Positions 1 through 64,000 of a stretch of DNA of 64,000 nucleotides are shown here, piece after piece. A program made the translations under genes and the position numbers. The notes under the pieces are model-generated. The model was given only the letters and a program-made list of their open reading frames with translations, was not told the origin of the DNA and did not search any database. How positions within the stretch are numbered: position 1 is the stretch's first letter; each line of letters starts with the position of its first letter. The stretch comes from Bdellovibrionales bacterium (GTDB lineage Bacteria > Bdellovibrionota > UBA1018 > CAIMNF01): positions 1 through 64,000 of the forward strand of contig JBEIJY010000009.1 in NCBI GenBank assembly GCA_040380025.1, read 5' to 3'.

Positions 1-107
1 CGCTCAAAAACAAAAAAGATTACTGCCGACTCTCGCGAGCGCGTGACGCGCGAAAGCGAGGCCGCACGACGCGGCTCGGAGGCAAGAATCTTTTTTGTTT
101 TTGAGCG
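1..107. repeat. Palindromic element, copy A (conserved core 24-84 enclosed by 21-bp perfect inverted arms; may extend past the window start)
   Basis: 1-21 is the exact reverse complement of 87-107; the core is the reverse complement of the cores at 5439-5497 and 63702-63760 apart from two short hairpins. Confidence 0.85.
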
Positions 108-149
108 CAATCCCACCCGACTCAAAATCAGGCACACTCCAAGGAGTTC

Positions 150-1016
150 TCAGGATTCCGCCGCCTCACGAACGACGATCGACGCGCACGCCAGACCGAA
201 GGCGCCCGTCACGAAACTCGCGTTCCCCAGAATCAGATTCCGGTTGTCGCAGTTGAAGAACTCGTTCTGCCCCTGCGGACACACACAGCGGAATCCTTTG
301 CCGTTGTCGTATTTTAATTCTTGGGGCGCCAGCGTGGGCTCCTCGGAATACACGGCCGGAATGCCGAATTCCCCGGTCTCCGGAAATCCATGCTGATCCC
401 GCAAAATCCGCCGAAGGGCTTTTGCCAGCGGGTCCACCGTCGTAAGGCCCAGGTCCTTCACCCGAATCCGCGTCGGATCCATCTTCCCGCCTGACCCGGT
501 CGAGGTGATCACCCGAATCCCCTCGTTCCGGCACTTGGCGAGCAAATGACACTTCGGGGTGACACTGTCGATGGCATCAATCACGAAATCCGGGCGCTTC
601 CCGTGCAACGAGAGCGCCTCCTCGAAAATCTCCACGCTGAATCGCTCATTGTAAAACTTGGTGATCGCAAGAACCGTCGCCTGCGGATTGATCTTGCGCA
701 GACGCTCGGCCATGACTTCGACTTTCTTCTCGCCCACCAGACCATTCAAAGAATGAATCTGCCGATTGAAGTTCGTGATGCAGATCTCGTCAAAATCGAC
801 CAAGGTGATCTTCCCCACCCCCGACCGCGCAATCGACTCGGCCGCGAACGATCCGACACCGCCGATTCCGATCACCATCACATGGGTCTGAAACAGCTTT
901 TCCATTGCGGCATCCCCCACCAGGCGCCCCATCCGGTCAAACCGTCGGTGCAGACGGTATGTGGCCATCTCGGATTCGGTCATCGGCTGAAGATTCAATT
1001 CACTCGCTTCGCTCAT
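150..1016 (-). CDS. tcdA: tRNA threonylcarbamoyladenosine dehydratase (ThiF/E1-like)
   Basis: GIGGVGS nucleotide-binding loop, DFDEICITNFNRQ, DAIDS, GSGGKMDP, DPLAKALRR and VYSEE motifs. Confidence 0.88.
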   Translation of the reverse strand: MSEASELNLQPMTESEMATYRLHRRFDRMGRLVGDAAMEKLFQTHVMVIGIGGVGSFAAESIARSGVGKITLVDFDEICITNFNRQIHSLNGLVGEKKVEVMAERLRKINPQATVLAITKFYNERFSVEIFEEALSLHGKRPDFVIDAIDSVTPKCHLLAKCRNEGIRVITSTGSGGKMDPTRIRVKDLGLTTVDPLAKALRRILRDQHGFPETGEFGIPAVYSEEPTLAPQELKYDNGKGFRCVCPQGQNEFFNCDNRNLILGNASFVTGAFGLACASIVVREAAES

Positions 1017-1028
1017 AGTAGAGCGTTC

Positions 1029-1832
1029 TTATCTGATTTTAGAGAAATTCGCACGGACAATCTCTCGGAGCTCCGCTACCGGGACCTGAAGCAAGAGCGC
1101 CGCACCCGAATAAACCTCCGAAACTAAAGCAGGCTCATTGACCAAGTCCGACCGCCATGCCTGATCGGGGGCATCGGTTTCAAAGAGCAAATGCGAAAGA
1201 GGGGTGGCAAGGAGTGCCTTTTTTGTTTTTTGATTCCCGTTCTTTCGCAGAATCCCCCCGCCGAACGAAAGAAACGCACCCGCTTTGATCCAAAGCACTG
1301 CCTCTTCGGCGCTTCCCGAAAATCCGTGCACGAGGAGCGGCACTCCGGGGTTTGCTTCCAAGACGAGCTTCAACGCATCGGCATGGGCCGCGACCACATG
1401 AAGCACCAAGGGCTTCCGGATCGTTCGCGCAAGCACAAGGTGCTTTCGAAAAAACTCGCGCTGGAGCGGGAACCGCGAAGGATCGCGTTTTTTTGAATAA
1501 TCAAGCCCGGTCTCTCCGATCGCATCGGCCCGATCGGCGCAGGCCAGAAGCGCGTGGAACTGCCCGGTCAGATCTTCTTCGCTCAGCGCCTCCACCCACC
1601 ACGGGTGAATTCCGAAGCTCGTGCGAACGAACTCAGGCTCCTGCGTTTTGAGGTCTTCTTGCACCGCCCACTCCGAAGCGTGCGTGCCGCCCAGAAGAGT
1701 CATTCCGACTTTGGCCGCGCGTGCGCGCGCGATCAGACTAAGTGCATGCGCGCCCACCCTCTCATCGCTCAAGTGGCTGTGGGCATCGATGTAGCAGTCC
1801 ATCGAATTCTCGAGGGGGCGGGATTCATCCAT
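1029..1832 (-). CDS. TatD family metal-dependent hydrolase
   Basis: DAHSH, GIHPW, IGETGLD, HGFSGS and ETDAP motifs. Confidence 0.9.
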
Positions 1833-2445
1833 GCTGAAGAAGCGAAAGAAATTCTTTTCGGGTGTCGCTCCCCGAGAAAAAAACGCCCCGCATGGCCGAG
1901 GTGATGGTTTTTGAGTTTTGTTTCTCGACCCCCCTCATCATCATGCAAAAATGAGCGGCCTCGATCACCACGGCAACGCCATGGGGCTCGAGCGCTTCCA
2001 TCAGGGCGTCCGCCACCTGGGCGGTCAGACGCTCCTGAACCTGGAGCCTGCGTGCAAAGACATCGACGATTCGCGGAATCTTCGAAAGACCGATGATTTT
2101 TTGATTCGGAATATAGGCCACATGGGCCTTTCCGAAAAAAGGAAGCATATGATGCTCGCAGAGCGAATAGAGTTCGATGTCGCGCACGAGGACCATCTCG
2201 CTTGATTCGGCCCGAAACAGCGCCGAACCCACCACCTCTTCGACACTCATCCGATACCCCGAGGTCAAAAAGCCCATCGATTTCGCAAAGCGCTTCGGGG
2301 TGTCCAGAAGCCCCTCTCGCGAGGTGTTCTCGCCAAAACTTTCGATGATCTCGCGAATCCGGGGCTTCACAAACTCGATCGGATCCGGAGTCTGCGGTTT
2401 CTTGGAACGGGGTTTCTTCGGGTTCAGGTTTTTTTTCAGAATCAT
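1825..2445 (-). CDS. folE: GTP cyclohydrolase I
   Basis: [46 protein letters not shown]. Confidence 0.96.
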
Positions 2446-2530
2446 GGGAAATCTTTCTTTCGGGATTCATGCCGCCCGCGCAAGCGAAACAGCAAATTCA
2501 CCGTATCGAGAAACGCAAGCAACCCGCAAC

Positions 2531-2567
2531 AAAACAAAAAGGGCCGGCCTTTTCAGGCCGACCCTTT
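2531..2567 (-). terminator. Rho-independent terminator after the small secreted protein gene
   Basis: On the minus strand, hairpin agggtcggcct-gaaa-aggccggccct followed by a T-rich tail. Confidence 0.75.
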
Positions 2568-2588
2568 CTAAACTCGTTTCCGCAACAA

Positions 2589-2822
2589 TTAGTTGTGGGC
2601 AGGCGCTTGAGCAGGAGCAGCTTCGGGGCTCTGATCTTTGGAATCAGATTTTTTTGGACCTTTTTTCGAGGTTTTCTTCTCTGCTTTCGGAGCAACATGA
2701 GTTTCTGCAGGAGCAGCAGCATGAGCGTCAGCAGCAGGAGCTGCAGCATCATGCGAATTTGCGAAAGAAACAGAAGACAGAGAGAAACCAACGATCAGGG
2801 CCAATACGAATGCGTTTTTCAT
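2589..2822 (-). CDS. Small secreted low-complexity Ala/Pro/Lys/His-rich protein
   Basis: Signal peptide ending SVSFA, RBS (aaagga) upstream, own terminator. Confidence 0.75.
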   Translation of the reverse strand: MKNAFVLALIVGFSLSSVSFANSHDAAAPAADAHAAAPAETHVAPKAEKKTSKKGPKKSDSKDQSPEAAPAQAPAHN

Positions 2823-2900
2823 AATGTATCCTTTCCTCGAGAGGAATTGTTGTTACACTAAAATCGTTCCACTTTTTATCTGCCCACGCAAGGGCATTTT

Positions 2901-4103
2901 TCAGAGTGCACGGAGTAAAATCGAAACTCCTTGTCCACCACTAACACAGAGCGTTGCAACACCAAGTGCTCCGGACTTCCCCTTCAAGCCGTGCGCGAGC
3001 GTCACGAGAATCCTCGCCCCGGTCGCACCGATCGGATGCCCGAGTGCGATCGCACCTCCATACGGATTCAATCGCTCCATCGGAATTTGAAGCTCCCGAT
3101 TGCAGGCGAGCACCTGGGCTGCGAAGGCCTCATTCAGCTCCACCGCCTCCAAGTCTTTGACGGCGAGCCCCTGACGCGCCAAGAGCCGTCGGGTCGCCTC
3201 GACCGGACCAAGCCCCATGCGACGAGGGTCGAGCGCAATGACCTCGTAATCCAAAAGCTCCGCTTCACTGGTTGAAATCTTGTCGCTCGTCAGGTGTAAA
3301 AATGCCGCCCCGTCCGTGACCCCGCTGGCATTGCCGGCGGTCACCGTGCCGTTTGCCCGGTCGAATACCGGCGAAAGAGCTCCGAGACTCTCCAAGGTCG
3401 TCGACCCTCTGCGGTGTTCGTCGTCCCGAAGCCCCGGGGATTTGCCCTCGCCCGGAACTTCAAAGGTCTCGGCATCGAAATGCCCGGACTTCCAGGCCCG
3501 ATCGGCCCGGGTTTGCGAGAGGAGCGCGTACTCGTCTTGTTCTTGGCGTGAGATCCCGATTTCCCGGGCCAGATAAGTATCGACCGTGGCCCCCATGAGC
3601 ATGTTCGCCATCGGGCACATAAAACCGTCCTGAGTCATCCCGTCGACCATCTCGGAGTTCCCCATGCGAAGACCCCACCGCCCCTGCATCAGGTAATACG
3701 GAGTATTCGACATGCTTTCGACCCCTCCGGCGTATACCGAGCGGGCCCGTCCGAGTGCAAGCTTCTCGGCACCTGCGATCACCGAGGCCATTCCCGAGGC
3801 ACAGGCCTGATTGTAGGTAATGCCGGGAACCGTCTCGGGAAGCCCCGAAAAAATCGTCGCCTGCCGTGCGGGATTCGGTCGCGCTCCGGCCTGCCGGGCA
3901 TGCCCCAAAAACACCCACTCCGGTTGCCGGGCAAACACCTCTCCCTCCCGCGCCTCGACCCTGCGGACGCATTCCTTCAACGCCAGGGCCGCAAGCTCTC
4001 CGGCAGAAAACCGCTTCAATGACCCTCCGAACCGACCGATCGGCGTCCGGGTGGAGGCCCCTAAAAAAACAGGTTTTGGAAATGCAGAGTGGATTTTTGC
4101 CAT
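2901..4103 (-). CDS. Acetyl-CoA C-acyltransferase (thiolase)
   Basis: RTPIG, NQACASG, NEAFAAQ, GHPIGATG and LCVSGGQG motifs; start trimmed to the ATG at 4103. Confidence 0.93.
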   Translation of the reverse strand: MAKIHSAFPKPVFLGASTRTPIGRFGGSLKRFSAGELAALALKECVRRVEAREGEVFARQPEWVFLGHARQAGARPNPARQATIFSGLPETVPGITYNQACASGMASVIAGAEKLALGRARSVYAGGVESMSNTPYYLMQGRWGLRMGNSEMVDGMTQDGFMCPMANMLMGATVDTYLAREIGISRQEQDEYALLSQTRADRAWKSGHFDAETFEVPGEGKSPGLRDDEHRRGSTTLESLGALSPVFDRANGTVTAGNASGVTDGAAFLHLTSDKISTSEAELLDYEVIALDPRRMGLGPVEATRRLLARQGLAVKDLEAVELNEAFAAQVLACNRELQIPMERLNPYGGAIALGHPIGATGARILVTLAHGLKGKSGALGVATLCVSGGQGVSILLRAL

Positions 4104-4118
4104 GCTATAGTGGCTACC

Positions 4119-5360
4119 ATGCCCGAAACCACTCCTCAACCCTTCGAGCCCCGGCAAACGGATCGCAAGGTCCGCTCTCCCGGAAAACGCTGGGTGCTGG
4201 TGGTGCTCACCCTGATTTTGTTCACCACGAGCATGGACTCGATTGTTCTCATGCCGCTCGGGCCAAAGCTCATGGAGCTGTTTCAGATCACTCCAAAACA
4301 ATTCTCTTACCTTGTTTCGGCGTATTCCCTCGCCGCCGGCATGTTCGGATTTGTGGGATCGCTGTTTTTTGACCGCGTCGATCGAAAGGTGTCGCTCATC
4401 GGGTCGTATTTCGGATTTTTGATCGGAACCCTGTTTTGCGCTTACGCACCCTCGTATTCGGTCTTGCTCGTGGCACGGGCGGTTTCGGGTGCGTTCGCAG
4501 GACTCCTCTCGGGGATTTGCTACGCGATCGTGGGCGATCTTTTTCCGATCTCCGAACGAGGACTTGCGACCGGAAAACTCCTGACCGCCTATTCGCTCGC
4601 AAGCATCGTGGGTGTCCCCTTCGGACTTCACGTCTCGAACACGATCGGGTGGCATGCGACCTTCGGCCTGATCGTCGTGCTCGGAACCTTTGCGATCATT
4701 CTCGCCATTCAGGTTGTGCCACGAGGGAGCTGGAACATCCCGATCCGGCAAAGCGGGATCTTCTCGGGCATCACCGAGAACCTCCGCGACCGGAACGCGC
4801 GCTATGCTCTACTGACCACTCTCATGATGGTGCACTCCCAGTTCGTGGTGATTCCTTTCATCAGCGCGTATCTGGTTTCGAACACGGGATTCCCCGCGAT
4901 CAGCCTCCCGCAGGTTTACCTCGTCGGGGGAATTGCCACCGTATTGAGCGGAATCCTGATGGGCAAGGTCTGCGATCGCTTCGGCGCCGATCGGGTCTTC
5001 CCGATGACGGGGCTTTTGTTTTTGATCCCGATCTTTTTCCTGACGCGGCTTTCGGAATCGACTTTGATTCTGACCCTTTCCCTCACCACTCTGGTGTTCG
5101 TGCTCTCGAACTTCCGCTCGGTTCCGGCCGTCACGATGATCTCGTCCAGCATTCCACCGGAACGCCGGGGGAGCTTCCTTAGCCTGAACTCCTGCCTGCA
5201 TCAGCTGGGTGCCGCCTCTGCCACCTTCGGTGCGGGATTTCTGATCGAAGAGGGGCAAGGCGGGGCGCCGATGATCGGCTTTGCGAACACGGCGTATCTG
5301 TCGATCGCCTTCGGGATCATTGCCTATCTTGCGGGAAAGCGAATCCGGATCATTTCATGA
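4119..5360 (+). CDS. MFS transporter
   Basis: About 12 hydrophobic segments, MFS motif A (DRVDRK; DRFG), ERRG. Confidence 0.9.
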   Translation: MPETTPQPFEPRQTDRKVRSPGKRWVLVVLTLILFTTSMDSIVLMPLGPKLMELFQITPKQFSYLVSAYSLAAGMFGFVGSLFFDRVDRKVSLIGSYFGFLIGTLFCAYAPSYSVLLVARAVSGAFAGLLSGICYAIVGDLFPISERGLATGKLLTAYSLASIVGVPFGLHVSNTIGWHATFGLIVVLGTFAIILAIQVVPRGSWNIPIRQSGIFSGITENLRDRNARYALLTTLMMVHSQFVVIPFISAYLVSNTGFPAISLPQVYLVGGIATVLSGILMGKVCDRFGADRVFPMTGLLFLIPIFFLTRLSESTLILTLSLTTLVFVLSNFRSVPAVTMISSSIPPERRGSFLSLNSCLHQLGAASATFGAGFLIEEGQGGAPMIGFANTAYLSIAFGIIAYLAGKRIRIIS

Positions 5361-5379
5361 TGTTACCATTCCTCACATC

Positions 5380-5555
5380 TGTTCTTTGTGATTGGTTTGG
5401 GCTGGGGCGCGGGGGCCGGGGCGGCGGATTTTCGGTTTTGCCTCCGAGCCGGATCCTCCGGCCTCGCTTTCGCCATCCTGGCTCGCGAGAGTCGGCAAAC
5501 CAAAATTCCACCGCCCCGGCCCCCGCGCCCCAGCCCAAACCAATCACAAAAAACA
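5380..5555. repeat. Palindromic element, copy B (45-bp inverted arms with 1 mismatch plus degenerate inner arm; core 5439-5497)
   Basis: 5380-5424 pairs with 5511-5555; core 56/59 identical to copy C. Confidence 0.9.
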
Positions 5556-5594
5556 GTGCGGTTGATGTCGAACCATGACAGGAAGGAATTCACC

Positions 5595-6971
5595 ATGAAC
5601 TCATTTGTCCATTACCCTGAAGGCCATGTGCTCCTCCGGAACCTGAACAAGAAGTACCCGATCGTGAGCCACGGCAAGGGAGTCCATCTCTTCGACGAAA
5701 CAGGCAAAAAATACTTCGATGCCTCGGGCGGCGCCCTGGTTGCGACTCTGGGCCACGGCAACGAGGCGCTCGTCGCCCGCGTGGCCGAGCAAATGACAAA
5801 AGTGGCCTATGTGAACGGCATGCAGTTCACCTCGCGCCCGATGGAACAGCTCGCCAATCACCTGGCCCGTCGTGCGGCACCACTCGGTCTGGACCGCGTG
5901 ACCCTGCTGGCCTCCGGCTCAGAGGCGATCGAAGCGGCCGTGAAGTTCGCGCGTCAGCTGTGGGTCGACCGCGGATTCCCCGCAAAGCACAAGCTCATCA
6001 CGCGAACGCCGGGATACCACGGCAACACGCTCTACGCGCTCTCGGCGTCAGGAAGACCACATTACAAAAAAGTCTATGGCCCTCTTCTTTCGCCCGTGCT
6101 CACGGTCAGCACTCCCTACGCCTACCGATGCCCCGTGGTGCAAAGCAATGACCCGGACGAGATGCTCCGCGAGTATCACGAAAAAGGCGCCGAACATTAT
6201 CTTCGCGAGCTCGAGGCGCTGATCGAACGCGAGGATCCGGCCACGATCAGCGCCCTGATGCTCGAAACCATCAGCGGCTCCTCGACCGGCGGATGGATCC
6301 CCCCCAAGGGCTACCTCCACCGCGTCGAAGCCCTCTGCCGGAAGCACGACATTCTGATCATCGCAGACGAGGTGCTTTGTGGTTCCGGACGCACCGGCAA
6401 GTTCTTCGCCGCCGAACACGAGCACTTCAAGCCCGATGTCCTGGTTCTCGGAAAAGGCCTGAATGCCGGACTTATGCCGGTGGCCGCGCTCCTGACCCGG
6501 ACGCGCGACGTGAACACCATGAAAAGCGCATCGGGCGGGTTTCTGCATGCCCAGACTTACATGCAGGCACCTTCGATGGCGGCCACCGCCCTTGCCGTCG
6601 TGGAGTATCTTGACGAGCATCAGGTTCTGGCGAAGGCCGAAGCCGTATCCCGGCACTGGCAACAAGAGCTTCAGCGCCACCTTCATGCTCTTCCGTTCGT
6701 GGGGTCCGTCACCGGAATCGGCCACATGGCGGGCGTTGAGTTCGTCGAAGACAAGGCCTCGAAAAAACCGTTTCCGATCGCAAAAAAATTCGCCCAAAAA
6801 TTCGTTCAGCACGCGCAAGACCAAGGCCTGATCCTTTGGCCCAACTACGGCCAGGCCGATGGCACAAACGGGGATCTGGTCATCCTGGGCCCCTCGCTCG
6901 AGATGACCATGACTGAGGCCGACGAATGCGTGGACCGTCTGAAGCGGGCCCTCCTCGACTTCCCTCTCTGA
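5595..6971 (+). CDS. Class III PLP-dependent aminotransferase
   Basis: SGSEAIEAA, YHGNT, IADEVLCGSGRTG, PLP lysine in LGKGL; ATG at 5595 has RBS ggaagga. Confidence 0.92.
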   Translation: MNSFVHYPEGHVLLRNLNKKYPIVSHGKGVHLFDETGKKYFDASGGALVATLGHGNEALVARVAEQMTKVAYVNGMQFTSRPMEQLANHLARRAAPLGLDRVTLLASGSEAIEAAVKFARQLWVDRGFPAKHKLITRTPGYHGNTLYALSASGRPHYKKVYGPLLSPVLTVSTPYAYRCPVVQSNDPDEMLREYHEKGAEHYLRELEALIEREDPATISALMLETISGSSTGGWIPPKGYLHRVEALCRKHDILIIADEVLCGSGRTGKFFAAEHEHFKPDVLVLGKGLNAGLMPVAALLTRTRDVNTMKSASGGFLHAQTYMQAPSMAATALAVVEYLDEHQVLAKAEAVSRHWQQELQRHLHALPFVGSVTGIGHMAGVEFVEDKASKKPFPIAKKFAQKFVQHAQDQGLILWPNYGQADGTNGDLVILGPSLEMTMTEADECVDRLKRALLDFPL

Positions 6972-7015
6972 TTTTTTGCGTGCGATTCCCGCGGGAGACA
7001 TGCTAAAAATCGGGC

Positions 7016-8587
7016 ATGTCCAGCACATTCAGAATCACCTACTCCGCTCTCAATGCCGACATGACCGCGCTCAATCAAGCCTTCGACGAGACCTACTCGC
7101 AGATGAAGGCGGATCTCGGCAAATCCGTTCCCTCGATCGTGAACGGGAAGCCGGTTCAAGGCGAGCGGATGAACAAAAAATTCAGCCCGACCGACACCTC
7201 GCTTTTGATCGCGAATTACCACACCGTGAGCGAAAGCGAACTGAATGAGGCCTTCCTGGCCTCGAAAAAAGCGCAAAAATGCTGGAGTGCCACCCCGTGG
7301 ACCGAGCGGGTCGCGATCACGAAGAAGGCGGCCGAAATCATGCGCGAACGCCGGATGCGAATCGCGGCCCTGATGACCCTCGAGGTGGGCAAGAATCGCA
7401 TGGAATCGCTCGGCGATGCCGAAGAGGCCGCCGATCTGCTCGCCTACTACGCCGATCAGATGGAACAAGCGAAGGGATTCATCCAGCCGCTTGCCAAGCT
7501 CTCCCCGAACGAGAACACCAAGGATGTGCTCAGGCCCTACGGGGTCTTCGCCGTGATCGCGCCGTTCAACTTCCCGATGGCGCTCGGAGCCGGCATGACC
7601 TCGGCCGCTCTTCTTGGCGGGAATTCCGTGATCCTGAAGCCCAGCGATGATGCTCCGGGCACCGCCTACGAAATCTATCTCGCCTATCGCGATGCAGGAC
7701 TCCCCGAAGGAGTGCTTCAGGTCGTGTTCGGAAACGGCCCGGCTCTCGGCGAGTGGATGGTAAAGCACCCCCTTTGCGACGGAGTCGCATTCACCGGCAG
7801 CAAGGCGGTCGGGATGACGATCATCCGCACGCTCCACTCCGGCGCCTATGCAAAGCCGGCGCTGGTCGAGCTGGGCGGGAAAAACCCGGCATTCATCTGC
7901 GAAACCGCCGATCTCGACAAGGCGGCATCGGGATGCGTCCGGAGCGCCTTCGGGCTCTCGGGCCAGAAGTGCAGCGCGCTCTCGCGCCTTTATGTTCACG
8001 AAAAAATTTATTCCCGCTTTGTCGAAAAACTCCTCGAAGCGGCCAAATCGGTGGCGACCGTGGGGGATGCCTCGAAATCCGGCGTGTACATGGGCCCGGT
8101 GATCAACGAGCGCGCGGTCGAGCGGCATCTTCAGGCGATCCGCGAGGCGCGCGCGATCGGAAAAATCCTGTTCGGCGGTACCGACCTCCGGGAGCAAAGC
8201 GAATTCAAGAACGGACATTTCGCCGACCCGACCATTGCGGAGCTTCCGGCCACCTCGCGGCACTTCAAAGATGAGTTCTTCTCGCCCTTCCTTGCCGTGA
8301 CGAAGTTCTCGAACCTCGCCGAAGCGATCCAAGATGCGAACAAGGCCGAATACGGCCTGACGGCCGGGATCTTCACGGGTAAAAAAGAAGAAATCGACGA
8401 GTTCATGGATTCGATCGAGGCCGGCGTCCTGTACGCGAACCGCGCCACCGGCGCCTCCACCGGCGCATGGCCCGGGGTCCAGTCCTTTTGCGGCTGGAAG
8501 GGGTCCGGCGGATCGGGGAAAGGCGGATGCGGGCCGTACTACGTTTCGCAGTTCATGCGAGAGCAGTCCCGCACGATCATGGAGTGA
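7016..8587 (+). CDS. Aldehyde dehydrogenase, P5C-dehydrogenase-like
   Basis: PFNFP, FTGS, ELGGKN, GQKCSA and EFFSP motifs. Confidence 0.92.
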   Translation: MSSTFRITYSALNADMTALNQAFDETYSQMKADLGKSVPSIVNGKPVQGERMNKKFSPTDTSLLIANYHTVSESELNEAFLASKKAQKCWSATPWTERVAITKKAAEIMRERRMRIAALMTLEVGKNRMESLGDAEEAADLLAYYADQMEQAKGFIQPLAKLSPNENTKDVLRPYGVFAVIAPFNFPMALGAGMTSAALLGGNSVILKPSDDAPGTAYEIYLAYRDAGLPEGVLQVVFGNGPALGEWMVKHPLCDGVAFTGSKAVGMTIIRTLHSGAYAKPALVELGGKNPAFICETADLDKAASGCVRSAFGLSGQKCSALSRLYVHEKIYSRFVEKLLEAAKSVATVGDASKSGVYMGPVINERAVERHLQAIREARAIGKILFGGTDLREQSEFKNGHFADPTIAELPATSRHFKDEFFSPFLAVTKFSNLAEAIQDANKAEYGLTAGIFTGKKEEIDEFMDSIEAGVLYANRATGASTGAWPGVQSFCGWKGSGGSGKGGCGPYYVSQFMREQSRTIME

Positions 8588-8714
8588 TTCGTTCAGAGTT
8601 TTGATTCGACAATTTGGAATTCCATCGTTCTTTCGGCGAGCCGCGGCTCAGACAAAATCAAAATCTGGCGCAACCCGGTAGCGCAGTTCGCGGGCTTTTG
8701 ATAGCATTCCGCGC

Positions 8715-10052
8715 ATGCAAACCGAGAAGCGCCCCCACATCCATACGCCCCCTCCCGGACCGAAAGCCAAGGCCCTGATCGATCGCGATCACGCCGTCAC
8801 CTCGCCCTCGTACATCAAGGAATACCCGCTCGTGGTCTCGCACGGCGAGGGCATGTATGTGTACGACGTCGACGGAAACTCCTACCTTGATTTCATGGCC
8901 GGAATCGCCGTGACCTCCACCGGCCACGCTCACCCGAAAGTGGTGAAGGCGATCCAGGATGCCGCTTCGAAATTCCTCCACATCTGCGGCACTGATTTTT
9001 ACTACGAATCCATGATCGAGCTCTGCGAGCGCCTCTCCCGCGCGGTTCACCCCTACATGGGCGACACCAAGGTGTTTCTGACCAATTCCGGAACCGAGGC
9101 CGTCGAAGGCGCGATCAAGCTCGCCCGCCACCACACCCGGCGCTCCAAGATTGTGGCCTTCAAGGGCGCCTTCCACGGCCGCACGATGGGCGCGATCACC
9201 CTGAACTCGTCGAAGCCCGCGCAAAAGGCCCATTTCGGCCCCCTTGTGCCCGAGATCTACCATCTTCCGTACTCGTACCCCTACCGGTGCGCCTACAAGA
9301 ACGAAAAGACCTGGTGCGAACAGAACTGCGTCTGCGCGAACAAGCTCGAAGAAGACTGGTTCACCTCGCATTTCTCTCCCGATGAGGTCGCGGCGATTTT
9401 TGTCGAGCCGATCCAGGGCGAAGGCGGGTACGTCATGCCTTCTCCGAAGTTCCTGCGCGATCTTCGCGACATCTGCGACCGCCACGGAATCCTCCTCGTG
9501 TTCGACGAAGTGCAATCCGGGATCGGACGCACGGGCGACCTTTTTGCGGCTGAAACCCTGGGAGTCGCTCCTGACGTGATCCTCTCGGCCAAGGGAATCG
9601 CATCCGGGATGCCGGTCGGAGCGATCATCGCGAAGACCTCGAAAATGACCTGGGGACGGGGCACCCACGGCTCGACCTATGGCGGAAACCCCGTGTGCTG
9701 TGCCGCCGCGAACGCGACCATCGACATCATCTCGGGACTCCTGCCGCACATCAAAAAAACGGGCGCGTTCTTCATGGAAGAGCTGAAGAAACTGAAAGCC
9801 AAGCACCCCGTGATCGGTGACCTTCGCGGTGTGGGTCTCATGATCGGTGCGGAATTCATCAAGGCCGATGGCACTCCGGCCACCGAATATGTCGGAAAGC
9901 TCGAACAGCTTGCGTTCCGGAAAGGCCTGCTGTTGCTCTCGTGCGGCAAGTCCACGATCCGCTTCGCCCCGCCCCTCATCATCACCGAAGCCGATGTGAA
10001 GGTCGGACTCGCGATCCTCGATCAGTGCCTGACGGAGCTCGGTCATGCGTAA
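8715..10052 (+). CDS. Class III aminotransferase (4-aminobutyrate/ornithine/lysine aminotransferase-like)
   Basis: NSGTEAVE, FHGRT, EPIQGEGG, DEVQSGIGRTG, SAKG, HGSTYGGNP. Confidence 0.92.
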   Translation: MQTEKRPHIHTPPPGPKAKALIDRDHAVTSPSYIKEYPLVVSHGEGMYVYDVDGNSYLDFMAGIAVTSTGHAHPKVVKAIQDAASKFLHICGTDFYYESMIELCERLSRAVHPYMGDTKVFLTNSGTEAVEGAIKLARHHTRRSKIVAFKGAFHGRTMGAITLNSSKPAQKAHFGPLVPEIYHLPYSYPYRCAYKNEKTWCEQNCVCANKLEEDWFTSHFSPDEVAAIFVEPIQGEGGYVMPSPKFLRDLRDICDRHGILLVFDEVQSGIGRTGDLFAAETLGVAPDVILSAKGIASGMPVGAIIAKTSKMTWGRGTHGSTYGGNPVCCAAANATIDIISGLLPHIKKTGAFFMEELKKLKAKHPVIGDLRGVGLMIGAEFIKADGTPATEYVGKLEQLAFRKGLLLLSCGKSTIRFAPPLIITEADVKVGLAILDQCLTELGHA

Positions 10053-10974
10053 GCCCAAGCTCACGCCCGACAAGATCGTCTCGATGAGCGAGGCCGTGCG
10101 GGAGTCCGTGAAGCCCGGAAACGAGATTTATCTCGAAGGCTTCACGCATCTCATTCCCTTCGCCGCGGGACACGAGATCATCCGCCAGGGCATTCGCGAT
10201 CTCACGGCGATCCGCCTCACGCCGGACTTGGTTTACGATCAGATGATCGAGGCCGGTCTGGTAAAGAAGCTCGTTTTCAGCTGGGCCGGAAACCCGGGCG
10301 TAGGCTCGCTCCACGCCCTTCGCCGACGCTCCCAAAAAGACTCCGCAAGCAAGATCGAGCTCGAAGAATACTCGCATTTCGGCATGGTCGCCCGCGCCCT
10401 TGCCGGCAGCTCGGGACTTCCTTTCTGGCCGCTCAAGAATTTCGAAGGCACCCACATCGAGGAATCGAATTCAAAGATCAAATCGATCGAGTGTCCGTAT
10501 ACGGGAAACCGTCTCGCCACCGTGCCCGCACTGAATCCCGATGTGGCGATCATCCACGTGCAGAGGGCCGACCGCGAGGGTAATTCGCAGGTCTGGGGCC
10601 TCATGGGCACGCAAAAAGAAATCGCCTTCGCCTCGAAACGCGTGATCATCGTCGCCGAAGAAATCGTCGACACCGCGGTGATCCGCCGCGATCCGAATCG
10701 CACGCTGATTCCCGGGATCCTCGTGGACCATGTCGTGCACGAACCCTGGGGCTGTCATCCGTCCTACGCGCAAGGGTATTACGATCGCGACAATGACTTT
10801 TACGTGAAGTGGGAAGAAATCTCGCGCGACCCGAAGACCTATCAGGACTATCTGGACGCATTCGTATTCGGCGTGAAGGACCGTCAGGAGTATCTGAAAA
10901 AGGCCGGATCCGGGCTCATGGACCGCCTGAAGGCGAAGCCCAGGAAATGCGAGGGAGTGGACTATGGCTACTGA
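10045..10974 (+). CDS. CoA-transferase subunit A (glutaconate/3-oxoadipate CoA-transferase-like)
   Basis: GFTHLIPFAAGHEIIRQG, PDVAIIHVQRAD, HPSYAQGYYDRD. Confidence 0.9.
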   Translation: MRKPKLTPDKIVSMSEAVRESVKPGNEIYLEGFTHLIPFAAGHEIIRQGIRDLTAIRLTPDLVYDQMIEAGLVKKLVFSWAGNPGVGSLHALRRRSQKDSASKIELEEYSHFGMVARALAGSSGLPFWPLKNFEGTHIEESNSKIKSIECPYTGNRLATVPALNPDVAIIHVQRADREGNSQVWGLMGTQKEIAFASKRVIIVAEEIVDTAVIRRDPNRTLIPGILVDHVVHEPWGCHPSYAQGYYDRDNDFYVKWEEISRDPKTYQDYLDAFVFGVKDRQEYLKKAGSGLMDRLKAKPRKCEGVDYGY

Positions 10975-11746
10975 ACTGAAACCATCCGAACGCATGGCCG
11001 TCCGCGCTTCGCAGGAGCTGAAGAACCGCGAAGTGGTGTTTGTGGGAATCGGGCTTCCGAACCTCGCCTGCAATCTTGCGCGCGCGCTCCATGCCCCCGA
11101 ACTCTTCATGATTTACGAGAGCGGAACCATCGGAACGCTTCCTGCGCGCCTTCCGGTTTCGATCGGTGACCCCACCCTAGTCACCGATTCGCTGGCGATC
11201 GTCTCGCAAGCCGATATCTTCCAGCAGTATTTGCAGGGCGGGCTCATCGAGGTGGGCTTCCTGGGCGGCGCCCAGGTGGACCGCTACGGCAACATCAACA
11301 CCACGGTCATCGGCGACTACTCCGACCCGAAGATCCGGCTTCCGGGTTCGGGCGGCGCCTGCGAGATTGCGACCCATTCGCAACGGGTGCTCATCATGAT
11401 GAGAATGAGTCCGAAGAGCTTTGTCGAAAAATGCGATTTCGTCACCAGCCCGGGCTCCCGCATGGATTCCCGAAAACCATCAAAATATCTCGGAAAGACT
11501 CGAAAAGATCTGGGACTTCCGGGAGGCGGCCCGGTGAAGGCGATCACAGATCTGGGCGTGCTCGAGATGATCGGGGGGGAATTCACCCTGACCGAGATTT
11601 TTGAGGGCGTCACGGTCGAGCAGGTAAGACAAAACTGCGGCTGGGACCTGAAAGTCGCCCCCGACCTGCGCCGGATTCCCGATCCCGATGCGCAGACACT
11701 CGAGATCCTCCGGAACCGGATCGATCCCGATCGCTTGTATTTGTAG
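10964..11746 (+). CDS. CoA-transferase subunit B
   Basis: VFVGIGLP, IYESG, FLGGAQVDRYGNIN, RLPGSGGA. Confidence 0.9.
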   Translation: MATELKPSERMAVRASQELKNREVVFVGIGLPNLACNLARALHAPELFMIYESGTIGTLPARLPVSIGDPTLVTDSLAIVSQADIFQQYLQGGLIEVGFLGGAQVDRYGNINTTVIGDYSDPKIRLPGSGGACEIATHSQRVLIMMRMSPKSFVEKCDFVTSPGSRMDSRKPSKYLGKTRKDLGLPGGGPVKAITDLGVLEMIGGEFTLTEIFEGVTVEQVRQNCGWDLKVAPDLRRIPDPDAQTLEILRNRIDPDRLYL

Positions 11747-11752
11747 CCAGAA

Positions 11753-13156
11753 TCAGTGCTTGTTCTCCCGGGCCGCATCCACCATCCCGAGATGACGGTC
11801 AAAGCGCTTCATCACCCAAAGGTGCACGAGCGCCTGCGTGAAGCGGTAAATCCCCCATGGCAAGGCCGGAATGTATTCATGGATCGCGGCGAGAATCACG
11901 GTTCCGCCCAAGGCCTCGCGGAATTCGAGCCTGCCTCGCTTCATTTTCGGGGACGCAAGAAGCCCTCCCCGGATGTACAAAAGCACTCGATCCGGAGTCG
12001 AGCGCTCTACGCTTTTTTCAAGCTCGAGAAGACGGATTCTCCGGGAGAGCAACGAAAAGACGCAGTGATTTCGCTCGACCGTGACCCGAATCAGCGTGCC
12101 GAACTGGAGTGGAAGCCACCGCAGGTACTCGGCCGCCACCCACTCGGCGTCCACCCCCGAGGGATGATGGAGGCGCTGGATCGAGCGCACTTCGCGCGCA
12201 TTCGGGCCCGAAGAAATTCTCGGAGCCCGTTCCATCGGGGCATCCGGCCGCTTCGGATCCCCCGGGTGAAGCGCCTCCGAAAGCGCGCGATCCATCGAAA
12301 TCCGCTCCCGTGGCCAATACGTCCATGCCCGCGCGGGGTCCACCACCATCCGGTGAATCAACGACAACACGAGCGGATACACGAGATCCTTCGAAGTCCC
12401 GGTGATCAGCTTCACCCAAAGCCTCGAGAGCCGGAGAGGCACCAGATTGAACGAAAACAAGCGACGGTGCAGTCCGAGCGCCCGAGCCGTCTTCAGAATG
12501 AGTTCTTGATAGGTGATGACCTCGGGCCCGCCGATGTCATAAATCGCGCCGCGAACGGAAGGGTCCGACAAAGACTTCTCGAGCACCGCGAGCACCTCGG
12601 AGAGAGCGATCGGTTGAGATTCGGTGGAGGTCCATGCCGGGCACACCATGAGCGGGAGCCGCTCCACGAGACGATGAAGAATCTCGAACGAGGACCCATT
12701 CGCTCCGATGATGAGACCCGCGCGCAAAGTGGTGACCGGAATCCCCGAAAGCCGCAGACATTCCTCGACCTCGAGCCTGCTCCGCAGATGCCAAGAAAGT
12801 TCGGTTTCGCCCGGGATCATTCCGCCCAGATACACCATGTGGCGAATGCCCGCTTTCTTCGCACAACGGGCGAAATTGTCGGCAAGAATCAAATCGAAAT
12901 CATAAAACGACCCCTGCGAGAGATCGGCCGAGGGAAGCATCGAGTGGACGAGGTAGCAGGCATCAGTACACCCCACCATCGCCTCCTGGATGTCCTTCAT
13001 CGAAAACAGGTCGCATTTCTTCCAGACGAGCCTCGGATGATGCGAAACGCGGGGAATGCGCGAGAGAGCGACGATCTCGACCTCCTCACGGAGCAAGAGC
13101 TGTTCGACCAAGGCACGACCGATGAATCCGCTGGCGCCGGCAATCAGGAGTTTCAC
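11753..13156 (-). CDS. NAD(P)-binding SDR (YbjT-like) with C-terminal DUF2867-like domain
   Basis: GASGFIG, YLVHSM, HLRSRLEVE, LRAGLIIG; GTG start assumed. Confidence 0.82.
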   Translation of the reverse strand: MKLLIAGASGFIGRALVEQLLLREEVEIVALSRIPRVSHHPRLVWKKCDLFSMKDIQEAMVGCTDACYLVHSMLPSADLSQGSFYDFDLILADNFARCAKKAGIRHMVYLGGMIPGETELSWHLRSRLEVEECLRLSGIPVTTLRAGLIIGANGSSFEILHRLVERLPLMVCPAWTSTESQPIALSEVLAVLEKSLSDPSVRGAIYDIGGPEVITYQELILKTARALGLHRRLFSFNLVPLRLSRLWVKLITGTSKDLVYPLVLSLIHRMVVDPARAWTYWPRERISMDRALSEALHPGDPKRPDAPMERAPRISSGPNAREVRSIQRLHHPSGVDAEWVAAEYLRWLPLQFGTLIRVTVERNHCVFSLLSRRIRLLELEKSVERSTPDRVLLYIRGGLLASPKMKRGRLEFREALGGTVILAAIHEYIPALPWGIYRFTQALVHLWVMKRFDRHLGMVDAARENKH

Positions 13157-13283
13157 GCCCTCGATCGTACCCGATCCGGCCGAGGTTTCAAATCGCCCCG
13201 TTCGGCGGACATCGATTGACATGGATGATCGGAAAAAATAATCTATCGAGAATCTTGATCGAAGAACCAATGATCGGAGAATC

Positions 13284-14231
13284 ATGGCATCCCTGACCCA
13301 GCTCGAATACCTTGTCGCCGTCGAAAAGCACCGTCACTTCGGAAAAGCCGCCGCCGCGTGCGGCGTCTCCCAACCCACGCTCTCGATGCAGCTTCACAAA
13401 CTCGAAGAAGAGTATGGTGTCACCTTCTTCGACCGCTCCCGACAGCCCATATTGCCGAATCCCGAGGCCATCCCCCTCATGGAGCAAGCAAAAGTGATCC
13501 TGCGCGAGTACGGCAAGCTCCGGCACATGACCTCCGACTCCTCGCTCGAGCTGACGGGAACCTTCCAACTCGGCGTGATTCCGACCGTTGCGCCTTATCT
13601 GATTCCCCGCTTCCTGCCCGCCTTCGCCAACGCACACCCCAAGGTCGAGCTCGTGATTCGCGAGCTCACCACGCCCCAAATCATCGATGCTCTCGATCGG
13701 GACGAGATCGATGCCGGGATCCTCGCGACCCCGATGGACATCCCCTCCTTGGACGAGCGGCCGCTTTACTACGAGCCGTTCCGGGTTTACTGCTCGGAAT
13801 CCCATCCGCTGGCCTCTCAAAAAACGATCAGAGAGGACGAGCTCACGACAAACGGAATCTGGCTTCTGACCGAGGGACATTGCCTTCGAAACCAGGTGCT
13901 GAAAATCTGCTCCGCACGGAGGTCACCGGGTGCCTTTCGGAACATCCGTCTCGAAAGCGGAAGCATGGAAATGCTGATCCAGCTGATCGATGCGGGGCAT
14001 GGATTCACCCTCCTTCCGGCCCTGGCCACCGGCCGCATTCCAAAAGAAAACCGCGGTCGCCTGAAGGAAATCCAAAAACCGGTTCCCGCGCGCGAAATCA
14101 GCCTTGTCTACCAACGGAGCCATTACAAGCAGAACATTCTCGGAGCGCTCGCGGACTCGATCCGCTCCCGCCTGCCGGAAGAAGTCTTTCCGAAACGAAA
14201 TGCGGGACTGGAGGTCATCCGGCTGAAGTGA
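13284..14231 (+). CDS. oxyR: Hydrogen peroxide-inducible LysR regulator
   Basis: LysR HTH (HFGKAAAACGVSQPTLS), GVIPTVAPYL, redox Cys pair GHCLRNQVLKIC. Confidence 0.88.
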   Translation: MASLTQLEYLVAVEKHRHFGKAAAACGVSQPTLSMQLHKLEEEYGVTFFDRSRQPILPNPEAIPLMEQAKVILREYGKLRHMTSDSSLELTGTFQLGVIPTVAPYLIPRFLPAFANAHPKVELVIRELTTPQIIDALDRDEIDAGILATPMDIPSLDERPLYYEPFRVYCSESHPLASQKTIREDELTTNGIWLLTEGHCLRNQVLKICSARRSPGAFRNIRLESGSMEMLIQLIDAGHGFTLLPALATGRIPKENRGRLKEIQKPVPAREISLVYQRSHYKQNILGALADSIRSRLPEEVFPKRNAGLEVIRLK

Positions 14232-14952
14232 CCGGGATTGCGGGGAAGATCACATCAAACTTGGTGTTCGGGCAATTCCCGTCGATCTCGATCCGGCCAC
14301 CATGGGCCTCCACCATTCCTTTGCTGATGCTGAGCCCGAGACCCGAGCCTTCTCCGGGGGGTTTCGTGGTGAAGAACGGCAAAAGCACCTTGCCCCGGAT
14401 CGCCTCTGGCACTCCGGCGCCTGAATCGATCACCGATAGAATATGATCATTTCGACTTTGCCGGTACTCCACCCGGACCCAACGGGTTTCGAGATCCTTG
14501 ATGGCATACAATGCGTTGTTCAGAAGATTCACGAGGATTTGCGTGACCGCAACATCCGAACAGCGGATTTCCGCACTCAGATCGCCCGAAGTCTCGAGTA
14601 AAAACCCCTCACTCTTCAGCCGCGACTGAGAAAGGGCGAACGCCTCATCGATCATGGTTCCGACACGGTGGAATCCGAACTGGAGCTCATTCTCGTCCCG
14701 GAGGAGTCCACGAAGCGCCTGAACGATTCGTGCCATGCGGAGCGCGGTATCGCTGATCTGCTCCGCGTGGCGCGCAAGCTCCGGGAGCGAAACATTTCCG
14801 CGCCGGATGGCCATGCGGATCAGATCCGAGTACCCTTTGATGATCGTGAGCGGATTGTTGATCTCATGTGCGAGTCCGGCCGCCATCTCGCCCAAGGCCG
14901 CCATTTTCGCCTGATGAATTGTCAAATCTTTGGCTGAATCACTGAGCATCAC
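14215..14952 (-). CDS. Soluble histidine kinase (HisKA + HATPase only)
   Basis: AHEINNPL, NLLNNA, DSGAG, FFTTK, GSGLGL. Confidence 0.88.
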   Translation of the reverse strand: MMLSDSAKDLTIHQAKMAALGEMAAGLAHEINNPLTIIKGYSDLIRMAIRRGNVSLPELARHAEQISDTALRMARIVQALRGLLRDENELQFGFHRVGTMIDEAFALSQSRLKSEGFLLETSGDLSAEIRCSDVAVTQILVNLLNNALYAIKDLETRWVRVEYRQSRNDHILSVIDSGAGVPEAIRGKVLLPFFTTKPPGEGSGLGLSISKGMVEAHGGRIEIDGNCPNTKFDVIFPAIPVTSAG

Positions 14953-14965
14953 GAATCATTGAGCA

Positions 14966-16795
14966 TCAATCAACGAAGGCCTTCAGGTGCTTCGCCCGGC
15001 TCGGATGCCGGAGCTTGCGAAGGGCTTTGGCTTCGATCTGACGGATCCGCTCGCGGGTCACAAAGAAATCCTGACCCACTTCTTCGAGGGTGTGGTCGGA
15101 CTTCTCACCGATCCCGAAGCGCATGCGGAGCACTTTCTCTTCCCTCGGGGTGAGGGTCGAGAGGACCTTGCGGGTCTGCTCCGAGAGGTTCAGACTGATG
15201 ACCGCTTCGGAGGGGTTGATGATATTCTTGTCTTCGATGAAATCACCGAGCGAGGAATCCTCCTCCTCGCCGATCGGGGTTTCGAGCGAGATGGGCTCTT
15301 TTGCGATTTTGAGCACCTTCCGGACCTTGTCGACCGGCATCTCCATTTTGGTTGCGATCTCTTCGGGCTGGGGCTCGCGCCCGAGCTGCTGCATGAGGGT
15401 GCGCGAGGTCCGGACCAACTTGTTGATCGTCTCGATCATGTGCACCGGAATCCGGATCGTGCGGGCCTGATCGGCAATCGCACGGGTGATCGCCTGACGG
15501 ATCCACCAAGTGGCGTACGTCGAGAATTTATAGCCCCGGCGGTATTCGAATTTGTCGACCGCCTTCATGAGGCCGATATTCCCCTCCTGGATGAGATCGA
15601 GGAACTGCAAGCCGCGGTTGGTGTATTTTTTCGCGATCGAAACCACAAGACGCAGGTTCGCCTCGACGAGTTCGCTTTTTGCGATGTCGGCCTTGCGCTC
15701 ACCGATCATGAGGCTTTCATTGATCCGTTTCAATTCCTCGACGGTGACCCCGGATTCGCTTTCCAGGCGGGAAAGCTTGCGAACCGCCTCTTCCTCCTGG
15801 GCGATGAGCTGGGCGAGCTTCGCCTCGGTGACATCGTATTTTTTGCAAAGCTCCGGAATTTTCGAGGCTTCTTTCGCCAGCTCCGCGATCTGGCTCACGG
15901 CCTCGGCATCCTTCACGCCCAAGTACTGATAAATCTTGGAACGCTCCTCGTTCAGTTCTTTTCCACGGCCCCAGTATTCCTTGATCTGGGCCGAAAGGAC
16001 GTTGATGGTCTTCCGGTTGAAAGCGATGCTTTCGAACGCGGTCTCCACCTGGCGCTCGCGCTTTTTGATCTCGTTCCGGATCGATTCTTTTTCTTTCGCG
16101 GGAGTCTTGCGCGACTCCGGTCCGACGAGCTTCGGGTCCATTTTCTCCTGGAAGGAAAGCAGGGACTTCACCTTCGAAACCGCGCGAATCACTTTATCGA
16201 GGTATTCTTTTTCGTCCTCGGGGGAGACTTCGTCCTCGACCCCGCGGATCACGTCTTTCACCTTGGTTTTTGCGGTCTCCAGGCGCTCACCGAGCTCGAC
16301 GATCGCCATGGTGCCCAACCGGGAGGCGAGAAGCGCACGAAGAATCTCGAGTTCCCCTTCTTCGATCCGCTTCGCGATTTCCACTTCGCCCTCGCGGGTC
16401 AGAAGCGAAACCGAGCCCATTTTCTTCAGGTACAATTTTACGGGGTCTGTGCCCTTCGCATACTCGGCGGTCGAAACCAGATCGCCCGACTCATCCGATT
16501 GCAGTTCTTCGGGAGCCTCGGGCTCGCCTGAAAGATCTTCAAGAAGGGAATCTTCTTCTTTTTCCTCGCCCTCTTCCGGCCTGCGGCGGCCGTCGGTGAT
16601 TTCGACCTCGTTTTCGGCGAGGAGAACCATCACTTCATCGACTTCTTCGGAGGAGACCATCTCGGCGGGGAGAAGCTCATGCACCTCCACGAACGACAAA
16701 AAGCCTCGCTGGACCCCGAGGTCGAGAAGCTTCTTGATGTCCTTGTGATTGCGATTGATTTTCCCTGCAGAATTAGTCGGTTTTTCCTGAGACAT
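14966..16795 (-). CDS. rpoD: RNA polymerase sigma-70 factor
   Basis: Region 1.1, [32 protein letters not shown], region 4 [13 protein letters not shown]. Confidence 0.98.
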
Positions 16796-18692
16796 ACGAA
16801 TCTTCAAAATCCTTTAATTTTCGTTGGAGGTCAAGGAATTGTTGAGACAATTCCTTAAATTTTTCCATATCTTGGCGCTGATCCGCCGCCTCCATCTCCC
16901 GTTTCAGCTGATGCGAAAACCGTGCCCATGATTTGTACACCGCACGCTTCAGAAGCCCCTCCAAAACTCGCTCCTCCCCATCGACCTTTTCTTGAAGGAG
17001 CCCCTCCATGATAACCGTCCGTAACTCATGAGAAACTTCTCTCGGGATCACCGTCTCGGGCGCCTGAGACAGACGCGCCCATCCTGTCGGATCGACGATC
17101 AACCCCTGCACCCAGGTTCGGATCTCGGTGTCATCAAACAAGTCAGGGAGTGTATCTTTTTCATGCATTTGCTGCTTCGCAAGCAAAAACATCCGGCCGA
17201 AATTCGAGAACCGGACCAAAAACGTGAGCAAACTCCGATCCGCGGGCGGAATGGGCCGGCGCCGCACGGCCGACGGCGCGGACGGAGCCGGAGCGGGCCT
17301 GGGCCGAGCGGGCATCTCCCGCGGAGCGGGAATCCGGCTTTGGGTGGCGAGCGCTCCGAGTGCCTCGGCAGGAACCCTCCAGCGTCCAAGGAGCTCCGAA
17401 ACCCGGACCGAACGACCAACCGAATCCGAGTACTCGCTCAACCATCGAACTGCAGTCCGGATCGCCTGTGAGCGCTTTTCAAGGTCGCCTTCGCTTTCCA
17501 AAAACAGCTTCTCGATCGAGACATCCAGAAGTGGCTTCGCCTCCGCGATCCACCCCTTCAACCGAACGAGATTCCCGACCGGATCCTCCAGCAAAAACTC
17601 GTCCGGGTCGAGCGTGCTCGCGAATTCGATCCCGTACAAGAGGACGCCCGATTTCAGCGCGAGTTCCATCGACTTTCCGGTGGCGGCAATCCCCGCATCA
17701 TCGCGGTCAAAGAACACGATGATCTTTTTCGCAAGACGGGTCAGCATCTTCAGGTGCTCATCGGTGAGAGAGGTGCCACAAGGTGCGACCACATTCGCGA
17801 TGCCCGCTTGGTGGAGCGCGATCACATCGAAATACCCCTCGACCACGATTGCAGTTTCTTCCTCGCGGATGGCGAGCTTGGCCTGATGGAATCCGTACAG
17901 GAATCTTGATTTCTGGAACAGATCGCTCTCGGCGCTGTTCAGGTATTTCGGAAGCTTCATTTCGGACGGACGCTTTTCGACCGACGGAAGAATCCGTCCA
18001 CCGAAACCGCAGACCCGGCCACGCAGGTCGATCAGCGGGAACACGATCCGTTCGCGGAAAAAATCGTAATCCCCGGCCTGTTTTTGGGACGGCCGGATCA
18101 GACCAAACTCCCGGGCGATCTCGAGCGGCGCCTTGGCGCGGGTGAGAAACCCGGCAAGCGCATCCGAGCGCGAATCCGCTACCCCGATCTGGAATTTCTC
18201 CCAGGTCTCGCGGGTGAGTCCTCGTTTTTTGAGGTATTCGCGTGCCTCATGGAACAAGGGCGAGTCCGTGCCTTGCAACAGATTCTGGTGATAAAACTTG
18301 AGCGAGGAAAAATAATGAAGTCGTGCGGCCTTTTGAATCCGTTGCTTTTTGAGATGAAGAGCCCGCTCCTCGGCGTCGCTCATGCCTTCGGCCGCCTCGG
18401 GCAGGGGGATCTTCGCTTTTTCGGCAAGATCCTCGCACGCCTCCTCGAAACTGAGCCCGTGGAGCTTCATCAAAAACGAGATCGCATCCCCCGTCTCTTT
18501 GCAGCCGAAACAATAATAAAACGAGGCATTGACCGAGAAGCTCGGGGAGCGGTCCCCGTGGAACGGGCAGCGGCCCATGAACCGGTTTCCGGTCTTCCGG
18601 AGCTCGACATTCTCGCCGACGAGCTCGACCAGCGACACAGCCCCCTTCAGGGTCTGGATCCACTCCGAAGAAAAACGTCCTCTTGCTTTCAA
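16773..18692 (-). CDS. dnaG: DNA primase
   Basis: CPFH...CFGC zinc finger, PKYLNS, VEGYFD, TOPRIM DxDxAG, DPD. Confidence 0.97.
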
Positions 18693-18698
18693 ATCGCC

Positions 18699-19148
18699 TT
18701 AACCGCCCAGTGCTTCGCGGACCAGCTGGTTCACGAGCTTTCCGTCGGCCTTGCCTTGAACCTTGGGAAGAAGCACCTTCATCACCTTGCCGAGATCTTT
18801 CACGTCTTTCGCGCCCGATTCCTCGACCGCGGATTTCACGATCGGACGAAGCTCGTCGGCCGAAAGCTGGGCGGGAAGAAACTGCCGCAAATACTTTGCC
18901 TCGGCCTCCTCGGCCGCAACCAGATCTTCGCGTCCGCCCTTGCGGAACTGGTCGATCGAATCCTCGCGTTGCTTCAGCATGGTCGAAATCAATTTCAGGG
19001 TCTCGCCATCCTCGAGATCCTTGCGATCGTCGATTTCTTTTTTCCGGATCGCGGCGTGAAGGTTCCGGGAGAACTGCAGAGCAGCCTTATCCCCCGACTT
19101 CATGGCGGTTTTCATGGCTTCCTGATTGATTTCCTTGATGGTCGGCAT
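18699..19148 (-). CDS. yqeY: GatB/YqeY domain protein
   Basis: MKTAMK, KQREDSIDQF..GGREDL, DLGKVMK, GKADGK; position in the rpsU-dnaG operon. Confidence 0.92.
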   Translation of the reverse strand: MPTIKEINQEAMKTAMKSGDKAALQFSRNLHAAIRKKEIDDRKDLEDGETLKLISTMLKQREDSIDQFRKGGREDLVAAEEAEAKYLRQFLPAQLSADELRPIVKSAVEESGAKDVKDLGKVMKVLLPKVQGKADGKLVNQLVREALGG

Positions 19149-19164
19149 GACCGCATCGTACCAG

Positions 19165-19202
19165 AAAAAAAGGCGGCTCCCCATCAGGGAAACCGCCTTT
19201 TT
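19165..19202 (-). terminator. Intrinsic terminator between rpsU and yqeY
   Basis: aaaaaggcgg...ccgccttttt hairpin flanked by A/T runs. Confidence 0.7.
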
Positions 19203-19224
19203 CAAAAAATTATTCCGGAAGGGC

Positions 19225-19437
19225 TCAGTACGAGGCCCGCTTCGGTCCGCGGCTGAATCCGCGTTTGAAGCGGTTCTTGCGCGCAGCGATATCTTTCTTT
19301 TTCCGTTTCACAGAGGGCTTTTCGAATGCCTCGCGTTTGCGGACTTCCGCAAGAACGCCTGCTTTTTCGACCTGCTTTTTGAAGCGCTTCAGAGCGGCTT
19401 CAAACGAATCTCCTTCACGAATTACGATACCTGGCAT
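19225..19437 (-). CDS. rpsU: 30S ribosomal protein S21
   Basis: [24 protein letters not shown]. Confidence 0.96.
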
Positions 19438-19474
19438 TGCAATCACCCCCTTTCTTGATCGGGATCAGACGGGA

Positions 19475-19503
19475 ACCCTACCGCTCCGGCCCGAAAAATG
19501 CAA
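19475..19503 (-). promoter_or_regulatory. Putative sigma-70 promoter of the rpsU operon
   Basis: TTGCAT-N17-TAGGGT on the minus strand. Confidence 0.6.
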
Positions 19504-20604
19504 TACTCTTCGGGAATGGGAACCCCCCTTCCTTGGTCGAAAAACACGCCTTTCCAATCGTTCCTGTTGATTGCGCTCTTCTCATTCTTTGCGGCGCATT
19601 TCCTTCTTTTGTCCCCATCCTCGCTCGAGGACGACTTCAGCGGGGTCCGGATCCTGCACCCGAAGGAGCTTCTGAATTTTCTCCGGAACGAATCCGAAAC
19701 CGCCTTGAGCGAACCCTTCATGGCAACCATGCCGCCCCAATACAGCGTCCGGGATTCGACCCTGTTCTCGACCCGATCCGGAAGCCCCGCTTTCCAGCTC
19801 CGCTCACGGAAGGCCAATGCTTATCCCTCACAAAACCAAGTGCATCTTCTGGAGGTGGACGTTCTGATGCCGGATCAAACCCGCATCACCTCGGAGGAGG
19901 CCTTGTATGACACGGCCGCTGGCAAAATCGTGTTCCACGGATCAGTTCGGGCGACCCTTCCCGACGGAGCTGAGATCCGGTCCCGGATCGCATACGCGGA
20001 TACCACTCCTTTGCTCCGGATACGCATTCCGCTCGAAGAGAGAGTCGATGGCAGCATCCCCCATGACTCAACGCCGGTCCGGTTCACCGGATTCGGCATG
20101 GAATACGCCGATACGGGACGGAGGGAGATCGTTCTTCTCTCTTCTGTGGTTGTGGACGCACTCGGAAAACAACCGGCAAGAATCCGCTCGGACCGGGCCG
20201 CTTTTTCGCGACAGAATCACGAGCTTTTGTTTTTCATGGACAAACAGCGCCCCGTTCCGGAGCAATTTGTGACCGTCGCCGAGAAAGATCTCGACCTGAA
20301 ATCCCGGTTGCTCGAAATGAAGCTCGCTCCGGGACGATCCGTCCACCGGATCACTGCCACGGGAGACGTCTGGTTTCTGGACCGGCACCAGGGAGAAGAC
20401 CGGCCGACCGAAGGCACAGGCGGAAAGGCCGTGTACGATGTAAAGGAAAACCGGATTATCCTTTCGGAATTTCCGCAGCTCTATCAGGATCATGATACAG
20501 TCACGGGCGATGTGATCACCTATCACAGGGATACCGACATTGTTGAGGTCACCGAAGGAAATGCAGTCTACCAGCAACAAGAATCCGAATCCGGGACGCG
20601 CTGA
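19498..20604 (+). CDS. LPS export periplasmic protein, LptC-like N-terminus plus LptA/OstA-like C-terminus
   Basis: N-terminal TM anchor, repeated beta-jellyroll-like segments, C-terminal 'P.LYQ..DTVTGD.I.Y' LptA-like motif; directly upstream of lptB; start may be 19516. Confidence 0.72.
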   Translation: MQYSSGMGTPLPWSKNTPFQSFLLIALFSFFAAHFLLLSPSSLEDDFSGVRILHPKELLNFLRNESETALSEPFMATMPPQYSVRDSTLFSTRSGSPAFQLRSRKANAYPSQNQVHLLEVDVLMPDQTRITSEEALYDTAAGKIVFHGSVRATLPDGAEIRSRIAYADTTPLLRIRIPLEERVDGSIPHDSTPVRFTGFGMEYADTGRREIVLLSSVVVDALGKQPARIRSDRAAFSRQNHELLFFMDKQRPVPEQFVTVAEKDLDLKSRLLEMKLAPGRSVHRITATGDVWFLDRHQGEDRPTEGTGGKAVYDVKENRIILSEFPQLYQDHDTVTGDVITYHRDTDIVEVTEGNAVYQQQESESGTR

Positions 20605-21334
20605 AAAAACGCACCGCACGCTTCGTGCCTCGGAATTGTTCAAAGCCTACCGGAGCCGTCCCGTCGTGAAGGGCGTCTCGATCGAGGTGAAGTCCGGCGA
20701 AGTCGTGGGCCTGCTTGGCCTGAACGGGGCGGGCAAAACCACCACCTTCTACATGATCACCGGCCTGATCGAGCCCGATCGGGGCGAAGTGTTCCTCGAT
20801 GACACGAAGATCACGGAATGGAAGATGCACGAGCGTGCTCGCGGTGGAATCGCCTATCTGCCCCAAGAACCCTCCGTGTTCCGGAAGCTCACCGTAGAAG
20901 AGAACATTCTCTCCACCCTGGAATCGCTCTCGCTTTCGGCGCCGGAACGGAGAACCGCCCTTCAGACGCTCCTCGACGAGTTCAGCCTCAATCACGTGGC
21001 CAAGCAGGCCGCCTATACCCTTTCCGGCGGAGAACGGCGTCGGGTGGAAGTCGCGCGGGCACTTGCATTGAATCCGGCCTTCATCCTGCTGGACGAGCCG
21101 TTTGCGGGGGTCGATCCGCTTGCCGTGGCCGACATTCAAAAAATGATCCTCTCCCTCAAAGAAAAAAACATCGGCGTTCTGATCACCGATCACAACGTCC
21201 GCGAGACTCTTTCGATCTGTGACTGGGGATGCATTCTTTCGGACGGAGTCATTTTCGAGCAAGGAACTCCCGAACAGATCGCCAACTCCAAGGCGGCACG
21301 AGAAAAATATCTCGGAGAGAATTTTCGGTTCTAA
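20561..21334 (+). CDS. lptB: LPS export ABC transporter ATPase
   Basis: GLNGAGKTT, YLPQEPSVFRKL, LSGGERRRVE, DEPFAGVDP, TDHNVRETL. Confidence 0.96.
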   Translation: MQSTSNKNPNPGRAEKTHRTLRASELFKAYRSRPVVKGVSIEVKSGEVVGLLGLNGAGKTTTFYMITGLIEPDRGEVFLDDTKITEWKMHERARGGIAYLPQEPSVFRKLTVEENILSTLESLSLSAPERRTALQTLLDEFSLNHVAKQAAYTLSGGERRRVEVARALALNPAFILLDEPFAGVDPLAVADIQKMILSLKEKNIGVLITDHNVRETLSICDWGCILSDGVIFEQGTPEQIANSKAAREKYLGENFRF

Positions 21335-21406
21335 GCAGCATGCATCGGCTTGCGCAGGTTTTCATTGTATTTGCAACTTCCGAACCAAAGCAGGTAAGGT
21401 GACGAT

Positions 21407-22903
21407 ATGGGCATTCAACTGAAGCAGGGACTCAAACTCAGCCAAAACCTCGTAATGACCCCGCAGCTCCAGCAGGCAATCAAACTGCTCCAGCTGAACC
21501 ACCTGGAACTGGCGGAACTGATCACCCAGGAACTGACCGAGAATCCGGTGCTCGAAGAGGTCGGAGAAAACGAATCCCCGCAGGACAATCTCGAAACCGC
21601 GGCCGACGGGGACACGTTCGACCCCGAGATCCAGCAGCAGGCCGATGAGCAATCCCAGGTGCAGGAGCCGAAACCCGAGGATCAGATGCTCTCCGGCAAA
21701 GAAGAGGTGAACTGGGACGCGTATCTCGAGGACTTCAACGAAAACACGCCGACCGCCCCATCGATGAAGGAATCCCTCGATGAAACTCCGACCTACGAGA
21801 ACACCCTGACCAAGACCTCGTCCCTCGAAGAGCATCTGCAATGGCAACTGTCCATGCTGAACCTAATGGAGAACGAGAAGGTCCTTGCGGGTCTGATCAT
21901 CGCAAGCCTGAACGATGACGGATACTTCGAGGGGAATCTCGCCGATCTCGCGACGAAAGCCGAAATCGATCCCGAAGATGCTGAAGAAGTCCTGAAAATG
22001 ATCCAGCTCTTCGATCCGATCGGAATCGGATCCAGGAACCTGAAAGAGTGCCTGCTGGTCCAGGCAAGACTGCTGAATCCGAGACAACCGCTCGTCGAGA
22101 CGATCATCGAGTCGCACATGGCGGAGCTCGAAAAACACAACCTTCCTGCGATCGCAAAGGCGCTCGAGATGCCGATCGAACAGGTGGTGGAAGCGCAAAA
22201 AGTCATCCACGAATTCGAGCCGCGCCCGGGGAGCCTTTTTACCCAGCCAGAAACCCAGTACATCCAACCGGACATTTACATCAACAAGGTGGGCAACCAA
22301 TACGTGATCCAGATGAACGACGACGGAATTCCTCGTCTTCGCATCTCGAATTACTACAAGAGCATCATGCAAAAAGAAGCGGCTGCCGGTAAAGCTTCTG
22401 GAGGCAAGACCAAAGAATATGTCCAGGAAAAACTCCGCGCCGCTCTTTGGCTGATTCGCTCGATCCAGAATCGGCAAAAGACCATCTACAAGGTCACCGA
22501 GGCGGTCCTGACGCGCCAACGCGAGTTCTTCGAAAAAGGAGTCCAGTTCCTGAAGCCGATGGTGCTCAAGGACATCGCCGCCGATGTCGGAATGCATGAA
22601 TCGACCATTTCGCGGGTGACCACCAACAAATATGTTCACACGCCGGTGGGCACCTTCGAGCTGAAGTACTTCTTTAATTCCAGCATCTCCTCGAGCGACG
22701 GAAGCGATGCACTGGCGAGCTCGGCCGTGAAGGAGAAAATCCGGCAATTGGTCTCGAAGGAAGATCCGAAAAAGCCCCTGTCCGATCAGCAGATCGTGGA
22801 CCTCCTCGCAAAGGACAATGTCGACATTGCAAGGAGAACCGTTGCAAAGTATCGGGAATTATTGGGGATCCTTCCCTCCTCCCAGCGCAAACGGGCATTC
22901 TGA
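21407..22903 (+). CDS. rpoN: RNA polymerase sigma-54 factor
   Basis: MTPQLQQAIKLLQL, HESTISR, RpoN box ARRTVAKYR. Confidence 0.98.
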   Translation: MGIQLKQGLKLSQNLVMTPQLQQAIKLLQLNHLELAELITQELTENPVLEEVGENESPQDNLETAADGDTFDPEIQQQADEQSQVQEPKPEDQMLSGKEEVNWDAYLEDFNENTPTAPSMKESLDETPTYENTLTKTSSLEEHLQWQLSMLNLMENEKVLAGLIIASLNDDGYFEGNLADLATKAEIDPEDAEEVLKMIQLFDPIGIGSRNLKECLLVQARLLNPRQPLVETIIESHMAELEKHNLPAIAKALEMPIEQVVEAQKVIHEFEPRPGSLFTQPETQYIQPDIYINKVGNQYVIQMNDDGIPRLRISNYYKSIMQKEAAAGKASGGKTKEYVQEKLRAALWLIRSIQNRQKTIYKVTEAVLTRQREFFEKGVQFLKPMVLKDIAADVGMHESTISRVTTNKYVHTPVGTFELKYFFNSSISSSDGSDALASSAVKEKIRQLVSKEDPKKPLSDQQIVDLLAKDNVDIARRTVAKYRELLGILPSSQRKRAF

Positions 22904-23027
22904 ATCCGCGCAATTCCTGCCCAATCCTTGTACAACTGTCTCATTCCTTGACACCTCCTCCTCGATTTCGAGATGAGAGCCCGTTTAAGGGGGGAAGGCT
23001 GGCACGCTCCCTGCTTTTCATCAAGGT

Positions 23028-23996
23028 ATGGAACGCAGTACCGGATCAACCGCCCTCATTGTCGCAATGCTCGGTGTCACCACTTCTCCCTCACCAGGGA
23101 ACGCGGCCCACATCGCCGCGCACGAAGTTCCGATGTCGCGTCTCTTCCAACATGCATCCACGCCAGGATTGACCAGAACCATCAGCTCTCACAATTCCAA
23201 GAAAAACGCATTTCCGGTGATCACCTTCCTTTCTTCGGTTTCTTTGAATTCTTCGGGCGAATCCCGCATCGGCAAGTCCTGCTATGTCCGGAACACGAGC
23301 CTCATTCACAATGCCGGCCAGGGCTATTTCCACTCCGCCCTGGCCCAAACCCCGGGCGGAGTGATCCGGGCCGGAGAATCCTTCGAGATGGAAGTGCTTT
23401 CGGCGGGGTTCGACTCCATCCGGTTCGACCTTTCTTCGACCGCAAATCCAGCACGCCGCCTTGAGATCGGTTGCTCGCATGCAAAAATCCAAAGCTGGAC
23501 TATTGCGGATTTCGAATCCTCCTCGTCCCATCTGATCCAGGTGCGGATTCCGGCATCCTTGACCGGAAAAAAATCCGGCCTTGCCGATGCGACCGCCGCC
23601 TCCCTCCGGATGGAAGAAATGAAGGGGAATCGATTCAATGCAGTCTTCGGATCGGGCCTTCCGGGCACTTCCGGTGTTCAGCTCCTTTTCGGCGCGAACC
23701 TGAAAGCCTACACCGACGAAACCGGCGCCGCGCTCATGCAAGGACGCAAGTGCCGGATCATGGCACAAAGCGCCCGCTCGCTGAAGGATCGCTACCTGAA
23801 AGGCTCGAAGTTTTCCTTCCTGGGGTATCAGGTGAAGAAAGAAATCGGGACCGTCGAAATGGTGTTCGGAAACTGGAACCACAGTCCGCACCAGATCCGG
23901 ATCGAATGTCTCGGCGATGAATCGTCGGTGAAGTCGCTCAGCCTCGCTCAGATCGAAAGCGACTTGAATGGCTCGATCAAGTTCTACCGGAAGTGA
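23028..23996 (+). CDS. Hypothetical protein with an internal two-fold domain repeat
   Basis: Long ORF filling the gap in operon orientation; duplicated Cys-containing domain. Confidence 0.65.
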   Translation: MERSTGSTALIVAMLGVTTSPSPGNAAHIAAHEVPMSRLFQHASTPGLTRTISSHNSKKNAFPVITFLSSVSLNSSGESRIGKSCYVRNTSLIHNAGQGYFHSALAQTPGGVIRAGESFEMEVLSAGFDSIRFDLSSTANPARRLEIGCSHAKIQSWTIADFESSSSHLIQVRIPASLTGKKSGLADATAASLRMEEMKGNRFNAVFGSGLPGTSGVQLLFGANLKAYTDETGAALMQGRKCRIMAQSARSLKDRYLKGSKFSFLGYQVKKEIGTVEMVFGNWNHSPHQIRIECLGDESSVKSLSLAQIESDLNGSIKFYRK

Positions 23997-24049
23997 TCCG
24001 AATTGCATTTCGGGTTGTCTCGGTCATTGACCCGCATTACGATCGGGCC

Positions 24050-24631
24050 ATGAAAACTCTTCTTTTGCTCGGCCTTCTGGCTTGCTCGTCCGCATTCGCA
24101 TCCACCGCCAAACCGGCCTCGAAAAATCCGGTGGCCATCATCAAAACGTCGCTCGGCACCATCACCGTCACCCTGTTCCGCGACAAGGCTCCCAAAACCG
24201 TCGAGAACTTCATCGGCCTCGCCAAAGGAACAAAAGAATGGAGCAATCCCGGGGATGGAAAACCCATGAAGAACCGCCCGCTTTATCGGGGCACGGTGTT
24301 TCATCGTGTGATTCCTGAATTCATGATCCAAGGAGGCGACCCGGTCGGAAATGGCACCGGAGGCCCGGGATACCAGTTCGAGGACGAGTTCAGTCCGCTC
24401 GACAGTTTTCACAAACCGGGAATTCTCGCGATGGCGAACGCGGGTCCGGGAACGAACGGGTCCCAGTTTTTCATCACCGTGGCACCGACACCCCACCTGA
24501 ATCAGCGCCACACTATTTTTGGCGAAATCACCAAGGGACTCGAAGTTGCGGTAAAAATCTCGAAGGTAGAACGGGATTCGATGGATCGGCCGAAGAAGGA
24601 CGTGAAGATCGAAAGCATCACGATTCAGTGA
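24050..24631 (+). CDS. Cyclophilin-type peptidyl-prolyl isomerase with signal peptide
   Basis: APKTVENF, FHRVIPEFMIQGGD, AMANAGPGTNGSQFFIT. Confidence 0.95.
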   Translation: MKTLLLLGLLACSSAFASTAKPASKNPVAIIKTSLGTITVTLFRDKAPKTVENFIGLAKGTKEWSNPGDGKPMKNRPLYRGTVFHRVIPEFMIQGGDPVGNGTGGPGYQFEDEFSPLDSFHKPGILAMANAGPGTNGSQFFITVAPTPHLNQRHTIFGEITKGLEVAVKISKVERDSMDRPKKDVKIESITIQ

Positions 24632-24639
24632 AAGAAAAA

Positions 24640-24715
<76 letters not shown>

Positions 24716-24786
24716 ACATTTTCTTCGATTCCGACAGTGAATCAAAAAATCCCCGAATCAGCAAGATCAATCGACCAGACACCTGA

Positions 24787-25536
24787 TCACTTTTTGATTT
24801 TCGGGCCGCCTTGCTTCCGAAAATCCGCATAGATCTCCTCAAACCGGTTCTGATCCCAGCGTGAGCCGGTCGCGGCCGCAAGCCGGACCAGCGCTGGGTA
24901 AGCCCCGGCAATCCGCACCTCGATGGCCGCCGGGTCCCAGTCCGAAGAGATCCGGATGGGAGTTTCCTTCTGCCGCCCGAGCATCACGAACACCTTTCCC
25001 GAAAAGGTCCGCTGGAGTTGCAGCGAAAGCACCTCCCCGCGAACCACATACAACTCGGTCACGCCGTCCCGGACATGGACCCAAAACTCGGCATCGGTTG
25101 CCGTGAAGGAGTCCCCGTTTGCCTCCACCGCCACCGGAAAAGCCCCGGTTCCGGGCTTCACCCAGACCTTCATCCACCCTCGTTCGATGGCAATCGTGCT
25201 CCGGAGGGCCGAGGATTCCACGGTCTCACGGGGGCCGATTCTTCCTTGGAACACACCGCCTGCGACCCAGACGGCGAACTCATTTTGAATGACTTCCACG
25301 GCAAGCGGAGCGGAAATCCGGAAGCGGTCTCCTGGATCGAACGCCCCTCCGGGCACCAGTCGTCTTTTTTTTCCACGGTTCGACTCGATATTGATTCCGT
25401 CCGGTTTTCCGCGCGGATGGATTTCCATTCCGCTCAACAAAGGAGGTAGAATGAAGGCGTCCTCTTTCAGAACGACATTCGCTCCCTGCGCGGCGACGGA
25501 CATGAGCAAAAAAAGGATTCCGAACCCCGACCTCAT
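24787..25536 (-). CDS. Secreted FecR-like domain protein
   Basis: Signal peptide; PGDR.R, IERG, 'EFWV...TELYVVRGEV' FecR-like pattern. Confidence 0.6.
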   Translation of the reverse strand: MRSGFGILFLLMSVAAQGANVVLKEDAFILPPLLSGMEIHPRGKPDGINIESNRGKKRRLVPGGAFDPGDRFRISAPLAVEVIQNEFAVWVAGGVFQGRIGPRETVESSALRSTIAIERGWMKVWVKPGTGAFPVAVEANGDSFTATDAEFWVHVRDGVTELYVVRGEVLSLQLQRTFSGKVFVMLGRQKETPIRISSDWDPAAIEVRIAGAYPALVRLAAATGSRWDQNRFEEIYADFRKQGGPKIKK

Positions 25537-25577
25537 CCATTTACAAGAATACCACGAGCCTTTAGGCTTAGGAACTG

Positions 25578-25787
25578 ATGAACGACTCCCAGATGACCAA
25601 AGAAAAGTACCTCGAACTGGCCAAAAAAGAGGGACTGCAAAAGGCAGTGCACCAGCTTCATCATGATCTGTGGACCCTCGAGCAGGAGTGTTTTGACACT
25701 CCGGAGGGGTACCAGGCCGAGGTCTGGAAAAAGCTGAACGAGCTTCGGATCTTCTCGCGCGAGCTCTGGGACATGAAGCTGAATTGA
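25578..25787 (+). CDS. Small hypothetical helical protein
   Basis: RBS agga, typical codon usage, fills the gap. Confidence 0.7.
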   Translation: MNDSQMTKEKYLELAKKEGLQKAVHQLHHDLWTLEQECFDTPEGYQAEVWKKLNELRIFSRELWDMKLN

Positions 25788-25826
25788 TTTCGGGCCTGCC
25801 TTCCCGCCCGGGTTGCCGCTCAAGCC

Positions 25827-26243
25827 TCAGCCCGGTTTTCGATCGCGCACACTCCCGGTGCCTGCAAACAGATCATGCAAACCGAGCTTCTGCGGATGGA
25901 ACAGCACCATCAAAAAACCGGCTCCGACCACCCCATAGGACGCGAGGTAAGAAACCGTCCGGAGGATCGCCTGCTTCCGGGTGAAAGAAAGCCCGGTTTT
26001 CCGGTCGAGAACCCGGATTCCAAAAATCCGCTTTCCGATGGTGGTTCCGGTCCGGACGGGAATCTCGACGTAATACACGTACACGATCGCGAAGCTCAGC
26101 ATCACTCCGAGCACCTGCTCGCCGAGTCCTCCGAGTCCGAGCATCAGCGTCAGCCCCCACTCGAGCGCGAACTCGGCCGCATTCCAGAGCGCGAAATCAA
26201 TCAAATGGGCAAGAAACCGAATCCAGAATCCCGCGTATTTCAC
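25827..26243 (-). CDS. RDD family membrane protein
   Basis: YAGFWIRFLAHLID, TIGKRIFGIRV, LHDLFAGT. Confidence 0.9.
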   Translation of the reverse strand: MKYAGFWIRFLAHLIDFALWNAAEFALEWGLTLMLGLGGLGEQVLGVMLSFAIVYVYYVEIPVRTGTTIGKRIFGIRVLDRKTGLSFTRKQAILRTVSYLASYGVVGAGFLMVLFHPQKLGLHDLFAGTGSVRDRKPG

Positions 26244-27151
26244 GTTTTTCTCTCCCCCATGCCGAGCCCCATTCCCAGGCCCAGACCCGCAAAGATCAAG
26301 CCGGTCGCAAGGGCGGTTCGAACCGTCAGAGTCTCTCCCAGACTGATCCACCCGTTCAGGAGCGCGACCACGGGCTGAAAATAAAAGAACAAGGCCACCA
26401 TCGAGGCGCTCACACGGGTGAGCGCCCACGCATTCAACAAATACGTCACGAGAGTGGCGAGCACAACATTGTAGAAAGCCGCAAGATAGAACCGCGAATC
26501 GAGGCCCGAGACCGAGACTCCTCCGAGATCCCCGGCTGCGAGGGTGAACAGAACCACCGCTCCGAACAGAAACATCCAAGCGGTAGCCCAATACGGGGAA
26601 TGATCTCTCAAGAACCTCTGACTAAACACCAAATATGCGGCAAGAGAGAGACCGTTCAAGAGCATTGAAGCGTCCCCGAGGAACGTCGCGCTCGAGAGCC
26701 GGAACTCTTCGAAGTCGCGGATCACCACCGCTCCTGCGATCGCAAGCAGGAACCCGAGCACCCTGCCGCGCGTGAGGCGCTCCATCCCGGCCAGCACGGC
26801 GATGGCGAGGGTGAAGAGCGGCGTCAGCGCGTTCATGATCGCACCGTTGGTGGTGGTGGTGTTCTTGATTCCATACATGAAAAAGAACTGCGAAAGGGCC
26901 ATCCCGAAGAGTCCGTACACAAAGGTCTTCCGCAAAAAGACCGGATCGATTTTTCGTTGCGACCGGGGAACTACGACCCCGGAAAACGAGAACAACAGCA
27001 AGGCCGAGACCAGCAAGCGGATCGCCCCCCAGAGAGTGGGAGGAAACTGCTCCAGAACCACCTTGGAGGCCGCGAAATTGAATCCAAAAATCACTTGGAC
27101 GGCAAAAAGGGCCACGACCGGAAGAAGGGGGCGGGAGGGAGCGGAATTCAT
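26240..27151 (-). CDS. DMT/EamA family transporter
   Basis: About 10 TM segments, two EamA repeats. Confidence 0.9.
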   Translation of the reverse strand: MNSAPSRPLLPVVALFAVQVIFGFNFAASKVVLEQFPPTLWGAIRLLVSALLLFSFSGVVVPRSQRKIDPVFLRKTFVYGLFGMALSQFFFMYGIKNTTTTNGAIMNALTPLFTLAIAVLAGMERLTRGRVLGFLLAIAGAVVIRDFEEFRLSSATFLGDASMLLNGLSLAAYLVFSQRFLRDHSPYWATAWMFLFGAVVLFTLAAGDLGGVSVSGLDSRFYLAAFYNVVLATLVTYLLNAWALTRVSASMVALFFYFQPVVALLNGWISLGETLTVRTALATGLIFAGLGLGMGLGMGERKT

Positions 27152-27210
27152 CCCCCCACTCTTCGCTAAAAAATAAAAAGAGTCAAATATCGATCCCCTC
27201 GAAAAAATCA

Positions 27211-27239
27211 TTGACGCAGCCTATCCGAACGGTTAGAAG
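27211..27239 (+). promoter_or_regulatory. Putative sigma-70 promoter of the candidate sRNA
   Basis: TTGACG-N17-TAGAAG; same CGGTTAGAA context as the tRNA-Glu promoter. Confidence 0.5.
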
Positions 27240-27244
27240 TAAGG

Positions 27245-27358
27245 CTCCTAAGTCAGCGGGCTGCCTACCCCCCCCCCCAACCCATCCCAGGCAGTCTGTT
27301 GGTTCAGTGATTTAAAAGCCCGGCGGCCATTACTGGCGTCGGGCTTTTAAGTTTTTTG
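27245..27358 (+). ncRNA. Candidate small RNA with a C-rich loop hairpin and intrinsic terminator
   Basis: 16-bp stem 27251-27266/27289-27304 with several G-U pairs, poly-C loop, then terminator hairpin about 27312-27350 and a T run. Confidence 0.55.
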
Positions 27359-27382
27359 CTGTGTCCGCCGATACCTGTGTTG

Positions 27383-28222
27383 ATGGGTACGCACTCCCCT
27401 TGGATCGAAAAAATCCGCAGTCTTCCGGTATTGCCCCAGGTGGCCATGCGAATCACCGAACGGATGCAATCGCCGACGGCAACCGTGGCCGAGATCTCGG
27501 ATCTGATCAAATCCGACATGGGACTTTCCTCGCGCGTTCTGCGGCTGGCGAATTCCTCTTACTACTCGATTCCGGGCGGAGTTTCAGAGGTGTCCAAGGC
27601 CCTTCAGTTTTTGGGATTCACCACCATCGCGCAGATCGTGCTCACGAGTTCCGTGGTCGGGTCCTTCAAAAATCCGGGCACGGGGGATTTTCCCCTCGCT
27701 CCGTTCTGGCTTCATTCCTTCGGCACGGGACAACTGGCCGAGATCACCGCGCGCTCGCTTCAGATGGGAAGCCCTGCGGATGCGTTTGTCGGAGGGCTCC
27801 TGCATGATGTCGGAAAACTGATCCTTCTTGAGATCGCACCCGATCAGCTTCAAAAAACCGCCCGCCTTGCGCGCGAGAAAAAAATCTCCTTCCATGCCGC
27901 CGAACTCGAGACGGGCGCTCCTTCGCACGTGATGCTCGGGGCGGAGCTCGCCCGCCACTGGAAGCTCCCGGATTCGATCCGTGCTCTGATCGAGCATCAT
28001 CACTCTTCGTCCGGAAATCGCGAGCAAACCCTGATCGAGTGGGCGAATCTCCAGACGCATGTGCGGCAGATCGGCGCGTCCGGAAACCATGATCCGGGCA
28101 ATGCGGAGCTGCTCGAAAAGGCACGGCTTCGGCTCGGATTGGGGGAGGAAGCCCTCCGGAACATCGAGCGACATTTCGAGAAAGAGTTTGAAAAAGCGGG
28201 GGCGATCCTGAATGCCCACTAA
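27383..28222 (+). CDS. HDOD domain protein
   Basis: LPVLP, RVLRLANSSYY, FWLHS, GLLHDVGK, HWKLP..I..HH. Confidence 0.92.
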   Translation: MGTHSPWIEKIRSLPVLPQVAMRITERMQSPTATVAEISDLIKSDMGLSSRVLRLANSSYYSIPGGVSEVSKALQFLGFTTIAQIVLTSSVVGSFKNPGTGDFPLAPFWLHSFGTGQLAEITARSLQMGSPADAFVGGLLHDVGKLILLEIAPDQLQKTARLAREKKISFHAAELETGAPSHVMLGAELARHWKLPDSIRALIEHHHSSSGNREQTLIEWANLQTHVRQIGASGNHDPGNAELLEKARLRLGLGEEALRNIERHFEKEFEKAGAILNAH

Positions 28223-29366
28223 ATCGAAGGCCAATGCGCCGAAAGAATTCAAAATTCCGGATGGACTCGGGGATCTCCCCCTTCCACTTCTGATCTACTT
28301 GCCCGATTCGAAAGAAATCCACGCGAATCGTGCCTTCGAGCGCCTCTTCGGACCGGTACCCCCCTCCCGCTTCTCGGGTCGCCCGGCCATCGCCCTTGTT
28401 CATGAAAGACCTGTTCATGAATCTGTTTTTTCGTTGCCCGGACGGCACGAGGGCTTTGTGGTCGAATCGGTGGAGGGCCTGAAGATTCCGGTGGAACTCC
28501 GGATCTCACCCTTGAATGCCGGCGGCCGGAGCGCCTCCCTCGTGCTCTTCGAAGATGTGACCGCGAAGCTCGAGCTCGAACGCCAGCTGATCGAGAATCA
28601 CGTCGCTCTGACCCAGGCATTCGCCGACCTGAAACACACGCAAAGCGCGCTCACCCAGGCTGCGAAGTTGGCTTCGCTCGGAGAGCTCTCATCCGGAATC
28701 GCACATGAGCTGAACCAACCCCTCCAGGCGATTCTGGGATTCAGCCAGGAGCTGCAACAATTCGAGCCACTGTCCCCGTCCGGCAAGGAGTTCCTTTCGG
28801 ACATCATCCACGCGTCGAAAAAAATGGCCGAGATCATCAAGTCCCTGCGCTCGTTCGCCCGCGAGGCGGGCGACGAGGTCGTCGATACCTCCCTCGAGCA
28901 CGCGATCCGCGAGGCCGCGAAGCTGGTGAACCACTCCCTCTTGCAACGGGGAATCTCGCTCGAAATCCGATCCGGATCGCACGCGCCCCTCGTGAGTGCG
29001 AACCCGATCCAGCTCGAGCAGGTTTTCGTGAACCTGCTCAGCAACGCGATGGATGCGATCGAAGAGGCCCATGCCGGCAAGGGAACCATCACCGTTTCGA
29101 TTTCGGAATCCGCGGACGGCGTACGGGTCTCGGTTGCGGATGACGGATGCGGAATGAGCGAAGAGGTCCGGCAGAGGATTTTCGACCCCTTCTTCACGAC
29201 CAAGGAGACCGGAAAAGGCACGGGCCTCGGACTCAGCATCACCCATGGAATTCTCGAAAAAATCGGCGCGCGGGTCGAGGTCCTCTCGACCCCTGGCCAT
29301 GGAACCCGTTTTGAACTCACCTTCCGTCCGGCGGGACGGATCAAGAAAAAAGGAGAAGCCGCATGA
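28212..29366 (+). CDS. Cytoplasmic sensor histidine kinase with PAS-like N-terminus
   Basis: AHELNQPL, NLLSNA, DDGCG, FFTTK, GTGLGL. Confidence 0.92.
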   Translation: MPTKSKANAPKEFKIPDGLGDLPLPLLIYLPDSKEIHANRAFERLFGPVPPSRFSGRPAIALVHERPVHESVFSLPGRHEGFVVESVEGLKIPVELRISPLNAGGRSASLVLFEDVTAKLELERQLIENHVALTQAFADLKHTQSALTQAAKLASLGELSSGIAHELNQPLQAILGFSQELQQFEPLSPSGKEFLSDIIHASKKMAEIIKSLRSFAREAGDEVVDTSLEHAIREAAKLVNHSLLQRGISLEIRSGSHAPLVSANPIQLEQVFVNLLSNAMDAIEEAHAGKGTITVSISESADGVRVSVADDGCGMSEEVRQRIFDPFFTTKETGKGTGLGLSITHGILEKIGARVEVLSTPGHGTRFELTFRPAGRIKKKGEAA

Positions 29367-29998
29367 CCCAGAACAAAATCGTACTGATCGTGGATGACGA
29401 GGAACCGATCCGAAAGCTCCTGAGAGCCCGCTTCGAGCGCGAAGGCCTGAACGTCTTGACGGCAAGCCATGCCGGCGAGGCGCTCGAGATCCTGCTCCAC
29501 ACACCGGATCTCGCGCTTCTGGTCACCGACGTGAAGATGCCCGGGAAAGACGGGCTCGCGCTCACGGCAGAGGCGAAGGAGTTCTTACCGGATCTGAAGG
29601 TGATCGTGATGACCGGACACGGAGAAAAATCGACGGCGATCTCGGCGCTCCGGCTCGGAGCCTGCGACTACCTCGAGAAGCCCTTCGACATGGAAGAAAT
29701 GACGCATTCAGTGAACCGCGCGATCAAGGAATCGCGGCTGGAGAATCGGGCGGAAGTCCTCGATGACCGGAGTTCCGACTGGAACAACTCGGAGCCGACA
29801 TCGAGCTACACCTTGCTGAAAAAGAAATGGTCGGAATCGTTCGAGAAGGAATACCTGACGAAGGTCTTGATCCGCCACCAAGGCAACGTGACCGCCGCCG
29901 CAAAGGAGGCCTGCGTGGACCGGAGCAATTTTTTGCGGCTCCTTCGCCGGCACCAGATCGATGCGGCTCACTACCGGATGACGAAGAAAGCGGCCTGA
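29363..29998 (+). CDS. Response regulator (REC + Fis-type HTH)
   Basis: IVDDE, TDVKMP, KPF; C-terminal FEKEYL...GNVTAAAK..VDRSNF. Confidence 0.9.
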   Translation: MTQNKIVLIVDDEEPIRKLLRARFEREGLNVLTASHAGEALEILLHTPDLALLVTDVKMPGKDGLALTAEAKEFLPDLKVIVMTGHGEKSTAISALRLGACDYLEKPFDMEEMTHSVNRAIKESRLENRAEVLDDRSSDWNNSEPTSSYTLLKKKWSESFEKEYLTKVLIRHQGNVTAAAKEACVDRSNFLRLLRRHQIDAAHYRMTKKAA

Positions 29999-30010
29999 GG
30001 ATCCAAATCC

Positions 30011-31471
30011 TTATTTTCGGATCTTGATCTGATGAACCTTGATCGTGTTCGTAGTGCCGCGTCCGAGACTCGGAACCCCCGCTGTCACCACGATCAGATC
30101 TTCATCATCCGCGCGGTGGTTCTCGACCAGAACGCGCGAGACCATCCCGAACAAATCATCGGTTGCGACGAGCTCGGGGATCAGCACCCCGTTCACGCCC
30201 CAAACAAAAGAGAGCTTCCGGAGCGAGGCCTCGTTGTCCATGATCGCCACGATCGGGGTTTCGGGACGGTATTTGGCAAGGGTTCTCGCTGCGGTTCCCG
30301 AATGGGTCAGGCATGCGATCGCAACTGCTCCGACATGAGACGCGATCCGCGACGCACTGAATTCGATCGACTCGACGATCGATCCCGAAACAGGAATCAG
30401 ATTCGCATGAACCGAGTATTTTCCCTCACTCTCGGCCTCACGGATGATCCGTGCCATGGTCTCGACCGCCTCGACCGGATACTCGCCCGATGCGGACTCG
30501 GCCGACAGCATCACGGCATCGGTCCCGTCGAACACGGCATTCGCGACATCCGACGCTTCGGCACGCGTCGGGGTCGGACACGAGATCATGCTCTCGAGCA
30601 TCTGGGTTGCGGTGATCACCGGCACCCCGAGCTCGTTCGACATGCGGATCAGCATTTTTTGAATGATCGGCACCTTCTCGGCACCGAGCTCGACGGCCAT
30701 GTCTCCGCGGGCGATCAGGATGCCATCGGTCACCTCGAGAATTCCCTCGGGGGCGTATACGGCCTCTTCCCGCTCGATCTTCGCGACGATGAGCGGATTG
30801 TGATTGCTGTTCTTGCGAATCCGGTCACGGACAACCTGGATGTCCTGCGGCGTGCGCACGAAAGAAAGCGCGACCGAATCGACGCCGAGATCAAGCCCGA
30901 GCTTCAGATCGTGAAGATCCTTCTCGGTGACACAAGGAAGAGACAAGGGAGTCCCGGGCAGATTCATTCCCTTGTTCGAGGTGAGCTTTCCGCCCACCGA
31001 AACCGTCACGACCATCTCGGGCGCATGGACTTCCTTCACCTCGCTCGAAAGTTTTCCGTCATCGAACAAGATCCGGGAGCCTTTTCGCACGTCCTTCGAC
31101 AGGGGTTCGGCGATCTCGGCCGAAATCGGAATCGCAATCCGTCCGGTCAAGGAGGAGCGGGGTGTGGTTCCCTCGGGGTACAAAAGCACCTCATCTCCGG
31201 CGCGCAGAACGATCCCGCCCGCCTGGAGTTTTCCGACCCGGAGCTTGGGGCCCTGAAGATCCTGGAGCACGCCCACATGCTTTCCGGCATTCTTCGCGGC
31301 CGCGCGCACGGACTGGAACAGCGCCCGATGGACCTCGTGGGTCCCGTGGCTGAAGTTCAACCGGGCGGTATCGAGCCCGGCGCGGACCAGTTTTTCGATT
31401 TTTTCGGGGGTGTTGCTCGAAGGCCCGAGCGTGCAGACGATTTTAACTTTTCTTCGCGATGAGTTGAGCAT
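30011..31471 (-). CDS. pyk: Pyruvate kinase
   Basis: KIVCTLGP, RLNFSHG, DLQGPK, ARGD, ATQMLESM, PTRAEASD. Confidence 0.97.
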   Translation of the reverse strand: MLNSSRRKVKIVCTLGPSSNTPEKIEKLVRAGLDTARLNFSHGTHEVHRALFQSVRAAAKNAGKHVGVLQDLQGPKLRVGKLQAGGIVLRAGDEVLLYPEGTTPRSSLTGRIAIPISAEIAEPLSKDVRKGSRILFDDGKLSSEVKEVHAPEMVVTVSVGGKLTSNKGMNLPGTPLSLPCVTEKDLHDLKLGLDLGVDSVALSFVRTPQDIQVVRDRIRKNSNHNPLIVAKIEREEAVYAPEGILEVTDGILIARGDMAVELGAEKVPIIQKMLIRMSNELGVPVITATQMLESMISCPTPTRAEASDVANAVFDGTDAVMLSAESASGEYPVEAVETMARIIREAESEGKYSVHANLIPVSGSIVESIEFSASRIASHVGAVAIACLTHSGTAARTLAKYRPETPIVAIMDNEASLRKLSFVWGVNGVLIPELVATDDLFGMVSRVLVENHRADDEDLIVVTAGVPSLGRGTTNTIKVHQIKIRK

Positions 31472-33134
31472 TGGTGCGTTTCATCTTATCAAGCTCTCCC
31501 TCATAATGCTCGACCAAAAACCGTTCTTTTTCCCGATGGGAAAGCTCCTGCTGGCGCACCCGGTATTCGGCACTCCGGTCCTTCTCTTCCACCATTCGCC
31601 GGGCGGTCCGCTCCTGCTCCTGGAGCTTCCGCTCGCTCTCGGTCTTCTGATTGGCAAGCTCCCGCGCGTGCTCATCCTGCAAAATCGACATCCGGCGGTC
31701 ATACTCGCGCCGCTGATCCTGGAACCGCATGAACCACTCCCGGTCCCGGGCCCGCGATGCGGAATCGGCCTCGACCAAGGCCAGATCCTTCGCCTCAGTC
31801 AACGAATCCCGTTGCTCCTCGAGTGCGATCTTGCTTCGTTTTTGCTGATCGGTCATGGCGCGGTTTCCGGCATTTCCGAGCCGGAGCAAGGCGTCCCGGG
31901 CGCGGGACTCGAGCGCGTCCGCGCGGGCATCCTCCTGCGCCTTCAAGTCCAAAAAGGCATCGGCCATGCCGCGCTTCTGGAGGTCATTCTCGCGCTTGAA
32001 TTCACGGGTCAGGGAGCGAGTTTCTTCGCCGTGTTTTTCGGCAATTTCTCTTCGCTCCTCGTGGTCCCGGGCGCGGGTCGCCTCGAGATTCCTGCGGTTG
32101 CTCTCGCTCATCTTCTGCTCGGCCTCGTGATGGCGCGCAAGCTCCTGCGTGCGGATCGAATTGACCACCGCAGGCGAGACCTTCCGGGCATCCTGAGTGG
32201 TGCTCAAGTCGCGGATGATCCGCTCCCGCGCATCGATCTCGGAATTCACGCGTTTCGCGTTCGACTGGATGTAATTCACATAGGCGCGGTCTTTTTCGCC
32301 CAAGGCCTTCTCGGTGTCTTCGCGATTCAGGCGCACGAGCTGATCCTGGCTCCGGGCCGCGTGCGCGCGCTCCCGCTTGAGCTCATCGCGGACCAGCGCC
32401 TCGGTCACCCCCGCCTCTTTTTTGATCTTCTGCGCCTCTTGCTTGAACTCGCTCTTTTGCCCGTCGAGCATCTTCTTGGTGCGCGCATCGGCCTCGATCT
32501 CCGAATCCAGGAGCTTCCGCGCGTACAACTCCTCGCCCTGCCGCTCCTTCTCCTTCCGCTTCTCGATCATTTTTTCATAAGAACCCACGAGGTTCCGCTT
32601 CTCGGTCTGATGCTCTTCTTCGTACCCGGCGATCGCCTCCTGGCGCGCACGGGCGCGCTCGGATTCGACATCGCGGGCCTCGTTGCGGTACATCGAAAGC
32701 TCCTGCCGGAGCGGACGAGTCTCTTCGTCGTTCGAGCGCCGCTGGGCATTCAGGGCCCCCTCCAGGCGGTCGGCGTTCTCACGGGCCAAAGATTCAAATC
32801 GGTCCTCGGCATGCTTCTGGATCCGCTCCACCTTCCGGGTGGCATCGCGATCGATTTCTTCGCGATACCGGGCAAGCTCCGCATTCCGCTCGTGATCGGT
32901 CTCGAGCTCCTTCGTTGCGCGGCGGCCGTTCGAGTCGTAGAGCTCTTCTTTCAGCTTCCGGACCTCCTCGCGCGCACTCTCCCGCTCCTCGCGAAGATCG
33001 CCCGAGTGTTCTTCCTTCAGCTCTTTCATTTCTTTTTCGTGCTTTTCACGGGTCTCCGCGAGCTCGGCTTCGTAGGAGTCCCTCACGCGCTGAAGGGAAT
33101 TCGAATAAGAGGCGGAATCCGACACCGTCGACAT
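31443..33134 (-). CDS. Long charged coiled-coil protein of unknown function
   Basis: 563 aa rich in E/R/K/A, predicted all-helical, co-oriented with mpl and pyk. Confidence 0.8.
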   Translation of the reverse strand: MSTVSDSASYSNSLQRVRDSYEAELAETREKHEKEMKELKEEHSGDLREERESAREEVRKLKEELYDSNGRRATKELETDHERNAELARYREEIDRDATRKVERIQKHAEDRFESLARENADRLEGALNAQRRSNDEETRPLRQELSMYRNEARDVESERARARQEAIAGYEEEHQTEKRNLVGSYEKMIEKRKEKERQGEELYARKLLDSEIEADARTKKMLDGQKSEFKQEAQKIKKEAGVTEALVRDELKRERAHAARSQDQLVRLNREDTEKALGEKDRAYVNYIQSNAKRVNSEIDARERIIRDLSTTQDARKVSPAVVNSIRTQELARHHEAEQKMSESNRRNLEATRARDHEERREIAEKHGEETRSLTREFKRENDLQKRGMADAFLDLKAQEDARADALESRARDALLRLGNAGNRAMTDQQKRSKIALEEQRDSLTEAKDLALVEADSASRARDREWFMRFQDQRREYDRRMSILQDEHARELANQKTESERKLQEQERTARRMVEEKDRSAEYRVRQQELSHREKERFLVEHYEGELDKMKRTNAQLIAKKS

Positions 33135-33202
33135 CTTGGTACAGGATAACCGGACACACAGGATTCAAAAACGGGCAATCTTTGCCGTCACCGCAGAGGC
33201 CG

Positions 33203-34639
33203 TCACCGCAGGGCATCGAGGAGCTTCGGGATGAACCCGCCGAATCCGCCGTTCGAGAGTACGGCGATCACGTCTCCCGGCCTTGAGGACTGTGCCACGC
33301 GTTTGACGCCCTCTTCGACCGTCTCAAAAAACGCGGCGTTCTTGCCATGCGCGACCAGATCGCACACCAGATCCGCACTCGAGAACTGGTCCTCGGGCGC
33401 GATCTTGCTTTGATCGAAGGCCACTGCGATGTGGATCTCATCGGCCTCGTCGAAGGCGCGAGCGTATTCGTTCTGGAACACCTTCCGCCGGGAGGTGGCC
33501 GACCGGGGCTCAAAAACCGCCACCAACCGCCGGCCGCTGTACTTTGCGGCAAGAGCCCCCAGCGTCTCGCGAACGGCCGTGGGATGATGGGCGAAGTCGT
33601 CGATCACGAGCACACCTCTCACCTCACCCCGCTCTTCCTGCCTGCGCTTGATGCCGCCAAAGCTCGCAAGACCGTTCCTGATTTGGTCCGCCGAGAGCCC
33701 GAGTTCCCGGCACTCGATGTACACGGCTAGCGCATTCAAGGCGTTATGCTCGCCCGGAAGCGAGATCCTCACCCGATCGATCTTCGTCCCGCGCACGAGC
33801 ACATCGAATTCGGCGCCCGCTTCCGAAACGATGAGCGAAGAAAACGTGTACTCGGCCCCGTCAGAGGCGTTCCGGGAATAAGTGATCACCGGCACCTTCG
33901 CCTCGCGAATCAGCTCGCGGACATTCGCGGTCTCGATGCAGGCGATCAGGCGGCCCCCGGGACGGATTCTTGAAATGAGGCCGGCAAACGCGCGTTTTAC
34001 GGCCGCAAGATCGGCATAAATGTCGGCGTGATCGAACTCAACCGAGGTCAGGATCACATCGTCCGGAAGATAATGATTGAACTTGGGCACCTTGTCCCAG
34101 AAGGCGGTGTCGTATTCGTCGCCTTCAAGCACAAAACAGCCCTTCGCTGCACCGACATGAAAACTGTGCGGCAGGCTTTGCGAAACCCCGCCGATGAAAT
34201 ACGAGGGATCACGGCCAGCAGATCGGAGCACATGAGCCAGAAGACTCGAGGTGGTCGTCTTGCCGTGCGTGCCCGCCACGACGAGATTCCGGGTTTCAGG
34301 AAGAAGATGCCGCTCCATGAACTCCGGGAGGGAGACGTACTCATCGCCCCTTTGCTCAAACGCCTGCATCTCGGGGTTGCCCTTGCTGATCACATTCCCG
34401 ACCACGACGAGGTCGGGCTTTCCGCCGATGCGATCGAGATTCGCGGGATCATACGGCGAGAACAACTCGATTCCCGCCTCCCGGAGAACATCGCTCATCG
34501 GAGGATAGACATTCTGGTCACTCCCCGTGACCCGTATGCCGGACCGGCGCAAAAACGCCGCGAATGCGCCCATCAGCGTGCCGCAGACTCCCAGGATGTG
34601 AACGTGCTTGAACCCGGACAAACCGGATGCGTGATTCAT
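33203..34639 (-). CDS. mpl: Murein peptide ligase (UDP-MurNAc:L-Ala-gamma-D-Glu-mDAP ligase)
   Basis: HILGVCGTLMG, GSDQNVYPPMS, AGTHGKTTT, EGDEYDTAFWDK, DDFAHHPTA. Confidence 0.93.
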   Translation of the reverse strand: MNHASGLSGFKHVHILGVCGTLMGAFAAFLRRSGIRVTGSDQNVYPPMSDVLREAGIELFSPYDPANLDRIGGKPDLVVVGNVISKGNPEMQAFEQRGDEYVSLPEFMERHLLPETRNLVVAGTHGKTTTSSLLAHVLRSAGRDPSYFIGGVSQSLPHSFHVGAAKGCFVLEGDEYDTAFWDKVPKFNHYLPDDVILTSVEFDHADIYADLAAVKRAFAGLISRIRPGGRLIACIETANVRELIREAKVPVITYSRNASDGAEYTFSSLIVSEAGAEFDVLVRGTKIDRVRISLPGEHNALNALAVYIECRELGLSADQIRNGLASFGGIKRRQEERGEVRGVLVIDDFAHHPTAVRETLGALAAKYSGRRLVAVFEPRSATSRRKVFQNEYARAFDEADEIHIAVAFDQSKIAPEDQFSSADLVCDLVAHGKNAAFFETVEEGVKRVAQSSRPGDVIAVLSNGGFGGFIPKLLDALR

Positions 34640-34661
34640 GGGGCTCATTGTGAAAGAGAAT

Positions 34662-35462
34662 TCACCTGATGCCAACCACAAAAGCGATCCAGGCGTGGGC
34701 GTTGTCGCCCACCTCGGTGCGCACGTACTCATCGGTGCCCTCGCCGTCGGGACCCGGATCTTCCCAGTACACGATCGTTTCCTTGAATCCGGCATCGATC
34801 ATCACCTCGCGGATCTCGGGGATATTCCACACCCGCCAGTCATAGGTGAAGCAATCCCGGTGCATCCGTCCGTGGCGATCCTTGAAATGGATCGCGTACA
34901 TTCCGTGCTGGGAGATCGGATCAAAGGACTTTTGGTCCCAGTAATAGACAAATCGTCCCAGGCCGGAAACCGTGTAGGTTCTTTGCTCGCGCGCCTTGAC
35001 CGTGAAGCCCGGCCCTCCTGCCATCTCGAGCACGAAAATGCCGTCCTTGGTCAGGGATTCCAGCGCCGCCTTGAAGTAGCGCTTCAGCTGGTCGCGGGTC
35101 TTGAAGATATAGAACGAGAAATTCCCGGCACCGATCAGATCGGATTTCTGCTTCTTTGGAATGCTCACATCCTCGCGCAAAAGCTTCACCCGTTTTCGCT
35201 CGGAGGGAGAAAGCTTCCGGAACCCGTTATGAAGTCCGTAATCGAGGGGTTCGGGATCGAGGTCGATTCCGAGCGCGGTCCTCTCGGGAAGCGACTTGAC
35301 CCATTCGCAGGAAATCAGAAACGTTCCGCAAAAATCCTCGCGAAGCGAGAGCGCCCGCCGGCCGCGCAGATCGAGGAACATCCGGTCGAAGATCCGCACA
35401 TGCTCCTCGGGGGTCTGAACGGAGTTCTCGTAGTGCTTGTACTTGTCGAATCCGCGCTTCAT
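34662..35462 (-). CDS. Class I SAM-dependent methyltransferase
   Basis: Y..SVQ.P, LREDFCGT, GIDLD, F.YDWR.W. Confidence 0.8.
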   Translation of the reverse strand: MKRGFDKYKHYENSVQTPEEHVRIFDRMFLDLRGRRALSLREDFCGTFLISCEWVKSLPERTALGIDLDPEPLDYGLHNGFRKLSPSERKRVKLLREDVSIPKKQKSDLIGAGNFSFYIFKTRDQLKRYFKAALESLTKDGIFVLEMAGGPGFTVKAREQRTYTVSGLGRFVYYWDQKSFDPISQHGMYAIHFKDRHGRMHRDCFTYDWRVWNIPEIREVMIDAGFKETIVYWEDPGPDGEGTDEYVRTEVGDNAHAWIAFVVGIR

Positions 35463-35947
35463 CAGGAATTCCCCCGTTTCACCTTGAGCGAGAGCGTCAG
35501 CAAGAATTCCGCCACCGGCTCGGTCCCGAACTTCGAAGGAACGGTCGCCGTCACCGGCACCGGAACCTCCACGCGCTCGCCGGTCTCTTCGGCCTTTTGA
35601 ACTGCGGCCGCGATCTCGCGTCCGACCGTGCAGGTAAAAAAGGTCTCGCCCTCGGCGCGCTTCAAGAATTTCGCCGTGAAATCCTTGAAGATCAGGGAGC
35701 TGTTTTTTGTTTTCCGCTCGCGAAAAAGCTTGGCCGCGATGAGGCCCCCGGCCGCATCCGCCCCGATGCAAAGTGCACCGAAGTACATGGACCCGAGGTG
35801 GTTCCGGTTTTTTCGGCGAAACGGGATCGAAACGACACAGGATTCGTCGGTGAGAGAGACCACCTTCGGGCCCGCAGCGAACAAGAGGGGAATTTTGGCA
35901 ATCGAAAACGCCCTGAGAAACAGGGTCTCTTTGAGAGAAAATGACAT
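35462..35947 (-). CDS. Hot-dog fold thioesterase-like protein (DUF4442-like)
   Basis: RNHLGSMYFGAL..GAD, FLKRAEG. Confidence 0.8.
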   Translation of the reverse strand: MSFSLKETLFLRAFSIAKIPLLFAAGPKVVSLTDESCVVSIPFRRKNRNHLGSMYFGALCIGADAAGGLIAAKLFRERKTKNSSLIFKDFTAKFLKRAEGETFFTCTVGREIAAAVQKAEETGERVEVPVPVTATVPSKFGTEPVAEFLLTLSLKVKRGNS

Positions 35948-36009
35948 GCAAAAAACCATAGCGGAAGGAAACCTTCCGCGCCATGCCTTAGTTCATCCTG
36001 GGTTCGACC

Positions 36010-36807
36010 TCAGTTCAAGCGGCAATCCGGAAGAGCGCCTTTCGCGCGCAAGGCTTCGTACGCCGGAAGATGTTCCGGAATGTGAGCATTCAGATTCGAG
36101 ATGCGCGTGGTGCCCGACGGGTGGGTCGACATCCATTCCGGCGGTCCCTTCCCGCCGGAAGCCGCCATCATGTTGTTCCAGAGATCGACACTCTGGCGCG
36201 GATCGAATCCGGCCTTGGACATCAGATCCAGCCCGATCAGATCGGCCTCGCTCTCTTGGGTGCGGCTGAAGGGCAGAAGCGCCCCGAACTGAACCCCCAC
36301 GCCGAGAGCCCCGAGAATCATCCGCTTGTTGTTCTCTTCCATTTTGCCCAAGGCAAGCTGGGTCGACCCCAAGACCAGCGCCGCAAGCTGACCCTGCGAG
36401 ACCCGCTCATTGCCGTGACGGGCGATCACATGCCCCACCTCGTGCCCCAGAACGGCCGCAAGCTGATCGGGGGTTTTTGCAACCGGAAGAATCCCGGTAT
36501 GCACCCCGATTTTTCCGCCAGGGAGTGCGAACGCGTTGGCAGAGGGCTCCCGGAACACCACGACTTCCCACGAAGGAACTTCGAACTTCCCCTTCACGGC
36601 ATCGGTGATGGGACGGGTGATGCACTGAACGTAGGCGTTGATCTTCGGGTCGCGTTCAATCGGAACTTTCTGCTTCATCTCCTCGAACGACTGTGCGCCC
36701 AAGGAGTTCATCTGGGAGTCGCCCAGCATGACAATTTGCCTCCGTCCAAGAGGTGAGGTCGCACACGCCACCAAAACCAGGGCAATCAAAAGCGAAAGGG
36801 ATCTCAT
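36010..36807 (-). CDS. M48 family zinc metallopeptidase lipoprotein
   Basis: Lipobox LVAC, NAFALPGG, HEVGH, ESEAD, STHP. Confidence 0.93.
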   Translation of the reverse strand: MRSLSLLIALVLVACATSPLGRRQIVMLGDSQMNSLGAQSFEEMKQKVPIERDPKINAYVQCITRPITDAVKGKFEVPSWEVVVFREPSANAFALPGGKIGVHTGILPVAKTPDQLAAVLGHEVGHVIARHGNERVSQGQLAALVLGSTQLALGKMEENNKRMILGALGVGVQFGALLPFSRTQESEADLIGLDLMSKAGFDPRQSVDLWNNMMAASGGKGPPEWMSTHPSGTTRISNLNAHIPEHLPAYEALRAKGALPDCRLN

Positions 36808-37895
36808 CGTCTGACCTCCTCATGAAACATCATTCGAAGCCTGCGGATGCGGTCATCGGTCCGGACCGGATGAACGCGGTTGGTAAGCAAAATCGCATAA
36901 TCCCCGGAGTCGAGATCCATCCAAAGGGAGGTTCCGGTGAATCCCAAGTGACCGATGGAACTTCGTGAGAACGCGAATCCTGTCGACCCTGTTCCGTCAC
37001 GCGCCGGCGCATCGAACCCGCGGGCGCGGACGACTCCGCTCGAATCCGCAATCGTTTGCGAGAACAGACCCAGGGTTCTCATCGAAACCCACTCTTCCCG
37101 GAACAGCGCCTCCATCCAAGCCTGCACGTCGCGAAGCCTTCCGAATAGCCCTGCGTGCCCGGCCACACCTCCGCGCGACCAGGCATTGTCGTCATGGACT
37201 TCTCCCTGAAGAAATCCCCTCCAAGGGCAAACCTCGGTCGCAAGGACCTCTTCGGACGAATCGCGCCTTTCGGCCCCGACGGGCCGATACTGAAGCCTGA
37301 GCCCCGGAACTTCCGAAAACAGCGAATTCGCATCCGAAAGAAGATCCTTCGAGAGAATTCGTTCGAGCAGAAGGAATCCGAGATCGGAATAAATCACTTT
37401 CTCGCCGGGGGCACATTCCGGCACGACCACATCGACCAGCGAATCGAAGTGGGCCCGGCGTACCGACGGAGGCACCAAGCGGAGGGCATCGCCGAAGCGA
37501 TCGCGCATGGCCTGATAGAACGGCCTCCAAGCCGGAAGCCCCGAAGTATGAGTCAGGAGGCCGGCAAGAGAGATGGTGGCCGCTTTCGGGTTCTCGCGCA
37601 CATATCCGGGCAACAGACGTGAAAGGCGGTCCTCCAAAAGAACCTCTCCCCGCTCCACCCGCACCATGGCAAGAAGCGTGGTCGAGAGAATCTTCGTCAG
37701 CGAGGCGAGATCAAAGAACGAATCGGGACCCGTGGGAGACGCACCGGACTCATGCGAATGAAAGCCAAGGTAAATTTCGCGCGGAGAGACACCGTCTCGG
37801 ATCTCGTCGATTCTGCCGTACGAGGCCGCCATTCCCGATCCGATTCGTTGATCGAGCGCGGACTGCAAAAGACGCCTGATCCGGAGGTCTTTCAT
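36804..37895 (-). CDS. Serine hydrolase, beta-lactamase family
   Basis: FDLASLTK (SxxK), LLTHTSG, YSDLGF, GHAGLF, GHLGFTG. Confidence 0.9.
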   Translation of the reverse strand: MKDLRIRRLLQSALDQRIGSGMAASYGRIDEIRDGVSPREIYLGFHSHESGASPTGPDSFFDLASLTKILSTTLLAMVRVERGEVLLEDRLSRLLPGYVRENPKAATISLAGLLTHTSGLPAWRPFYQAMRDRFGDALRLVPPSVRRAHFDSLVDVVVPECAPGEKVIYSDLGFLLLERILSKDLLSDANSLFSEVPGLRLQYRPVGAERRDSSEEVLATEVCPWRGFLQGEVHDDNAWSRGGVAGHAGLFGRLRDVQAWMEALFREEWVSMRTLGLFSQTIADSSGVVRARGFDAPARDGTGSTGFAFSRSSIGHLGFTGTSLWMDLDSGDYAILLTNRVHPVRTDDRIRRLRMMFHEEVRR

Positions 37896-39149
37896 CTAGA
37901 TGACCCAGGTCTCGCTTGCGATGGCACGCCCCGAGCGGAAGCGTTCTCCCGAAAGTTCGGTGAGGTCGAGGGTCTCATAGCGATTCTTCACGATCCGCTC
38001 GGCCAAGGCGATGCCAACCGCATAGCTCTGCATGGCACCATGTCCCGAAAAAGAATGGGCCTCGAAAACAGAGTCGGAGCCGGGAACCGCGGCACCGATG
38101 ATGGCGTGATGATCGGGCGAGTTTTCATAAAGTCCGGCCCATCCGCTCACATGACGGAGGCTCTCGAAAGCCGTCGATCGCTCGTAGAGCGCGGGCCAGA
38201 TGTGCTCCTCGAAGAACGCATCGGCATCGTAATGAAAATTGAAGCCCTCTTTTTCATTCCGGTTCGCAAATCCCGAAAGCCCGTAGATCGACTCGGGGTG
38301 GAAGTACACTCCACTCGGATCGATGATCATGCCATAGGGAGTAAGATCCAGATCCCGCGCATGAAAGAGCGAAATCTGCCGCCGCATCGGCGCCGAGGGG
38401 CACTCGTAGCCGAGGATTCCGGCAAGCTTCGGAGCCCAGGCCCCGGCCGCATTCACCACCTTTTCGCACTCGATCTCGATCCACTCTCCGGGAATTCCCG
38501 AAAAAGCCTCGGACGAGGCCGGATTTTCTTGCAGAATCCTTCGTTTTTCTTCGCTCTTCAAAAGCTCCGAGAACCGAAAGGCGCGGATCTTCCATTTGCC
38601 GCCTGCACCGCCGTTCGAGCCGGTCACGAACACGCCATCCAGAAACCTCGCTCCGCGCGCCGACGCTTCTTCGCGAAAGTGTTCCTTCAGACGATTCGGA
38701 TTCACGAGGCCGTCCTTCACGCCAAAGAGCGCACCGGCAAGGTCATCGACCTTGTCGATCACGGGAAAGCGCTCGCGAATTCCCTTCTGATCGAACACAT
38801 CGACCTGCCAGCCATGCGAGACATGCATCTCGCGCGCCTTCAGGGCCGTCTCGAAGGTCCCGGGCCGGTGGAGCCAGAGATAGCCGCAATCGCGATACCC
38901 CACCGCTTCGGCCACGGTCTGAAAGTATTCGATCGAGAACTTGGATGCGAGGAGGTTCACTTTTTGCGACCAGGTCGCGCGGACCCCGCCGGCGTTCAGC
39001 TCACTGCTGCTCCATTCGCCCGAGAGATCAAGATCGACGGTCGTGACAGCGGACACACCGAGGCGCGAAAGCCCCATTGCGATCGCACTTCCGATCAGGC
39101 CGCCACCGATCACCAAAATGTCTGTTTTTTGCGCTTTCAAATCCGGCAT
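37896..39149 (-). CDS. FAD-dependent oxidoreductase (DAO/sarcosine oxidase beta-like)
   Basis: IGGGLIG, VNAAGAW, WAGLYE..PDH, FSGHG. Confidence 0.88.
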   Translation of the reverse strand: MPDLKAQKTDILVIGGGLIGSAIAMGLSRLGVSAVTTVDLDLSGEWSSSELNAGGVRATWSQKVNLLASKFSIEYFQTVAEAVGYRDCGYLWLHRPGTFETALKAREMHVSHGWQVDVFDQKGIRERFPVIDKVDDLAGALFGVKDGLVNPNRLKEHFREEASARGARFLDGVFVTGSNGGAGGKWKIRAFRFSELLKSEEKRRILQENPASSEAFSGIPGEWIEIECEKVVNAAGAWAPKLAGILGYECPSAPMRRQISLFHARDLDLTPYGMIIDPSGVYFHPESIYGLSGFANRNEKEGFNFHYDADAFFEEHIWPALYERSTAFESLRHVSGWAGLYENSPDHHAIIGAAVPGSDSVFEAHSFSGHGAMQSYAVGIALAERIVKNRYETLDLTELSGERFRSGRAIASETWVI

Positions 39150-39155
39150 GGGTCA

Positions 39156-40088
39156 TCACCACATCATTTCTGTGAAGGTTTCTGAGATGATCCTGGGCTC
39201 GCCGTTCTCTTCGGCGATGTACAAGATCTTTGTCCCCCGCGACACAAGCCCCTTTTGTCCGTTCCGAAGCGTCGATTCGTAATCCTGGGTGAACATCATC
39301 ATCGTGTACTTCGGATGGCGGAAGAAGTACGGGTCGCTCGCGTTCACGCGGATATTCGAGTATTTTTTGGTCAGAATCGCCTTGTAGTCCTTCCACGACA
39401 CCCGATCGAAGAGGCGCCCCTTGATGGGCGAGGCGAAGTCGGTGTGATAATGCCTCATGTACCGCTCGACATCACGGCTCTCCCAGTCGCGGATCCACGA
39501 TTCGAAAAACCGGTGGAGCTTTTCGTCCCTTCCGCCCTTCTGGTAATCGGGCGTGAGCGCATCGAAAATCAGCACCGGTGTCAGGCCGACCTGAATGAAG
39601 TTCTGGACTTCGGTCAATTCCTCATTCCGGAGAACCACGCACCCTTCGCTGTCGAAATCCTTCTTCAGCCGGTCCGGTTCATTCGTGCCATGAAGCATGA
39701 TGTTGTTGCCGGTGCTGTCGGCGATCCGGTCATAGTGATTGGGATAATTGATGTAAAACGCCATCGCGCCGAACTTGGCCTTCAGCTTCGGCGGAAGAAT
39801 CTTGGAAGTGAACTGGTAGACCCCTTCGGGCGTTTTGAGATCGCCCTCGGTTTCTTTGTCGCCTTTCACCTTGCCGGTGGTGGTGTGATAGGTTTTCAGG
39901 ATTTTGAAGGAGTCATCAGACTCATAGTGGGCCACATGCAGAAGATTGGTTTTTTTGTCGACCAGAATGAGCGTGTGCAAGTGCCCGGAATGGGACGAGC
40001 GCACGACCGCGTGAACGGAATGCGAAGGCAGAAAGGCTCCAAGCAGTGCGGCCACAAGGACCGCAGACCGGAAAATCACGGTGTGCAT
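39156..40088 (-). CDS. YkuD-fold L,D-carboxypeptidase/transpeptidase with C-terminal NTF2-like domain (Csd6/Pgp2/Bd1075-like)
   Basis: Signal peptide, K..EGD.KTPEGVY, HG...SEGC catalytic motif, C-terminal 'W...WES.D...Y...Y' NTF2-like pattern. Confidence 0.85.
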   Translation of the reverse strand: MHTVIFRSAVLVAALLGAFLPSHSVHAVVRSSHSGHLHTLILVDKKTNLLHVAHYESDDSFKILKTYHTTTGKVKGDKETEGDLKTPEGVYQFTSKILPPKLKAKFGAMAFYINYPNHYDRIADSTGNNIMLHGTNEPDRLKKDFDSEGCVVLRNEELTEVQNFIQVGLTPVLIFDALTPDYQKGGRDEKLHRFFESWIRDWESRDVERYMRHYHTDFASPIKGRLFDRVSWKDYKAILTKKYSNIRVNASDPYFFRHPKYTMMMFTQDYESTLRNGQKGLVSRGTKILYIAEENGEPRIISETFTEMMW

Positions 40089-40115
40089 CTCGTCGGGCAG
40101 TTTAACCGGTTTTGA

Positions 40116-40832
40116 TCAGGTTTTAAAGCGGAGTTTCGGAACGAGCGCAAGCGCCTCGAACACAATCCTGGAGCTCATCTTGGACTTTCCGACGCGACGG
40201 TCCTCGAACACGATCGGGAACTCCACATAACGGAACCCTTTGCGAAAGGCGCGGTACTTCAGCTCGATCTGAAACGAATACCCTCCGGCCTCGAGGGTCG
40301 CGAGATTGATACCCTCAAGCACCTTCCGATTCCACCCGTTGAACCCGCCGGTGAAGTCACGAATGGTCGCTCCGAGCACCATCCGGGCATACAAACTGCC
40401 TCCCCGGCTGATGATCTTGCGAAGCAAGCCCCAGTTCACGGTGCCCCCGCCTTGAACATAGCGGGACCCGATCACATAATCATGCTTTTGAAGAAGAGCG
40501 AGCATGGTCGGAAGAAACACGGGATTGTGCGAAAAGTCTGCGTCCATCTCGATCAGCTGATCGAAGCCCTGCTCGAAGCCCCAACGAAAACCCGCGATGT
40601 ATGCAGGCCCGAGACCCTCTTTTTTGGTTCGGTGCAGGACATGAATCCGAGGCTCTTTCGCAGAAAGCTCGTCGGCTTTTTTTCCGGTTCCATCGGGCGA
40701 GCCGTCATCGACGATCAGAACATGAACCGACGGAGGAGTTCGCTCCATCACCGCACGGGCGATGGGCTCGAGGTTTTCGATTTCATTGTAGGTCGGAATG
40801 ATGACCAGCGCTCTGGTCCCTGAGCTTTCCAT
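40116..40832 (-). CDS. Polyprenol monophosphomannose synthase-like GT2 glycosyltransferase
   Basis: IPTYNE, DDGSPDGT, MDADFSH, GSRY, GYSFQIE. Confidence 0.9.
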   Translation of the reverse strand: MESSGTRALVIIPTYNEIENLEPIARAVMERTPPSVHVLIVDDGSPDGTGKKADELSAKEPRIHVLHRTKKEGLGPAYIAGFRWGFEQGFDQLIEMDADFSHNPVFLPTMLALLQKHDYVIGSRYVQGGGTVNWGLLRKIISRGGSLYARMVLGATIRDFTGGFNGWNRKVLEGINLATLEAGGYSFQIELKYRAFRKGFRYVEFPIVFEDRRVGKSKMSSRIVFEALALVPKLRFKT

Positions 40833-41339
40833 TTAAAACGGAACGTCTTCTTCGGTGAAGGTCGGCTCAGACTGAAACGATGCTCCGGCCGAATAATTCG
40901 GTGCGGAATACCCACCGCCTGCACCGCCGGAATTCCCGTAGTTGTTGGAATTCCCGTAGGAGGAGCCCGCGTTTCCGTAGTTCCCCGCACCTTGATCGGC
41001 CGAGCGTCCTGCTGCGCCACCCAGGAACTGAACGGTTTGCGCCACGACTTCGGTTGTGTAGCGGGTTTGATTGTCTTTGTCCTGCCAAGAACGGGTCTGG
41101 AGCTTGCCTTCGATGTACGCCTGACGGCCTTTTTGAAGGTATTGGCCGCAGATCTCAGCAAGGCGACCGAACACGACAACACGATGCCATTCGGTCTTTT
41201 CTTGCTTCTGACCGTTTTTGTCGGTCCAAGATTCGTTGGTGGCGATGCTCAGATTGCAGATGGCCTGCCCTGAAGCGGAATGCTTTACTTCTGGATTCTG
41301 CCCCAGATTCCCGATCAGAATCACTTTATTCACTGACAT
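40833..41339 (-). CDS. ssb: Single-stranded DNA-binding protein
   Basis: [19 protein letters not shown]-terminal DVPF. Confidence 0.97.
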
Positions 41340-41371
41340 GCCTCTGACTTACGCCGGATCATTCCCGCAAG

Positions 41372-41809
41372 TCAAGGGATCTTCGGACGCACTCCGGAAC
41401 GCTTGGGCTTTTCGGGGAAAGGAATGCCTTTTTCTTCGAATTTTTTTCGCCAGGCCTCTTCGACCTGCCGTACTGCTTTCTTGCGGTCTGAAAGGTAGAG
41501 AATCGGATCAAATCCGCAATCCGGGCACGCCACCGACCCGCGCATCTTGAGCCGGTACGCGACCTCCATGACCAGCCCGACCGGAACCAGGAAGGCCAGC
41601 ACCCCTTTGAAGCCCATCCACGGCCAGAACATGGCCGAGAAAAAAGCAGTTGTGATCGCGATCTGCGAAAAGAACTTGAGAGAGCCGGCTTTCGCCGGAG
41701 GCGACTGCCATCGCTCGCGCTTGCAACCCACGCAATAAAATCGGAACGGCTCGCCCCGCGAGGCACGGAACAACCACTCCATCCTGGAACTCCGGTTTTC
41801 AGGCACCAT
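41372..41809 (-). CDS. Hypothetical membrane protein with two CxxC motifs
   Basis: CVGC, two TM segments, CPDC. Confidence 0.72.
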   Translation of the reverse strand: MVPENRSSRMEWLFRASRGEPFRFYCVGCKRERWQSPPAKAGSLKFFSQIAITTAFFSAMFWPWMGFKGVLAFLVPVGLVMEVAYRLKMRGSVACPDCGFDPILYLSDRKKAVRQVEEAWRKKFEEKGIPFPEKPKRSGVRPKIP

Positions 41810-41857
41810 TGAAACTCCTTTTCAACTCCGCCACAAGAAGAGTATACCAAGAGTTCG

Positions 41858-43057
41858 ATGAAAAACGATGCGAAAACCTTCTCACTTGCGGTGGCCCCCG
41901 TTTTCCCTGCGCACTGGACGGGCGTGCTCGACGAGGCCATTCCGTCCCTGGTGAAGGAACGGTTTTCGCCCTCCGAGTCTTGGAAGAGCAAGCCTTTCTC
42001 GAAAGAAGACGTGCTGTTCTTCTCGAAGGGACTCATGGAACTTTCGGGGTTTTTCACGACCGAGCGCGAAGGCGAGACTCTTCCGAACTACTTCACCACC
42101 GCCAAATTCCGGTCGAGTTATTTTTTGTACTTCTTCGGCCTTCAGGGCGCCAAGTTCCTGACCCTCTTCGACCGCCACCCGAGGGCGATCGAGGCCGCGC
42201 TCGATCACGCGAAAAAAACCAAGGTATTCCGGGTGATCGATGTCGGCTCGGGCCCGGGAACGGCATCCCTCGCCCTTCTTTGTTTTTTGCTCGAGCGGTT
42301 CGAAAAAAAGAAAACAAAACTCCCCTTCCGGATCGAGCTCGTCTGGATCGATCACAACGATTCGATCATGAAGGACGGAGCGGGACTGCTCGCGAAGATC
42401 ATCGCCCGCTTTCCCGACCTCGAGGGCGACATCCAGCTCAAAACCGAGGCACGCGCCTGGTGGAAGCACCCGAAAGGGTTTGATTTCGATGCCTCGCTTG
42501 TTCTCTTCGGGAACGTATTAAACGAGTGCCCGGACGATCCCCGGATTTTTCTGCAGGGCCTGGCCCCCTTCCTGCGCGACCCGAAGGGCGGCGGCGTGCT
42601 CCTGGTCGAGCCCGCCTTCCGCGAGGCAAGCCAGCGCCTGAGCCGGATCCGGGATGAGGTCGCGCTCCGCGAATCGCCGCTTCCGGTCTGGGGGCCTTGC
42701 CTGCACTCCGGAAAGTGCCCGCTCGCCCAAGGAAAAAACTGGTGCCACTTTTCGGTTCCCGCCGAGCTCCCGGGAAGCTTCTTCCGGAAGTTCTCGATCA
42801 AGCTGGGAGGGGTCCGCGAGTGGTTGAAGTTCTCGTTCCTTTGGATCGCAAGCCGCGACTCCGAAAAACCCGCGCGCCCCCCGAAAGGCCTCGTGCGCGT
42901 GGTGAGCGATCCGATCCGGACCGCGCGCGGCCTCCAGAATCTGATCTGCCGGCCCGAGCGCTTCACCTACGAAAACGCCAAGAAAAAACCAGTCTTCCGC
43001 GGAGATGTCATTCATGATTCCCTACTACAACCGGGTCACCCGAAAAGTCGAAACTGA
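41858..43057 (+). CDS. Rsm22/METTL17 family methyltransferase
   Basis: DVGSGPGTA, NVLNE, LLVEP, GPCLHSGKCP...WCHF, KFSFL. Confidence 0.82.
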   Translation: MKNDAKTFSLAVAPVFPAHWTGVLDEAIPSLVKERFSPSESWKSKPFSKEDVLFFSKGLMELSGFFTTEREGETLPNYFTTAKFRSSYFLYFFGLQGAKFLTLFDRHPRAIEAALDHAKKTKVFRVIDVGSGPGTASLALLCFLLERFEKKKTKLPFRIELVWIDHNDSIMKDGAGLLAKIIARFPDLEGDIQLKTEARAWWKHPKGFDFDASLVLFGNVLNECPDDPRIFLQGLAPFLRDPKGGGVLLVEPAFREASQRLSRIRDEVALRESPLPVWGPCLHSGKCPLAQGKNWCHFSVPAELPGSFFRKFSIKLGGVREWLKFSFLWIASRDSEKPARPPKGLVRVVSDPIRTARGLQNLICRPERFTYENAKKKPVFRGDVIHDSLLQPGHPKSRN

Positions 43058-43937
43058 GAAAGTCTATGGCGGCGCCTGGCTCGATTGGGCCTACCGGAAC
43101 CGCGTCGGCTTTTTTTTGACGGACCGAATTTTCTCGAAGCGATGGGTCAGCCGCCTTTTCGGCGCCTTCGAGGACTCCACCCTGAGCCGCGCGAAGATCG
43201 CGGACTTCATCGAGAAATACGGAATCGGAATGGAGGAATTCGAAGAGGCATCGTACTCTTGCTTCAATGATTTCTTCATCCGGCGTTTCAAGCCGGGGAA
43301 ACGCCCCTTTCCGGCGGACTCCGGAACCTTCGCGGCCGGCGCCGAAGCGCGGTATCTGGCTTTCTCCTGCCTGGGCTCGGAGCAGAAATTCAAAGTGAAA
43401 GGGATCGACATCGATCTTGCCGAGCTCCTCCGGGATCCTGATCTGGCCGAGCGCTTCGCGGGGGGATCGGTCCTGATCGCCCGTCTTTGTCCGGTCGATT
43501 ACCACCGGTTTCATTTTCCGTTCACAGGAAGACTCTTGCGTCATTTTCGTGTCGCCGGTCGCTATCACTCGGTGAACCCCGTGGCTCTCGAGGCCGCTCC
43601 TCGGGTTTTTCTCGAAAACGAGCGTCAAATCGCTGTCCTCGAGCATCCGCAGGGTGGAATGACCGCCATGATCGAGGTGGGAGCGCTCGGAGTCGGGAAA
43701 ATCGTGCAAACCGCCTACGATACCGGAACCTCCCTACCGCTTGCATTTGAAATGGGCGCCGAAAAAGGTTATTTTTTATTTGGGGGGTCTACCGTGATCT
43801 GGATTCTGGAGCGCGGAAAATTCGAGCTGTGCGAAGACCTCCTCGAAAACAGCGCGCGGGGGATGGAAACATGGGTTCCGCTCGGGCAAAAGCTGGGGAG
43901 GATCAAAGGGAGTGAGCAACGGACAGACCCTCATTGA
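43014..43937 (+). CDS. psd: Phosphatidylserine decarboxylase proenzyme
   Basis: FNDFFIR, RLCPVDYHRFHFP, NER, EVGA..VG, FGGST cleavage motif. Confidence 0.92.
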   Translation: MIPYYNRVTRKVETEKVYGGAWLDWAYRNRVGFFLTDRIFSKRWVSRLFGAFEDSTLSRAKIADFIEKYGIGMEEFEEASYSCFNDFFIRRFKPGKRPFPADSGTFAAGAEARYLAFSCLGSEQKFKVKGIDIDLAELLRDPDLAERFAGGSVLIARLCPVDYHRFHFPFTGRLLRHFRVAGRYHSVNPVALEAAPRVFLENERQIAVLEHPQGGMTAMIEVGALGVGKIVQTAYDTGTSLPLAFEMGAEKGYFLFGGSTVIWILERGKFELCEDLLENSARGMETWVPLGQKLGRIKGSEQRTDPH

Positions 43938-44931
43938 TGACTTGTTCAAGCAGGTCATCGGTCCGTTCTCGGCGACCGGCCTCACTTCCCTTCTTTTCGA
44001 GCCCGACAACGTCGAAGACCGTGTCACCAATCTGGTCCGCATCTTCGGACTTCATCCTCATCTGGTCCAGCCCTTTCAGGCGCTCATCAAATCGCTGAAT
44101 CCGCAAGAAGGCGAAACTCCGCTCGAGGAGCACATCCGCTTTTACACCACTCGCGCAACGCAGTTGTGGCTTCTGGTGAACCTCATGAATCAGGTCTTGA
44201 AGGTGAAGGAACTTCAGCTCGATGCCGCCACCGGGAAGCTCCCGGGCAAGGCCAATGAATTGCTGAAGTTCGCGAACGAGGCGCGAAACGCCTTCGGCGA
44301 GGAAAGCCGCTACAAGGACCTCGTGTTCGCGGCCGGGATATTGTTCGATTTTGTGATGTATCTTCACAAGTCGACCCTGATGAATCTGGGCGGGGCCAAA
44401 TTCGATGAGCCCATCAACCAGGCGTATCTTCGTGCGGTCGAGCAGGGCCAACTGGTCCTGAAGCTCTCCCGCTACAAAAAAAAGCTCACCCACGAAAAAC
44501 TCACTCCGATCACGGCGTTCGCCCGGCAGTTCGCACAACTGTGCATTTGCCTTCTCCGACCTTCGGAAGGCCCCGAATTCTACAAAAAACTAAGCACGAT
44601 CAAGCTGACCGAGCAGGTCCGCCTGTCGCTCGAGACCGGAAAATTCGGGGTTCACACCGGAACCGTCTCGACCTTCGTGGCACAGATGATTCCCGAATTC
44701 TCGCCGCTCGATGAGGCCATGTCGATCTGGGGCGCACCCTATCTGGCCTGGCACGGGGAGTTCCGCGACATCCATGATCTGTGCGGAATGGGAATGCTCG
44801 CGGCCGCCCTGAAAGAGCGCGTGACCGGAGGAGACTTCAAGGGCGCGGGCAAGGTCGGAGAAACCCTTCCCGAACTCAAGTATCTCGATCTTGCCCTGAC
44901 ACCGGAGGTGAAGAGTGAAGCTAAAATTTGA
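43912..44931 (+). CDS. Hypothetical protein, degenerate HDOD-like
   Basis: Operon position; FAAGILFD and LE..KFGVH.G segments resemble HDOD motifs. Confidence 0.7.
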   Translation: MSNGQTLIDDLFKQVIGPFSATGLTSLLFEPDNVEDRVTNLVRIFGLHPHLVQPFQALIKSLNPQEGETPLEEHIRFYTTRATQLWLLVNLMNQVLKVKELQLDAATGKLPGKANELLKFANEARNAFGEESRYKDLVFAAGILFDFVMYLHKSTLMNLGGAKFDEPINQAYLRAVEQGQLVLKLSRYKKKLTHEKLTPITAFARQFAQLCICLLRPSEGPEFYKKLSTIKLTEQVRLSLETGKFGVHTGTVSTFVAQMIPEFSPLDEAMSIWGAPYLAWHGEFRDIHDLCGMGMLAAALKERVTGGDFKGAGKVGETLPELKYLDLALTPEVKSEAKI

Positions 44932-45520
44932 ACGCTTCGAGGGAATCGCCTCCTTCACCATCCGGGGACAGGTGGAGCTTTCGGAGTTCCGGATTCTTGC
45001 CATCGGTCTTGAGACTCTGGTGAAAACCATCGAGGAACCTCTGGTGGTGAACGTGAGCCTCGCCACGATCGACCCGCCCTATGTGAAGACCATGATCGAG
45101 CTGAAGAAGATCCTGGCGAAAGCCGCGAAGCAAAAAATCTACTGGATCGGGAGGTTCCGGGGCCTCACCGATTACAATGAGCTCTCGCTTTTGTTCGCGC
45201 GCCTCGGGGGATTCCGGCTCCGTCAGGTGGGAGAGCGCCTTGCGCTCGAGGATTCCATTTTTTCGCTGAGTGCGAAACTCGAAGCAATCAAAGCAGAGCT
45301 CGAGAAACTGGGCGGCGACGGTGATCAGGCCTCGAAAATCGTTCTCGAGAACCAAGTGCTGAAGGAACAGAACCGAAGCCTGAAGCGGACCATCCGATTC
45401 ATGGGAGAACGCATGAAGGACCAGGCCAAGTCGAAGCCGAGCGACAACGAATACGCGCAAAAGGTACAGCAAGCGCTCGAAGATCTGAAGACCGCCTATG
45501 CGACCGAGGTGAAGCTGTGA
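44915..45520 (+). CDS. Hypothetical protein (STAS-like N-terminus plus coiled coil)
   Basis: Coupled to neighbours; heptad-rich C-terminal half. Confidence 0.7.
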   Translation: MKLKFERFEGIASFTIRGQVELSEFRILAIGLETLVKTIEEPLVVNVSLATIDPPYVKTMIELKKILAKAAKQKIYWIGRFRGLTDYNELSLLFARLGGFRLRQVGERLALEDSIFSLSAKLEAIKAELEKLGGDGDQASKIVLENQVLKEQNRSLKRTIRFMGERMKDQAKSKPSDNEYAQKVQQALEDLKTAYATEVKL

Positions 45521-45810
45521 ACATCAAGGCCGAGGTCATTCCCCAGGACTCCGTGATCGAGCAGGTGAAGACCCTGTCGCTTCAGAACAACACTCTGGAG
45601 ACCGAGACTGAGGTGCTCGAACGGAAACTGGAAGCCATCAAAGCCTCGCTTGCCGAGAACGAGACTCTGAAAAAAACAAACGAGGAACTGCTCGCAGAGA
45701 CCCTCCGGCTGTTTGACGAGGAATGGACAAGACGTGCCGATTTTTTTCCGGACATCCGTCTGGAGATCCTCACCTCCTCCGCGGCGCTCAATGCCCCGCC
45801 GAAGAAGTAG
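45517..45810 (+). CDS. Small coiled-coil hypothetical protein
   Basis: GTGA overlap with the upstream gene, RBS gaggtg. Confidence 0.65.
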   Translation: MNIKAEVIPQDSVIEQVKTLSLQNNTLETETEVLERKLEAIKASLAENETLKKTNEELLAETLRLFDEEWTRRADFFPDIRLEILTSSAALNAPPKK

Positions 45811-47026
45811 ACCCGAGCAGCGCCGCGCTGATTCCGTCACCCCGGGGCTCGTTTTGCGGAAACCAGCTCCATTTTTTGATCGTCTTCAGATCAGGCGCCA
45901 TCGATTCGTTTTCGATCTTGAGCATCGAGCAGGTCGAATACAGAATCATCCCCCCGGGAGAAAGATGATGTTTCGCCCAATCCAAGAGGAGACCTTGGGC
46001 TTCGACCAGCTTTTCGACATCATGGAACGTGCGATTCCATTTGATTTCGGGATGGCGGCGGATGACCCCGGTGCTGGAACAAGGGGCATCGATCCAGATG
46101 AGGTCGTATTGTCCGTTGGAATTCCACACGGTCGAATACTCGGCGATTTCGATCGACTCCTGAAGCCCGAGGCGCGAGACATTTTCGCGGACGCGATCGA
46201 GCCGTTCGGAATCGATGTCGGTCGCCAGAACCGGAAAGCCCGCAAAGGCAAGGCCGAGGCTCTTTCCGCCCGGAGCCGCGCACAGATCGAGAATCCGGAG
46301 CGGACGCTTCTTCAGACCGCGAAGATAGTCCACGATTTCGTCGACGAGCTTTTGATTCGAGATGTCCTGCACGAATCCGGGGGGCTCGTTCCCGCGAAAG
46401 CCCTCTGCCAAGAGCATGGTCTCGGTGCGGGTTCGGTACCAGACCTCGGGTCGCGAGAGCACGGCTTCTGAAAACGCAAAAACCCAGTCCGAACCGTGAT
46501 CTTTTCGAAGCTTTTTGAACAGCCACTCCGGAAGACTGCACCACGCGACCTGCTCATCAAACGGGGTATCGGCGGTGACCTTCCAGGACCGCCACGATTC
46601 GCGCTGATCGGCGACCTTTCGAAGAATCGCATTCGCGAATTTCGCGGGGGCTTCGCCGTCCTGCTGGCGAACCGCCTGCACCGTCTCGGAAACCACAAGA
46701 CCGGGGGCCACATCCTGGGCCAGAAGCTGGTATACGGCGATCTCGAGAAACCGCCGAACCTCGCCCGCCGGCTTTTTCTTGAGCGCATAGGTATCGATGA
46801 TGAAGTCGACCCGTCCGCGGTAGCGAAGCACTCCGGAGGCGATTTCGTAAATCCAGGAACGATCGAATTCAGGAAGAGTTTTTTCGGACACCGCCGAGAG
46901 GACACGGGTCACCGCCTCTTCGAGCGTATCCTTCGAACCATAAACTCGCCCGAGCACCCGACTTGCGAGCGACCGAAGCTCCACCAACGACTGCGCGGCC
47001 TTCCGGCCCTGGGATTCAGCGAACAT
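45788..47026 (-). CDS. rsmB: 16S rRNA m5C967 methyltransferase-like (NusB-like + RsmB domain)
   Basis: NusB-like N-terminus (FANAILR), DLCAAPGGK, DAPCSSTGVIRRHPE, YSTCS. Confidence 0.85.
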   Translation of the reverse strand: MFAESQGRKAAQSLVELRSLASRVLGRVYGSKDTLEEAVTRVLSAVSEKTLPEFDRSWIYEIASGVLRYRGRVDFIIDTYALKKKPAGEVRRFLEIAVYQLLAQDVAPGLVVSETVQAVRQQDGEAPAKFANAILRKVADQRESWRSWKVTADTPFDEQVAWCSLPEWLFKKLRKDHGSDWVFAFSEAVLSRPEVWYRTRTETMLLAEGFRGNEPPGFVQDISNQKLVDEIVDYLRGLKKRPLRILDLCAAPGGKSLGLAFAGFPVLATDIDSERLDRVRENVSRLGLQESIEIAEYSTVWNSNGQYDLIWIDAPCSSTGVIRRHPEIKWNRTFHDVEKLVEAQGLLLDWAKHHLSPGGMILYSTCSMLKIENESMAPDLKTIKKWSWFPQNEPRGDGISAALLGSTSSAGH

Positions 47027-48011
47027 TCCAGATCATGTAAAGGCCGGACGGAAGAACCCGTCCCGCGGTTTGAGTAACACCTGTGATTCGGTCCGCCACC
47101 CGGGACACGAGGCGATCAAAGAAGGATTGCTCTTCTTCGAAGCCCTCTTCTTCGTCCGATCCTCCTCCGAGGAGAAGTTCCTGAAGCCCCCTCGATCTTT
47201 TCGCAGGGTATGCGATCCGGGGCTTCCCTTTGATTTTGGCCTCGCGGGCCACGTCTTCGATCGCATCGTCGATGGTGCCGATCTCATCAATGAGCTTCAA
47301 TTTTTTGGCTTGAGTACCGGTGAAGACCCGTCCATCGGCCACCGAAGTGACCTCATCGGCACTCAGTTTGCGACCTTGGGCGACGGCCCCCTTGAACTGA
47401 TCGAGCGTGTCCATGACAAGGCCCTGAAAATACTCGCGCTCCTCGGGAGCGAGATCGCGATACTCGGCACCGCTGTCTTTAAATCGGCCGGTTTTGACCG
47501 AATACCGCTCGACCTTGGCCCAGTCATAAAGCTTCTTCAGGTTCATGAACTCCATGATCACGCCGATCGAACCGGTTAGAGTTCCCGCATTGGCATAGAC
47601 CTTTTTTGCCCCGGAGGCGATGTAGTAGGCGCCCGAGGCGGCCACACTCCCCATCGAAACGACGAGGGGCTTCGGAAACCGCTTCACCGCCTCGTAAATT
47701 TCTTGCGAGGGAGCCACGGCCCCGCCCGGAGAGTTGAGCCGGAGAACCACCGCTTTGATGTCGCGGTCCTCTTCGGCGTCCTTCAGGTTCCGGAGGATCC
47801 GGCGGGACTCGAGGATCACGCCCTTCAGCTCGATCACGGCGACATAGTCGCCCCGGTCAGAAAGAGCCCCGTCCCCTTCACGCCAAGAGGACGAGCCCCC
47901 GCGCATGAAGTAGTAAACGAAGCTGAAGATCAAAAAGAAGCCGAACAGCGCTACCGAGATGCCCAGAATGACGGCAAGGGGGTTCACGTGACGCTTTTGG
48001 ATTTCACTCAT
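47016..48011 (-). CDS. sppA: Signal peptide peptidase (S49)
   Basis: LNSPGG, VAASGAYY, TGSIGV, ADGRVFTG. Confidence 0.93.
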   Translation of the reverse strand: MSEIQKRHVNPLAVILGISVALFGFFLIFSFVYYFMRGGSSSWREGDGALSDRGDYVAVIELKGVILESRRILRNLKDAEEDRDIKAVVLRLNSPGGAVAPSQEIYEAVKRFPKPLVVSMGSVAASGAYYIASGAKKVYANAGTLTGSIGVIMEFMNLKKLYDWAKVERYSVKTGRFKDSGAEYRDLAPEEREYFQGLVMDTLDQFKGAVAQGRKLSADEVTSVADGRVFTGTQAKKLKLIDEIGTIDDAIEDVAREAKIKGKPRIAYPAKRSRGLQELLLGGGSDEEEGFEEEQSFFDRLVSRVADRITGVTQTAGRVLPSGLYMIWNVR

Positions 48012-48136
48012 ATTTCATGATTGTACATGGATTCGGACGGTTCGGCCACGGGGGGGTTGGAGCCTGGACCCTTATCGTTTTGCGTCGCGTTACAGGTTTC
48101 AGAATTCATGAAAAAACATTCTCCCTGAATTTTCTC

Positions 48137-48165
48137 TTGAACTCCGCACACTCCTCGGTTAGAAC
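48137..48165 (+). promoter_or_regulatory. Putative sigma-70 promoter of tRNA-Glu
   Basis: TTGAAC-N17-TAGAAC upstream of the tRNA. Confidence 0.55.
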
Positions 48166-48187
48166 GATGCTTCCTCTTTTATAGCGC

Positions 48188-48263
48188 GTCCCCATCGTCT
48201 AGAGGCCTAGGACACCGCCTTTTCACGGCAGTAACCGGGGTTCGACTCCCCGTGGGGACGCCA
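48188..48263 (+). tRNA. tRNA-Glu(TTC)
   Basis: GTCCCCA...TGGGGAC-GCCA acceptor stem, TTC anticodon, GGTTCGACTCC T-arm. Confidence 0.95.
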
Positions 48264-48306
48264 AAAAAGGTCTGTCATCGACTCGTTCGATGGCAGACCT
48301 TTTTTT
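48264..48306 (+). terminator. Intrinsic terminator after tRNA-Glu
   Basis: aggtctgtcatcga...tcgatggcagacct followed by a T run. Confidence 0.85.
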
Positions 48307-48320
48307 GTTTCTACGGGTGC

Positions 48321-48487
48321 CGAGAACCCCGCGCGAGGGAGCGATAGCGACCGAAGCTCAGGGGTTCGTTCGCGAGACCCCAGGATGGGTCGAGCGAGCA
48401 AAGCGAGTGAAACGAGCGGTGCCTGAGCGACCGTAGGTCGCGAAGGTGGCGACCAGGATGGGAGCCACACTCCCCGTGGGGACGCCA
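48321..48487 (+). repeat. tRNA-linked element: duplicated tRNA-Glu 3' end split in the T-loop by a 100-nt hairpin-rich insert
   Basis: GGGGTTCG at 48361-48368 and ACTCCCCGTGGGGACGCCA at 48469-48487 match tRNA positions 48237-48263. Confidence 0.8.
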
Positions 48488-48528
48488 AATAAAAAAGCCT
48501 GCATCACCCGATGCGGGCTTTTTTATTT
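48488..48528 (+). terminator. Second terminator-like hairpin after the tRNA 3' duplicate
   Basis: aataaaaaagcctgcatc...gatgcgggcttttttatt. Confidence 0.8.
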
Positions 48529-48572
48529 GGCGCGCTCATGGAGGGCGAGAACCCGCGCGCCATTCCCGATCA

Positions 48573-48650
48573 CCCGTACCCTGAACTCTGTTCTGTACCC
48601 GGAATACGGTGAACAGAATTCAGGGTACAGAACAGAGTTCAGGGTGCGGG
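48573..48650. repeat. Long inverted repeat (28-bp arms, 1 mismatch), REP-like
   Basis: 48573-48600 pairs with 48623-48650. Confidence 0.8.
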
Positions 48651-48733
48651 ACAAACCCTTGAATCCTACTCCTGATTCCATCGCCCTTCGGAATTGATTG
48701 GACCCGGCGACAAATCGGCCATACCAATCAGGA

Positions 48734-49078
48734 ATGGAACAGCTCTCGGTTTTGTTGCAAGGGACGATCGCGGCTTCAATCTGGATGGTATGGGTCTTCC
48801 GGTTCGAGAACATCGTCCGTGAGTTCCATCAGTTCGGTTATCCCGATTGGTTCCGGAACCTGATCGGAGCCACCAAGCTGAGCCTCGCCGCCTTGCTTGT
48901 CGCGGGAATCTGGTTCCCGGTCCTGGCGTTTTTCCCGGCCGCGCTGATGGCCGTTCTCATGGTGGGAGCACAACTCACCCATTTTCGGGTCAAAAACCCG
49001 CTTCCGAAATTCATCCCTTCTCTGGTGCTTCTGGTCCTGAGCATTGCGGTGGCGGTTTTGAATCAGGACCGGATTTAG
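48734..49078 (+). CDS. DoxX-like membrane protein
   Basis: EF..FGYP.WF...IG..K, LMVGA...H. Confidence 0.8.
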   Translation: MEQLSVLLQGTIAASIWMVWVFRFENIVREFHQFGYPDWFRNLIGATKLSLAALLVAGIWFPVLAFFPAALMAVLMVGAQLTHFRVKNPLPKFIPSLVLLVLSIAVAVLNQDRI

Positions 49079-49420
49079 GTGAACCTCCTCGCAGTTTTTT
49101 CCTGCATTTCTGGAATTTCTTTTTTGCTCTACGGTTACCAATGCCTCCGCTCGCCCTTCATGAAATTGGAATTCGTGAGGTTCAAAATGGAGCGATTCAG
49201 GACACTGACGGGAATCCTCGAGATTCTGGGCGGAATCGGAGTGGTGATCGGTGTTTTTCAGCCCGCTATCGGGATCCTCTCCTCGCTCGGACTTTCTTTG
49301 CTCATGGCGATGGGCGTGGTCGTTCGGATCAGGATCAAAGACCCGATTCGTTCTCTCCTTCCGGCGCTGTTTTTTTGCGCGCTGAACGGATGGATTCTGG
49401 TTCTTCACCTTTCCAGCTGA
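49079..49420 (+). CDS. DoxX-like membrane protein
   Basis: M..EF.RF...R.LTG.LEILGG.G, R.RIKD. Confidence 0.78.
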   Translation: MNLLAVFSCISGISFLLYGYQCLRSPFMKLEFVRFKMERFRTLTGILEILGGIGVVIGVFQPAIGILSSLGLSLLMAMGVVVRIRIKDPIRSLLPALFFCALNGWILVLHLSS

Positions 49421-50069
49421 TGAACGGCCTGAAGCGCACATCCAAAGACCGCGCATAATACGCAGAATCCGGCGTCTCGGGCAGGGCCACGCCCGCGAGT
49501 TCACTGAACCGCCCTCGGCACAATACAGAACTGGCACGAACCGTCTTCCAAGGCGGGTGGATCACCTCTCCCCGAAAGAATCGATCTTTCCGCTTCAGAA
49601 ACAAATGATACCGCTCGGTGATCCACTGGCGGGAAGGGCTCGAGTCCTCCTCGTTCGAAATCCCCGCTTCGAGCGAGAGGTCATAATCGATCCCACGGGC
49701 ACTCAATTGGTACCGATCCCGCTCCAACGATGCGTGAATTCGAGCGTAGCGGTAAGGAAGCCCGAAGACGCTCCGGGCGATCCAGTTTCCGAGCCGGTGC
49801 GGGGTATCGAGGCAAAAAAAATAAATCCCGGGCACTCCGTCGCACACCACGTAGGTTCGCAAGTTCAACTCCCAAAGGCTCGAAACGAGCGGAACCGAGG
49901 GAGAATACGGAAACCTCACCCGATCCATGAAAAAGGGCACCACCGAGAGAACCGCCTTGCCGTCCTGCAAATCGAGCGGGAACGGCACGTGATGCCGGAT
50001 CCGCTCCGGATCGATTTTCCAGTTCAAAAAAAGAACGTGATTCCAGCGTTGTTTAATGATCCAGGACAT
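49335..50069 (-). CDS. DUF2071 (YqjF-like) protein
   Basis: QRW..VLFLNW, ELNLRTYV, PGIYFFCLD, TERY, H.PW. Confidence 0.85.
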   Translation of the reverse strand: MSWIIKQRWNHVLFLNWKIDPERIRHHVPFPLDLQDGKAVLSVVPFFMDRVRFPYSPSVPLVSSLWELNLRTYVVCDGVPGIYFFCLDTPHRLGNWIARSVFGLPYRYARIHASLERDRYQLSARGIDYDLSLEAGISNEEDSSPSRQWITERYHLFLKRKDRFFRGEVIHPPWKTVRASSVLCRGRFSELAGVALPETPDSAYYARSLDVRFRPFISWKGEEPESIRSARKKTAPEGENESGL

Positions 50070-50424
50070 TTTTTTTCTTCGGAAGCAAATGCCGGTTCCT
50101 GGCAAAAATCCAGTATCCGATTTTTGCGACTTGATGAATGCCGGGCCAGAGGATCAGACGGCTTGCAAAGGCATATCGGGGGATCTTGCTCCAGATGTGG
50201 GCGAAGGCGTCGACTCCGGTCCGGATCTCGCCGTTCTCGGTCTGCACATGAAGATGCTCATTCACGGCTTTTGCATCGAGGCCATGGCTTTCGGCAAGAA
50301 AGTCAGGCCTGCTGATGTCGACGAGCTCGAACACACCCGGAGCGATCCGGTGGTAGTGCGAGATCTCGGAGTCACAAACGATGCAATTGCCGTCGAGGAA
50401 GATTTTTACTTTTTTTGCGTCCAT
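50053..50424 (-). CDS. DCC1-like thiol-disulfide oxidoreductase (DUF393)
   Basis: DGNCIVC (DxxCxxC), GVDAF..IW, Y..FARNR. Confidence 0.88.
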   Translation of the reverse strand: MDAKKVKIFLDGNCIVCDSEISHYHRIAPGVFELVDISRPDFLAESHGLDAKAVNEHLHVQTENGEIRTGVDAFAHIWSKIPRYAFASRLILWPGIHQVAKIGYWIFARNRHLLPKKKNVLDH

Positions 50425-50451
50425 ATGGCTGCCTGCTTCAAGTTTCCGGGA

Positions 50452-52560
50452 TCATCCATTCCACCCGTTTTTGCCCCCCGATTCAACCGGGTTCCTGTTT
50501 CCAAACGGAGGTTCCTTTCCGACAATCCCTATCGACCGGGGAATGTGCTCAAACAATGTGAAATCATACCCTGTGGCAAGATGAACCCGTTTGAATCCGA
50601 GTTCTGCCACTTGGGTCAAAAGCCGCTCTCCGGATACTCCGTTACCCAAGTTTGAATCAATATAGATCGGTGTCTCGAAGTGAATTTTCGGAAGTGCTTC
50701 GAAAAAAGAATCCGGATCCTGAAATGCGAGAAACGACATTTCTCTTTGACAAGCATCCATCTCCCAACACACACGAACCAATTCATCATCATCCAACAAG
50801 ACAGCATCATAATAAATCCGGTCTTGGAGGAGCAACAGGGGAACCGAACCAGCCATCCCTTTTGGAATCAGCTTGATTCCCAATCGTTCACACTCAGTGT
50901 GAATCGAGGGTTCTTCAATGCGAGAGCTGACCAGATACGCCTGTCCGGCAAGCGAATATTGCTCGATCAAGCTCAGTCCGGTCTGTTTGAATCCCATGAA
51001 CTCGTAATCCAGAAGGTAAATCGCGGATTCCGACTCGGATGAAGATCGCACCCAAACCGAGAACTCCTCGGGAGTATGGAAATGATGAATGCTCGTCCGA
51101 TGACCTTCCCGAACCATCGAGGAAAATCTTCTTCTCCAGATCTCGTGTATCGACTCATCGTCGTCGAGAATCACAATTGGCCTGAAAGGCTCGATTTTCA
51201 GCTGCGACAAGAACCACTCCGGAGGATTCACCCTCGGAAGCAGGATCATCACCGAGGTTCCTGAGCCCTTGCTGGACTCGATCCTCAAAGATCCCCCCCA
51301 GGACTCAACACTGGTGCGCGCATGAAAAAGACCCAAACCACTCCCCTCCGCCTTGCCATGCGTTTGACCCCTGAGACCCAGACGGGCCTGGACCTCAGGA
51401 GGAATTCCCCGTCCGTTGTCCGTGATTCGAACAAGAATGGCATTCCCGTGACCGGGACATATGGTCACACCGACCCGGCCCCCGTCTTCGAGAGCCTCGA
51501 CAGCGTTGTTGATCAGATTCGAGCATACTCTTTTGAATTCGGTCGCCTGAATAGCTGAAAAAAAGGAATAGGACTCACCCGACATGGCCCAGTCGAACTC
51601 AATTCCTTCTTTGAAGCGGAATTGAAGACGCTTTTCGCTTACAAGAGAATCCAAAAGAGCCGCCAGCATTTGAACCGAAACCGGCTCCTTTGAGGACGGA
51701 CCGGCGGAAACCGAGAGTGAATCCCGGCTTCTCTGAAGAAGGTTGTTTGCAATGTCCTTGATTCGATTCACGGCAGACCTGAGCAGAATCCTCTTTTCTT
51801 CCTCCAAACCGGAAAGATCGTGCTCCAAAACACACAGAGCGGCCAATGGAGACCGGATGTCGTGAGCCACCTGGGCCGCGATCGAACCAAGAGCCTTCTC
51901 TCTTTCGGCAACAGCATTCTGTTCCTGAAGCAAGCGCAATTGTTGGGCAAGAAGCGAAACTTCCCGGGGCAGATCCCGACTCAGATGAAGCTGTTGCGGA
52001 CCGATCGTGACAAGCCGATAAAGGGGGTTCATGAATTTTGCGCGCAGAAAACGATGCTGAATCATCAGCCCGATCAGAGTGAACAGTGTCCAAGGGAGCA
52101 ATGCGAGCAGTGTGACGGGGCTGCCGATTCTTTGAAAAACGCCCTGAACTGCTGCCGAGACCCTGACCATGAATCGCCCGCGGACCAATGGCACTTCCCG
52201 ATCGAGGAACACCGCTCCATTCTCAAAACCAGAACAGAATCCTCTTTGCATTCGATCCATGCAGGTCAATCCGCCATCGCGGATCTCAATTCGTTCCAAA
52301 CGGAATTCCGCCTGTAAAAGCTGACGGATTTTTTCGGGTTGACCGGCTTTACCAAGAATCAACTCATTTGCGATTCGCCGGGTGATGGACATACTCTCGC
52401 CTGCAAGACGGTTCAGTACATGATTTTTTTCAGACTGCAGCTCGATCCAGGCAAGACCGATGACAATGAAAATGGAAGCAGCGAACGCGAACCCGCATTG
52501 AATGATCCACGAAAGATTCAAATACCAGTGAATCGATCTCGCGCTGGTGTCTTCACTCAT
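50452..52560 (-). CDS. Membrane hybrid histidine kinase with two C-terminal receiver-like domains
   Basis: 2 TM segments, AAQVAHDIRSPL, NLINNA, DNGRG, GSGLGL; ILDDD..LLDY and LLDDD..YIDS REC-like domains. Confidence 0.85.
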   Translation of the reverse strand: MSEDTSARSIHWYLNLSWIIQCGFAFAASIFIVIGLAWIELQSEKNHVLNRLAGESMSITRRIANELILGKAGQPEKIRQLLQAEFRLERIEIRDGGLTCMDRMQRGFCSGFENGAVFLDREVPLVRGRFMVRVSAAVQGVFQRIGSPVTLLALLPWTLFTLIGLMIQHRFLRAKFMNPLYRLVTIGPQQLHLSRDLPREVSLLAQQLRLLQEQNAVAEREKALGSIAAQVAHDIRSPLAALCVLEHDLSGLEEEKRILLRSAVNRIKDIANNLLQRSRDSLSVSAGPSSKEPVSVQMLAALLDSLVSEKRLQFRFKEGIEFDWAMSGESYSFFSAIQATEFKRVCSNLINNAVEALEDGGRVGVTICPGHGNAILVRITDNGRGIPPEVQARLGLRGQTHGKAEGSGLGLFHARTSVESWGGSLRIESSKGSGTSVMILLPRVNPPEWFLSQLKIEPFRPIVILDDDESIHEIWRRRFSSMVREGHRTSIHHFHTPEEFSVWVRSSSESESAIYLLDYEFMGFKQTGLSLIEQYSLAGQAYLVSSRIEEPSIHTECERLGIKLIPKGMAGSVPLLLLQDRIYYDAVLLDDDELVRVCWEMDACQREMSFLAFQDPDSFFEALPKIHFETPIYIDSNLGNGVSGERLLTQVAELGFKRVHLATGYDFTLFEHIPRSIGIVGKEPPFGNRNPVESGGKNGWNG

Positions 52561-53672
52561 CTTGAAACCGATGCCTTCTCGATTCTTTCAAAGGATATTC
52601 TCGAACGTTCCAACTTGTAAACAGATACCCCCTGATAAGGTTTGAATGGTCGGATTTCGCGAATCATTGCGGTGAATCTCTCTTTCCTGTCCGGTCGGTG
52701 CTTGCAAAGCGCTTCTGTGAGTCCGGACACAATCCTAATGAGCGATTGCGAAGAGCCACTGTCCGGAAAACCACCGATCAATGCCCTGTCTTTCAAAATC
52801 CGCCTTCCAACCGAGAAGGTCTTCAACCCCACATCAGAGGGCGGAAAACCTCGCACAGTGATTCCTTTTGCCCTGCCGGGTGCGATCCCCGCACTTAAAA
52901 ATCCGAAATGGGAATCACCCCATCCATCGGATCCGAGAAACAAAGGCGGGGATTCAAGCGACTCCAATTCGAACATTACCCGGGAAGATTGTTTGGAGTA
53001 GTTGGGCAGTAAAACAACACCCGGTCTCAGATTCCGCACCTGCTGTCTCAAACCGTTGAAATCGGGGCCATCCCCGGTCAACTGCGTTTCTCCGAGTTTC
53101 TTCAAGCCGACTCCTGATGCCGCCCTGTCGAACTCTTTTGAGAAATCACGGCAACTCAGACAATCCGAATCAACAACGGAAAAATAAGTGGAGGACTCTT
53201 TTTTTGCGATCCCTACCGCCACAGCGACCATTTCGGCGTTACTCGGGGCCATGGTTGAGTGGATTCCACCAAGCGAAAACACCTCGGCGGATGAAGCCAT
53301 TGTGCTTACCGTCGGAGTACCCTCCGCACCTTTCGCCAGAACAAGATACTGATGACTTCGTCTCGGTCCGACGATGAGCCACTTGCCCTCTTTCGCCGCT
53401 TGATGAGCCCTTTCAAAAGCCTGTAAATCATCGCTCGCGTCAAAAAATGCGAATTGGGATTCGATTCGATAACCGCAACGTCTCAATTCTTCTTTGTTAT
53501 AACGGATCGCCATTGTGACGGCGTTTCTGTATTCGGCGGCAAACCGCTCGGATGAAGTCGTATCTTTGGGGGATAACGCTTCAATGAAACTCACGGGGAC
53601 GGGAATCAGTGTTGATCCTTGGACGATCCCGGACCAAATTGCCACCAGCAGGGCAATGCAAAAACCAGTCAC
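52557..53672 (-). CDS. Periplasmic binding protein, type 1 (LivJ-like)
   Basis: Signal peptide, IVGP..S, LGSDGWG pattern. Confidence 0.65.
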   Translation of the reverse strand: MTGFCIALLVAIWSGIVQGSTLIPVPVSFIEALSPKDTTSSERFAAEYRNAVTMAIRYNKEELRRCGYRIESQFAFFDASDDLQAFERAHQAAKEGKWLIVGPRRSHQYLVLAKGAEGTPTVSTMASSAEVFSLGGIHSTMAPSNAEMVAVAVGIAKKESSTYFSVVDSDCLSCRDFSKEFDRAASGVGLKKLGETQLTGDGPDFNGLRQQVRNLRPGVVLLPNYSKQSSRVMFELESLESPPLFLGSDGWGDSHFGFLSAGIAPGRAKGITVRGFPPSDVGLKTFSVGRRILKDRALIGGFPDSGSSQSLIRIVSGLTEALCKHRPDRKERFTAMIREIRPFKPYQGVSVYKLERSRISFERIEKASVSR

Positions 53673-54052
53673 CGGATCTTTCTCCAGACCAAGTGGGCGG
53701 TTCCGAACGACTCTCGTGGTGACGAGAGCCTCAAATCAGAACCAATCAAGCTGGCAAAACGGATGAGTTGTTTACCGATTCGACCAGGGTTCGAGGCATT
53801 CTCAACCCCATGCACGATTTCACCGCCTTTGACCTCAAAAGAGCCCGAGTAAAAAAGAATGGAATCAAAGATGCGTTCGAATTCGTCCGAAGTCTCAAGA
53901 TCAGGATCCCGATTGATACTCACGCTCATTTTTCCGGAATCATCGTAAATGAGCTGCCCTCGGACATTTTTCCCCCAAGACTCAGTGGATCCCTGAAGAT
54001 CTTCGATCTCGAAACTGACAAGCGACCATGCTCCCAGAATTTTTTCCCGCAT
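53669..54052 (-). CDS. Lipocalin-like domain protein
   Basis: LGAWSLVS, G.LIY...G.MSV, YSG, L.W.K. Confidence 0.78.
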   Translation of the reverse strand: MREKILGAWSLVSFEIEDLQGSTESWGKNVRGQLIYDDSGKMSVSINRDPDLETSDEFERIFDSILFYSGSFEVKGGEIVHGVENASNPGRIGKQLIRFASLIGSDLRLSSPRESFGTAHLVWRKIR

Positions 54053-54082
54053 TCGTCCCCCTTTTCCCGATTTGAACCGAGA

Positions 54083-55447
54083 TTAATGCTTTTGCTTGGA
54101 ATTTGCCACATCCCCCGTCTCGAAAGTCCGCGACATCCCCTCCCCGTCCTCAAACACCATCGGAATCGACCCCAGGTGCGAGTAATGCCGCACATGCAGG
54201 TGCGGTTCGCTCGCGAATCCGGTGAATCCCGAGAGCCCGAGCAAAGCTCCTGCAAGAACCCTCTCGCCGGTCCGGACCATGACACTCGATTGCTTCAGAT
54301 GCACATACTCGGCAAAGGTTCCGTCCTCGTGCTCGATCAACACCAGATTCGCTTGCGATGCGAACTCCTCGGAGGGCCCGCCCGAAGAATGATCCCGGAC
54401 CACCCGAACCACGGTGCCATCCCGCATGGCGAGCACGGGGGTTCCCTCGGGCATGGCAAAATCAATGGCATGTTCCTGCTCATTACGATGCGAAAAATCG
54501 CCACCCGGCCCCTGAAGAACGGCAAAGGACACCGACTCCGGAAAGGGAAGCATGAGCGTGGCCGGAAGAAGCGCCGGTGCCGGATGACCGGTGACCTCGT
54601 TCAGAAGTGAAACGAAATTCTCACGGAACGGATATCGGCCCTTCGGATCAAACATCCAGAACGCCTGAATGTGTCCGCCTCCGGGCACAAGCCACCAGGA
54701 CTTCTTCGGGGGCGCACGCTGATAAAGCGCGCGGCCCAATGCCTCCGACACCACCGGATCATGGGTCCCGTGAATGATCAGGTACCTCGGACCGGGAGGA
54801 AGCGCGCCCTCGGCCGCTTTTGCGTCCGAGAGCACCAAATCAGGAATCCACTGAAACGGCCAGGTCAGCCACGAACTCGCCAGAACCGAGCGCCCCGCCT
54901 CGCGGTACGAGGTGAAGCTCGACTCAAACGCCACCAGCTTGATCTTTGCGAGCTCACGCGGATCGCGAATCTCGGCGGTCTCTTCGAGAGCCCTTTGCAA
55001 TACCGCTCCCCCCAACGACTGCCCGAAAAGAATCAGCGGTTTTTCTTGCTTCAGGGCCCAACGAATCATCCGGACTCCGTCTTCGACCGTGGTTTCGGGA
55101 GTGGGCGCGCCGGGAGTCTTTCCGTACCCTCGGTAATCGAAAATCACATACTCGAAGCCGTGCTCGGGAAGCCAAGAGAGCGCAGTGAAATGGGAAGTCA
55201 GGTTCTGGGCATTGCCATGAAAAAACAAAACAAGCCCTTTCGATTGCACAGATCCGGACCGGAAGCGCCATGCATGAAGCCCCTCGATCCAGAGATCATC
55301 CCAGCGGCGCTGATCGGCGAATCCGAAATCTCGCGGATGGGCATGCTCGCGATGATCCGGATGATACAAAAGCCCTGAGCAACCGGTACCCGTGCAAGAG
55401 AGAAATAAAAGCAAACTCAGAAAAAATAAGTGACGCCCGATTGCCAT
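54083..55447 (-). CDS. Lipoprotein: alpha/beta hydrolase fused to an M23 peptidase domain
   Basis: Lipobox-like FLSC, FHGNAQN, DYRGYG, GQSLGG, HG..D..V; C-terminal HAIDF...Y.HL...PHLH. Confidence 0.85.
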   Translation of the reverse strand: MAIGRHLFFLSLLLFLSCTGTGCSGLLYHPDHREHAHPRDFGFADQRRWDDLWIEGLHAWRFRSGSVQSKGLVLFFHGNAQNLTSHFTALSWLPEHGFEYVIFDYRGYGKTPGAPTPETTVEDGVRMIRWALKQEKPLILFGQSLGGAVLQRALEETAEIRDPRELAKIKLVAFESSFTSYREAGRSVLASSWLTWPFQWIPDLVLSDAKAAEGALPPGPRYLIIHGTHDPVVSEALGRALYQRAPPKKSWWLVPGGGHIQAFWMFDPKGRYPFRENFVSLLNEVTGHPAPALLPATLMLPFPESVSFAVLQGPGGDFSHRNEQEHAIDFAMPEGTPVLAMRDGTVVRVVRDHSSGGPSEEFASQANLVLIEHEDGTFAEYVHLKQSSVMVRTGERVLAGALLGLSGFTGFASEPHLHVRHYSHLGSIPMVFEDGEGMSRTFETGDVANSKQKH

Positions 55448-57243
55448 GTCTTGGCTCCCGTTTGATCCACAAATCCGGCTCCCCACCCGAGGTTCTGCGT
55501 GATGTGCCAGCGGCCCTCGAGAGAAATCTCCGAGCCGAGCCCCGCTCTCGAAATCGTCTTCAGCACCGATCCCAAAAACGCGAATGACTCTCCGATGCGG
55601 GAATGGATTCCAAGCTCCAATGTGCCGTGAGGACGAAGTGCGAACCAGCGGGGAGAAAGCAACCTGCCCCCGCCCAGCAAAAACAGACGCGCTCCCGGCA
55701 CCGGGACCGTCGCTCCGCCTGCGACGTCGAGTCTTGTTCCCGAATCCGCCTCGTACACCACACCCACCTTCCAGCTCGGGTCGTACTTCACGCGGGTCCA
55801 GGACGAAAGCGACTGGACCTGAAACAAGCCGAGTCTTTGAAGCCGCAACCGATCGGAGGCGCGAACCGAGACATTCACAAACTCGATCTGCGCGGATTCG
55901 GGGTACCCGGCTGCTGGGTCAAGCAAGTCCTGCAAGGCCGGCCGGAACGAGAGCTGGGTGAACAGTCGCTCGGGATCATGGCCGACCCCGAGCTGAACCC
56001 GCCTCGGGCGATGTCCCTGGGAGGGATCCGGTTCCGTCCGCGCAACTTGCTCTTTTTGATCATCCTGAACCACACCGGTCAGGGCACGCGCACGAAGGGT
56101 CTGCTGTTTCAGCGCCTGTGGTGCATCTGCGTTTTGGATGAGGTCCTTGAAGTGGGCGAAGTCGATCCAATCCATGCGCGCATCGAGAACGGGAGCGCCC
56201 ATCTCAGGCGTGCTTTCGGTGGTGTTCCAGGATTCCGCCATCGTCCGATCCGGGGGCGAAAGAAGAGAGAGCCTCGCCTCCAGTTTTTTTCGCTGGGACG
56301 GTCGATACTCGACGCCCGAAACAAGATTCGGTTCCTGCATCAGGGACTGCAAGGTATGGGAGGGAATCACGAACCAAGGCATGCGATCGAGGAGTCCGAT
56401 ACGCCCGCGGGAGGAATCGAGAATCGCTTCGAGTGCGGCAAGGATCTCGTAAGAACAGTTCCGGGAAAAATAATAATACCGAAGCTCCGCACGATCGAGT
56501 TCCCAAAGATGGGCCACGAGCAACTCGAGCTCCGATGGACTCAATGCGAGCGGATAGGACCAAAGGTCCCGATTCTCGGCATCCGCGTATTCCCGAATTT
56601 TGTAGTAGTAGGGCATCGCCGTATATTCACCGCGAAACAGCCCGAGCATTCCGTAAAAGGCATACGAAACCGGATTGGAGGTGGTCACCGTTGCGGCGTA
56701 CCCGATCCCGGTGTCCAAAAGCTCGGTGGGCGTCCCCGATTCCCGTGCGGACCGGGCACGATGGATTCGAAGAAACGAGTGCCCGAAAGCCGAGGCCGGA
56801 TTATTGAGGTAATACCCCGAGAACACCACCGAGGCCCCCGTGGCCGAGAGGCGATCGCGAAACGCAGTCCATTCCTCGCATGGTTTTTTTGGGAGAACCG
56901 CAAGATGCAGCCGACTCAAAAGAAGAGCACGGGCCGGAAACTTGCAGTGAAAATCCGAATCGGGACGCGACAGCTCTTCAACCGAGGCCGAGAGCTCCGC
57001 ATCCGGATCGGAATCGCCCCCGTGAGTGAGAAAGAACGCAGGAGCGGATTCGTTGCTCCAGTTCCCGAAAAAATCCTTTCGATAATGAAGGAGCCTGACC
57101 CAGGCATCCGGAATCGCAGAGGCACCTGGAACCGCAGAGACCTCTGCGAGCGAAATCGACGGAAAAACCGTAATCAGAAAAAAAAACAACCGGACCGGGC
57201 CGAAAGCCCGATCCGGTCGCACTCCCCGAAGGGATGACATCAT
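55417..57243 (-). CDS. DUF4105 domain protein with C-terminal beta-barrel-like region
   Basis: W.RLLHY, C.FPAR, PASAFGHSFLR, YYYFSRNCSY; ends in YFF. Confidence 0.85.
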   Translation of the reverse strand: MMSSLRGVRPDRAFGPVRLFFFLITVFPSISLAEVSAVPGASAIPDAWVRLLHYRKDFFGNWSNESAPAFFLTHGGDSDPDAELSASVEELSRPDSDFHCKFPARALLLSRLHLAVLPKKPCEEWTAFRDRLSATGASVVFSGYYLNNPASAFGHSFLRIHRARSARESGTPTELLDTGIGYAATVTTSNPVSYAFYGMLGLFRGEYTAMPYYYKIREYADAENRDLWSYPLALSPSELELLVAHLWELDRAELRYYYFSRNCSYEILAALEAILDSSRGRIGLLDRMPWFVIPSHTLQSLMQEPNLVSGVEYRPSQRKKLEARLSLLSPPDRTMAESWNTTESTPEMGAPVLDARMDWIDFAHFKDLIQNADAPQALKQQTLRARALTGVVQDDQKEQVARTEPDPSQGHRPRRVQLGVGHDPERLFTQLSFRPALQDLLDPAAGYPESAQIEFVNVSVRASDRLRLQRLGLFQVQSLSSWTRVKYDPSWKVGVVYEADSGTRLDVAGGATVPVPGARLFLLGGGRLLSPRWFALRPHGTLELGIHSRIGESFAFLGSVLKTISRAGLGSEISLEGRWHITQNLGWGAGFVDQTGAKTWQSGVTYFF

Positions 57244-57689
57244 GAACAGTTGCCCTTGATCATCGGAGTGATCGTCGACTCGATTTGGGCCGCTGAAACC
57301 TGATTGCCCGGGAAGATCTGTTTGAAATTCTTTTGAAGAGCAGGACCGACCTTTGCATTGTTCGCGCAACCGATCAGCTGGGTCAGACCATTCAGAGTCT
57401 CGCCGTTTCCGCGGGCGACATCGTTGGCAAGGGCTTCCCGGTTGGCTTCGATGTAAGCCTTCACTGTCGGAGCCGCACCACCGCCTCCGCAATTCGAGGT
57501 ACCGAAGGTGATCCCGAAAGTCTGACTTGCAAATGTCCCGTTGGTGGTTGCGGCCAAGATCTGGATCGGACCACGCTTCGAACCAAAGACCACGGATCCG
57601 AGACCGCATCCTGCGTCACCGTATCCGGCGGCTTGGGTTTGACTTGCCATTGCTGCGACTGCGACCAGAGCCAATACAATACGTTTCAT
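57240..57689 (-). CDS. DUF3015 family secreted protein
   Basis: AGCGLGS, AATTNGT...QTFGIT.GTSNC, DVARGNGE.L. Confidence 0.9.
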   Translation of the reverse strand: MKRIVLALVAVAAMASQTQAAGYGDAGCGLGSVVFGSKRGPIQILAATTNGTFASQTFGITFGTSNCGGGGAAPTVKAYIEANREALANDVARGNGETLNGLTQLIGCANNAKVGPALQKNFKQIFPGNQVSAAQIESTITPMIKGNCS

Positions 57690-57787
57690 AATTCTCTCCT
57701 TATTCAGTTTGAGGTTAAACTACATCGAAGAGAGTAGATTCGGGTCACGGACGAAGCAAGCGACATTCCGACCCTGAACCCGAAAAA

Positions 57788-58411
57788 TCACCGCTGACCT
57801 GTGATCTTGATCGGGATCAAAAGATCCGGGAGGGATTCCCGTTCCTGCATCCGACGAAAGACCGCATCGGGCAGACCATTGTTCCCTACCCCGGCATCTT
57901 GCTTCCAACGCTGATACGCCTCCCGAACCCAGGCCGGATATGCGGGTTTTCCAGGAATCAAAAAAATTCCCGCTTCGAGGCGGATCATCTGTGTTTCGGG
58001 AGAAACCGTAAAATCGATCGAGTTCATTTCCGGGTTCGCATCGAGCCCCACCTGATGAGGCTCAAACCCCGGCTTGGTCAGAAACACGCCGGTGAGGTCA
58101 ATGTAATATTCCTTCTTCAGCCCGGGCTCGTTCACGACGTAAGGCAACACACCCGCCCGAAGTGCGCTCTGTTCAAGAATCGCCGAATGGACATCGGGAT
58201 TCGAGACATAATACCGGAACACCTCGTCCCGACCGGGCTGATAACGAATGGCGGATCGGGGGAACCCTCGAACCTCGATCACATCCCCCCGTGAGGCACT
58301 CGAATACAAAAGCCGCCATTCCAACGGACCGGAAAGCAAACCGGAGCAATCCTCCTGTGCGCGAACCGAATTGCTGAAGAAAACCAATGAAAGTGCGATC
58401 GCAATCCGCAT
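57788..58411 (-). CDS. Secreted hypothetical protein
   Basis: Signal peptide ending VRA-Q; RBS gggga. Confidence 0.7.
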   Translation of the reverse strand: MRIAIALSLVFFSNSVRAQEDCSGLLSGPLEWRLLYSSASRGDVIEVRGFPRSAIRYQPGRDEVFRYYVSNPDVHSAILEQSALRAGVLPYVVNEPGLKKEYYIDLTGVFLTKPGFEPHQVGLDANPEMNSIDFTVSPETQMIRLEAGIFLIPGKPAYPAWVREAYQRWKQDAGVGNNGLPDAVFRRMQERESLPDLLIPIKITGQR

Positions 58412-58426
58412 TCCCCCGAATCTCCC

Positions 58427-59905
58427 TTATTTCGACGCCGAAGCACTCATGCGCGAAGAGATCTGCTTCACCACCCGGATCGCCGAGACGGCGGCATCGT
58501 CCGAATGGGTACCCTCGGTGAAGTCCCCGGCAAAGTACACGCGTCCCTCGGGGGTACGCATGAGCTCAGACAGGCTGTCGAAGCGGCTTCGCCCCACTGG
58601 CCACCCTGCGATGGCGCGTGGATGATAGCGGTAAAACGTCATGCGCCGGATGTGCTTGCCGAAGCCGGGCCAGATCTTCTCGAACCCGCCGCGGATCATG
58701 CCGCTTACGGTATCGAACGAAATGCTGCGGGAATTGTAGACCTCGGCATGATCTCCGGTGACCAAGAGATTCAGGAGCAAATCGCCTGATTTCTCGGGAA
58801 CAGAGCCCTCGTAGATCACGCCCACCGGGGATCCGCTCAGAATCGGAAGCACACTCTCGTTGTTGACCTTCCAGAAGCGCTCCGCTTCGCGGTCGATCAC
58901 GACATGCGCGGTGAAATACGCGCCCCAGCTTTGGGTTTGAATCGCCTCTTGCCTTTTTGCGGGAAGTTCCGGGGTGAAATGCACCTCGTTCAGACGAAAC
59001 AGCGGAATCGTACTGACCACATGATCGGCCAGAAAAACTTTTTGCTCGAAGGTCGAGGTATCGGTCGCGATCACCTCGACCGAGTCATCTTTTTGATTGA
59101 TATTCGTGACCTGGGTATTCAAAAGAAATCGTTCTTTGCCGAGCTTCGCAGCCACCGCCTCGGCAAAGCTTTGGTTCCCCGCCTTGATGTGAAACGAGCC
59201 GCGGCCCTCTCCCGAACAGAACTGCCACTCGGCAATTCCATCGAGAGCGCTCAATCGGGACCAGGGGGTTCCGTACTCGGGCTCGGACTGCATCCGGATG
59301 AACTCGAGCGTTTTTTTCGAGAGACCGAACTTCTTCTGCGACGCCCATTTCTCGAACGAAATATCCTTCAGCTTCAACAAAGCGGCATCAAGGCCCTTCG
59401 AGCGAATTTGCCGATACAGGGCCGAGACTTCACGATCCCATTCCTGATATTTCTTGTACTCGGCCTCACTCAAAAACGATTTCAGGAACTCCGGATTGGT
59501 GTTTTGGAGGAACGGAATGATTTTTCCCTCATGAAGAAAACTCGAAAATGAGGTGGCAGAAGCCTCGATCGGAAGCTTGAGTTCCCGGATGATCTCGAGG
59601 GCGGGATTCCCTTCCCAGAATTCCTCGAGCCCCACTTCGGCCGAACCCCCGCCCGGATAACTTGCGGTGCGGACTCTGCCTCCGAGCCTCGGAGCAAGCT
59701 CCACGAGCTGAAACCCGATTCCGGCTTTTTCAAGATGCCAAGCGGTGGAGAGTCCTGCAATCCCCCCGCCGATGATCAGCACCGGGACTTTCTTCGGGGC
59801 TTTTGCAGAAGTGACAGATCCCGCGGCGGATGCGGTACCGTACGAAAAACAAAACAGAATCGGAAGCACAAGAAATCGAACAACAAAGGAGAGACCGGAT
59901 TTCAT
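58427..59905 (-). CDS. Secreted flavin monoamine oxidase family protein
   Basis: Signal peptide, IIGGGIAGL, RLGGRV.T, YFAGDFT. Confidence 0.85.
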   Translation of the reverse strand: MKSGLSFVVRFLVLPILFCFSYGTASAAGSVTSAKAPKKVPVLIIGGGIAGLSTAWHLEKAGIGFQLVELAPRLGGRVRTASYPGGGSAEVGLEEFWEGNPALEIIRELKLPIEASATSFSSFLHEGKIIPFLQNTNPEFLKSFLSEAEYKKYQEWDREVSALYRQIRSKGLDAALLKLKDISFEKWASQKKFGLSKKTLEFIRMQSEPEYGTPWSRLSALDGIAEWQFCSGEGRGSFHIKAGNQSFAEAVAAKLGKERFLLNTQVTNINQKDDSVEVIATDTSTFEQKVFLADHVVSTIPLFRLNEVHFTPELPAKRQEAIQTQSWGAYFTAHVVIDREAERFWKVNNESVLPILSGSPVGVIYEGSVPEKSGDLLLNLLVTGDHAEVYNSRSISFDTVSGMIRGGFEKIWPGFGKHIRRMTFYRYHPRAIAGWPVGRSRFDSLSELMRTPEGRVYFAGDFTEGTHSDDAAVSAIRVVKQISSRMSASASK

Positions 59906-59914
59906 GCGGGGACG

Positions 59915-60808
59915 CTAACAGCGCTTCACCAAGCGGTCAATGAGGCGGGACACCTCTTCGTTCGGACCCAAGCTCTGCCGGGTGATGGCATAGAACCGCT
60001 GTTGAATCCGGTCGAGCCGGGCGATCACCTTGAGGTCGCCGCTGGTGATCTCGCGCAAAGCCCCGAGTTCTGGAAGCGCAACCACCGCCCCCGAGCGCAA
60101 GGCAAGGACCCGAAGAAGGGCGATGTCGTCGATTTCTCCGGCGATCCGAAACGGAACCGAAAGATCCTCGAGGAACGCATGGAGTTCGGGTTTGGCCTCG
60201 AACCCCCGTCCCGGGATGAAGAGGGATTTTCCTTTCAGGATCTTTTCGAGGGTGGGCCGTGCCGAGCGCACTTGGCTTTTTTCGACCACAAACACGAGTG
60301 GCGATGAGGCCAGCACCCAAGAACGGAATCCCCGCCCCACCTCGGCTCCCACCCCATGCGAACCGAGCACGACATCGAGCTCGTACTCCGCCAGCATCGA
60401 CAGGAGGTTCCGCGCATCGCCCGCGATCACCTCGAAGCGCACTCCCGGGTTCGAGATCAGGGGCGCCATGAATTGGCACTGGAGGTTTCGCGAGAGTCCG
60501 GAGAGCGCACCGATCCGAATCACCCGGAGCTTCGGAAGCGCACCCTTCGTGGCCCAGTGGAGCAATTCCCGGCTTGTCTCGAAGATCGAATCAGCATACT
60601 CGAGCACCTTCCGGCCCTCGGGCGTGATCTCGGGCCTTCTCGGGTTCGACCGGTCGACAAGCGGCAGCGAGAGCGACTCCTCGAGCTGACGGATCTGCGT
60701 GGTCACCGCCGACTGGGCGATGCCGAGCTCGCGCGCGGTTTTGGTGAAGCTCCCGTTCCGGCCGAAAACCCAATACAAATACAAATGATGATGATTCAGC
60801 CTTTGCAT
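59915..60808 (-). CDS. LysR family regulator, NhaR-like
   Basis: LNHHHLYLYW, QSAVT.QIRQLE, GEIDDIALLR. Confidence 0.88.
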   Translation of the reverse strand: MQRLNHHHLYLYWVFGRNGSFTKTARELGIAQSAVTTQIRQLEESLSLPLVDRSNPRRPEITPEGRKVLEYADSIFETSRELLHWATKGALPKLRVIRIGALSGLSRNLQCQFMAPLISNPGVRFEVIAGDARNLLSMLAEYELDVVLGSHGVGAEVGRGFRSWVLASSPLVFVVEKSQVRSARPTLEKILKGKSLFIPGRGFEAKPELHAFLEDLSVPFRIAGEIDDIALLRVLALRSGAVVALPELGALREITSGDLKVIARLDRIQQRFYAITRQSLGPNEEVSRLIDRLVKRC

Positions 60809-60819
60809 GAATCCTGATT

Positions 60820-60834
60820 ATCTTTTTTATCGAT
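60820..60834. promoter_or_regulatory. Putative LysR binding box (ATC-N9-GAT)
   Basis: ATCTTTTTTATCGAT in the AT-rich divergent intergenic region. Confidence 0.5.
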
Positions 60835-60909
60835 GTTCTTGAACTAAATTATCTATTTTATTTGTATCCCCGCATGAATCATCCTGATTGAAGAGGAGAA
60901 ACCACCAAC

Positions 60910-62358
60910 ATGACCACCCCCAGAATCACAGTTGCCCACGGAGACGGAATCGGACCCGAGATCATGGCCGCGACTCTCGACATTCTTGCCGCCGCCGGCG
61001 CGAACCTGGCCTATGACACGATCGAGATCGGAGAGAAAGTCTATCAGCGGGGCCTGAACGCGGGAATCGAGGACAAAGCCTGGGAGAAACTGGTCGAGAA
61101 CCGGATCTTCCTGAAAGCACCGATCACCACCCCCCAAGGGGGCGGCTTCAAGAGCCTGAATGTGACCGTGCGAAAAAGCCTGGGACTCTATGCGAACGTG
61201 CGCCCCTGCCGCTCCTTCTCGCCCTTCATTCGCACCAAGCACCCGGGCATGGATGTGGTGATCATCCGCGAGAACGAAGAAGACCTGTACGCCGGAATCG
61301 AACACCGCCAGACCGATGAGGTATACCAGTGCCTGAAGGTGATCTCCCGCCCCGGATGCGAGAAGATCGTGCGCTATGCCTTTGAATACGCCAAACGCTC
61401 GGGACGCAAAAAAGTCACCTGCTTCACCAAAGACAACATCATGAAGATGACCGACGGGCTTTTTCATAAAGTGTTCGATGAAATCGGCGCGGAATACCCC
61501 GCGCTCGAAAAAGAGCACTGGATTGTCGACATCGGTGCCGCGAAACTTGCCGACACCCCCGAGGTGTTCGACGTGATCGTCATGCCGAACCTGTATGGCG
61601 ATATTCTGAGCGATGTGGCGGCCCAGATCGCGGGCTCGGTCGGACTGGCCGGCTCCTCGAACATCGGCGAGCATTGCTCGATGTTCGAAGCGATTCACGG
61701 CTCGGCACCCCGACGCGCAGGACAAGACCTCGCGAACCCGAGCGGACTCCTGCTCGGAGCAGTCCAGATGCTGGTGCACATGGGGCAGGGAAAAGCCGCC
61801 GAGAAGATCCATAATGCTTGGCTGAAGACCATCGAGGACGGCGTTCACACCTATGATATTTTTCAGGAAGGTCTGAGCAAAAAGAAAGCCGGAACCAAGG
61901 AATTCGCAAAGGCAATCGTGGAGCGTCTGGGCGAGGAGCCCGCGAAACTGACTCGCGCCTCGTACCCCGCGACCGAGCCTCTTCGTTTGGTGTACAAGCC
62001 CGGCTCCACTGCGCCCGCAAAAAAACAGCTGGCAGGCGTGGATGTCTTCGTTCATGAACGGAACAGGAACCCGGCGGCGCTTGCGGAACGAGTGAATCAA
62101 GCGATCGGAGCAAGCCCGCTTGAGCTGCAAATGATCACGAACCGCGGAGTGAAGGTGTTCCCGCAGGGGCTGAAGGAAACCTTCTGTACCGATCACTGGC
62201 GGTGCCGGTTCACGGCAAAGAACGGGGCGGTCGTCACCCCGGACCTGATCTGGAAGCTCATGCGCGACCTCGAAGCAGGCAAGATCGACACCATCAAAAC
62301 CGAGAACCTCTACCTGTTTGACGGAGAAAAAGGATTCTCGCTTGGGCAAGGGCAGTAA
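60910..62358 (+). CDS. icd: NADP-dependent isocitrate dehydrogenase (long form with C-terminal extension)
   Basis: GDGIGPEIM, KAPITTP, IRENEEDLY, NLYGDILSD, FEAIHGSAP, TDHWRCRF. Confidence 0.95.
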   Translation: MTTPRITVAHGDGIGPEIMAATLDILAAAGANLAYDTIEIGEKVYQRGLNAGIEDKAWEKLVENRIFLKAPITTPQGGGFKSLNVTVRKSLGLYANVRPCRSFSPFIRTKHPGMDVVIIRENEEDLYAGIEHRQTDEVYQCLKVISRPGCEKIVRYAFEYAKRSGRKKVTCFTKDNIMKMTDGLFHKVFDEIGAEYPALEKEHWIVDIGAAKLADTPEVFDVIVMPNLYGDILSDVAAQIAGSVGLAGSSNIGEHCSMFEAIHGSAPRRAGQDLANPSGLLLGAVQMLVHMGQGKAAEKIHNAWLKTIEDGVHTYDIFQEGLSKKKAGTKEFAKAIVERLGEEPAKLTRASYPATEPLRLVYKPGSTAPAKKQLAGVDVFVHERNRNPAALAERVNQAIGASPLELQMITNRGVKVFPQGLKETFCTDHWRCRFTAKNGAVVTPDLIWKLMRDLEAGKIDTIKTENLYLFDGEKGFSLGQGQ

Positions 62359-63202
62359 GCGTCATCCTTACGCAGGTCACACGGTCTTTCTCGGAACCCT
62401 CCACGAGAAAGACCGTGCGATCCGTCCCGCGCTCGATTTGCTGGAGCTAAGGTGCGAACCGGTCGCGATCGACTCCGACCGGTTCGGCTCGTTTTGCGGC
62501 TCGATTGCGCGCACAGGTACCGTGCTCGAAACCCTGCGAAAAAAGGTCGACGCCGTGGCGGTGCTCCTTCCCGAAGCGCGGTTTGTGATGGCAAGCGAGG
62601 GGAGCTTCGGACCGCATCCGGCCTTTGGGATCATCGCTTGCGATCATGAGGCGCTGTTGCTCGTGGATCGATTGCAACACCGGGAATTTTACGCCGAAAC
62701 GGTGTCTCTGCGGGTGAAGAACCGCGAAATCGAATTTGGACCGCACGACGATCTTGATCGAGCACTTGCAGAACTGGGCGCGCCAGAGCATGCGGTACTC
62801 GTGCGCCCGAAGGGGGCATCAGAGCCCATCGCAAAAGGTCTTCGCAAGCGCACCGAGATCGCGCGGACCATGGTCGAGTGCTTTGCCCGAAGTCCTGAGG
62901 CGAGGGTGCTCATTTCGAACGATCTGCGGGCCCATCAAAACCCGACCCGCATGCGGGCAATCGCTGAAGCGGCCGGGAATCTGGTCGAGAAGCTTTCTTC
63001 TTTTTGCCCGAAATGCACAGCACCCGGGTTCTGGTCGATCCGACGAAGAACCGGGCTTCGGTGCCGGGCCTGCGGGAGCAAAACGCATAAAACCATCGGC
63101 CATGAGTGGCTGTGCGGGGCGTGCGGCCATGAGGAATTCCGCGAGAACGGCAATGCCTCGCTCGGGGCGGAGCCCGGGGATTGCCCGGAGTGCAATCCGT
63201 GA
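62342..63202 (+). CDS. DUF6671-like Cys-rich protein
   Basis: T.H.K, D.FG.F.G.I.R, ASEGSFGPHP, DLRAHQNPTRM, CPKC..PG, CPECNP; TTG start uncertain (62318 or 62342). Confidence 0.8.
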   Translation: MGKGSKRHPYAGHTVFLGTLHEKDRAIRPALDLLELRCEPVAIDSDRFGSFCGSIARTGTVLETLRKKVDAVAVLLPEARFVMASEGSFGPHPAFGIIACDHEALLLVDRLQHREFYAETVSLRVKNREIEFGPHDDLDRALAELGAPEHAVLVRPKGASEPIAKGLRKRTEIARTMVECFARSPEARVLISNDLRAHQNPTRMRAIAEAAGNLVEKLSSFCPKCTAPGFWSIRRRTGLRCRACGSKTHKTIGHEWLCGACGHEEFRENGNASLGAEPGDCPECNP

Positions 63203-63203
63203 C

Positions 63204-63590
63204 TCAGTCGCGACAAACCGGCAGAGCCCGATCGAGCTTTTGATAGGCCTTCGAGAAGGCCTTCGCAAAATCCCGAACCGAACACAGCTGAGTCAGGCAG
63301 ATCACCGTGCTTTCGCCCCGGTACTCACCGAGCTCGAGCACCGCGCGGGCCCAGTGAAACCGCGCACGAGACACATCCTCGCCGATGATCCGAAGCTCGG
63401 CGTCGGCCTCATTCGGGCTCGGGACCTCGACATACCCGTGCGACTCAAGGAGCTTCGAAAAATCAAAGCCGATGGGATGTCCCTCATAGAGGAATTCCCG
63501 TTCGGACACAAACACGCGGCAAGCGGCCTGGGAATCAAGGGCGGGAAGGAGCGCAAGAACGACCAGGAGGCAACGAAGGATCCAGTTCAT
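63204..63590 (-). CDS. Secreted hypothetical protein
   Basis: Signal peptide ending SQA-A, four Cys in the mature part. Confidence 0.65.
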   Translation of the reverse strand: MNWILRCLLVVLALLPALDSQAACRVFVSEREFLYEGHPIGFDFSKLLESHGYVEVPSPNEADAELRIIGEDVSRARFHWARAVLELGEYRGESTVICLTQLCSVRDFAKAFSKAYQKLDRALPVCRD

Positions 63591-63664
63591 GGCGCGAGGG
63601 TAAACCAAAGCGGTGGAATTGCAAAGACCACAAACTGCACCCTTTGGTTGTGCTTGGGTTGTCA

Positions 63665-63797
63665 CTCAGAGTGCGGGAGGGGCCCGATAGGATTCGGCTT
63701 TTACCTCCGAGCCGGGTCCTCCGGCCTCGCTCTCGCCATCCTGGCTCGCGAGAGTCGGCAAAAACCGAATCCTATCGGGCCCCTCCCCCACTCTGAG
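63665..63797. repeat. Palindromic element, copy C (33-bp inverted arms, 1 mismatch; core 63702-63760)
   Basis: 63665-63697 pairs with 63765-63797; core shared with copies A and B. Confidence 0.9.
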
Positions 63798-63878
63798 GAC
63801 ACCAGAAAGCACAATCAAATGGGGCAGTTCGGGGTTTTTCGCTTCCCAATTCGCCGTTTTTCCCCGAAAACCTCTGCC

Positions 63879-64000
63879 ATGCTTCGGCGACTCATCTCAT
63901 TCCTCCCCCTTTTCCTTCTTTTCGTTCTTCCCGCGCTCGAATCCCGAGCGCAAGAAAACCTTCCCGTGCCGATCCGGCCGGCCCTGCTCGAATGCAATAC
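63879..64000 (+). CDS. 5' part of a probable secreted protein (runs off the window)
   Basis: MLRRLISFLPLFLLFVLPALESRAQ signal-peptide-like start; open to the window end. Confidence 0.55.
   Translation, partial: MLRRLISFLPLFLLFVLPALESRAQENLPVPIRPALLECN

Follow-up and report, generated by a model that had tools for sequence, protein, structure and literature searches.

A 200-bp non-coding hairpin repeat, present in three copies in the stretch of DNA analysed here, is probably a type II MITE, likely moved in trans by the predicted DDE transposase of a co-resident IS1-like IS, with a stem that likely drifts by template switching and a core probably selected on its fold. The stretch, hereafter the window, comprises 64,000 nucleotides (positions 1-64,000 of JBEIJY010000009.1) from a 2.35-Mb source genome, G000, that is assembled in 53 contigs. 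The copies and their parts are as follows.

1-154, minus strand: copy A, truncated at the contig start; incomplete right arm at 1-23, core at 24-84, left arm at 85-154.
1-27 and 81-107: inverted arms of copy A, 27 nt, 93%.
24-84, minus strand: core of copy A, a variant of 61 nt whose three-way junction bears two small hairpins.
130-154, minus strand: terminal repeat of copy A, decayed; overlaps the stop codon of a ThiF-family ORF (150-1016, minus strand).
5375-5560, plus strand: copy B, 186 bp, old, both terminal repeats decayed; an MFS transporter gene (4089-5360) lies on one side and a class III aminotransferase gene (5595-6971) on the other.
5379-5438, plus strand: left arm of copy B, 60 nt, 93% complementary to 5497-5556.
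5439-5497, plus strand: core of copy B, 59 nt; a simple hairpin and a nested hairpin, with RTCC loops in both.
5497-5556, plus strand: right arm of copy B, 60 nt, pairing with 5379-5438.
63631-63831, plus strand: copy C, a complete 201-bp element and the typical unit, terminal repeats intact.
63631-63655, plus strand: left terminal inverted repeat of copy C, of the family to which the ends of the IS1-like IS also belong.
63665-63705, plus strand: left variable stem of copy C, 41 nt, 93%; partner 63757-63797.
63702-63760, plus strand: core of copy C.
63757-63797, plus strand: right variable stem of copy C; partner 63665-63705.
63807-63831, minus strand: right terminal inverted repeat of copy C, 25 bp.

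The original prediction described three elements with a shared core of 59-61 nt, and this core is confirmed at 24-84 (minus strand), 5439-5497 and 63702-63760; the match of 56/59 between the cores of B and C holds, copy A being the 61-nt variant. Near-perfect inverted arms were found for all three copies (60, 41 and 27 nt for B, C and A, each 93%). The predicted limits of 1-107, 5380-5555 and 63665-63797 are too short: copy C reaches 63631-63831; copy B, 5375-5560; and copy A extends to 154. The arms had been thought unrelated between copies, an appearance that arose because the ends of A and B are decayed; in a genome-wide alignment they are homologous arms of about 72 bp that share a 25-bp terminal motif. 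With a terminal matrix built without B and C, the ends of copy C score strongly (34.9 and 37.0 bits), those of B reach 5.9 and 5.2 bits, and that of A (at 154) 2.2 bits, the 99th percentile for random windows being 1.8 bits. Copies A and B thus are old, atypical members of the family.

All three copies fold far better than their shuffled counterparts. Each beat all of 200 shuffles, with z scores of -7.0 (A) and -11.5 (C) when folded as DNA, and of -13.9 (C) and -16.6 (B) when folded as RNA. At its start, contig C32 has the core of copy A again (one mismatch within the overlap), together with an arm that is complementary to the left arm of A. In copy B, the same stretch of roughly 15 bp is gone from both the left and the right arm. 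Contigs assembled from four runs contain no joints across copy B; rare excision cannot be seen in such contigs. An Rfam search of the window returned two tRNAs only, and no family for the core. Elsewhere in the window (48188-48650), a long hairpin comes after tRNA-Glu, then a structured insert that closes with the tRNA 3' end repeated, then a further pair of hairpins; T-loop-type inserts of this sort also follow tRNA-Ser (C1) and, in genome G007, tRNA-Pro.

Across the source genome the core occurs 90 times by profile search and 87 times by covariance model. Full cores with both flanks number 50 of the 90, and 35 of the 90 lie at most 110 bp from a contig end; the elements thus fragment the assembly. 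The terminal matrix, drawn from the outer 25 bp of the arms, has 162 matches in the genome versus 5 in shuffled DNA. These include 48 facing pairs, 35 of which enclose a core, and 33 of those 35 units measure 199-206 bp. Each arm of about 72 bp contains three zones: the 25-bp terminal repeat; an 11-bp unpaired zone; and a variable stem of 30-37 bp beside the core. Among the 33 copies, left and right terminal repeats are 0.83 identical (0.75 between copies); the unpaired zones, 0.46 (0.32 between copies); and the stems, 0.90 (0.54 between copies). The dispersed family that was foreseen therefore stands, whereas its arms, once tabulated, have conserved termini as in ordinary MITEs. The proposal that the family inverts the MITE pattern likewise fails: conserved terminal repeats, and target duplications of 9 bp, are found immediately beyond the limits first drawn.

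Rough gene calls place 49 of the 50 copies that have genes on both sides between genes, and one inside a doubtful ORF call. By the same calls, contexts are convergent for 18 copies, divergent for 5 (background, 296 and 289), tandem for 26, and at contig ends for 40. In four copies (C22:16898, C1:133325, C4:74285 and C15:53654), the left and right arms belong to different subfamilies; these copies are products of recombination through the core or assembly chimeras. A cluster at C12:41569-45630 contains four elements of 188-201 bp with intact ends and diverged centres, two of which flank a transposase paralogue.

Of the 48 bounded copies, 11 are flanked by a 9-bp duplication matching in at least 7 of 9 positions, 5 of them perfect (shuffled mean, 0.28; maximum, 3), in a register chosen after a scan of 77 offsets, where direct-repeat signal fell on a single diagonal. 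A duplication of 11 bp was weighed as well; its outer positions mostly mismatch, and the 9-bp register was therefore retained. No clear duplication was found at the other 37 bounded copies, and none of 9 bp remains at copy C (63631-63831). Three whole units of genome G002 are absent from orthologous sites in G010, G013 or both; these empty sites are about 80% identical and offer no clean single target copy. The original prediction had entertained arms generated as inverted copies of target DNA, and decayed copies in relatives at first suggested the same. For the MITE family this origin is ruled out, because the arms are homologous and of fixed length and because the three empty orthologous sites hold no arm-length match. 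Element flanks have a weak inverted likeness (4.5 versus 3.6 matches of 13) that is not seen at IS loci.

The features of the family match those of MITEs: units shorter than 500 bp, non-coding, multi-copy and mostly intergenic; terminal repeats common to a co-resident IS; target duplication in part of the copies; and whole units that are present at a site in one genome and missing from the orthologous site in another.

The likely mobilizer is an IS1-like DDE transposase encoded on contigs other than that of the window. Six IS ends at contig edges of G000, three left and three right, also begin with the terminal motif of the elements, and they carry the start and the end of a transposase gene. 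An intact ORF of 307 aa (C5:100091-101011) is immediately flanked by two core-bearing elements; a paralogue on C12, 64% identical, has a diverged element on either side. In both genes the stop codon falls inside the downstream terminal repeat. Moreover, element ends and IS ends vary together between species: the G000 element-end matrix gives the higher score for all six IS ends of G000, and the G002 matrix does so for all 12 IS ends from G002, G010 and G013. For the left ends of the simple IS, the fit to the element matrix is only moderate (13.6 bits).

The 307-aa protein belongs to no Pfam family. Its match to the NCBIfam IS1 profile (NF033558), at E 2e-9 and 37.5 bits, covers only residues 42-166 and does not reach the curated cut-off of 100. 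A sequence search of solved structures gave nothing significant. The predicted model (pLDDT 76) matches DDE transposases and integrases, best of all ISCth4 (Z 13.8, rmsd 7.4, 265 residues aligned). The protein is thus predicted, from this model, to be an IS1-like DDE transposase with an RNase H-like fold, a zinc finger and a helix-turn-helix. Residues D134, D135, E137, D213, N259 and H260 are invariant in 20 homologues, as are Cys residues. Homologues number 4028, and those with a named source come from Bdellovibrionales.

The transposase occurs in 16 of 41 genomes searched. In relatives it is carried by an ordinary IS, about 1 kb long, whose terminal repeats measure about 23 bp. Several relatives (G001, G006, G017 and G020) have the IS and no core matches; others (G003, G004 and G005) have cores and no IS. 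A 9-bp duplication is typical of IS1. Full IS loci in relatives carry a perfect 9-mer at only 1 of 18, and a 9-bp signature is therefore only putative for the IS itself. One simple copy of the IS in G000 (C40:14066-14340) starts 5 bp after tRNA-Met.

In the preferred reading, that of an IS-driven MITE, the transposase would bind the two 25-bp ends and insert the unit with a 9-bp staggered cut. The element, when single-stranded at a replication fork or as a transposition intermediate, would fold back, and occasional polymerase template switching (quasipalindrome correction) could then copy one arm onto the other. The Y-shaped core may be an older structured module, related to the Desulfotalea-1 motif and held by selection on its fold; most likely it would cap or stabilize the hairpin and be bound by a host factor.

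The branched fold proposed at the outset for the core, a conserved three-way junction, is backed by covariation. Two-sided change is seen at 14 of 20 pairs across 32 sequences, a count above all 500 shuffles and all slid controls, although relatedness inflates such counts. The core model matches 20 of 116 genomes of the order. A phylum-wide model search, which scored 34-44 candidates per genome, found the core in 7 of 151 genomes, only one of them outside the order and with weak E-values; core-bearing records in a species-wide scan are mostly Bdellovibrionales or Bacteriovoracaceae. Viral contigs contain no exact match of a core pattern. At the gathering threshold and E-value level Rfam returned no family for the core, generic miRNA hairpins falling below threshold, so that it does not belong to a described family at that level. 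Bacillaceae-1 (RF01690) was considered and set aside, its best score being 16.8 bits against a threshold of 35.

The core is not tied to IS ends, and also caps unrelated hairpins elsewhere. In G000, related cores cap long hairpins that have no IS ends and unrelated arms at C26:3425-3700, C29:1-215, C1:101950-102085 and C2:80995-81090, directly after tRNA-Arg, tRNA-Pro, tRNA-Gln and a decayed tRNA-Ser. Similar tRNA-linked caps are present in other genomes of the order and in metagenome contigs. Genome G054 contains at least 31 cores in a longer family that is organized alike (from the core outward, a stem of about 37 bp, an asymmetric bulge and an outer stem) and lacks IS1-like ends. At loci L180-L199, the G054 copies form a second repeat family with the same core, arms of at least 120 bp, and a conserved asymmetric bulge about 37 bp out.

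These findings lend something to a rival reading in which the core is itself the active part: it would insert, or direct a nick a set distance away, and make an inverted copy of adjacent DNA. One such event at an IS end would have founded the MITE, and others would have occurred at tRNA 3' ends and in unrelated repeat families. Four of nine tRNA-adjacent cases tested carry an inverted copy of the cognate tRNA end in the far arm, and one filled and empty pair (G011 versus G016) is available at tRNA-Pro; at these related cores, arms may be generated from target DNA. However, the cognate copy is absent in the other five cases; the four scores (19, 13, 13 and 12) compare with control maxima of 12, 9, 13 and 9, so that one only ties its control; and template switching alone is able to extend any hairpin into its flank. 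Nor was any enzyme found tied to the core, and no recurrent neighbouring gene is apparent, by eye, among the loci listed. We consider this reading unlikely. Its broadest form gets an equally small share of our confidence: an autonomous hairpin cap, spread across bacteria, beside which neighbouring DNA is copied inverted over a measured length, with palindromes as the outcome at tRNA ends and, where the cap lands inside an IS end, a new MITE derived from that single end. If true, MITEs would have a further, new way of arising, and an orphan motif would gain a function.

That the arms stay self-complementary while diverging between copies, as the original prediction had it, is borne out (stems 90% self-complementary, 54% alike between copies), and the change proceeds in step. 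Among 26 nearest-neighbour pairs, the stem contains 105 two-sided changes (93 still paired) versus 32 expected; the terminal repeat, 52 (27 paired) versus 20; and the unpaired zone, 42 (9 paired) versus 34. In the copy at C42:4407, the left and right arm signatures of its subfamily appear, by eye, swapped relative to the core. Template switching is the likely cause of the in-step change: it would account for the lock-step drift of the 30-37 bp beside the core, the matching deletion in the two arms of copy B, and rare flips of the core. Flank-matched orthologous pairs number 14, several of which, from tandem clusters, were set aside. Four clean pairs between G010 and G013 contain 13 one-sided changes and 1 two-sided, and arm correction is therefore at most episodic; one pair between G002 and G010 has three paired two-sided changes in place. 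Selection for pairing may thus also contribute.

The one-sided bias of these short-term changes also suits a second rival, in which ordinary single mutations occur and the arms stay paired only through selection for a hairpin, in RNA or DNA, that serves the host as a terminator, RNase III site or stabilizer. The covarying core fold speaks for selection, and stem mismatches lean to G-U on one strand (47 versus 20), although 34 of the 47 are one mismatch type and may be inherited. Against such a role, core orientation relative to transcription is unbiased by rough gene calls (16 against, 10 with), and the identical stretch is gone from both arms of copy B. Moreover, strong selection would be required at each of dozens of copies that are young and dispensable, and hairpin selection still leaves a transposase needed for mobility. 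We judge this explanation very unlikely.

Last, and hardly credible, is the idea that an HUH/Y1 (RAYT-type) transposase moves the unit as a REPIN-like element: an element lies just after the stop codon of both Y1-like genes in G000, and convergent contexts are favoured over divergent (18 versus 5, by rough gene calls), but both proteins lack the second His of HUH and the catalytic Tyr present in distant homologues, a core is found at only one of 30 Y1 loci (in G000) with orthologous loci lacking cores, and the terminal motif is non-palindromic, equals the IS ends and is not a REP palindrome. To our knowledge, HUH transposases produce no target duplication, unlike the 9-bp duplications seen here. 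The HUH/Y1 nuclease originally suggested as one possible trans-acting recognizer consequently yields to the DDE transposase, the element ends matching those of the IS1-like IS; a Y1-like gene does adjoin elements at two places, but as degenerate genes these were rejected as mobilizers. Within the genus, 12 of 16 genomes retain 1-3 Y1/IS200-like genes (G000 C13:34583-35182 and C25:18392-18895; loci L012-L041). Many lack HUH or the catalytic Tyr, a 10-bp motif is conserved upstream, and they possibly represent a domesticated transposase.

If the IS-driven MITE is the correct explanation, these elements constitute a large natural series (about 90 copies in G000 and dozens in relatives) for how palindromes stay perfect amid drift, with the unpaired zone as an internal control within the same series. 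It would also link an abundant, as yet unnamed IS1-like transposase family to a miniature partner, and place a motif like Desulfotalea-1 in mobile DNA, suggesting that such orphan motifs may be parts of repeats.

The core loops, with RTCC in both hairpins, are likened here to the RUCCU-loop motif class. By eye, the Y-shaped core resembles the unexplained Desulfotalea-1 motif, which is absent from Rfam, Table 1 of Weinberg et al. 2010 (PMC2864571) giving it no accession there. As described there, Desulfotalea-1 is multi-copy and about 60 nt long, with a nested and a simple hairpin, RUCC loops in both, and a nested hairpin built as stem, pyrimidine-rich internal loop, stem; all of this is shared, by eye, with the core. 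In Desulfotalea-1 the nested hairpin precedes the simple one, an order that is reversed in the core, and the core here is closed by a long stem within a MITE. The open-access literature, sampled in part, describes the loop motifs of the core nowhere beyond PMC2864571, and contains no description of the 200-bp hairpin family, including in Bdellovibrio.

The parent IS resembles the IS1 family (NF033558) and ISCth4 (IS256-type, PDB 6xg8) in the zinc-finger-like amino terminus, helix-turn-helix and RNase H-like DDE fold predicted for its protein, and IS1 also in its length of about 1 kb with terminal repeats. It differs in having a single ORF, no Pfam family and a subthreshold profile score (37.5 bits versus 100), and in lacking an invariant Glu at the expected third position, where N259 and H260 are found instead.

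Among miniature elements, the closest parallels are MITEAba12 with ISAba12, QMITE2 and Chunjie. According to excerpts of PMC6382973 and PMC10969869, these too are shorter than 500 bp, intergenic and without an ORF, share terminal repeats with a resident IS, have 9-bp duplications in a minority of copies, and form a stable stem-loop. By contrast, complementarity here reaches about 72 bp in from the ends; the inner stem varies strongly from copy to copy without losing its pairing; conservation is highest in the centre; the base composition is not AT-rich; and two parent genes use whole elements as their ends.

REPINs, in the portions of PMC3116915 and PMC3337134 that describe them, have conserved ends, a diverse spacer that keeps the hairpin, frequent compensatory changes and many intergenic copies, much as in this family. 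The MITE family is distinguished from this REPIN/RAYT system by ends that are IS terminal repeats, target duplications, a DDE partner and a conserved centre.

Quasipalindrome template-switch correction is, in excerpts of PMC5941160, a known route to perfect inverted repeats. As outlined in parts of PMC5941160, PMC7202029 and PMC8604942, it homogenizes inverted-repeat arms and can invert the spacer, and it is described for short repeats; in the MITE family, the effect stops sharply at the unpaired zone, about 37 bp from the core. A MITE with an IS parent is an already known kind of element, whereas in-step drift of a stem around a conserved folded tip is still unusual.
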